DNA of 64,000 bases from assembly GCF_009914755.1 (NCBI RefSeq), contig NC_060927.1. One strand, written 5' to 3'. The number at the start of each line of letters is the position of its first letter. Within the stretch, counting starts at the first letter, position 1. This DNA comes from the human T2T-CHM13v2.0 reference genome, Homo sapiens. Below, one piece after another: positions 1-64,000 of this stretch. Made by a program: the position numbers and the translations under genes. The notes beneath the pieces are model-generated. The model was not told the DNA's origin. It ran no database searches and saw only the letters and a list, made by a program, of their open reading frames with translations.

Positions 1-1099
<1,099 letters not shown>

Positions 1100-1479
1100 T
1101 ATGTTAGTCCTTTTTCACACTGCTGTAAAGAACTACCTGAGATTAGGTAATTTATGAAGAAAAGAGGTTCAGTCGACTCACAGTTCTGCAGGCTTAACAG
1201 AAAGCATGACTGGGAGGCCTCAGGAAACTTAAAATCATAGTGGAAGTTGAAGAGGAAGCAAGGATCCTCTTCACATTGTGGCAGGAAAGAGAGAGCACAC
1301 AGAGGAAAGTGCCACACACTTTTAAACAATCAGATTTCATGAGAACTCACTATTACAAGAACAGCAAGGGGGAAATCTTCCCCCCCTACCCCCACCCCCG
1401 TGATCCAGTCACTTCCCACTGGGCCCCTCCTCCAATTCAACATGAGATTTGGGCGGGGACAGAAATCCAAACCATATCA
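1100..1479 (-). mobile_element. MaLR LTR (MSTA/MSTB-like), 5' LTR of the element at 1-1099
   Basis: Runs tgttagtcc...cacactgctgtaaagaactacctgaga...ccaaaccatatca, the reverse complement of an MST-type LTR. Confidence 0.85.
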
Positions 1480-2445
1480 AAGTCCTAGATAATGAACAGG
1501 AACTTTACCAGGATTAAATTATTAGTGGATTACAAAGTTGAATTATCACAGTGCAGTAAGTTCTACCTTCTGCCAATACCCAGAGCTCCTGTATTGAAGA
1601 GCTGTGACTTCCATTTTAGAGAGTCTTTCAGTTTCAAAGAACCTTTCAGTAGGAGAGCTTGGGAACTACAGAATCCAGGGAGCCTGCTGGTCCTACCACT
1701 ACACTGGTGAGATATATATTAAAGGAGAGAGTCCCTTAACATCTCAGCAGATGCAGCCTAATAGGGTGAATCCTGTGTGGTTTATTGAAGGAGAAGTTAT
1801 TTTTACCTCATGCTGTGCTATGTACATACCAGAGCAAGTGAACTTTAAAATGTGCCTTATTTAGATAATATTTTAGGTTTTCTGCCCTACATGCTGGTAA
1901 AAGGAGCAACCATGAGATTGTGAGGAGCTGGTTTGATGACAATAAGCAAGGGTTAGAAATAAAATGTCTATGTTCTGAGGTATTCTCAAGATCTCTACAG
2001 ATTAGTGTGTCTGATCTTATTTGGCTTTTAAAATATAAATTATTGGGGAGAAGTAGTACATATTGAAAACTGAGTTTGCAGATAACCTTAAAGTCTTTTA
2101 GCAAAATATCAACAGGAAGTCAGTCAGCAGATATTAATTGAACACCATTGTAGGGCTATATGTTGTTTTGGAGCTAGTGATCAAGACAAAAGTTCTTACC
2201 CTCAAAAAACTCACACTCTGTTGGGGAAACATAGACAATAAAGACATAAGTAAGATTACTTAAAGATTAATACATGCAATCTAGAAATTATAATTGGTTA
2301 ATTGAGTCTGACTATCCCTGCTTTGTCAGTGTGCTCAGAGAAAGCTTCTCTGAAGAGGAGATACTTTTGCTCAGAGAAATTGGAAAAGCTCTCCTGGTAT
2401 GCCAGCCACTGTTCTGGGTATTGCTTCAGCTGTTAGTGTCAGTAG

Positions 2446-2835
<390 letters not shown>

Positions 2836-3220
2836 CTATCCTTTGTACTTCTGATTATTCCTTTCTGTCAGCTAAGGCCCTAGAGAATGTACTGAATTGC
2901 TCTCCTGGCTCCCTTTTTAAATGGTTCTTCATAAGAAAATATGTGTCTGAAGACCTGACACAGAGTGGAAATGGTTATAGAATCTGGTCCTCAAGCCCCT
3001 ACCAAAAGGGTCAACAGAGGGATGGCAAGTAGAATTGCAAGCTTTAGATTCTGCTTTCACAGTTTTTTTTTTCCCCCAGTAGACTGTAGTGGTGGGGCTG
3101 GAAGGACACCCTGGCTCTTCTTTTCCCTGGCTTTCTTTCTGGAGGGAGCTGCTTAGAGGTTTTGGGTTCAGTACCTTCAAGGATGCTCTTTTGAACCCAA
3201 TTGTATTTCCCTCTCTCTAG

Positions 3221-3389
3221 GTTTCAGCCCCAGCACAGAAACAGGAAATGCATTTTGAGGAGACAACAGCTCTGGGTACAACAAAGGAATCTCCTCCTAC
3301 CTCACCCCTCAGTGGGGGCTCAGCCCCTGGAGCCCACCTGGAGCCTCCTTATGACCCAGGGACACACCACCTCCCCAGTGGGGACTTCG
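3221..3389 (+). CDS. ZKSCAN7: ZKSCAN7 internal coding exon (post-SCAN linker, VSAPAQKQEM...LPSGDF)
   Basis: Acceptor ctctctctag ends at 3220 and the donor G|gtactt follows. The exon is 169 nt and ends in phase 1, which joins in frame to the 5648 exon. The peptide matches the ZKSCAN7 sequence as I recall it. The SCAN exon lies upstream of the window. Confidence 0.9.
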
Positions 3390-4374
3390 GTACTTATCTC
3401 CCCAGCTTTGGCCTTAAGTCATGCCTCCCTTCTCTCCTCTGGAGTCTCCTTTCCTTTATCTGCCCATCTCCTACTCCATGGAATCCCTCATTGCTCTGCT
3501 GTCTGTCCTTCTTCCCTAGTGACCCTGTTTGTTCCTTTTGCTTATTCTCTAATCATTCGTGTAGTTAGTAAGTTTTCATCAAGGGCATGTCGTAGGAAAG
3601 GCACTGCCAGAGACCAGAGAGATGTAGTACATCTATTGTCACTGATTTCAAAGAGCTTGTTATCTAGATGGTAGGATGAGTTAGTCATGTGTAAGAAGAG
3701 GCAACCTCATAAGATGCACATGAATGATATCTATCCTCAAGCATTTGATCCTGTCACAAATGAGCAATGTGGGCATTGGAAAAAGTGATCACTGGGTAAA
3801 AAGCAAGATCATTGTGGGCTGGAACTGGTAAGGGATGCTTCATGAAGGAGGTAGCAGAGTATTGGGCAGTAAAAATGTGGAAGAATTTTGAAGGGGAGAA
3901 AAAAGTAGCAGGCATGCCATTAGAAGACACAACAAAGACCCTAAGCTGGAGATTCCTTGAGCCCTGATTGAGGTGGAGTCAGGAAAGACTGTATTTGGGA
4001 ACCTGGGCCTTGTTTGTACAGGACCTTGAGATTGAGGCAGGAAGATTTTGGGAGTCAGAGGATAATGTGTTAGAAATAGTATTTCAGGAGGATTACTCTG
4101 GCACAGGTGAGCATTATGGATTGAAGGGGAAGGCGCCTTAGTTAAAGGCTGGTGCGGTAGAATAGATGTGATTAATGCCTGAAGTGCAAAGAGAGGAACG
4201 GGCAAGGATAAAATTGAAAAATATTATCATGGAAACATCCGTGGGACTTGAGTTTGAAAGGGGAGGCAGGGGAATTAGAATGTTTTGGCCAATGATGGAA
4301 TCATTGAGGGAAATTGAGAAATCTGAAAGAAAGGTGATAAGAACATTTTATTTATTTATTTAATGTTATTTATT

Positions 4375-5095
<721 letters not shown>

Positions 5096-5647
5096 AACAT
5101 CCATCCATTCTAGACACTGAACTTAAAGTGTTGCAGGACACCCAAGTGAAATGTCCCATAGGCAATAGGAGGCATGTGGTAGGGGTCTAGGAGAGAAGTA
5201 AGAACTGTGAGAGCAGTATTAAAGCAATGAGAGTTGGTCAGATTGCTGACGGAAAGAACAAGGAAGCACTAGGGCCTGAGTTGCAAGGAGTGTCCATAAT
5301 GAGAGGGCAGGAGCAGGCATGAGGAACCACAACTGTGAGGGGAAAATCAGGGCTGGCTGGTGCTAGGGAAACCATGGGAGAGAGAGTGGCCAGAATAGCT
5401 TCCCTGAAAAAAGTTGAAGAGAGTGAGGGCTTGGAGGAACACCCAGTTCTCAGCTTGATCCGGGACCTTGTACTGTACCCTCCAGGGAAAATTCACACCA
5501 CTCTTGGGATAATGCCTTATGGAAGAGGTTAAGAGTCAGTGTGTGTGGAGGTGCCTGGGTTCTCTTGAATCCACTTATTGGGAATATAGATCTTATGGGA
5601 GCCAGAAGCAGGGCTTGTCCCACTCATAGCTTTCTTTCCTCCCTCAG

Positions 5648-5739
5648 CTCAATGTACTTCTCCAGTTCCTACCCTTCCTCAAGTGGGGAACTCAGGAGAC
5701 CAAGCAGGGGCAACTGTACTTCGGATGGTCAGGCCCCAG
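5648..5739 (+). CDS. ZKSCAN7: ZKSCAN7 internal coding exon (AQCTSPVPTLPQVGNSGDQAGATVLRMVRPQ)
   Basis: Acceptor ctttctttcctccctcag| and donor CAG|gtgagc. 92 nt, phase 1 to phase 0, in frame with both neighbouring exons. Confidence 0.9.
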
Positions 5740-6009
5740 GTGAGCTTGGTTCTTTGTGTTTTTACCAAGTCCCCATGAGTCTGGTCCAAGAATGGCTAGA
5801 GGTCTCACCCCCAGGACTCTGCCCCATCTAAGACTATTCCTGTGGCTCTCCTGCCTCATTACTTCCCCTGGAGGTAATGGACTCTATCTTGCCCTGGACT
5901 TGTCCTTTTCGAGGTGTCATCTCAGCTCCTCTCTCCCATACTTTTGCCCATGAAGAGCCCATACCCTGTGCCCTTCGTACCCCTGATGACTCTGCCCTTC
6001 AGGCTGTGA

Positions 6010-6186
<177 letters not shown>

Positions 6187-7587
6187 TAGTCACTTAAAGT
6201 CTGCATGCTGCACAATCTCTTTTCTATATTCCTTGTCTCTTTAAACTTTTTACCATGAAAATTTCCAAACATAGTTAAACTAGAGTGAATAATATAGGGA
6301 CCCTTTCTGCATTCATCACTGAGATTCAACAGTGATCAGCATACTCTTCACCTCATTATGAATTGATATAGTGTGGTTTAGGTAGGGCTTCTTAGTTGTA
6401 AGGAACAGAGAGCCACTCAAGTTATTGTAAGTAAGGAGCTGTGAGTCATAGGCTTAAAGGAATGAGAACCTGGAAGAAACTGATGAGCTAGACCAGACTG
6501 TGGGAAGCAGGGCCTTGACCCTGGGAGCCTGAGCTGCAAAAGCAAATGCATGTTGATGCCTGTGTTCCAGTGTGAATGTAATGCAGCTGCTCGCAGTGTA
6601 TCTGTTTTCTCTCTGCTTGTCCTCCTCCTCTTGCCCATTTTCTTCACTGTGAATCTTTTGTCCTTTTCATAGCTCTTTTAATTTTACTTTCTGTTCTTTT
6701 ACACTTGTTGCTTGCTGTGTTTCCTAATGGCTTGGCTTCTCTCCATGCGCCACTTCAGCTTCCATTGCTACTCGTAAGTGCCTTAATTTTGCCCTACCTC
6801 CAGTTCCAAATTTCCTCAGAGATGGACTTTCATTGCTATAGCCATTACGCATCATCTCATTTGGGCACAGGGGTTTGGCCCAGGCCACAGCAGAGGCTGA
6901 AGCCTAACCTACAAATAGACCCTTCAGTCTAGTACCTGGTGCCAGTCCAATCACCTGTGGCCCATCGTGGGATGCTCAGGGTCACTTGGCACCAAGCATG
7001 GTTGCCTAAGCATCCCTCTCTGCAAACACTGGGGCAGAACAGTTTCCTGAAAGGGCTTCTTGGAAGGGCAGATCCTGTGGTTGACGAGTTTAGGGCAGTC
7101 TTTTTACTGTCCTATCATGTAAGATCTGTTCTTTTTGTACACTTTCCTTATCATACCTCCATAATATAAATTTCCAGTCAATTCACTCTCATTTTTTTCC
7201 CTGTCTCTTTCTTATGTTTGGCTTGAGGTATTTGCCAGCCTCCTCTCTCCCAACATGTTTTCTGAGAACAATGGAACCATGCAATGTTATGGTTGGAAGG
7301 GATCTTAGAGTTCATCACTTTACTAAGGAGACATAGCACGAGAGTAACTTCTGTAAGATCACAGCATGCTTTGCAATCCACTTTTTTGCTTTCCAGTGGC
7401 CCTTCTGACTTGGTTGTGCTGGCTTAGTATCTTTTTTCCACCTGTTTTCACTGACCACCTTCCCCTTCCTTGTTTTCCTGTCCCTAGGGAAAAAAAATTG
7501 AGCTATTAATATTTCCCATTTTGCTCTTGTTCTCAATGTGTCATCTCATTTCTTAACCATAATGTGACTTTTTTTCAGGTATGTTAG

Positions 7588-9145
<1,558 letters not shown>

Positions 9146-9871
9146 TGAGTTAAGCTGTCTTTATAAGCAGGATGCTCATAGTGGTTTCCCGGAGCCAGTA
9201 GTCACGGTGGACCATTCCCTACTTGCTTTTCCTTGGATCACTAAGGTGGGAGAGTAGGAGTAACTTATTCCAGTTCTTACCCATTATTAGGAAGGTAAGG
9301 ACTACACATGTCATTGAATTGTAGGTTTCCTTTTTTTTTCTTTACTTTTAAATTTTAACTTTTAAAATCTATTTCATTTCTTAGTTATGCATCTCATAAT
9401 CAGACTCCATGCTTTTTAAAGACAGAGATAATATCTTCTCTATTCTATTCTACTTCCTCCATTTCACCATTTATACAAAGTCATTCAAAAAGGCTGATTC
9501 ATGCCTTCCTGCCTCTTGGCTATGGCCCTCCCCATCTACTCTTTAAACTTTAATCTATAACTTTTCATCAGTTTTGTTCCCTATCTAGAAAACATTTTCT
9601 TCTGTTTGCTAATCTTTGTCCCTCACAATTTTTGAAATCCATCTCATCACTGAAATACTTTCTTCTTCAAGTACTTTTTTATTTTTCTTCAACTTCTCTT
9701 GATTTGACCTCAGTGCTTTGAATTCACTGGTGCTACAATATGTAACTGTGGTTAATTGCCTTGTAAATTTTGCGTGTCTGTATACTTTTATACCAACTTA
9801 TTGTAGGCTCTTTGAGGTCAGGTATGTATTTCTTTCCCATATAGATAGTATTTTGTACATACCAGTTGTTA

Positions 9872-9877
9872 AATAAA
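9872..9877 (+). terminator. Candidate polyadenylation signal for the finger-containing ZKSCAN7 mRNA
   Basis: AATAAA about 760 nt after the stop codon. Usage cannot be shown from sequence alone. Confidence 0.5.
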
Positions 9878-10078
9878 TAATTTTTAAAATCTCAGCTCTC
9901 ACATTGAATTATCCTTAAAGTATGCACGATCTTTCTCCCCTCCCCAGCTGGACCAGCTGCTTCTAAAGATGGAAGTCCATCTCATCATAGAATATCACAT
10001 ACAGAGGTCTTACTGATATCTTTTACATATACTCCTGGAAGTCTTACTACTGTTACTTCAGCCTCAAAATGCGAATGG

Positions 10079-10083
<5 letters not shown>

Positions 10084-10127
<44 letters not shown>

Positions 10128-10180
10128 ATGCAAAAGAGAGAGAGTGTGTGTGTGTGTGTATGTGTGTGAATGTGTGTGTA
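10084..10180 (+). repeat. (TG)n / (GA)n compound microsatellite
   Basis: Long perfect TG run followed by interrupted GA and TG runs. Confidence 0.95.
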
Positions 10181-10302
10181 TCTAGGTATTGGGTTGGGCA
10201 GTCATATCCCACTGGTACGGACTTTCCCCTACATGCTGATTCTAGTTCTGAATTTGCTAACTGTACCCTGCTTCCTAAATCAACAGATTAAGAACTGTGT
10301 CA

Positions 10303-10618
<316 letters not shown>

Positions 10619-11821
10619 TTACTGCACCGAAGACTTGACTTTCATAGCAGTGGTACAGATTATTGAAAATCCAGCTAGCAGCATTCCCTGATGCTTGGAA
10701 TTCACTATGACGAGGCTTGTGGCAAGATAATAGATTCACAGGAATCTGTTTTCCTTATCGACTAGTCCTATCTACCTACAACTGCCATCTTAATTTAAAG
10801 ATGAGAGCTGTACCCTTAATTATCATAATTGTCTTCTGGACCATCTTTTCATTCCCCGAAGACATAAGAAAAGAAATCTCAGAAGATTTTCTGTCCTTCT
10901 GCCATCACATGTCAGTCCATGAGCTTGAACAACTTTTCCCTTCCACCCTTGCAATATGGCCCAGATCTGGGGGACGTTTGCCTCTGTTGTCTACCTCCTT
11001 CTCTTTCCATCCCTTAAACTTAATAGGTTTAGAGGATCCACAGTGTGACAGAGTAGAGGAGGAGGCTAGAGGAGCCATGCGAGTTATATAATCTGGAGGG
11101 GAGATTTTTTTGAGGTGTGGTGTATGTTTTAACATAGAAGAAAGGGTGGAGTTGAGGCATAGGAAAATAAGATTAGATGTGATTCTAGGGACATATCTCA
11201 GGCAAGTTTAGAAAGAATAATAGGAATCCTGAAAACACTGAACCCAGGACAGAACTGAAAATTTGCCACTTATGAATATATATTTTAAATTTGTTTTCAA
11301 CTTTATATTTAGTATGTGTTTCCATTTTCCTTTAGAAGATATGCAGATAGGACTTTTTCATTGTTTTAGTTTGGAAGCTCCCAGATCCCAGGGACAAGCC
11401 CAACCCTATATGAGCACATGGGTCCAGCCCTCTACCCTGAGCTGGACATTTCTGGTTAAGTCTTCAATAGAACGTTCCTGCTTATTGGATGTTGCAGTTT
11501 TACCTTCTGGTTCTTGTCTGCTCATCGCCTACCACACTAACCCTCTAGAGGTTGGAAACCTGCACTATTCATAACTAAGGTGGGAATAGTAGGGAAAAAA
11601 AGAGTAGATGTAGGGAATTCTACACCAGTGTGTGCCTTGACATCCTTAAAAGCCTGAGGCTTTTGAATGGAGGAAAATTGGCTGCATTTGAAAGCCATAC
11701 CTCAAATTCTATTGGTTACTGCTAGCATAAACTTAAAAAAAATTTAAATCTGGACTGTTATGTTGCTGAATTATTTTTAGTTTTAATGGTTTTTTAGTTT
11801 CATTTTCTAGGTATATAATAA

Positions 11822-13610
<1,789 letters not shown>

Positions 13611-14005
13611 TTATTATTATTATTATTTTTTAAAGTTCAGAAGTAGATTCAATTTGCCAATATTTTGCTGGCTGTGCAAAATGAATTTGGAAGTTTTTTT
13701 TCTTTTATTACTCTGGAACAGTATGCATAATATAGCAGTTATTCCTTAAAGGCTAGCTAGAAATGACGCATTCTGATATATATATAATTTTTTTCCCCTG
13801 GTGTTTGGATGTGGCAGTAGCATCCTTGCAGTTTTTTTCAGTGGTTTTGTTCTTCAGGTTTTCTACTTCTGTGTAAATTTTTCTAATATGTATCTGGAAA
13901 TCGTATTTACTATTCTGTCAAACGTTGGCATAAAGTTACACCTAGTATTCTGTAAGATTCTTTTCCTCTGTTCTGTATATGTAATTGACCTCTTTTTCCA
14001 TATAT

Positions 14006-14146
14006 AGTCATATCCACAGGGAATTGGTTCCAGGATGCCCCTATCTCAGATATCAAAGCCCTCAGATGCTCCTTTACAGTCAGTCAGCCCTCCATATCCT
14101 CAGAATATGTGGATGCGGAACCCAAGAATACAGGGGGCCAACTGTA
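14006..14146. mobile_element. TcMar-Tigger-type DNA transposon relic (MER2-like)
   Basis: The wording ttggttccagga...cagtcagccctccatatc...gcggaaccc...gggccaactgta resembles MER2/Tigger ends. Confidence 0.5.
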
Positions 14147-14698
14147 TGATGTTTTGCATTTTGGTTTCCCTTCAGTTTTTTTTTTACTTTCAGGATTACC
14201 AAAGGCAGTGTATCTTGTTTCTCTTTTTGAATTTCATTTCTCTTGAATTTTTTTTTCATATGTTCTTTTACTGCCTTAAGTTGCCAAGGCTTTGCATTGC
14301 CTTCACATACATTTGCTTTTTCCTCATTAGTGAATGACAAGGGCTTTCCAGTCCTGATATTTGTCTGCAGATAGGGAAATGGATTTCCCTTTACATTCCA
14401 AGTAGGTGCTATTAAAACTGTCCCTTTAGATCTGAAGCTAAAAGGTTAGTTGTAAATTTATGTAACTCTGCACTTCAGCAGTAGAGAAGCAGCTTCAATT
14501 TTGCTAAGCTGGTTGAAAATTTTTCACTCAGGGCCAACTTTTATATCTAGCTTTCTTTTTGGCTCAGCCTCCAGGCTAGTTATCCAGTGGAGCCTCCTTC
14601 CAAGTTCTCTGCCTCATTGGAAATAGCTTGGTTGTGAAAGAACTGAATGTGGAAAACCCTTCAGTCACAAGTCATTACTCCACATTGGAAACAAAATC

Positions 14699-15000
<302 letters not shown>

Positions 15001-18000
15001 CAAATAACCAATTCTTTTTTTTTTTGTTTTTTTTTAGGAATGGTTGCTTTCAACATTTTCCAGGTTGTGAAAGGTTTGCCACGATTCTCAGGGGTGTGGT
15101 TCTAAGCTGCATCAGTGGAACAAATACAAAATGCTGTCCTCCTCCCAGGCTGGAAGGCAGTGCACTTTCTCCTCTTAACAGCCAGACTAGCGGGTGAGGA
15201 GTCAGTGCTGTGACCCAGGCCAAGCTGGAGTGTCCGCATGGCTTTTTCTCTGACCAGTGGGGATTCCATCTATCTTGAGGCGTGCTGGCTGGGCCCCGTT
15301 TCCACACCAGCACATGGTGAGACAGGGTAGCTTATCAACAGGCTGCTGGGCCTTAATACTGACAGTGAGTGTGGCGGGTCACAGCCAGGAAGGGACTAAC
15401 ACAGATGCCCGCCCAGCCCCCACTGCTGGCCTAATTTTAGAATACCACGGAAAAAAGCTTTGATGAAGACAACAGGAAGTCAACACAGCAGAGAGTGGTG
15501 TGGACAACCCAGAAGCCAGCCTCACGCATTCCATGCCCACAGTTAACGATGACAACAACAGCAGTAAAACAAAGGTACAGGTGAAAAGCAGCGCTCGGGG
15601 TGTGCTGCTGCAAGCTGGGGAAGGTGCGTGCTCAACTTGGATGGGACACACCTAGTCTTTCTTCAAGTCCCTGGATTCAAAGAGCTTCAACCGTTCTTGC
15701 ACCGTCAGGCCTTCCTTCAGACTCTTGGACCTGATGTTTCTGAGTTGCCAGGTGACACAGGATCTGTCTTTCTTCAAGAAGTCAGGGTTGCTTTTAGATT
15801 TCATTATATCATATCCGGACACCATGGCACTGTCAGGGGACTTTTCCCCCAGTGCTTCCGTTGCAGCCTTAAGCTGCTCTTTCAACCTGCTGATGTCACA
15901 GTCAGCCTTAGCCTTTGCGATGCTGAGCTCTGTGTAGATGTCTTTGTGGTGTCACTTGCGTACTTCTTGTCCCACAGTGCTGTCTGCAGCTCATCCTTGA
16001 GGGAGCTAATCTCCTGTTTCAGGTACTGTATTTCCGATTCCTATATCCGCAATAAGACTTCTAGTTCATAGGCATCCTTGCCCTGTGCAAGGGGTGACCC
16101 AGTGGCCTCCCCACCGCCGTCCCCAGTCAGCAGCGTCCGCAACCGTGTGATCTCTGCAGCCAGGCGGTTGTTCAGCTCCTGGTTGTGGGCATTGAGCTCC
16201 TGGTTCTCACGCTGGCACTGCCGCAGGGCCTGCTGCCCGGCCTCCAGCGCCTGGGCCAGATGGGCATTCTCCAGGCACTTCTGCGAGTACTGCTCCGAGA
16301 GGACCTCCAGTTCCCGCTGCACCGACTGCAGCTCCTCCAGGTACTGGCGCCGCAGGGCCTCAACATCCGAGTTGACGCTGCTGATCTGGGACCGCTGGCT
16401 CTTCTCCAGCTCCCGCTCCATCTCCTCCCGGTGGGCGTTCTTCATGGCTTCGATGGCTGAGATGGTGGCCGCTGTCTCCTCGGCTAGGAGTCGGTCTTTC
16501 TCTTCTCGAAGTTTCTCTAGCTCCCGCTGGTGCTGCCTCTGGAGATCTTCAATCTTCTTCTGGTGCGTTTCTTCCATTGCTGCAAACCCTCACTTGCACG
16601 TGGCCTGCAGCATGTAGCCCTCACGGGCGCTCTGCTCCCGGCCCAGGGCCACCCTCAGCTGGTCCTGCAGGAGCCGGTTCTGCTCCAGAAGGTCTGAGGC
16701 CTCCTTCTGGCTCTGCTCCAGCTCCTTCTTGAGCAGAGAGGTCAGCTCGTGTGTGGAGAGCCGGTCACCCCCATCTTCAGAAGACAGGTGGACGGGGACG
16801 ATGGGCACCTGCTTCTCTTCCCGGAGAGGCGTGGTCTCCACCTGATGCCACCGCTGCTCGATCTCCACGTGGACGTTATGCGTCTTGAGGTCGCTCACAG
16901 GCAGCCCTGGGCTCCGGTCCACCTCCATGCGCAGGGCTGCATCCTCAGTGCCTGGCCCGCCTGTGGCGTCCAGCATCCCGAAGTGCTTGCGGCGCTCCTC
17001 CCGCCTCCGTGCACGCTCCCGCTCCAGCTCCCCAGGCTCCGCCTCAGGGCGCAGGGGCTCGTGGGTGTCAGCAGGCCCCACACCGCCCACCCGCTCCTGA
17101 TTCAGGGCCTGCTGGATGGGACGGAACTCAGCCCAGTCAAAGGTCTTGGAGAGGCCCTCTCGCCTCCGCTCCCACGTGCGGCTCCTCTTCTGCTCAGGGT
17201 CCGGCTCCCCCGGCTCTGCCTCTTGCTTCTCAGTAGGCCTCGGGCAGGTCTCAAAAGAGCAGCTGCTCTTGTTTTTTTCCTCTGGCAACCAGCTGGTCAC
17301 ATCCGGGGCGGTGGTCGGGTGCACATGCTTCATGATGGTCTGGATCCAGTTCCGCCGAATCCCAGATGTCATGGCCGACAGGGTAAACTCGCCCTCCTTT
17401 GTATGTATCTGGAAGCCATAGTTTCTCTGAACTGGATACTCTGTGACATCGTAACATGCAGACAAGTCAATTTCTCCATCCAAGTCGGCTGCCTCCTCAG
17501 CCACTGAATCCCTGTAGTATCTCAGGCTTTGATCGGCGAGGACAAACCAGTGTTTCTTCCACTGGCTGTCCTCATACTGCTTAGTCAGCCAGCCTTTCTT
17601 GAAATTCAGCAGGTCGGGCGTCACGGAGGGCTCTGTGGACCTCCTGTCCAGTGACTTGGCTCTTCGGTGTGGAGACGGGGGAAGCCGAGGCGTCTGGGAG
17701 AGGAGCTTGGGGGGGGGGCTTCATTGGTGAAGTCCTGCTTGCTAGGGAACGCCCTTTTCTCGCTGCGGCCCTGGCGTGTGTCACTGGATGGCGAGGGCCC
17801 CACTGCATTGGTCTCCATGTGCTCTGCCTTCTCAATGTCCAAGGCCTCAAACTTTTCAATCACCTGGGACCTCCTGTGGTTGGGGGTGCTGGGGCTGGGA
17901 GGGGAGAGCGGCGGGGGCAGCTGCTGTTCTTCGGCCTTCAAGTCGTGTTTGGTCTTCTCCAGAGAGAAGTAGCTGCTCTCCCCCCGGACTTTGCGGCCAC

Positions 18001-18201
18001 AGTCCATGCGGTCGCTACTCATGGCGCTCTCCTCTTCTTTGCTCTCCAGCCCAGGTTCCCGCAGGGAGCTGGCAGCAGGAGGCTGGCTCTGGCTGGGACT
18101 CTGAGCTGGACTCAGACTGCTGCCATCTGGCTGGTCCTTGGTCCTCATTTCTTCCTGCCAGAGTGTGGACTTGGTGGTGGGGACTTTCTCAGCACTGGGG
18201 A

Positions 18202-18223
18202 TGCTGCTGCTGCTGCTGCTGCT
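18202..18223 (-). repeat. (AGC)7 poly-serine triplet repeat inside the MPRIP retrocopy
   Basis: tgctgctgc... on the + strand; encodes SSSSSSS in ORF 17621..18760. Confidence 0.9.
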
Positions 18224-18739
18224 GGTGGTAACAGCCACCTTGGCAGGCCCAGGCTCCTGCGGTGTGGGGGGCTCCACTTTCCATTTCTTCTTCTGATTCT
18301 GCTTGTTGGTCCGGGGATAGACCATGAGCATCTCCAGCCACCCACTGACGATCTCCTTGGTCTCCGCCCGGATGAAATGCTCCTTCTCAGGCGTCAGAAT
18401 ACACAGGGAGAACCTCTGGCCCGTGCGGCCCTCCCCATCCACCACATCTGTGCACTGGTTCATGTTGATGGTGCCCTGAGGAAGGGTCGTGGGCATCTCA
18501 TCCAGGGCGTAGCGCAAGAGGCCATGCTCGTAAAGGATGAAGAACTGTCGCTGCCATTTCGGAGACCGGTGCACTGAGTTGTCAAAGTCGGTCCCATCTG
18601 GAGCCAGGAGGAGCCAACCGCCATAAATGGGTTTTGCCTGCGTCAGGTCCTCGTCGTTGAGGAGATGCGACTCGCGGGGCTGGAAGCAGTTCTGACACTT
18701 GCTCTTGTTGAAGATGTTGGCCTGGAATTTCCTGCACGG

Positions 18740-19111
18740 GTTCTCCTTGGCTGCCGACATGGTCGGCGCGGCGGCGGCGGCGGCGCAGGCCCAGCCGGCC
18801 TGGCGCTCCCGGCGGGCTAGGGGCTCAGCGCGGCCGCCGCCGCATCCCTCGCCGGCCCTGCCACAGGCCCTGACCGGCCTCCTTCCCTGCGGGCGGCTCG
18901 CTGCACGCGCCGAGGCTCCTGAGCCGCCCGGGCCTCACAGCGCGCGCGACGCCCAGCTCCCGCCCGCACCGCCGCCGCCCAGCCGCCGTGGGCCCAAGGA
19001 CGCGGCCTCGGGCCCGCTGCTTCCCGCTGCGGCCCGCCTCTCAAGCTCCGGTCGCCGCCGTCCCGGCTCGTCCGCGCCGCCACAGCTGCCCTCAGCGCCC
19101 CGCGGCCGCTG
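18740..19111. promoter_or_regulatory. CpG-island-like GC-rich segment, equal to the retroposed MPRIP 5' UTR
   Basis: Very high GC and CpG density, including (GGC)n runs. It drops abruptly to AT-rich DNA at the target-site duplication. Confidence 0.8.
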
Positions 19112-20641
19112 CAAATGACCAATTCTTAAGATATGTGAAAAACCATTCAGTTGTAGCAAACATCATACACCAGAGACTTTGTTTGACATCAGATAAATCA
19201 CACGGGTTAGAGAACTTTTTGGTTTTTAGAGGTCAAGGAATCATTCATCATGAGCTTCCATATTTTGCACATATTTCTGAAAAATATTCCTGAAGTGGAA
19301 AAGTTTTGTTATACAACACATAGTTCCTGGTACATGAGGGAACCCACGAAAAAAGGTATCAGTAAACAGTGTTACAGAACTTCCAATTTAATATATATAT
19401 GTTTTAGTCAAACAGAATTCAAACCCAAGGACAGTTTAGGTGGTGGTCAGACCCAGTGAAGGTGCTGGGAGTGGTATACTTACTCACTTACCTCTTAAAC
19501 ATGCAATGAAAATATTCTACAGCCAAACCCTTATCATAAACTCCAGCCCTGGTCATTCAGCTTCTAAATGCAGTAGGAAATGTCAAGAGATGGTGGATGT
19601 TAACAAGTTATTGAGTACTGTCCCATGTTGGGAGACAGTTCTGTCAAGATGTTGACCTTTTTCTGGAGTACTACAGAGCGTGCATTCCTGAAAACCTCTA
19701 GGGGTTAGGGACAGGTTGTGAATTTGTCAATTGTGAATACGCACATGGTGGCACTATAAAAAGAATTGAAAGTAAATCCCCTATCCCTAACATCAGGTCA
19801 TGCTCTGCCCTGATGGGGACCAGTAGAATTTGCCACAGCTGGATACAGGGAAGGTGTTAACGATTACAGCTGGCTCCACAAGCACCTAGTGGTGCTAGTA
19901 CTTGATCCAGGATAGGACATTTTAGATTTATTATTCACCAAATCATAACAGTCCTCCACTAATATATGCACAGGGTCACTTTACCCAGGTGGATGCCAAG
20001 TAGGGTGAGATGCAGACTCCCTTTTAAGGCATGTGAGTGCTTTACATGAAAACACAATAGGAGAGCAATGTATGACGGCCCACCTTTCTGGCCTGTGGGT
20101 ATTCCTGAAATGATGCCTGGTTAAGACTTGTCAACTGACTAAAATTACAATGTTTTTTCCCCTTAGATGGCCTAGTCCACAAACTTAAAAAGACCTGACC
20201 AACTAGACGTTGATTTCATTTACCCAAATGAGTTAGAATTTCTTTGGCAGATAGATGTCATAATAAAGATTGAAATTGCTGAGTATTTAGGCAATTATGA
20301 CACACAAAAAAACACCCTGATTTCTGAGCAGTGACATTATACTTGACTGAATGAATAGATTTTTGTAGGAAAAAGTATGCTTGTGGATAAGGGCAATAGA
20401 AGCTGGATACAGGCAGGCTGGAATCTATTTTTAACATATATTCTAGTGACCCTTACGTTCTCTAAAATTTGAGAATTACTGGACTAGAATATTAAGGAGT
20501 AATCATTCCTCCCTGGGACCAGATGTAGGGTTAGCAGCTTGAATCAGAATGAATGGCCCCACCCACCCAAATGAAAGAGTAGGTGAAAGGGAAGACTAAG
20601 TAAGTTAAAGATCACAGCTCCCTTAATGTACATGAATATTC

Positions 20642-21040
<399 letters not shown>

Positions 21041-21229
21041 TGAACTTGTGGAGGACTTTTGTCTGAATCTCTTTTTCAATCTCTATACAATGTGGCGGAG
21101 TTGTGCCACCTACATGAGCCAATGGAGAAGAAAGCTCCTGGTATACTTTAAGTACTCAACAATATTAAATACTGAATATTTGTCAATTGACGAAGTACTT
21201 CAAAAGCTTGATTCTCAGACTCCTTCTTA

Positions 21230-22260
21230 GATAAATCATTCCCTAGATTGTCTCATCCTGTCCTGACAACTTCCAAATTTATGTCTTTAGCTGTGATCTC
21301 TTCACGGAAGTCCAGACTCCTATTCCAACTGCCTGTTTGGCATTTCATCTTGGATGTTTAATTGGCATCTTTAACACATCCAAAACAAAACTATTAATCC
21401 CTCTCCCTAAACCTGTTCCTTTCAAGCTACTCGATTTCTAAAAGACCATCCCATGCTAGTTGCTCAGATCAATAACCATGGAGTCATCAGTAACCAACAT
21501 TCAATTCATTAGCAAATCATGCAGGCCATGCCTTCAAAATATATGCAGAACCATTTCTCACTACCTGCATCACTTCTAAGCCTGTCCAAGCCACTATCAG
21601 TCCTCATCTGGAATATTGTAATGGCCTCTTAATCTCCCTGATTCTACTCTTACCCACCTTCAGACCGTTCTCAACAAGACAGCCAAAGCAAACTAAAAAT
21701 ATAAGTCAAAGAGCAAAATTCATGCAAGGTTTATGTTAGAATGGCTAAGGACAGACAGCAAAGAATTCACAGAATTTATAGTAACAGGCTTCTTGGCTTC
21801 TTTCATGTCTCATAGCTAACAAGTCTTTGAATATGTGGTAAGGGAAAAAAAGTTAGATCATGTCGTTCCTCTGTCCCCAAGCCCTCCAGCTGTTATGCAG
21901 AGCAAATCCAAAGCCCTTATCATAGTCTACAAGATCCTAAATGTGCACCTCTCCACCCCACTCCTGATTAAAGAATTTTGCTCCTAATGGCCCACTATGG
22001 GAATACTCTTTCCCCAGATAGCCACATGCTTCAATTGCCCACTTCCTGTCTCTGCCCTCCCTGTCATCTGTAAAATAGTCCCACCACTATCTCCCTCTCT
22101 CCCCTTACTCCCTCTCTCCCCTTACTGCTACGTTCTACATATTTATTTATCATTGTCTCCTTGACTTGAATGTAAACTCAATGGGGCAGAGAGTTCATTT
22201 TCTTCACTACTGTATCCGCAGCGCCTGGAACAGTGAGTGACATAGTAGGCACCCAAAACG
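21230..22260. mobile_element. Degenerate L2-type LINE fragments
   Basis: L2-like wording, for example ctattccaactgcctg...catcttggatgtt and gaatgtaaactc...gcgcctggaacagtg...catagtaggcac. Confidence 0.6.
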
Positions 22261-22419
22261 TCTTTTCATATGCTGCCAATAAACCATAGCTGATCCTGGC
22301 TTTGAGGCTGAATGACCCAGATCTGTGGAAGGAAAGATGACCTCTCTGCTCAGCAACCGGAGCTGGGGGTGTAACTTTAGGGAGTCTCAGCCTGAGGCTG
22401 GCAGCCTGGCCACCCAGAT

Positions 22420-23050
22420 GCTCGGTCTCTTTCCGCCCTAACCAAGCCCCCTGCCCAGCTTCCACCACTTCCAGGGCCCTCCTCACATTGGCTGAAGTCG
22501 CCAAGCCCTTCCATCCAATGATAGGGCAAAGCCCGGAAGGGAGGCAGGGCCAGAGCGTCGGCCGACCGCGCGGGGCTTCTGAGGGGCGGGGGGACTCCAG
22601 CCCGCGGGCACAGAGATGTGGAAACCTCACGAAGCCTAGAAGGGCCGGAGGGACAGGCTGGGAGTTAGCTGGGAGTTGCTGACGCAGTTCCTTCTGCGCT
22701 TTGTTCAAGATGTGGGTCTGGCGCTTTCGGTGAGGGGTGCTCTACAGTCTGGCGTGGGGGGTCGGGCCGGGTTCTGGGAGCGTGTGGGAGACGCAAGCCA
22801 GGAGGCCAGGGCTCCTCTGCGGCTGCCCGCTGCTGAGATGGGCGCGGCAGCCAAGGGGTCGTTGTGGGCCTCCCCTTTCTCTCGTTCAGTGCTGCCCCTT
22901 TGTCTTGGGTCCAGTCTCTGACTCCTCGTAGCTGCTCGCTTGGACCAGGCTGGCCGTGGTGACAGCACTGTGTCGTCCCCGCTCCTAGGCAGTGGGCCTT
23001 CCGGGTAGTAGCGGTCGAGTCCCGCCTAGGCTCTCAGGACTCCACAGCCC
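22420..23050 (+). promoter_or_regulatory. ZNF660: CpG-island promoter and non-coding exon 1 of ZNF660
   Basis: CpG-rich. ATTGG at 22487 and CCAAT at 22515, ETS-like CCGGAA at ~22533, GC box at ~22583, tandem GCTGGGAGTT at 22657 and 22668, and a candidate donor CG|gtgagg after 22729. Confidence 0.75.
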
Positions 23051-23826
23051 CTGAGTATTTGACTCAAATCACCAGTCCAATATCCCTCCCGTTACCAGTG
23101 AGGAACCTGGGGCCCAGAGAAGAGGACGGAGTCTTGCCCAAGGTTACTCATTCATTCATTGATTCATTCAACAAATATTTATTGAGCACTAACCCAGTAG
23201 TGTGCTAGGTCCTGGGGTTATGGTTGTGTACAGGACAGAACTAAATTCTAGTAGGGGAGAAATGAAACAAACTTCAAGGGTTAGAAGCAGAGCCTGGGGA
23301 TCTGGAGGGGGAAACACAAAACATATTTGAGGCTTAGTAATCCTAAGAAATGGGTAAACAGAAAAAAGGAACATTCTTTTTCTAGTGCTCTTTTAAAGAC
23401 TTGTTTCTTTCTGTCTTCCTAAAGACACTTGACTCAGCAAAGTTCTCCCTCTCATCCCCCTTGTGCAGACTTTCTGTGGAAAGCTGGATTGCAAGGAAGT
23501 TCTCCACTGCATTGTATTTTGCAGTTAGATGAGAATATGGAAGCTTTTAGATATCAATGGAGCAGGTGAAAAGGGGAGGCTGTGGTGTGATGGAATTAGG
23601 ATTTCCTGAAGACACAGAAGGCTTTTTAATCACTCACTAGCTATAGGACCTTGGGCAAGTCGTTCAATCCCTGGGAGCTTCATTCCCTCATCTTTACACT
23701 GGAAATGATCCTTCTTACTGCCCACAGTTCTATAGGAAGGGAAGTTACCCAAAGATGGGACACTGCCCTGAGTGTCCACTTGGAATTCAGGGCTCAGAGA
23801 ACTCAGTCATTTATATCTGTTTACAG

Positions 23827-23935
23827 TGACTCAAGACCCTCTTAGGAACTTCTTCACTGAACTCAAGGAGGAGATCAGGCAAGATCTGTGCTGTGCAGAT
23901 CCTTTGGATTGAGGCTGCTGTGCACAGGAATATGG
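23827..23935 (+). other. ZNF660: Candidate non-coding 5' UTR exon of ZNF660
   Basis: Acceptor tctgtttacag| and donor TGG|gtgagt, both close to consensus. A second donor CAG|gtgagg lies at ~23963. Confidence 0.5.
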
Positions 23936-25456
23936 GTGAGTCATTCCATTCTCTCCTGGGCAGGTGAGGCCTAGATTGTGAAGTTAGTCTGGGCACAGGA
24001 ATCCTGCTTGTGGGCACCAGGGTTGAAAGGGAGCTTCTCTCAGTGGTATTTATCAAACAGGAGAAAAGCACTGAAGTGGGCAGGGGGCCTCTGGACCTTG
24101 AGGAGTAGAGTTTTGTTTCAGATGGGAATAAGGGTGATGTAGTAGAACTCAAAATTGGGTGTCATGGGACTTGGATTTGAGTCCCAGCTTTCCTCTAAGT
24201 TCCAAGTTTTCCTTCTGTACATTTGGATATAAGACTGGATAGACTGGGAGGTTCCTTCCAGCTCTGACATACTGAGAGTCTCTGAATAGTGGGACCAGGT
24301 CAATCTCTTAGGGAATTTAGTCCCTGGGATGACTCTGTTGAGACAGAATTGCCAAGAATGCAAATACACCATTATGGTGTTTCCCAGATAATATGAAGCA
24401 CAAAAAGGACAAACATGTAGAGGAGGGATGGTAGTAGTGATGTGTGGATTTGGCTCTCAGCATCCCTATGTGCACTCCAGGTGTTAGAATCTTAAACTTG
24501 TTTAATTTACCATTTCAAATCAAACAATGCTGACTGAGCCCTCTCTGTGTCAGACACCATGTGGTATCTACAGGCAAATCTCATGGGAACTGCTCTCTGA
24601 GGGCATAGAGCTTAATGTATATATTTGAGGATGGACACAGACATACACACAAGCAATTCCAGTATAAGGCAAACTCTATTTTATAGATTTGTTATGGCAT
24701 TTTTTGGAATACAGAAATTTTTATGTGTCAGATATATCAGCTTTTTCACATGGTGTTAGCCTTTCCCTTGAGGCTTAGGCCTTTCTTCTAATTCTTTTTT
24801 TTTCTTGCAATGTTTACATTTCACTTATCCATCCCTTGAATTTATTTTCAGGTATTTCCTCTTATTCCTTACTCCACTGCACCTAATCAATAACCAAGAA
24901 CCATGTAACCATTGCTTAGAGGGACTTGAACAGGCAGATGATGCTGGTGAATTAAAGGAAGACAGCCTCCAAGTAAAGCCTCTCTCTCTCTCTCTCAATA
25001 GGATTCTACCCTTTATGTATTTTTCACAGCCTGAAATGGATGGTGGTCCTAGGATTAGAACACTTACCTACCAGTCTCAGAGATTTGTGGGTTAGAGATC
25101 TGCAGGGCCTTATCAGTCCTCATACATTCACTGGCTGTCTGAGATTTTGCTTTTCTGTACAGTTGCCTAGATACCCCTAGTGTCCTACTGGCCTGTGGCC
25201 TCATGTTTCCCTCCAAACTTCTCCAGCCAAGACCCTACTTCCTTAGTACCTAGGAATTCTTCCAGGATTTCTGAGGGCATTTCCTATCCAATCAGACAGA
25301 AGGGAGCAAATAGGTTTCTTTTTGATCAAACTCTCCTCATTTGGCCCTCTTTGATCTCCTGTCTGGTCCTGCTTCCTCCTCAGCTCCTCCATCACCACCC
25401 TGGGCTTTCTTACAGTGCATCGCTGTGCATTTCTCTTTCTCCCTACCTGCCCCTTT

Positions 25457-26185
<729 letters not shown>

Positions 26186-26244
26186 CTTTTCTAACCCAAA
26201 TCCCTTTCTCAGTAAGCTTATCTGTTTTTTTATTTTTTTAATGT

Positions 26245-26492
26245 ATTTATTTATTTTGAGACAAGTTCTCACTGTCTCCCAGGCTGGAGTGTGGCGGCAT
26301 GATCATAGCTCACTGCAGCCTCGACCTCCCTCAGCCTCCCAAGTAGCTGGGACCACAGGCATATGCCACCACACCTGGCTCACTTTTTAAAATATTTTTA
26401 CCCAGGCTGATCAAACACCTGGGCTCAGGCAGTCCTCCCACCTCACCCTACCAAAGTGCTGGGATTATAGGAGTGAGCCACCGTGCCCGACC
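26245..26492 (-). mobile_element. Alu (AluJ-like, internally deleted)
   Basis: Antisense Alu motifs with missing internal segments. Confidence 0.8.
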
Positions 26493-27917
26493 CTCAGTAA
26501 GTTTATACATTTTCATGACTCCCTCTGTCCTCTCTGTCTTATCATTCTCAAATTTGCCTTCGTGATATATTCCTCTTCACCTTGTCTAAAATGTTTCTGT
26601 GTGTCCCCATCTTGCTTAGTGACACTACCATTCTTGGTATTCAGACATGGATCTGATGACCTTGGATTGTTTCCTTCAGTCCATCCTCTGTATTCAAAGG
26701 AATATGGATGTGTGCGTTATACATCTGGATGCGTTCCTGAAAATAGCTAGACTTCATTGTTCTCTGTTCTCTCATCTTGGATTAGGGTCTTGCTATCTTA
26801 TTCATTTGTTCATTCATTCAACAAACGTTTATTGGGTACCTACAACGTGCCAGACCCTCCAGTGTTCACCTGTACCGCATGACTAGTGTTGTCTCCTAAT
26901 TCATTTCCCTTCCTCTTTTCTTTTTAACCCCCTCTAATCCATCTGGGCTAATCTTCCTAAAGAGTTCTTATCCTAATTTCACTTTTGGGTAGGATAATGC
27001 AAAATTTATTGTCCAAACGGGGATACTGTTGTGAGTTAAGGGAGCCATTATTAAATATGATGCTGGGATAGTAGGCTTAAACTAGCACTATTCTGGGAAA
27101 ACCAGGATATATGATTGCCCTACTTGACATCTCTTGGATTCTTTACTTTCTGTTTCCCTCAATTTACTCCCCATGTGTTATCCCAGCTGCCTCTCTCCTC
27201 TGTTTTCCATTTCATTAAGCTGAGAGAAACGTGAATGTTCTGGGAGGTGGTAGTGGAGGAACTATGGGAACTAGGGGAAGTGCATGGTAATGCTTGAAAA
27301 ACTGTATTGTTAAGTGAGAAAAAGAAGGAAAATAACAAGAGTGGAGAATAGCAAGGTACAAAAAAGAATATAGAATGGAGAAAGAAAATTAAGGATAGAT
27401 TTCACTCTTCTGTTTAGAACTGGTTTCCCTTTGACCATCAGTTTATATCCATATTTTTCATCTTGTAATTTCAGTATTCTGGTTGGAATCACTTCAGGCA
27501 GCTTGATTCTTTCTTCATTTGTTAATTCCAACAACAAAAAATGTTGAGCGCTTACCATGTGCCTGGGACTGTGGTAGTGCTAGGAATACAGGGTAAGCAG
27601 GACGGACAAAATCCCTGCCTACATGAAGTTTATATAATATTATGATCTCCCATTTATTTTCATGTATACCAACCCTGTGCCTTTTTTTTTTTTTTTTTTT
27701 TTTTGAGAAAACACTGCTTATTCTCCAGGGCTCAGCCTAAATTCTGCCTTTTTAAAATGCTTTTCTCCATCATTCCATGCCTTAGTAATTGCTCCCTCCC
27801 TCCCCTAGTCCTCTTCATCTCCTGCTTGCATACATTGTAAATTTGAATTTGCTCTCTTATTGTTTTTCCATACTACTCCATTGTAAGCTCTTTAAGGGAA
27901 GTATGATATTTCATGCT

Positions 27918-28325
27918 TGTATTAGTGTGCTTGGGTTACCATAACAAAATGCCATAAACTGAGTGGCTTAAACAACAGAAACTTATTTTCTCACAGTTCT
28001 GCAGCCTAGAAGTGTGAGATCCATGTGCCTCGCCATTTTGGTTTCTGGTAGGGGGCTCTCATCCTGTCTTGTAGCTGGCCATCTTCTTACTATGTATTCT
28101 CATAGCCTTTATGTGTATGTGTGTGGAGAGAGGGAGAGCATGTAAGAGAACTTTCTTGTGTTTCTTTTTATAAGGACATGAATTCTGTTGGATCAGGGCC
28201 CACCCTTATGACCTCATTTAACCTTAATTATCTCCTTAGAGGCCCCATCTCCAAATACAGTCACATTGGGGGTTAGAGCTTTAACATACAAATGTTAGGG
28301 GGACACAAACATTCAGTCCATGACA
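27918..28325 (-). mobile_element. MaLR solo LTR (MLT1A-like)
   Basis: tgtattagt...ccataacaaaatgccataaactgagtggcttaaacaacagaaa...gggggacacaaacattcagtccatgaca. Confidence 0.8.
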
Positions 28326-28739
28326 ATGCTTCTTTAAATTTTCCCTGTGTTAGACCCAGAACAGGGATATATACAGAGTAGGGTGCTCATTAGTTATGAG
28401 TTTAAGAAATGTATGAAGAAAAGAGAAGTTCCAGAGAAGATTAGAAATTGAAAAGAAATTCAGAAAAAACTATCAACTTTCTCACAGAACTTTGAAGGTG
28501 AGTTCACTTGCTCTACTGCTCTGCATTGCAGTCCCCTGGCTTTGCACTGTTTTCTCCACCTGCTTCATCCTTAATGATTAGGAGAGGTAGCAGCAGCTGG
28601 ATGTGAGTGAGCCCAGGACCCTGGCAAGAATCCACCCTCCCTCACCATTCTCTCTTCCTACCCTTCTTATCTTGGGCATGAGTTTGTGTGTATGTGCCTG
28701 TGTATGGAATCAGTGGCCACCCGCATTTCTGAGATGTGA

Positions 28740-31438
<2,699 letters not shown>

Positions 31439-31852
31439 TTAGATGGCTCCAATTCAGGGAGTAGAGGATGAGGCAGGAAGGAACTAGGGTAGATTTTATA
31501 CGATTCATTGCTTATTCTGATGCTGGACCTGCTGGGCTCCCCTTAGCCCCTGGCTTTCCATAAGCCTTTACATTGGCCTCTATGTTTAACTTCATTTTTG
31601 TCATCTTTTTGATCTGTTCCCCTGCCCTTGAACACTTAACCCTTCCATATGGCTACCACATCTTGTCCGTGGATAGATCTCCTTCCTCTGATACAGAGAA
31701 TAGGTGACATGTGCAATTTCTGTTTCTCCTGTCAGATGGTGAAACTGGGACTGAGGAGGAGTTAATTCCAAAGCATCATTCCTGAAAAATCAGAATCATA
31801 CATACTTTCAAGAGAATTCCACAGAGACATTGCCCAGGAAGTCAAAATTTAG

Positions 31853-32911
<1,059 letters not shown>

Positions 32912-35839
32912 ATAACAAATATTGTGGGTAGTAGGGCTGACTGCTGCTTTTCTAAAAAGTAGTTCTTTAGTATCAACTTTAATTCTACTTCTAAGAATCA
33001 TACTCTACTTCTAAGAAAATAATTAGAAGTAGACAAAGATTAATGAAAGGGATGTTCATGACAGCATCATATACGACTGAAAGAAGAAAACTAGATTTTC
33101 AACATTACAGGGTTGAAATGAATGATGAGCTATCCATATGATGGTTCTGCAGCCATTGCAAACATTTTTAAAGACAATTTAATGCCATGGGGAAATGATT
33201 GGATAAGACGGAAGATAATGACATACAATCCAAAATTTAAAAAAATATTTTTGCATAGGAAAAATTGAGAAGGAAGTAAACCAAAATGTTAACAGTGATC
33301 ATCTCTGGGCGATAGGATTATAGGTGATTTCTATTTTCTTCTGTATACTTTTCTATGCTTTCTAGATTATCTACATGAGAATATACTAATTTTATATGCA
33401 AGAAAAAAAGCACAGTATTTTTTAAATGCAATGAAGACGTGCTTATTTTCACTCAGCAGTGTTATGAAAGGCACGTAGTATATAGAGCCCAAAGCCCTGG
33501 GATTGCACCCTGACACTGGCATTTAGCAGCAGTGGAACCGCGAGCAAGTCCCTTCCTTTTAGAGCGTGTTTCCTGTTAAGTAAAATCATAAACACCGATC
33601 CTTTGTCCTTTTTAGTTTTAAGACAAGCTGACTTTAGAGTTGTCAACAAAATATATAATAACACTGTTAGGTTAAAAGAACACAGCAAAAATTCACTGAA
33701 CCCTCCTTTCCCACAGTTCTGGAAGGATCTGCAGATGATGGAGAACTACCTAGGCTTCATCTTTTCAACATATGTCTACACAACCAGAAAAAAATGAAAT
33801 TGAAACAACTGTAGACTCAAAAACTTCAGATACAGTCACCAGTTAATATAAAACTAGTGGGAGACTCTGCCTTCACATGGTATATAGAGTTTAAAGGCTA
33901 AAAGTACAAACTTTGGGGTTGGAGATATCCATGTTCTAACCCCAGTTCTACCATGAACTAGCTTGTCAGTTTTGGACAAGTCACTTAACTGCTCTGAGCC
34001 TCAGACCTGTGTGTAAAAAAGGAACAATTACCTACCTTACAAGGTTGTTGTGAGGATTAAGTGAGTAATGCATGAAATATATGATAAGCCAGACACGTGG
34101 TAAATGATAAAATCTTAAGTATAGGACATTGTAGCAGTGTTTCTAAACACTTTAGGGAGAGTGATTAAAGAGAATTTTTGTGTAAGGTAGTACTTAGGAT
34201 ATTTTCAGATGTATTGAACAGAATACCAAGTACTAGCAGCCTAGACCTTAAGAACATTGATTGATTGCTTAAGGGGAATCTAGAGGTAAGCAGTGCTATG
34301 TTTGGTTTGGCAACTCAGCACTTCATCACACTTCTCTCTTAACTCCATAATTTTCAGCATGTTGACTTTCATTTTTCATAACCTCATGGTGGCAAGACAG
34401 TGGCCACAGCTGCATCTTGCCTTCACACAACTCCTTCAGATTGGGAACTGGAAAAGGAGCTGAGGCTTTCTCATCTGGTTTCTTCCTTTTGTCACTGAGA
34501 AAAATCTTTCCCTGAAGAAGGGACGGAGAGGTGTTGAGCAATCAATACAACAGATGTTTTCTATCTTCCTCTGCCTTTCTTTATGACCAGTCCTCCTTGA
34601 AGGTCTTAGCCCATCTTCCACCAATATTTAAAACATTTTAAGTGCTTAGCTCAAAGTCACTCTGAAACACTTAGAATCTCCCTATTTTTAACTCAGCCAT
34701 TCCTCTGTGTATACAGTGAATCCCTAAGCCCACTGTTATCTGTCTTATGCACATAGTGAATTAGTGTTTGGGGAATTTTTGATAATATGTTATTTAGTTC
34801 TCCCTCTATTATACAAGAAAATTGAGTGTCATTGAGGTTAGGTGACTGGCTAGTAAGTTGTCGGAGCCAGGATTTGAGCTCAGATCTGACTTTGAAATTC
34901 ATGCTTTCTTCATTATACCAAAGTGCCTCTGCCCACCATGGTGGTTCTGTATGTGAGTGGAAGACCAGTTGGCGTTTTCCCAGGTAGCTGCCTCTATGAA
35001 AGGTGATTGTATCTAACAATTATTTGATATTTGACCATGGTTTTATAGGGAAGATGTTATCAGTGTTCTGTGAATGGGGTTTATGGCCTATCTCTGTACC
35101 TCATAATTTAGTTTTAAGGTATATATATTTCTTTCTTGCTGTTACCGGAAAGAAAGAAGTGAAGGGTGAAGGTTGTATATTTGTGTGAAAAAAAATTACT
35201 GATTTTGTCCTATTTTGATAGGATAGTGGTTTGCACATAATTTGTGATATAATAGTCCTTTGCATGGTCATTCCAAGCAGGGTTTGGAAGGCCTGGAACA
35301 GATTTGTAGCATTCATGGACAAGCCTGGTCTATCATTCCTGAGCAGAATTGTTGATGCTTTATATATTGCTGAGCAGATATTCTCTGACCAAAACATTTT
35401 TTCACCACCATGTCATAGTGCCTAAAACTCTTTATTTAGATAGGCTTTCTTTTTTGTCTTAGAAGACTATGATCTTCAAGAGTATATCTCAAGGAAGGAT
35501 ATGATGCCATCTCATAACCAGAGAACTGAATATAGGAGAGCTTCATATTTCTTGCCCCAGGCAGGCGAGGATTATAGTCTCTTGAGGAGGCCATCACCCA
35601 TCTTCTAGGCTAATACCTGCCTTGAGCTGTAGGAATAAACACTTGACAGTGGGTTCCTGCATCCTTTCAGATAAACATTCAGCTATAATTTGAACTGATC
35701 ACCCACCTTTCTCCGGGAGTCTCCCAGGGTTACCAACTTTTACCTCAGTCAGAGTTTAGGCATGCAGCTCTTACCATCCTTTCAAGCCCTTTCATAATAC
35801 CCTCTGGAAACCAGGAACTGTCTCTTTTAATGTGCTTTC

Positions 35840-36750
<911 letters not shown>

Positions 36751-37382
36751 AAAAACCCAACCCAGTGCTTTTGAAATATATATCACTAAACTACTGTGTA
36801 TTGCTCATTCTTGTTATTTGGTTTCTTGTCTACTCACATTTATTCACTTACAGTTTTAGTACCCTGAATATTCCTGAGGAATATAAAGAGGCAATAATTT
36901 TAGCCACAGACATCCTGGTTATATAGAATTGCTCCTGTGTAGAATAAAAATATATATGCTCTTTTTAGTTGAGAGGAAAATACGAAAATCTCATTTTATA
37001 TAGCCTTGAGTAGAGGGCAATACAAAGAATTCTGCTTAGAGAGGAAAGTGTCGCCCTGGACTTAGAAATCTTTTTTCATAGATGGTGCGTCCTGTGTTAG
37101 GTATTACTTGGAAGAAAATTGAAGTAAAAAACAGCTTTAAGTAACTGAGTAATTAGGATTAATTAGTAGCTGTTGAATCTAAATCCCTTAAGACTAAATT
37201 TCATTGCAGCTCTGTACCCTCAGCAGGACTTCCTTTCTTGATTGTTTTTTCCATTTAATATAAAATTTAAAAGATGCCCATATTGTCAGTTGTTTTTAGT
37301 CGCCAGACTGTCTTTAATAGCCTCTGATGTTATAAAACTGGAGTCATGAAATTGTTTTGCAGGAAGTAGTGATAATTCCTTC

Positions 37383-37388
37383 AATAAA
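37383..37388 (+). terminator. Candidate distal polyadenylation signal for ZNF660 (another AATAAA at 36943-36948)
   Basis: AATAAA followed by a T-rich downstream element at ~37413-37445. Confidence 0.4.
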
Positions 37389-37489
37389 CGTCTGCTATTC
37401 TTATAAATATCACTTTTTTTTTCTTTTTGCTTACTTTCTTTGTTCAGAGTGGGAAAAAAATAGTTCAATCTGCTTTTCTTTAAGTAGCT

Positions 37490-38046
37490 ATATTAGGGTT
37501 CTTTCTCCAGAGGGATGGAATGAATAGGATGTATGTATATATAAAAGAGATTTTACTAGGGAGAATTGGCTTAAGGCAAAGTCCCGCCATAGGCCATCTG
37601 CAAGCTGGCAAAAGAGAAGCTGGTAGTGTGGCTCAGTCCAAGTCTGAAAGCCTCAAAACCAAGGAAACTAAAGTGCAGCCTCAGTCTGAGGCCAGAGGCC
37701 CTAGAACCTCCAGGAGGCTGCTGGTGCAAGTCCCAGAGTCCAAAGACTGAAGAACTTAGAATGTCTAAGGGCAGGAAGAGAGGAAGCAAAGCACCTGGCA
37801 TGGAAAGAGACAGGAGACCCAGCAAGCTTCTTATCCCCCTTCTTGCGGCTGCTTTCTTCTAGCTGTGCTGGCAGCTGATTAGATATGCCTACTGACATTG
37901 AGGGTGGGTCTTCCTCTCCCAGTCCACTGACTCAAATGTCATTCTCTTCTGTCATCACCCTCACAGACACTCACAGAAACAGTGCTTCCCCAGCCATCTA
38001 GGCATCTCTGAATCCAGTCAAGTTGACACCTAATATTAACCATCAT
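37490..38046. mobile_element. ERVL LTR (MLT2-like)
   Basis: tattagggttct...ccagaggga...cagtcaagttgacacctaatattaaccatca. Confidence 0.8.
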
Positions 38047-38635
38047 AGTGGCTGTTTTTAGAATAAAGAAGTGATTCTGGCTGGTTTCTCATTCAAACAC
38101 TACAAGAAGTTTGTAATTTTCACACTAGTAATACATAAGTAAGCACTCTCTAGCCATTAGAAATTTTCCTTCTGTTATTTCTTGAGAGGGCTATGTGCCA
38201 TACCCTCTCTCTGGCCACACACGTGCTTCATACCCCTACTGCTGTGCAGACCTCAGATGGCTGTATAAAAACCAGCCATGTTCTCTGAAGTCCCTCTCTG
38301 CTCCAGAAGGTAGGTTTGAGAGGGTTAAAAAGAGATGGCAGACTCCTTTCTGTGCAGCATAGTTACAGGACCTGACTAGTTCCCATTCCTCTCTCTGATT
38401 ATTTCAAATCCAGACGGCACAACTTGACTATATGGATTACAGACATACAAAAGCTGTGACCAATCTCTGAAACCAAGGCTAGTGGATTCCAAGTTTGGGA
38501 TTCACAAGAGGTAATTTTACACCTACAGATAAATTTCCCAGGCCCACCAAATCAGCATATCTACAGTGGGGCCTTGGAATAAAACAAAACTTTGCAATGG
38601 GGATCAGATAAAATTTTCCTTTAGGAACCTTGAGG

Positions 38636-39374
<739 letters not shown>

Positions 39375-41421
39375 CTACAAACACACAGAAATGCTGAATA
39401 AAATTTAAACGTCCTTTTAAAGTATTTTCAAGAAAGTGAAATAAATCCTTAGAGCCAAAAATGAAGATGAAATGGAAGTTAGAAAGGTAAGTGTGTGGAT
39501 GCTGTCTTTGGTTGCCAAGAGGCAGTTTGGTGATTTGGTATCCAATGGACTTGAATTTTATCAGCCATGCAGAAGAGGATTTGAGTCCTTGGGCTTGCAA
39601 GAGGGGGAAAGTTGGCACAGGTCTCCACAAGAAGCCCAGATGCTTACAGGGCTACACCCTCAGTGAAAGTATGCATTAGAAAAAAGTCAGCCAGCAGCAA
39701 TGGAAGACAGCAAGGAGGATTGTGGGATTTGTCCTGGGCTTAAAGTGGGTGAGGTAGATTAAAGCTGAGGATAGTTCCCAGAGAAGGCTGACATTTGAAG
39801 GCTTTTGGCCTGCCCCTCTAGTGAGGTGGTTGCGGGGAGAAAATCTGAAGAGGAATCCGGACAGTGTGGCACAATGCCCTCTGCACAGAACATGATGTAA
39901 TTAAGATAGAAGTCAAAATTAAAATACATTTGGAAATTAATGCATTTCTAAAGAATTCCTGGGTTAAGAAGAAAACTTAATTTAAAAAAGGGAAAATACT
40001 TAGATATGAAGAAAACTGAAGGACAGTCTTCTATTTCTGGTCATAGAAGAGTTACAGGAACCAGAATTATACCCCTGCTTGAAATAATCTCAAATAAAAT
40101 AGATGAAATAATAGCTTTTAAGACATTGGGCATCAACAACAAAATATGATGATCTCTGATAGATGGGAAACAAATGAGATGAGCCCTACAAATGTCCTAA
40201 CTTATTGTCTTGAGAGAGTTACCAGACAGCTACACAGGGATGGGAGACCCAGGTGTAGCTGTGTGATGAAGTTCCTGAGTTGAAGACACAACTGAGAATC
40301 TAAGGAGACCAAGGCAGATAGAGTTCACAAGACAGAATTCTGGAGGAGAGGGACCTGCACAGAGAATTCTGGGGATCTTTGAAGGGTCCCCTAGGATACT
40401 CCACAGAGTACTGATTGGCGTATGAGGAAAACTTATCTGAGGCCAAAGAAAGAACCATCCCAAAGGATTAGAGGGAATGGTGTCAGGCATAGAAATATGG
40501 CCAGGAATAGTGACTGTTCTCACAAGCTGGACTGAAAACACTGCATTGCTTTGTGCATTAGGTAGAGTACTCAGAAGGGACTGTCTCAGTCGGGAAGAAC
40601 AGTAAGCCACAGAATAAATGTGAAGAAAACTACTCTATAATTAAATTGCTCAAAACATTCAAAAATAAAATGACCAGAGGACAAAGACATTAGGTATGGA
40701 GAAGAAGACAGGGATCACAACAGATTTCTCACTGGACACAATGCAACCATGAAGAGAGTGGAGCGGCATGTTTAAAGTACTGAAAGAAAAAAATCTCAGC
40801 TACTCCAGCGGCTGAGGTGGGATGATCACTTGAATGCAGGAGCTCAAGGCTGCAGTGAGCCATGATCACACCACTGCACTCCAGCCTGGACAACAGAGTA
40901 AGCCAAACTAGAATTCCAGACCAGTGAAAATATAGTTCAAGAACAAAGGCAAAACATATTTGCAGACATTAAAAAGCTAAAATAATGGATCACTCACAGA
41001 CCTGTACTATAAGAAATGTTAAAGTAAGTCTTTTAGGCAAAAGAAAAATGACACCTGATAGAAATATGAATTTTTCCCAACCTTGGCCTTATTGACATTT
41101 TGGACCAGATAATTTTTGTGGCAGGGGCTATCCTAGCATTCTAGGATGTTTAGCAGCATCAATGGCTTTTACCCCGTCATGACAATTAAAAATATCTCTC
41201 AATATTGCCCCCAAATGAGAACCACTGCTATATGCCACTGCTGTACAGGAAGTAGTATAATACCACTTGAAGGCAGACGAATAAGCTAAAGACATACACT
41301 ATAAATCCTAAAGCAATCATTAAAAAACAAATAATTATAGCTGATCAAAAAAGTTATTGGCCAGGCACAGTGTCTCACGCCTGTAATCCCAGCACTTTGG
41401 GAGGCTGAGGCAGGCAAATCA

Positions 41422-41827
<406 letters not shown>

Positions 41828-42712
41828 CTAGACATGGGATGCATGCCTGTAGTCCTAGCTACTTGGGAGGCTGGCATGAAAGGATCACTGAGCCCAGGAG
41901 TTCAAGGCTATAGTGAGCTATAACCACACCACTGCACTCCAACCTGGGTGATAGAGCAAGTCTCCATCTCAAAAAAAATTATGGAATGTTGTTAAAACAT
42001 TAGCTGAGGGAAATTATAGCACTAAATATCTACATTAGAATATGGTATCATAGACTGTATGTACACACACACACACACGCACACACACACGCGTGCGCAC
42101 ACACACACACAAAAGAGTAGCCGGGTGTGGTGGTGCATGCCTACAGTCCCAGCTACTTGGGAGGCTGAGGTGGGAGAATTACTTTAGCCCAGGAGTTCAA
42201 ATGCAGCCTGGGCAAAATAGTGAAACCCTATCTCAGTGTTAAAAAAAAATAAAGGAAAAGAGTAAAGTTTAAGAAACTAGAATAAAAAAAGCAAAGTAAT
42301 GCCAATGTAAACAGAACAAAAGAAATAATAAAGATCAAAATGGGAACCTGTAAAATGGAAAACAAGAAGACAATAGAGAAAATCAAGCCAAAAGTGGTTT
42401 TTAGAAAATAAATAAATGCATAAGCTTCTAGTAGGACTGATCAGCAAAAAAAAGGAAAAGAGACACAAAGTATCGACATTGGGATTAAAAGAGGTGACAT
42501 CACTATGGATTCTACACCAATTAAAGGATAATGGGGGAATGTTATAAACAACTTTATGCCAATAACTTTGATAATTTAGATCAAATGGCCAGTTCCCTGA
42601 CAGACACAAACTACCAATACTCACTTTAGAAAAAAAATAGATAGCGCTGAATAGTGCTATAACTATAAAAAATAAAACACTTCCCCCACAGACATAGAAA
42701 TCTAGGCCCAAG

Positions 42713-44170
<1,458 letters not shown>

Positions 44171-46467
44171 TCTAGACCTAGGTGGCTTCACTGGTAAATT
44201 TTATCAGACGTTTAAGGAAGAAATAGTACTAACTTTATACAACAAGCTCCTGCAGAAAATTGAGTATGAGGAAATATTTTCCAACTCAGTCTGTGAGGCC
44301 AGCATTAACCAGATCCAATACAATAAAAGTGTTACAATAAAAGTACAGACCAATAGCCTTCACAGACTTAAATGCAAAAATCCTAATTCATTTAATTTTA
44401 GCAAATTAAAGCCAACAATATGAAATTTTAGTAAATCACTATCCAATAATTGGATAATACATCAAGACCAAAGGAATTTTTTCAAAAAATGCAATGTTGG
44501 CTTTGTATTTGAAAATTGATCAGTGTAATTCACCATATTAACAAGCTAAAAATGAAAAATCATGGTCACTATGATGGTATAGAATAAGCTTTTGACAAAA
44601 TCTAACATCCATCATTGATTTTGAAATTTTAAACCCCTCAGCAAATTAGGGGTAAACGAGATCCTAAATCTGATTTAAAAGTATCTACAAAAATTTTATA
44701 GTTGGTATCACACTTAATGTTGAAAGACTGAGCTTTCCTCCTGAGATCAGGAACAAGATAAAGTGCTTTCACCACTTTGTCTACTCAACAGTGTACTGCA
44801 GGTTCTAGCCAGGGCAGTTAAAATAAGTAAATAAATAAATAAATGGCATACAGGTTGGAAAGAACAAAGTAAAATTGTCCTTCTTTGTAGACGACACAAT
44901 TCGCTATGTATAAAATCCAATTAAATCTCTTTTAAAAGCTACTAGAACTAGTAAGTGAGTTGAGGAAGGTTGCAGGACACATAACTTTATAAAAATCAAT
45001 TTGATTTTTATATACTAACAATGAACAATTTGAAATCAAAATTTAAATAATATCATTTATAATAGCATTAAAATATGAAATACAGTAATTAATATGGCAA
45101 AAATGCAAAATATCTGTATATTAAGTACTGTAAAACTTTGGTGAGAGAAATTAAAGAAGACCTAACCAAATGGAAATCTACTTTGTTCACGGATCAGAGT
45201 ATGCAGTATGGTTAATATGTCAATTGTCCACAAACTGTAGACTCAAATCCATCTCAATCAAAATCCTAGTAGTTGTGTGTGTGTTTTGTAAAAATTAAAA
45301 AGTTGTCTCTAAATTCTATATGAAAATGCAAAGAGCTTAGAGTAGCCAAAACAAATCAGAAAAATATTTTAAAATTTGGAGGGCTAACCTGATCTTAAAA
45401 CGTATGTAGAACTACAGCAGTCAAGACAGTGTAGTTTTGGCATAGTGATAGAAAAATAGATAAATAGAAGAGAATAAAAAATTCAGAAATAGATCCACAC
45501 ATATATGAGCAACTGATTTTCGACAAATGTTCAAAGGCAATCAGTGGATAAATGGTATCTTTCCAACAAATCATATTGGAATAATTGGATATCCCTATGT
45601 AAAAATATTAACTTTGATCAATATCTCCCAATATATTAAAAATTAATAATGAATACTATACCTCAGTAGGAAACCTAAAACAATGAAAATTCTAGAATAA
45701 ATCTGGAGAAATTGTGTCATCTTGCATTAGACAAACATTTCTTACATATAATGCCAAAGGTATGATTCACAAAAGAACAATTTGATAAACGGATGTCATC
45801 AAAACTAAAAGATCTGTTTTTTGAAAAGTACTGTTAGGAAAATTACAAAACAAGCCACGATCTGGGAAAAATATGAATACAGCATATATCTGATAAAGGA
45901 TTTGTATCCAAAAGTGTCAAAATCCAACAATAAGGAAGCAAATAACCTAGTAGAATAATGTGCAAAGATCTGAATGGACACATCACTGACAAAGACATTC
46001 AGATGGCAAATAGGCACTGGAAAAGATGTTCAACATCACTGGTTTTTAGGGTAATGCAAATTACAACCACAGGGAGATACCACTACACCCCAATTAGAAT
46101 GATGAAAATTAATAAGATAGTTCACATCACATGTTGGCAAATATGTGGAGGAACTGGAACTTTCAAACACTGTAGGCAGAAATGTAAAGTAGTGTAACAA
46201 CTGTGGAAAACACGTTGGCTGTTGTTTAAAAAGTTAAATGTGGATTTGACAATGAATTATTGGCTATGACACCAAAAGCACAGGCAATAAAAGTAAATCC
46301 AGGTGCGGTGGCTCACACCTGTAATCCCAGCACTTTGGGAGGCCTAGGAGGTTGGATCACTTGAGGTCAGGAGTTTGAGACCACCTGGCCAATGTGGCAA
46401 AACCTCATCTCTACTAAAAACACAAAAATTAGCTGGGCATGGTGGCGTGTGCCTGTACTCACAGCTA

Positions 46468-46617
<150 letters not shown>

Positions 46618-47637
46618 TCAAAATTTAAAACTTCTGTGCACTAAAGGACATAATCAGACTGAAAAGACAACCTATGGAATGGGAGAAAAAATTTGCAATT
46701 AAACATTTGATGAGTAGTTGATATCCAGAATATATAAATAACTCCTACAATTCAATAACAAAAAACTTAAAAAATGAGGAAAAGACTTAAATAGACATTT
46801 CTCCAATGATACGCAAATGGCCAACAAGCATATAAAAAAATGCTCAATATCATTAATCATTAGAGAAGTAAAAATCGAAACCACAATGAGAGGTCATCTC
46901 ACACCATTATGATAGCAATTATCAAAACCAAAACAACAACAACAACAGAAAAGAAAATAATAAGCATTGATGAGAATGTGCAGAATTGGTACCTTTGTGC
47001 ACTGTTGGTGCGGATGTAAAATGGCACAGCTGCTACATAAAACAGAATAGCAATTTCTCAAAAAATTAAAAACAGGTTGGGTATGGAGGCTCATGCCTGT
47101 AATCTCAGCACTTTGGGAGGCCGAGGCAGTTGGATTGCTTGAGCCCAGGAGTTCAAGACCAGCCTGGGCAACATGGCAAGACCCTGTCTCTATAAAAAAT
47201 TAAAAAATTAACTGGGCATGGTAGTGCATACCTGTAGTCCCAGCTAGTCAGGAGGCTGAGGCAGATGTATTGATTGAGCCTGGGAGGTCGAGGCTGCAGT
47301 GAGCCGGGATCACACCACTACACTTCAGCCTGGGTGACAGAGTGGGACCCTGTCTCAATAAAAAATTAATTAATTAATTAATTAAAAATTAAAATAGAAT
47401 TACCATACAATCCAGCAACCCCACTTCTAGGTATGTATTCATAAGAATTGAAAACAGGATCTCTAAGAGATATTTGCACATTCATTTTTATAGTAGCATT
47501 ATTAACAATAGCAAGAGGTGGAAGAAATCCAAATGTCCATCAATAGATGCATGGATAAACAAAATGTCATATATACATGCAATGGAATATTATTGAGCCT
47601 TAAAAAAGAAGGCAATTCGGCCAGGCACGGTGGCTCA

Positions 47638-47922
<285 letters not shown>

Positions 47923-48693
47923 CTATCATACACTACAACATGGACGAATCTTAAGACATTATGCTAAGTGAAATAAACCAGTCACACGAAACAAAGACTA
48001 TGATTCCACTTCTAAGACGTATCTAAAGTAGTGAAACTCATAAAAACAGAAAGTAGAATGGTGATTGCCAGGGTCTTGGGGAATGGGGAAATAGTGAGTT
48101 GTTTAATGGGTATAGAGTTTCAGTTTCGCAAGATGAAAAAGTTCTGGAGATTGTATAGCATTGTGAATATACTTAATGCCACTTAACTGTAGGCTTAAAA
48201 ATAATTAATATGGTAAATTTTATGTTTTGCATTTTTTACCACAATTAAAATTTAAAGTCTTTTAAAAAAAACTATTCTTGCAAAGGAACCCCAAATTAAT
48301 TAGATCAGTCTGTGGAGCAATTTTAGCCTCAGGATATTGTAGAAAACAACAGAACAATCATCTGGCAATTGGTGGTGCTTAATAGCTGGGTTTGATAAGG
48401 GAAAGAGACAATGTGAATCTCGATAAATCCACTCTCTTTTTGGGGTGACAATGTGTATGCCCAAGGCTGAGCCCTCTAAGGAGCAATGTTAGAGGCTTCA
48501 CATTTGGTGGGGTTGGGGATAGACTTCACTAAATTAATCTAGTCAGTCACTAAATAAATAAACAAGCAAATGAAAATACAAAGCCTAGGAAAGAGGGGAG
48601 CAGTACCTAGAGTTGCTATAATGTTATCTAAAACATTCTATTTCCAATAAAAAAATGATGAGACATGCAAAGACACAGGAAAAAGTCTGACCC

Positions 48694-49215
48694 TGTATAG
48701 TTAAAATACTGAAGTTAGTATGCCTGCGACTGTTATCCTTAGAAAGGTCTGCTCTCAAGGTTGGTCAGCATCTGGGAACCTGGACATTGAGAGATTTTCC
48801 ACCATTCCCTGATAAGAATGGATCACTATACCTAAATTGTTTGTGCAAACAATATGGTTTATGCTGAATATCTACTTTTTTCTGGGAGTTTAGAATTTTA
48901 GTACATGCCAGGCAGAGTGTGCATGTGTGACCAGCCCACACTAAAAATTCTCAAATTGAATCTCTAGTCCGTTTCCTAGTACACAACATTTTACACTTGT
49001 AGCAATTTGTTCCTGGAGGAATTAAGCATGTCTTTTGTAATTCCACTGGGAAAAGAATCTTGGAACTTACACCTGGTACCTTCGGGAATTCACCCTATGA
49101 GCCTTTTCTCTGTGCTGATTTTACTTTGAATTCTTTTGATGTAGCAAATCATGGCTATGAGTATGAAGCTATGCTGAATCTTGTGAATCATTGAACCAAA
49201 AGGTGATCTCGGTAT
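48694..49215. mobile_element. ERV LTR (MER21-like)
   Basis: The wording ttatccttagaaaggtctgctctcaagg...gtgaccagcccacactaaaa... resembles MER21. Confidence 0.6.
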
Positions 49216-51911
49216 CATTAGCTAGACTAAACAAAGAAATGAGAGAAGACTAAAATAAAATAAAAAATGAAAAAGGAACCATTACAGCTTTACAGCTGTT
49301 ACCACGGAAGCACAAAGGATCAATGGAGGCTATTCCAAACAACTATATGCCAACAAATTAGAAACCCTTGAGGAAATGGATAAATTTCCAGATATATACA
49401 ACCTACCAAGATTGAACCAGGAAGAAGTAGAAAATATGAACAGACCAATCATAAGTAATGAGAGTGAATCAATAACAACAACAACAACAACAACAACAAA
49501 AAGCCCAGAACTGGATAACTTTACTGCTGCATTCTACCAAACTTTTGTTTTTTTTTAGAGTCAGGGTCCTGTTATGTTCCCCATGCTAGACTCAAACTCC
49601 TGGACACAAGCCATGCTCCTGCCTCAGCCTCCTGGATAGCTGGGGCTACAGACATGTGTCTTTGCACCTAGCATACCAAACTTAAAAAAAAAAAATTTTT
49701 TTAGAGAAAAGATCTTGCTCTCTTGCCCAGTTTGGAGTGAAATGGTGTGATCACTATAATCTCAAACTCCTGGGCTCAAGTGATCCTCTTGCCTCAGCCT
49801 CCCAAGTAGCCAGGATTACAGGCATGCACCACCATGCACGGCTAATTTTTTTTTATTGTTGTAGGGACATGGTCTCTCTATATTATACAGGCTGGTCTCA
49901 AACTCCTGCCCTGAAGCAATCCTCCCACCTCAGCCTCCCAAAGTGCTGGGATTACAGGCATGAGCCACCATGTCTGGCCTCCAAACTTTAAAAAAACTAA
50001 CGGCAACTGTTTTCAAACTATTCCAAAATACTGAAGATGAGAGAATTTTTCTAATTCTTTCTACAAGGCCAGCATTACCCAGATACCAGGGTAAAACTGG
50101 AAAAGGACACAATAATAAAAGAATACTACAGGCCAGTATCCCTGATGAACATAGGGGCAATAGTCTTCAACAAAATACTAGCAAATAAAATCTAACCAAA
50201 AGATAATATACCATGATCAAGTGGGATTTAACCCAGGGATGAAAGGATGTTTCAAAATACGCAAATCAATAAATGTGATACATCACATAAACAGAATGAA
50301 GAACAAAAAACATATGATCATCTCAACAGATGCAGATAAAGCATTTGATAAAATTCTATATCCTCTTATGATAAAAACCCTAAACAAACTAGGCATAGAA
50401 GGAACATACTTCAGTGCAATAAAGGCCAAATATGACAAACTCATAGCTAACATCAAACTGAATAGGGAAAAGCTGAGAGCTCTAAGAACTGGAACAAGAC
50501 AAGGATGTTCATGTTCACCTTTCTTATTCAACATAGTACTGGAAGTCCTAGCCAGAGTAATTGGGCAAGAGAAAGAAATAAAGGGCATTCAGGTTGGAAA
50601 AGAGGAAGTCAAATTGTCCTTTCAGAAAACATGTATTCAAAATTCTAAAGATTCCACTAAAATATTCTTTGAACTGATAAACAAATTTAGTAAAGTTGCA
50701 GGGTACAAAATCAACATAGAAAAAAACTGTAGCATTTCCATACACCAGTAATGAACTGGGTAACAAAGAAATCAAGAAATCAATCCTATTTACAATAGCC
50801 CCCCACCAAAAAAAAAAAAACTAGAAATAAAGGAAGTGAAATATCTGTACAATGAAAGCTACCAAACATTGATGAAATAAATTAAAGAGGACACAAACAA
50901 ATGAAACGACATCCCATGCTCATGATCAGAAGAATATGCCCATACTACCTAAAGCAATTTACAGGTTAAATGCAGTCCCTGTCAAAATATTGGTGACATT
51001 CTTCACAGAAATAGAAAACAATCCTAAAATTTGCATGGAACCACAGAAGACACCAAATAGCCAAACCAGTACTTATCAAGGAAAAACAGAGTTGGAGGCG
51101 TTACAGTACCTGACTTGAAAATATACTACAAAGCTATAGTATGACATAGACAAACGGAACAGCATAAAGGACCCAGAAATACATCTATGTATTTACAGCC
51201 AACTGATTTTCAACAAAGGAACCAGGAACACACATTGGAGAAAGGATGCCCTCTTCAATAAATGATGCTGGGAAAACTGGATATACATATGTAGAAAAAT
51301 GAAACTAGATCCCTATCTATCCCCATATACAAAAATACACTCAACGTGGATTAAAGCCTTAAATGTAAGACCTGAAACTATAAAACTACCAGAGAAAAAC
51401 ATAGGAGAAATGCTTTAGGACATTGGTCTAGGCAAAGATTTTATGGATAAGACTTCAAAAGCACCGACAACAAAATATAAAAAAATTGGACAGTGTTAAA
51501 CTAAAAAAACGTCTACATAGCAAAAGAAATAATCAATGGAGTGGAAAGACAATCTGTACAGTGGGAGAAAATATTTGCAAATTCCTAATCTGACAAGGGA
51601 CTAATATCCAGAATATACCAGGAGCTCAAACAACTCAACAACAAAAACCTAAATCCAATTAAAAGTGGGCAAAGGATCTAAATAGATATTTCTCAAAAGA
51701 CGACATGCAAATGGCCAATAAATACATGAAAAAATGGTCAACATCATGAATCATCAGGGAAATGCAAATCAATACCACAATGAGATATAATCTCACCCCA
51801 GTTAGAATGGCTATTATCAAAAAGACAAAAAATAAGAAATGCTGGAGAGCATTCCAAGGTAATTATTTGTTTCTTTTTTTTTTTTTTTTGAGATGGAGTC
51901 TCGCTCTGTGA

Positions 51912-52112
<201 letters not shown>

Positions 52113-52115
52113 TGA

Positions 52116-52355
<240 letters not shown>

Positions 52356-54809
52356 TAGTAGAGACAGGGTTTCACCAGGTGTTGGCCAGGCTGGTCTCAA
52401 ACTCCTGACCTCAGGTGATCCACCTGCCTTGGCCTCCCAAAGTGCTGGGATCACAGGTGTGAGCCACTGCACCCAGCTCAAAAGGAATTTTTATATGCTT
52501 TTGGTGGAAATGTAAATTAGTACAGCCATTATGGAAAACAGTGTGAAGGTTTCTCAAAAAATTAAAAATAGGGCTACTATATGATACAGTAATGCCTTTA
52601 CTGAATATTTAGCCAAAGGAAGGAAATCTAAATATCGAAGAGATACTTTTTCCCCATGCTTATTACAGAACTATAATATTCACAATTGCTAAGAGATAAA
52701 ATCAACCCAGTGTCCATCAACAGACAAATGGATAAAGAAAATGTGGCATATATGCACAATGAAATACTATGCAGTCATAAAAAGAATAAAATTCTATCAT
52801 TTGTGGCAACATAGATGAGCCTGGAGGACATTATGTTGAGCAAAATAAGCACAGAAAGATAAATAACTACATGTTCTCTCTTATATGTGGGAGGTAAAAA
52901 TAATTTAGAGCTCATGCAAGTAGAAAATAGAATTGTGGGTATTAGAGCCTATGGAGGGTAGTGGAGGGGAGAGATGGGGAAACATTGCTTAATAGACACA
53001 AAATTATTGCTAGATAGGAGGAAGGAGTTCTGGTGTTCTGCAGCACTGTAGGGTGAATATAATTAACTAGAAATTATTGTATATTTTTAAAAACATAGAG
53101 GAGAGGATTTTGCATGTTCACAACACAAAGAAATGATAAATGTTTCAGGTAATGGATATGCTAATTACCGTGATTTGGTCATTACACATTGTATATACAT
53201 ATCAAAATATCACCCTGTGTCCCATAAATATGTACAATTATTATGTGCCAACTAAAAAGAAAAAGAAAAAATTTGTTCTCGCCCTTTCCACTGAAAATAC
53301 CTAGAAACAAAGATCTACCAGGAGCAGTGAGCACCCTTCACACCAAAATTGCAGTCCTGAAACACCATTTCCCTCTAAAGGGAACTAGGGCCCTTTAAAA
53401 AAGTGGTTGATTCTATGATTGGGGCAGAAAATGCACAATCCTAGCATTTTGGGAAGCCAAGGTGGGAGGATCACTTGAGCTCAGGAGTTTGAGACCAGCA
53501 TGGGCAACATAGTGAGACCTCATCTCTACTAAAAATTTTAAAAAGTTAGCTGGGCATAGTGGTGCATGCCTATAGTCCCAGCTACTTGAGAGGCTGAGGC
53601 AGCAGGATCACTTGAGCCCAGGAATTCAAGGCTTCAGTGAGCCATGATCATGTCACCGCACTCCAGTCTGGGGGCAGAGTGAGGCCCTGTCAAAAAAAAA
53701 AAAAAGGAATGGGTTCATAATAATAAGATAAAGAGAACAAAAAAAGTAAAATGGCAGACGTAAATCCAACTATATCTTCTTCCAGATGAAATGTGGTCTA
53801 AAAAGAAACCCCGTATCAATAATAAAATGTGAATGGATTAATCAATCCAATGAAAAAGCAGATATTGTCAGACTGGATAAAAAAATAAGATCCAATTATA
53901 TGCTGTTTACAGGAGACACAGTTTAGTTTCAAAGATACAAAGAGATTAAAAGTAAAAGGATGGAAAAAGATGTATTTTGCAAATAGCAACCATAAGAAAG
54001 CTCGAGTGGTTATATACAAGACAAATTAGACTTTAAAACCAAAACAAGATACTATTTCAGATAAAAAAGGGCATTTTATAACAATACAGGTGTCAATTCA
54101 TCAGGAAGATATAACAATGACAAATGTATATTCAGCTACTGAAATACCCCCAAAATACATTAAACAAACACTGAAAGAGATGCAGCAGGGAAATAGACAA
54201 TTCAAACAATAATAGTTGGAGGCTTCAATAGCCCATTTTCAATAATAGTTTAACACCAGAAAGAAGATCAATAAGGAAATAGAGGACTTGAACCCTATTA
54301 ACCAACTAGGCCTAATATAGCCCTAGAACATGCCACTGAAGAATAGCAGAATATACCTTCCTCTCCAGCACACAAGGAACATTCTTCAGGACAAATCATA
54401 TACAAGGTAAAAAAACAAACCTTAATACATCAGAAGGATTTAAATAATACAAAGTATGTTCTCTGACCTAATGTAACTTAACTGCATCCTCCACTCCCTA
54501 GAATAGTTATAGGAATGAAAAGTATTCTGTCTCCAACAAGGTAAAATGGAAAATGTCTGACATACAGTTATTACTAGGCATGTAAACAAATAGGAAAATA
54601 CAACCTGTATTGATGAGAAAAATCAGTTATTCAAAACTGACCTAGAACTGACACAAAGAATCAACAAACAAGGATATTAATGATATTATGACTATATAAG
54701 CAAAAATCAAGGGGAAGGATTGAATTTGTTTAGCAGACACAAAAGATATTAAAAAAATTAAAATTCGATTTCTAGAGATAAAAATGTCTGACATAAAAAT
54801 GGAAAATTC

Positions 54810-56330
54810 TACCTGAATGTCTTATAATACTCATTCATTCACAGGGTTTCACTCCAGTATAGGTTTTCTGATGGCCATTGAGGTATGCACTCTGAAAGCT
54901 TTGCCACATTCATCACATTGGTAGGATTTCTGTTCCATCCTAATGTATAGCCAGACTGGAGGACATAGGAGGATTCCCCAAATCCCTTCCTCACATTTAT
55001 CTTTTGTAGGTTTGAAACAATCTTTGTGTGTTATTCAATAAACTACTTCTAGTCAGCTCCTTTCTTCATTCAAGGGTAATTCTTCTAACTTCTTGAAAGT
55101 GTCTTCACAGGTATCTCTAGTCTCTGGTTTCCCAGTGAATCAACACATAGAACCCTCTTACTAGCTGGGGGCATGATGGTATTCATCTGTAGTCCCAGCT
55201 GCTTGGGAGGCTGAGGCAGGAGGATCGCTGGAGCCCAGGAGTTCAAGGCTGCACTGAGCTATGATTGTGCCACTATGACAGAGTGAGACCTCATATCTCT
55301 TAAAAGAAAGAAAGAATCCTCTTGATGTTCCATCAGATAAATCCTTTAAAAATTTCTTGCTTCATAATCAAGTCTATTCTGTTCTCATCTGCTGTCAAAA
55401 GTAAGCAGAAAACAGTTTTACTCATTTTTTTTTGTCTTGTGGAAACAGTATCATCAAGAGACCTTAAAAAAAAAAAGTCAGATTATGGGTGTAGAAGGAG
55501 ATGACATATTTAGAACAAGAGTGAAGTGTTAGTAGCTCAATTTTTTCTCCATGGGCAGGAAAAAAAGAGGGAGAGAAGTTTATCGGTGGAAGGTAAAAGA
55601 AGATATCAGGGACAAACAGATACTGAGCCATCACAACGAAGTTAGAAGGCCAACTGGAGGGCAAGTGACAAGTTTACAAAGGATGATGTGGTCTTACAGA
55701 GGTAAGATCTTTAGTAAAATGATGAACTGTAGATTCATTTCCAACCATAACATTGTATGGTTCCATAGTTCTCTGAAAAGATGTTGCAGAGAGAGGGATA
55801 GCAAACATCTCAAGTCAAATACAGAAGGCAGAGTAATTATGGTCATGATTACTAAACATGAATATGTTGGTTCCTTTTAATTATCCTGCAGAGTGTGGCC
55901 TGAGGTCAAAGCTCTGCCCAAACAAAGACAATATTTAATGACTCTACCAATTGGAATCCCTTTCTAAGGAAATTCTGAATTGGAAGTAGGGCAGAAATGA
56001 GGAAATTAAGAACAGGAGCTGAAGCAGAAATTGTGGATGGAGAGAAGCCACATCATTAGGAGCCGCAGCAAGCAGTAAGCATGAAGGGACAGAAATTGTA
56101 ATAAGAAGGACTAATGAAAGGGACAGAAGATTCAGAGTGAAGAAGCTGGATAGTGGTGGGAAGTAAAGAAATAGAAAATAAATGCTGGGAGCAGCTGGGT
56201 TGTATTTACAGTGGAACACCGGCACAAAGATTCATTTACTTTTGCTGCTTTGGCTCCTGGACTACCCTGCATCAAGGCATAGTCTCCGGGAGGCCCAGTT
56301 TTCCACCATCTGGTCTAGCCTGTAGAGCTT
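54810..56330 (-). pseudogene. Unprocessed, decayed fragment paralogous to the ZKSCAN7 last intron and last exon (linker, finger 1 and start of finger 2)
   Basis: The reverse complement of 54894-54932 ([13 protein letters not shown]) matches 7984-8022 at 37 of 39 nt. The linker gagactagagatacctgtgaagacactttcaagaagttagaag matches ~7773-7815. The cagcag acceptor is conserved at 55394-55389. Intronic homology continues against ~6490-7650. Confidence 0.88.
55163..55311 (+). mobile_element. Alu monomer (FRAM/FLAM-like) inserted in the relic exon
   Basis: Flanked by agaaccctctt (~55149) and agaatcctctt (~55313). The relic linker sequence continues on both sides. Confidence 0.8.
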
Positions 56331-56619
56331 GCATCTCTTCCCACAGTGGTGAGAACTTTGAACTCACGATTCCCCTCTGGCTAAGATCCTCCATTTTCCT
56401 CATTAGTGTATAATTCAGGAAGACAAGATGTACTAAATAGCTCATTGTCTGTGTATCTGTGTAAAGGCCTATCTACTTAGAAAGAAGGTAAAGGACTGGC
56501 TTCTGGAGCCTCCTCTGGAAAAAGAAAATTAGTCTTCAACCAGACTAATAAATGGGTGTTCACAAAATTGGGCATTGTCAAATCCCCCAACCTTGTTTGA
56601 ATTTAAAAGATTGATTATA

Positions 56620-57135
56620 AGTTTAGGTTTTTCCAACAGCAGAGCCTGAGACAAGGATATAGGTGGAGTAGATTATTTTGAAGGTGATCTTAAGGAGCAA
56701 GAGGCAGTGAGCAGGAAGGATAAGACAGGGAAGGTCGAAAGCCAACAAAGAATGAGTAATTGAGCTGGATCCACTGTGGGCAACTGAGGCTCATTTTCAC
56801 TAGGGGCCCTCTAAGGGCCCATGTAGAACATAGCTCAGACTTTTCTTGTCAAAGGACAGGACGTTGGGGCATTTGTGTACCAATTCTTATTTATCATTCT
56901 TTCAGGTTTGCCTGAGGGGATGTTACTCTTATCCACTTCTTCCAGTTTGTGCCTAAGACCTGGCTGAACAGGCTTCTGAACTTCCAGAGGAAGCCTTCAA
57001 CAAAACAGCCTAAGATGTTATGGTGTATGCTTGAGACAGGACTCTGTCAGGATGGCTACATCCATTCTCCCACAGCTGCATGAAAATCATAGGTGGGCAG
57101 AGGTGACTGTGGTAGAGAATACAAAGAACATCTGT
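56620..57135. mobile_element. Old MaLR LTR (MLT1-like)
   Basis: cagagcctgagacaagga...agattattttgaaggtgatc...ccactgtgggcaactgaggctca. Confidence 0.6.
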
Positions 57136-58025
57136 TTTAGGTAATAAGCAGATGCTTCTTTTACTATGCTTTTAGCATCAAAGAATTTTAGTGTTTTAAA
57201 ATATTCCCTTTACCTGTGTGGTAACTACTTCCATTGTTTTCCAGTACCCAAAAGTAAAGTATCTGCAGAATATCTTGGACTGGGAAGGGCCTCAGTTACA
57301 TTTGTTCTACTCCCCAGACACCCAGACACCTCTAAGGCTAGGAGATACTAGACTGACTTTAGAATTACCACTTTTGGGCCTCTCTAGAGCAGAATGTATT
57401 CAAGAGTTATGACCTTCTATATAAAAGTCCATGTGGGTATAAGCCAAGATAGCAGGCCTCCCTGCCTCCCACCCCTAACGATTATCAAAGCCTTAGATGC
57501 ATTCCCAGTGAACACAACATATTAATGCTTCTCTGCATTCAAATTAGCATGAGTTGTCCAAGGCCCGACCACAGCTAAAGTATTCAGGAGGCTGAAGACA
57601 CTCTTCATGCTGGCTGTCCTGACTTTTCTCCCCCTTTTCCCTACCTGTGTCTTGCCTCAGTCTCCTGAATGATTTTCTTGCTTCTGGGTGTACAAAAGCC
57701 TAAATATAGTGGTGGAAACAGCATTTGCCTTGGATTTCAAAGCCTCACTGGTTATTAGGAAGGTATTTTAACAAATTACTTAAACTTACTCACCCTTAGT
57801 TTCAGTATCATCAAAACTGTCACAATATTATCTGTCTCAAAGGGTTCATGTAAGGAGTAAATGAAATTAACCATGTGAAAGGGGCTGACACATAGCAAGT
57901 AATTTTTATATGCTTTATTTTTTTTCTAATATTCTAGCTTTGCCTCACTCTTCTGGTTTGAACTCTATCTTAATTCAACTGAAATGTTCTGTGATTGCCA
58001 ATTATATACTGTTGAAAATTGAGTC

Positions 58026-58037
58026 TGTGTGTGTGTG

Positions 58038-58083
<46 letters not shown>
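58026..58083 (+). repeat. (TG)n microsatellite
   Basis: Long TG run with one interruption. Confidence 0.95.
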
Positions 58084-58085
<2 letters not shown>

Positions 58086-58831
58086 GGGGGTGGGATGCAG
58101 AAAGTGCAGCTGGGTAGATTTTGGCACTAGTAAAGACCTCTATCAGGGGTCAATGATCTTTTGATTCGTTGTAGCATCATCAGCCTAGTAATAGAGGGCT
58201 GGCCTAGAAACCAATTCGGAACAACCTGAGATTTTCATTTTCATCTAGCCCTTGAGAAAGGCTACAGAAAGACCAAAGCAGATCCCCCAGTATCCCACTT
58301 CCTTTCCTTTCCTGCTAGGGCCATAACAGCCCCTTTAGCCTTTCAGATTCTAAAGCTCCTGTCAAAGCCATAGGCACTCCAAGCTCAGGTCCTCTGATTT
58401 TGTGATCCCTCTACTCCTACCAATGACTATGTGCCTTTTACAGCCTCTCCAGGTAGGACTCCGATGAGGGTAAAAGGATAGGCAATGGGATTTCTACCTC
58501 CCTCCAAATTGCAAAGAATATGGCTGTTCTGTCTTCCCTCAAGCTTTCCAGTCTGGACTGGATTTACCCCTCTCTGCTCCCAGCATGATTGGCCTTTCAC
58601 AGGTGGCCTGTCCCCTTCTCCAACTTTCCGTTTGCTGTTACTCCCTCATTTCTACAAGATCCCTCTCTGAGGATGTAAAGATAAGGGGGTGAAGTTGTCC
58701 AAGACAGACATTCAGATCTGAAATGGATCCTTTTAAGTGACACTAGCCTAATCTAACCACTGTGGATGCCCTTCAGTGCCTAGAAAATCTTTAAATAACT
58801 AATGCCCTGAACTGTATTTGGAAGAATCCAT

Positions 58832-59625
58832 ATGTGATAGTTCATTTTACATGTTAACTTGAATGGGCCATAGTGTGCCCAGACATTTGGCTAAACATTA
58901 TTCTGAGTGTCTGTGGGGGTATCTCTGGATGAGATTAACATCTGAATCTGTAGACTGATTGCCCTCCTTAACATGAGTGAGCCTCATCCAAGCCATTGGA
59001 GATGTGAGTAGAAGGAAAAGACTGAGAGAGAATTTGCTCTTTCTGCCTGTCTTCTGGCTGGGACATTGGTCTTCTCCCACCTTTGGTGATATGGTTTAGA
59101 TTTCTGTCCCCGCCCAAATCTCATGTCAAACTGTAATTCCCAATGTTGGAGGTGGGGCCTGATGGGAGGTGATTGGATCATAGGGATGGCTTTACCCCTT
59201 GGCTCTGTGTTGAGATAGTGAGTGAGTCCTGGTTGTTTAAAAGTGTGTAGCACCTCCCTCCTCCCCCGACCCTTGGTCCTTCTGCTGCCACATAAGACAT
59301 CTGCTCCCACTTTGCCTTCCCCCATGAGTTCCCTGAGGCCTCCCCAGAGGCAGATGGTACCATGATTCCTGTACAGCCTGCAGAACTGTGAGCCAATTAA
59401 ACCTCTTTTCTTTATAAAGTTCCCAATCTCAGGCATTTCTTTATAGCAGTGCGAGAACAGACTAACACATTTGGATTCCGACTAGGACTCAGACTGGAAG
59501 TTACACCAGCAGCTTTTCTGCTTCTTAGGCCTATAGATCTTGGACTACAACTATACCTTCAGCTCTCCTGGGTCTTCAGATTGCATGTCTTGAGATTTCT
59601 TAGCCATATATATTATATACATATA
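58832..59625 (+). mobile_element. MLT2-like LTR with a nested MST-type LTR (~59087-59469)
   Basis: MLT2 wording flanks tgatatggtttagat...caattaaacctcttttc...gaacagactaacaca; ctttgg/catttgg is repeated at the junctions. Confidence 0.75.
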
Positions 59626-60659
59626 ATCCTTGGTCATAGGTCAATCACATTCCAATTTGCATTAAAAACAACTCTGGCAAAGTGGGGTTTTATAGAAAGA
59701 TGAGAAATACAAACTTTCCATTCAGACCGGGATTTCCATTTTAGTTGATCAGTAGTCTAAGATCTTAACCCATCTTGAAATGTCAGTCCTGTGCTTCCAG
59801 CCTCTTCTCATATGCCTATCTCAAACTCATTTATTTCTTGTTTGCTTAGTTTTTTTCACCAGTACATTTGGGGATTTTAAATACCAGGAATGTGTGTGTA
59901 TGTAAAACAAAGGCTATGTGTTGTATTATACCACTGTCCCAGAGCTCTGGCCCACTTTAAACAGGTTTTGTATAGTTCCACCTTGGTCAAAGATAGGGTG
60001 TTCCTTTCCTATCACCATCATTCCACAAGGTTACCAAGTCTTTCATCTTGGGACAGTGGTGAGGGTGCTTCAAGTTCTTTGTCAGATGGGCAGAATCTCA
60101 GGGCACAAACTGAGTGACAAAACTGAGGCTCTGGGCTGGCCACTGGCAACTGGTGGTTCTTACCAGCTGACAACTCTTTGGTTACATGCTTCCGGGCCAT
60201 TGCTTAGTAGGAGTGTGAATGATTACAGGCTCACTGGTCAGTGGTCCATAGTCTAGTTGGTCATTTTGGCTCCTCCCATTCCTTTCTTCTTTCCCAGCAA
60301 GGCAAGAATGTTTTTCACCTTACTAAAGGCTTCTAATGGCCTAACTCACTATCGTTTTTGTCACTTTTGTTTCCAGTCCCATAGTGTGTAACTCCTGTCT
60401 ACCTAGGTAGGGCAGGGGAGGAGAAGGGAGCCTTGGTTTACAAGTAAAATTATAATTTAGTGTGGGGGGAACAGCAATCACATTGATCAATATTTCAAAA
60501 TCTACTCATTCATACTTTGAGACCCATAAAGTACTATTTCCTTCTTCTCTTCCTACTTGATTGGCTGCTGCTTCTCAGTCTCCTTTGTTGGGTCCTCCTT
60601 ACCCTTTTTTATGTCATCCAAAGGACCACCAGGATGGCTAGATAGTAGAAAAGAAAGTT

Positions 60660-61999
<1,340 letters not shown>

Positions 62000-62479
62000 C
62001 TACAACCTATATGGCTTCAGCTTTGTACTAGGTGCTAAATACATGGGATCCATGCAGACATGGCCTTTGCCCTTTTGGAGACTTGTTTCAGCCATAGTCC
62101 CATATAGGGGTGTCAGTTCCAGAAGTCCAAACTTAAGAGACTGAAGACCAAAGAGAGGATCAGAGTGCCAGTTTCCTTTATATACACCTGACTTTACCCA
62201 GGGCGATGGACAGCTAGAATAACCTCTTCTTTCAGGGGAGAGATGTCCCTACCATTTGCACATTACCTTGCACCATCAACTTGATTATTATTTAATATCA
62301 TAGCTCCAATATGTCATCATGTGGGCAAGAGATACACCACAGTAAGCGAATTCACAAGAGGGTGATTTATAAGTCATGTTATTATTTATAGTGAGAATTG
62401 CATAAGTTCAAGAAGAGACCAGAAAAGTCACCTACCAGGTCATTCAGACGTGAAGGTCACTCCCTATCAACCTCAATTG

Positions 62480-63260
62480 AAATGCAAATCAAAATAGAAA
62501 TGTCCAACTCTCTTAGGAGGCAACAGGCATCCTGAGACCCTGGGTCCTGTCTTTCATCTCTGCACCCTTCCGGTCTGAAACAGCGGCCAGTTCTTGTTCG
62601 ATGTAAGGAACACTAGTACCCAAGGGCTCAGGAGTTCCGCCTCTCTTCCCCAGTTCTGGGAAAAGAAACGAACCATAGAGATGTGGCTTCCTAGAGATCC
62701 GGGATGAGGGGCGGGGTGCAACCGGAAGTCGCAGTATTCTCGGCTCGGCCATTATTCTGTGCCTCGGCTGCCGGAAGGGCTCGTTCCTGTGTCATCTCCT
62801 AGCGGCCTGGCGCCGAGGCGGCGGTACGCAAGGCTGGAGCCGCAGCGGGAGCCCCCGGTGAGCGGGGTGGGCTCGGGGGCGGGTGGGCGTGCAGGGAAGG
62901 CGGCCCGGGACGCGGGCCTGAGCTTGCTGGGACTGCACAGCCCTCGGTAGCCTCTCCCGGGCCCTGACCCCCGGCATGGTCCGTCGCCAGCTTCGTGTTG
63001 GGGTTCGACGTCGTGGCCTCGGCTGGGCAGGCAGCCGGCCCGAGGGAAGTACTGAGGACAGCAGCTCCGAGTCTGTGTGTGTTTGTGGACCGGTGCTCCT
63101 GTCTAACGGACTCTGCTGGCGCTTTGAGAAGAGCTGCCTCAGTAGCCTGCTCCCCCAGCTCAGGCCTTTCTGCTCTTCCTCAGTCTTGTCTGAGGCTAAT
63201 CCACAGAAACATTCTGAGGTTTCCCTATTACCGGTGGCGCCCAGACTCTTGAGGACGGAT
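62480..63260 (+). promoter_or_regulatory. ZNF197: CpG-island promoter and non-coding exon 1, probably ZNF197
   Basis: CpG-rich. GC box at 62708-62716, ETS/GABPA motif CCGGAAGT at 62722-62729, YY1-like CGGCCATT at ~62746, octamer ATGCAAAT at 62482, donor CCG|gtgagc after 62857. The gene name comes from known gene order only, because no CDS lies in the window. Confidence 0.7.
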
Positions 63261-63450
63261 TTTTTTGTTTGTTTGTTTTAAGGGGTGGAACGATTTTAGC
63301 TTTTTTAGTCTTTTAGTTTTGTAATATAATGGTATTTAAAAATCAAACTTGAAAAACTCAAACTTGAAACCACCCATACCAACATTACTTCAGGCAATAC
63401 ATTTTAACACAAAGTACTAAGACCGTAAACTCAGAATAAATGCTGGCCTT

Positions 63451-63456
63451 TGCGCG

Positions 63457-63494
<38 letters not shown>
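63451..63494 (+). repeat. (GC)n(AC)n alternating purine-pyrimidine microsatellite
   Basis: tgcgcgcgcgcgcgcacacaca... Confidence 0.95.
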
Positions 63495-63497
<3 letters not shown>

Positions 63498-64000
63498 ATT
63501 GGCAACCTGTCAGCGACGATTGTTACTGGTTTTCTCTTTTTGCAGCTTACCAGATTAAAGCTTTGTCGTGGACTGGTGTTTGGAAACTGTTGTTTTAGAA
63601 CAGTTTGGGTTGTTTGGGTTTCATAAGTTTCTTCGTAGATGGAATTGTTTTGGACTTCTGGAATTAGAATACCTGAATTCAGAATTTGCTCCCATGTCTC
63701 AGTTAACTAAGTGGCCTTGAGTGGATTCGCTCCTCTGATCCTTTTGTTTTTTTTAACTTCTGCTTTGAAAACCTTTTGTGAGAAGCTAATAAAATGTATG
63801 TTTAAGAATTTGTTATTTTTATGTTATTTGAAAATTATTCAAAATTCTTTTTAAAAATTCCTTTCCATCACCCCCAGATCAGTTACCAAGGACTACCAAG
63901 TTTTTCTCAATTGCCTTATCCCTACTTCGTTTAGAACTTAAGTCATGTGTTTAGACTATTAGAAAAACCTAACTGACCTTTCTTGATATCCAGCCCTCCC

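What the first reader, a model, noticed from the sequence alone, without database searches (positions are those of the whole stretch)
54810..56330. Hidden inverted ghost paralogue of ZKSCAN7 (last intron and last exon) about 47 kb from its sibling
Seen: the minus strand here aligns co-linearly with ZKSCAN7 ~6490-8110. (a) Intron: atggaaccatacaatgttatggttggaa versus atggaaccatgcaatgttatggttggaa at ~7271; the ORF track echoes this as SNHNIVWFH versus SNHNIAWFH. (b) The tandem acceptor cagcag followed by GAGAACA. (c) The linker, ETRDTCEDTFKKLE versus [14 protein letters not shown]. (d) Finger 1 at 37/39 nt, after which the match stops abruptly at an L1 block in early finger 2. It has stops, indels and an old Alu monomer, so no ORF reveals it. 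Established: KRAB-ZNF clusters evolve by local duplication and loss. Inference: this is a dead, DNA-level duplicated gene of the cluster that may be intact in other mammals.
Basis: partly seen in the sequence, partly recalled or inferred. Interest (0 to 1): 0.8.

Follow-up and report, generated by a model that had tools for sequence, protein, structure and literature searches.

The report
Old ZKSCAN7-like gene fragment reused by lncRNA
This is a very old, broken, inverted copy of the tail end of a zinc-finger gene (ZKSCAN7 lineage) whose inherited splice site and exon now serve as the last exon of the non-coding RNA ZNF197-AS1; it is an ordinary kind of genomic fossil with one neat twist.

Summary
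The minus strand of window ~54811-56397 aligns co-linearly with ZKSCAN7 6404-8110, which is the last ~1.25 kb of its last intron plus the linker, finger 1 and the start of finger 2. Identity is 70-73% (E 1e-44 to 1e-61).

In the whole genome only one other place shares the intron and linker: ZNF852, a younger 86-89% copy of ZKSCAN7. Site patterns give ((ZKSCAN7, ZNF852), relic). Intron K2P is 0.39 against 0.115.

The relic is dead as coding sequence: 8 frameshifting indels, 2 in-frame stops, lost zinc ligands and an Alu right-arm insertion. No SCAN, KRAB, promoter or further finger remnant lies nearby. What is shown is therefore a 3' fragment, not a whole ghost gene.

No database protein is closer to the relic than to ZKSCAN7.

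New point: exon 2 of ZNF197-AS1 (54845-55391) lies wholly inside the relic. It starts at the first AG of the inherited CAGCAG, the position homologous to ZKSCAN7's exon start 7658.

This is an ordinary duplicated-pseudogene fragment turned lncRNA exon. Interest is modest.

The parts
55392..56397 (-). Relic of the 3' ~1.25 kb of the ZKSCAN7-type last intron (homologous to window 6404-7657). About 330 bp of ZKSCAN7 6890-7215 is missing from it.
   Evidence: Identity is 70% over 864 three-way columns. ZKSCAN7 6885-7220 is single-copy apart from ZNF852, so the gap is a deletion rather than a repeat insertion in the others. The first ~60 columns are weak (28 of 60), so the 5' limit lies at about 56340-56400.
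55825..55893 (-). Short stretch that matches a ZNF852 intron segment (window -60708..-60767) which human ZKSCAN7 has lost.
   Evidence: searches (E 0.018; nhmmer E 7.9e-4), and the alignment. The match is weak.
55389..55394 (-). Inherited tandem acceptor CAGCAG. ZNF197-AS1 exon 2 starts after the first AG (at 55391), the position homologous to ZKSCAN7 exon start 7658; 7661 follows the second AG.
   Evidence: Alignment, sequence print, and exon coordinates from the hub's RefSeq table.
55312..55391 (-). Relic of the start of the last coding exon (linker), carrying a 9-bp and a 5-bp deletion.
55161..55311 (+). Alu right-arm monomer with an A-rich tail, inserted into the relic exon and antisense to it. 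It is absent from ZKSCAN7 and ZNF852.
   Evidence: 151-column insertion. (the longest matches lie in the right arm of the 5 window Alus that matched, out of 6 offered). (dispersed genome hits at 75-93% identity).
54811..55160 (-). Relic of the linker, finger 1 and the start of finger 2 (homologous to ZKSCAN7 7752-8110). It has stops at 55055 (TGA) and 54942 (TAG) and frameshifts, and zinc ligands are lost.
54845..55391 (-). ZNF197-AS1 (NR_046658.1) exon 2, which lies entirely within the relic and its Alu insert.
   Evidence: Hub's RefSeq table, with splice signals checked. No AATAAA or ATTAAA lies in the 30 nt before 54845 (print).
62436..62511 (-). ZNF197-AS1 exon 1, divergent from the ZNF197 start (62750). 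Its donor is CTG|GTAGGT. It is not homologous to any ZKSCAN7 5' sequence.
   Evidence: donor; no match to ZKSCAN7 -8000..10000 here; the best nearby hit has E 0.69.
54205..54807 (-). Old dispersed repeat that abuts the 3' break of the relic. Its family was not determined.
   Evidence: 1389 candidates; 103 candidates, 68-79% identity; one copy aligns from query base 6. Pfam was silent.
6404..8110 (+). The homologous part of ZKSCAN7, used as comparator: the end of the last intron and the start of the last exon.

Best explanation
Window ~54811-56397 (minus strand; chr3:44,632,811-44,634,397 of T2T-CHM13) is a non-processed pseudogene fragment. It is an inverted, local, DNA-level copy of the 3' part of the ancestral ZKSCAN7 gene: the end of the last intron, the splice acceptor, the linker, finger 1 and the start of finger 2.

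It split from the ZKSCAN7 lineage long before ZKSCAN7 and ZNF852 split from each other, roughly at the base of the placental mammals. That date is an inference. It has probably drifted neutrally since early in its life.

It encodes nothing. What it does today is passive. Its inherited polypyrimidine tract and first AG of the CAGCAG acceptor capture transcripts that start divergently at the ZNF197 promoter (exon 1, 62436-62511). The relic's exon, plus an antisense Alu monomer, thereby becomes the 547-nt terminal exon of the 623-nt lncRNA ZNF197-AS1.

Shown: the homology, its uniqueness, the branching order, the disabling lesions, and the positional identity of the acceptor.

Inferred: the age, neutrality from early on, and that the lncRNA's splice choice is an inherited by-product rather than a selected function.
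For: **Homology and uniqueness.**
- There are three co-linear blocks with E 1e-44 to 1e-61.
- In the genome, the intron part matches only itself, ZKSCAN7 and ZNF852 (3 of 3 candidates scored).
- The linker likewise matches only these places.

**The copy contains an intron, so it arose at the DNA level.** The alignment is.

**Branching order.**
- Over 1280 three-way columns, ZKSCAN7 = ZNF852 but differs from the relic at 287 sites.
- The relic agrees with ZKSCAN7 alone at 47 sites and with ZNF852 alone at 46.
- Intron K2P is 0.387 / 0.385 against 0.115 (n = 864).
- The relic keeps states seen in non-human ZKSCAN7 orthologues (FKKLEE, YQCDEC) where human ZKSCAN7 has changed.
- It partly keeps a segment that ZKSCAN7 has lost.
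- In the tree of 150 columns of linker plus finger, the relic attaches beside the afrotherian sequence, outside a starred Laurasiatheria clade (99/97).

**Dead as coding sequence.**
- There are 10 indel events in the exon part, 8 of them frameshifting, and 2 stops on the parental frame.
- 22 of 150 codons are unreadable, and 73 of the 128 readable codons are identical to ZKSCAN7.

**Fragment only.**
- There are no further fingers.
- No DNA match exists to ZKSCAN7 -8000..6400 or 8120..10000 apart from repeats.
- There is no SCAN or KRAB remnant: best E 0.35, against control E values of 1e-15 to 1e-32.

**Neutral from early on.** Exon-part K2P is 0.29-0.31 (n = 416). Half the intron distance for the relic branch (~0.19) plus a ZKSCAN7 branch slowed to about 0.53 of neutral (0.061 / 0.115) predicts ~0.29.

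**Link to the lncRNA.** Exon 2 starts at 55391, directly after gacag. This aligns column for column with ZKSCAN7's ggcag|CAG exon start at 7658. The exon 1 donor is CTG|GTAGGT.
Against: **Timing is loose.**
- AU tests cannot reject placing the relic with primates (p 0.31) or with anthropoids (p 0.35).
- The relic's basal position in the tree has weak support (62/47) on a long branch of 0.76.
- K2P differs between the two intron blocks, 0.44 and 0.33.

**Fragment or whole gene is unresolved.**
- The 5' limit is not marked by any recognisable repeat or junction. About 200 bp of unique DNA follows it.
- 'Copied as a fragment' therefore cannot be told apart from 'whole gene later eroded by deletions'.
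- The neutrality argument rests on 416 columns and a poorly constrained linker.

**Limits on the lncRNA evidence.**
- Exon coordinates come from the hub's annotation table, not from reads that I could see.
- The annotated 3' end at 54845 has no canonical poly(A) signal in the 30 nt before it, so the transcript model may be incomplete.
- Identity around the acceptor (44 of 60) is no higher than in neighbouring windows (38-49 of 60). Nothing indicates selection on the acceptor.
Confidence: 0.85

Rival explanations
1. This is the eroded remnant of a once complete and functional SCAN-KRAB zinc-finger gene. That gene lay head to head with ZNF197 and shared its bidirectional promoter. ZNF197-AS1 is its surviving transcript: the original promoter and the original last acceptor remain, while the middle exons and the finger array were deleted. 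The gene may still be intact in other mammals.
For: - The orientation fits. The relic points away from the ZNF197 promoter, and the lncRNA runs from that promoter to the relic's own acceptor (and the hub table).
- An old age and a basal place in the tree would allow a long functional life in other lineages.
- The 3' end is cut at a dispersed repeat, and the intron carries a ~330-bp deletion. Deletions have therefore happened here.
Against: - No trace of ZKSCAN7-like promoter, exon 1, SCAN, KRAB or 3'UTR exists anywhere in 37500-66000 at a sensitivity that found the intron easily.
- ZNF197-AS1 exon 1 has no ZKSCAN7 homology.
- Exon-part divergence fits neutral drift from the start.
- Among the 26 linker-bearing proteins from 24 mammalian species, and the 2 linker-sharing proteins of the 9 re-checked from the 150 best representatives, none is a second paralogue. 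All follow the species tree as ZKSCAN7.
Confidence: 0.22
2. This is a 5'-truncated retrocopy of an unspliced (intron-retaining) ZKSCAN7 pre-mRNA that happened to land 47 kb away.
For: - The copy starts inside the intron with no recognisable junction, as 5'-truncated retrocopies do.
- Its 3' end is missing, so a poly(A) tail cannot be excluded.
Against: - It sits inside the same gene cluster, 47 kb from the parent and inverted, which is typical of local DNA duplication.
- No poly(A) tail or target-site duplication is visible at either limit.
- Retention of more than 1.2 kb of intron is unusual for retrocopies (general knowledge, recalled).
Confidence: 0.04
3. There is no real paralogy. The match would be the generic C2H2 finger motif, a shared interspersed repeat, or a relic of a different ZNF gene of the cluster.
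For: - The finger part alone does hit hundreds of ZNF genes.
- One extra nhmmer hit (59087-59469 against ZKSCAN7 1100-1479) looked co-linear.
Against: - About 1.0 kb of unique intron and ~300 nt of linker match only ZKSCAN7 and ZNF852 genome-wide.
- ZNF197, ZNF35 and ZNF660 match only from query position ~165 onward, mostly 200 onward, which is the finger region.
- The 59-kb hit is a high-copy repeat (7475 candidates) and was dropped.
Confidence: 0.01

Closest known systems
Non-processed (duplicated) pseudogene fragments in KRAB-ZNF clusters
   Same: - It is a local, DNA-level copy that contains intron sequence.
- It carries frameshifts and stops.
- It lies within the parent's own cluster at 3p21.31.
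   Different: - It is much older than the cluster's recent duplicate: intron K2P 0.39 against 0.115 for ZNF852.
- Only 1.6 kb survives.
- It is not in the RefSeq table given by the hub.
- No paper names it: 0 papers hold 'ZKSCAN7P', and 17 papers hold 'ZNF197-AS1'. The 15 listed titles and abstract openings of those 17 are about cancer signatures or ceRNA networks and none concerns its origin. Only one of the 17 was opened (PMC11774234).
ZNF852, the other partial copy of ZKSCAN7
   Same: It derives from the same parent and covers the same last intron and last exon. It is also a partial copy (ZKSCAN7 5102-9769, with no SCAN part).
   Different: - ZNF852 is 86-89% identical to ZKSCAN7 and annotated as protein-coding.
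- In the region aligned and translated here (linker, finger 1 and the start of finger 2) its frame is open.
- In the protein tree it split off at about the base of the anthropoids (84/81).
- The relic is 70-73% identical, truncated and dead.
lncRNAs that are fossils of protein-coding genes (Hezroni et al. 2017, PMC5577775; passages and supplements searched)
   Same: An exon of a lncRNA descends from a coding exon and reuses its splice site.
   Different: - That study treated only cases where the ancestral gene itself was lost. [quoted passage not shown]
- ZNF197-AS1 and ZKSCAN7 are absent from its text and from the 4 supplementary files held.
- Here the parent gene survives, and the promoter of the lncRNA is borrowed from ZNF197.
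NAGNAG tandem splice acceptors
   Same: The relic keeps the CAGCAG of ZKSCAN7, whose two AGs give the annotated exon starts 7658 and 7661 (hub table).
   Different: Only the first AG is annotated as used in ZNF197-AS1. Use of the second AG could not be tested here.

Membership tests
Non-processed (duplicated) pseudogene | Homology to the parent gene extends into intron sequence | tested here: met
   About 1.0 kb of last-intron homology: 864 three-way columns at 70% identity.
Non-processed (duplicated) pseudogene | Disabling lesions relative to the parental reading frame | tested here: met
   8 frameshifting indels, 2 in-frame stops and a 151-bp Alu insertion. Finger 1's last His and finger 2's second Cys are both replaced by Tyr.
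Non-processed (duplicated) pseudogene | No retrocopy hallmarks (poly(A) tail, target-site duplication, intron loss) | tested here: inconclusive
   The intron is retained. The 3' end is missing, cut at a dispersed repeat, so absence of a tail cannot be shown.
Non-processed (duplicated) pseudogene | The parent can be named and is closer than any other gene | tested here: met
   Only ZKSCAN7 and ZNF852 match the intron and linker genome-wide. Database proteins that share the linker are all ZKSCAN7 orthologues.
Functional SCAN-KRAB C2H2 zinc-finger gene | SCAN and/or KRAB exons upstream | tested here: not met
   tblastn with ZKSCAN7 residues 1-275 against 37500-64000 gave a best E of 0.35. The control on ZKSCAN7's own exons gave E 1e-15 to 1e-32. 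nhmmer found nothing.
Functional SCAN-KRAB C2H2 zinc-finger gene | Open reading frame with an array of intact C2H2 fingers | tested here: not met
   About 1.3 fingers remain, with ligands lost and stops in every frame.
Pseudogene-derived lncRNA exon | An annotated spliced transcript whose exon lies on the pseudogene and uses its ancestral splice site | tested here: met
   Exon 2 (54845-55391; hub table) lies inside the relic. Its acceptor aligns with ZKSCAN7's at 7658, and the exon 1 donor is GT.
Pseudogene-derived lncRNA exon | Evidence that the transcript is made, and which AG it uses | not testable with these tools
   No read data were available. Papers report ZNF197-AS1 expression in TCGA sets (listing; PMC11774234 passages).
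Functional lncRNA (miR-425 sponge, as claimed in print) | Direct, tested interaction with its target | not tested
   PMC11774234 states that direct binding was not confirmed by luciferase assay (passage). There is no excess conservation at the acceptor.

The most novel reading that the evidence does not exclude
The relic is the human remains of a third, placental-age member of the ZKSCAN7 family that was once a complete gene paired head to head with ZNF197. That gene survives intact, or as a conserved lncRNA, in some other mammals. Under this reading, ZNF197-AS1 is its transcriptional fossil: the 62436-to-55391 splice has been kept for about 100 million years because transcription or splicing through this interval tunes the ZNF197 bidirectional promoter.
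Probability: 0.1. Interest if true: 0.55.

Novelty: new member of a known kind. Interest (0 to 1): 0.3.

Why it matters
- It gives a concrete origin for 547 of the 623 nt of ZNF197-AS1, a lncRNA used in many cancer 'signature' papers. Its terminal exon is a decayed ZKSCAN7-type coding exon plus an antisense Alu monomer, spliced at an inherited acceptor.
- That cautions against reading function into the lncRNA's sequence. It also means that probes or reads for it share 73-82% identity with ZKSCAN7 and ZNF852 over parts of the exon.
- It adds one old birth-and-death event to the history of the 3p21.31 KRAB-ZNF cluster.
- It is an example of the 'duplicate, pseudogenise, become lncRNA exon' route that Hezroni et al. 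called hard to quantify.
- It does not change any general picture.

Tried and rejected
1. **Apparent fourth co-linear block.** The match of 59087-59469 to ZKSCAN7 1100-1479 (E 5e-45) proved to be a high-copy interspersed repeat (7475 candidates, copies at 76-79% identity). It was dropped.

2. **Identity of the repeat at the 3' break.** Pfam scans of 15 stop-to-stop ORFs of 52600-54821 and 39 ORFs from two other copies (L030, L031) gave no reverse-transcriptase, endonuclease or other transposon domain. BLAST of the flank against these two copies showed only a ~320-bp shared piece. Some motifs resemble old L1 3' ends only in my recollection.

3. **More of the gene.** All of the following found nothing:
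   - nhmmer of ZKSCAN7 -8000..10000 against 37500-66000;
   - tblastn of the in-window ZKSCAN7 protein;
   - tblastn of its N-terminal 275 residues.

4. **Intact orthologue of the relic in other mammals, by protein.**
   - Word-indexed search with the relic read through with X: 3 hits out of 11 candidates, all ZKSCAN7.
   - Search with the human ZKSCAN7 linker: 26 hits out of 265 candidates.
   - Exhaustive HMMER search: 1390 hits, the top 150 listed, dominated by multi-finger proteins. For 6 of them the best-scoring stretch began before query residue 40, and of the 9 re-checked by BLASTP only 2 truly share the linker. Both are closer to ZKSCAN7 (61% and 59%) than to the relic (37% and 44%).
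   - This is a weak negative, because representatives are clustered at 50% identity.

5. **Dating by tree.**
   - The tree used 28 of the 30 rows prepared. Pygathrix (only 64 residues matched) and the duplicate human database row were left out.
   - The relic's place is basal but weakly supported.
   - AU tests reject neither relic + primates (p 0.31), nor relic + anthropoids (p 0.35), nor relic + the two human genes (p 0.10).

6. **Rfam scan of 54000-57000.** No family reached its gathering score.

Full report

Yes. BLASTN of window 54000-57500 against the whole window gives three co-linear, minus-strand blocks against ZKSCAN7:

| Relic | ZKSCAN7 | Identity | E-value |
|---|---|---|---|
| 55894-56257 | 6889-6524 | 71.5% | 2e-44 |
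| 55311-55819 | 7752-7217 | 69.7% | 1e-61 |
| 54812-55151 | 8109-7748 | 72.7% | 7e-51 |

- nhmmer extends the limits to 56397..54803 against 6404..8118.
- The 28-mers at 55766 (minus) and 7271 (plus) differ at one base.
- The linker reads ETRDTCEDTFKKLE against [14 protein letters not shown].
- Every other hit of this interval inside the window is the Alu piece at ~55160-55320.

**2. Is it more than a generic motif or a repeat?**

The whole genome that holds the window could be searched.

- The intron part (55311-56330) has 3 candidate places, all scored: itself, ZKSCAN7, and chr3:44,516,354-44,517,984 on the minus strand. That third place lies inside ZNF852, by the hub's table.
- For the exon part (95 candidates, 40 scored; 150 of 209 matches listed), only these places match across query positions 10-349. 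Every other listed match covers positions 223-325 at most, which is the finger motif.
- Within the cluster, ZNF197, ZNF35 and ZNF660 match only the finger region.

**3. Anatomy**

On the minus strand, from 5' to 3':

- **56397-55392: relic of the end of the last intron.**
  - It lacks about 330 bp that ZKSCAN7 (6890-7215) and ZNF852 both have.
  - That stretch is single-copy, so this is a deletion in the relic.
  - Relic 55825-55893 weakly matches a segment that ZNF852 keeps and ZKSCAN7 has lost (E 0.018, E 7.9e-4).
- **55394-55389: the tandem acceptor CAGCAG.**
- **55391-55312: start of the linker.**
- **55311-55161: an Alu right-arm monomer.** It has an A-rich tail, lies sense on the plus strand, and is absent from both relatives.
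- **55160-54811: the rest of the linker, finger 1 and the first codons of finger 2.**

On the parental frame the exon part has 10 indel events, 8 of them frameshifting, and two stops. 22 of 150 codons cannot be read, and 73 of the other 128 match ZKSCAN7. The last His of finger 1 and the second Cys of finger 2 are both replaced by Tyr.

**4. The limits of the relic**

- *3' limit.* Homology ends at ~54811, where an old dispersed repeat begins. One search gives 103 candidates at 68-79% identity, with one copy aligning from query base 6. Searches agree. The tools could not name its family: Pfam on 15 local ORFs and on 39 ORFs from two other copies was silent.
- *5' limit.* Homology fades at ~56340-56400 into about 200 bp of unique DNA, followed by a ~250-bp repeat at 56596-56844.
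- *Nothing further survives.*
  - There are no further fingers between 37.4 kb and 62 kb.
  - No DNA match exists to ZKSCAN7 -8000..6400 or to its 3'UTR, apart from repeats.
  - There is no SCAN or KRAB remnant: best E 0.35, with a positive control at 1e-15 to 1e-32.
- A tempting extra block at 59087-59469 is a high-copy repeat.

**5. Relationships and age**

- ZNF852 is an 86-89% copy of ZKSCAN7 5102-9769.
- Site patterns over 1280 three-way columns:

| Pattern | Sites |
|---|---|
| ZKSCAN7 = ZNF852, relic differs | 287 |
| Relic agrees with ZKSCAN7 only | 47 |
| Relic agrees with ZNF852 only | 46 |

- Distances:

| Columns | Relic-ZKSCAN7 | Relic-ZNF852 | ZKSCAN7-ZNF852 |
|---|---|---|---|
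| Intron (n = 864) | 0.387 | 0.385 | 0.115 |
| Exon (n = 416) | 0.291 | 0.305 | 0.061 |

- The relic is therefore an outgroup to the pair and about 3.4 times as deep.

*Age (inference).*
- With a recalled mammalian neutral rate of about 2.2e-9 per site per year, the split falls near 90 My.
- With the slower primate clock implied by ZNF852 leaving before the platyrrhine-catarrhine split (84/81), it would be older.
- I take 'about the base of placental mammals' as the estimate and mark it as inference.

*Protein evidence.*
- The tree uses the linker plus finger 1 and the start of finger 2 (150 columns, 28 rows).
- The relic sits beside the manatee sequence, outside a starred Laurasiatheria clade.
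- Support for that position is weak and the relic's branch is long, at 0.76.
- AU tests cannot reject a primate placement (p 0.31) or an anthropoid placement (p 0.35).
- The relic shares FKKLEE and YQCDEC with tarsier, lemur and bat ZKSCAN7 where the human gene has changed. This is as expected of an old offshoot.

**6. Was it ever a working gene?**

This is unresolved, but the evidence leans to no, or not for long.

- The exon-part distance (0.29-0.31) equals what neutral drift of the relic from birth predicts. That prediction is ~0.19 for the relic branch plus a ZKSCAN7 branch at about 0.53 of the neutral rate.
- Only a 3' fragment exists.
- Among proteins from other mammals that carry this linker, none forms a second paralogue. 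Those named ZNF852 or ZNF660 in whale, squirrel, bear, cats, marmot, bat and camel fall with the ZKSCAN7 of their own order.
- In the exhaustive search, the 2 linker-sharing proteins of the 9 re-checked from the 150 best representatives are closer to ZKSCAN7 than to the relic.
- These are weak negatives. Mammalian DNA could not be searched.

**7. What it does now**

- The hub's table places ZNF197-AS1 (NR_046658.1) exon 2 at 54845-55391, which lies entirely inside the relic.
- The exon starts directly after the first AG of the inherited CAGCAG. In the alignment this is the same column as ZKSCAN7's exon start 7658, and the second AG corresponds to 7661.
- Exon 1 (62436-62511) has a CTG|GTAGGT donor. 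It lies about 240 bp from the ZNF197 start on the other strand. It has no ZKSCAN7 homology.
- The simplest mechanism is that divergent transcription from the ZNF197 promoter is spliced to the first strong acceptor downstream that still works, namely the fossil acceptor.
- Identity around the acceptor (44 of 60) is no higher than in neighbouring windows (38-49 of 60), so nothing indicates selection on it.
- The annotated 3' end has no canonical poly(A) signal in the 30 nt before it.

**8. What is in print**

- 17 papers hold 'ZNF197-AS1'. The 15 listed titles and abstract openings concern cancer signatures or ceRNA networks.
- The one dedicated paper (PMC11774234; passages read) does not mention pseudogene, ZKSCAN7, exon or antisense. 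It states that direct miR-425 binding was not tested.
- 'ZKSCAN7P' occurs in no paper.
- Two papers hold both ZKSCAN7 and ZNF852 (listing only).
- Hezroni et al. 2017 (PMC5577775; passages and 4 supplements searched) do not list this locus. They say the duplication-then-pseudogenisation route is hard to quantify.
- I could not consult GENCODE or pseudogene tracks, so 'not annotated' holds only for the hub's RefSeq table.

**9. Verdict**

- It is an old, truncated, non-processed pseudogene fragment of the ZKSCAN7 lineage.
- It is equally related to ZKSCAN7 and ZNF852.
- It has been exapted passively as the terminal exon of ZNF197-AS1.
- This is a new member of a well-known kind, of modest interest.

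Noticed in passing
outside the window: -58587..-63662 (chr3:44,514,338-44,519,413), minus strand: ZNF852 is an 86-89% identical copy of ZKSCAN7 5102-9769 only, running from upstream of the KRAB exons to the 3'UTR with no SCAN part. In the protein tree of the linker region it branches off before the platyrrhine/catarrhine ZKSCAN7 split (84/81).
   Followed up: partly
window 7099 (ZKSCAN7 last intron): Human ZKSCAN7 lacks about 405 bp that ZNF852 keeps (window -60609..-61014) and the relic partly keeps. This is a lineage-specific intron deletion in ZKSCAN7.
   Followed up: partly
database proteins P0014-P0016, P0019, P0020, P0025-P0027: Proteins named 'ZNF852' (blue whale, ground squirrel, black bear, lion, cheetah) and 'ZNF660 isoform X1/X2' (marmot, Hipposideros, camel) carry the ZKSCAN7 linker. 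In the tree they group with the ZKSCAN7 of their own order. These names look like isoform or readthrough-model artefacts rather than extra paralogues.
   Followed up: partly
window 59087-59469 and 1100-1479: Both hold copies of one high-copy interspersed repeat of ~380 bp (7475 genome candidates; copies 76-79% identical to the one at 59087-59469). In a self-comparison this mimics a co-linear paralogy block.
   Followed up: yes
window 54845 (minus strand): The annotated 3' end of NR_046658.1 has no AATAAA or ATTAAA in the preceding 30 nt and falls inside relic finger 1. The transcript model may be 3'-incomplete.
   Followed up: no
window 56596-56844: A ~250-bp old dispersed repeat (26 genome candidates, 68-83% identity) lies 200 bp beyond the relic's 5' limit. 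Its family was not determined.
   Followed up: no
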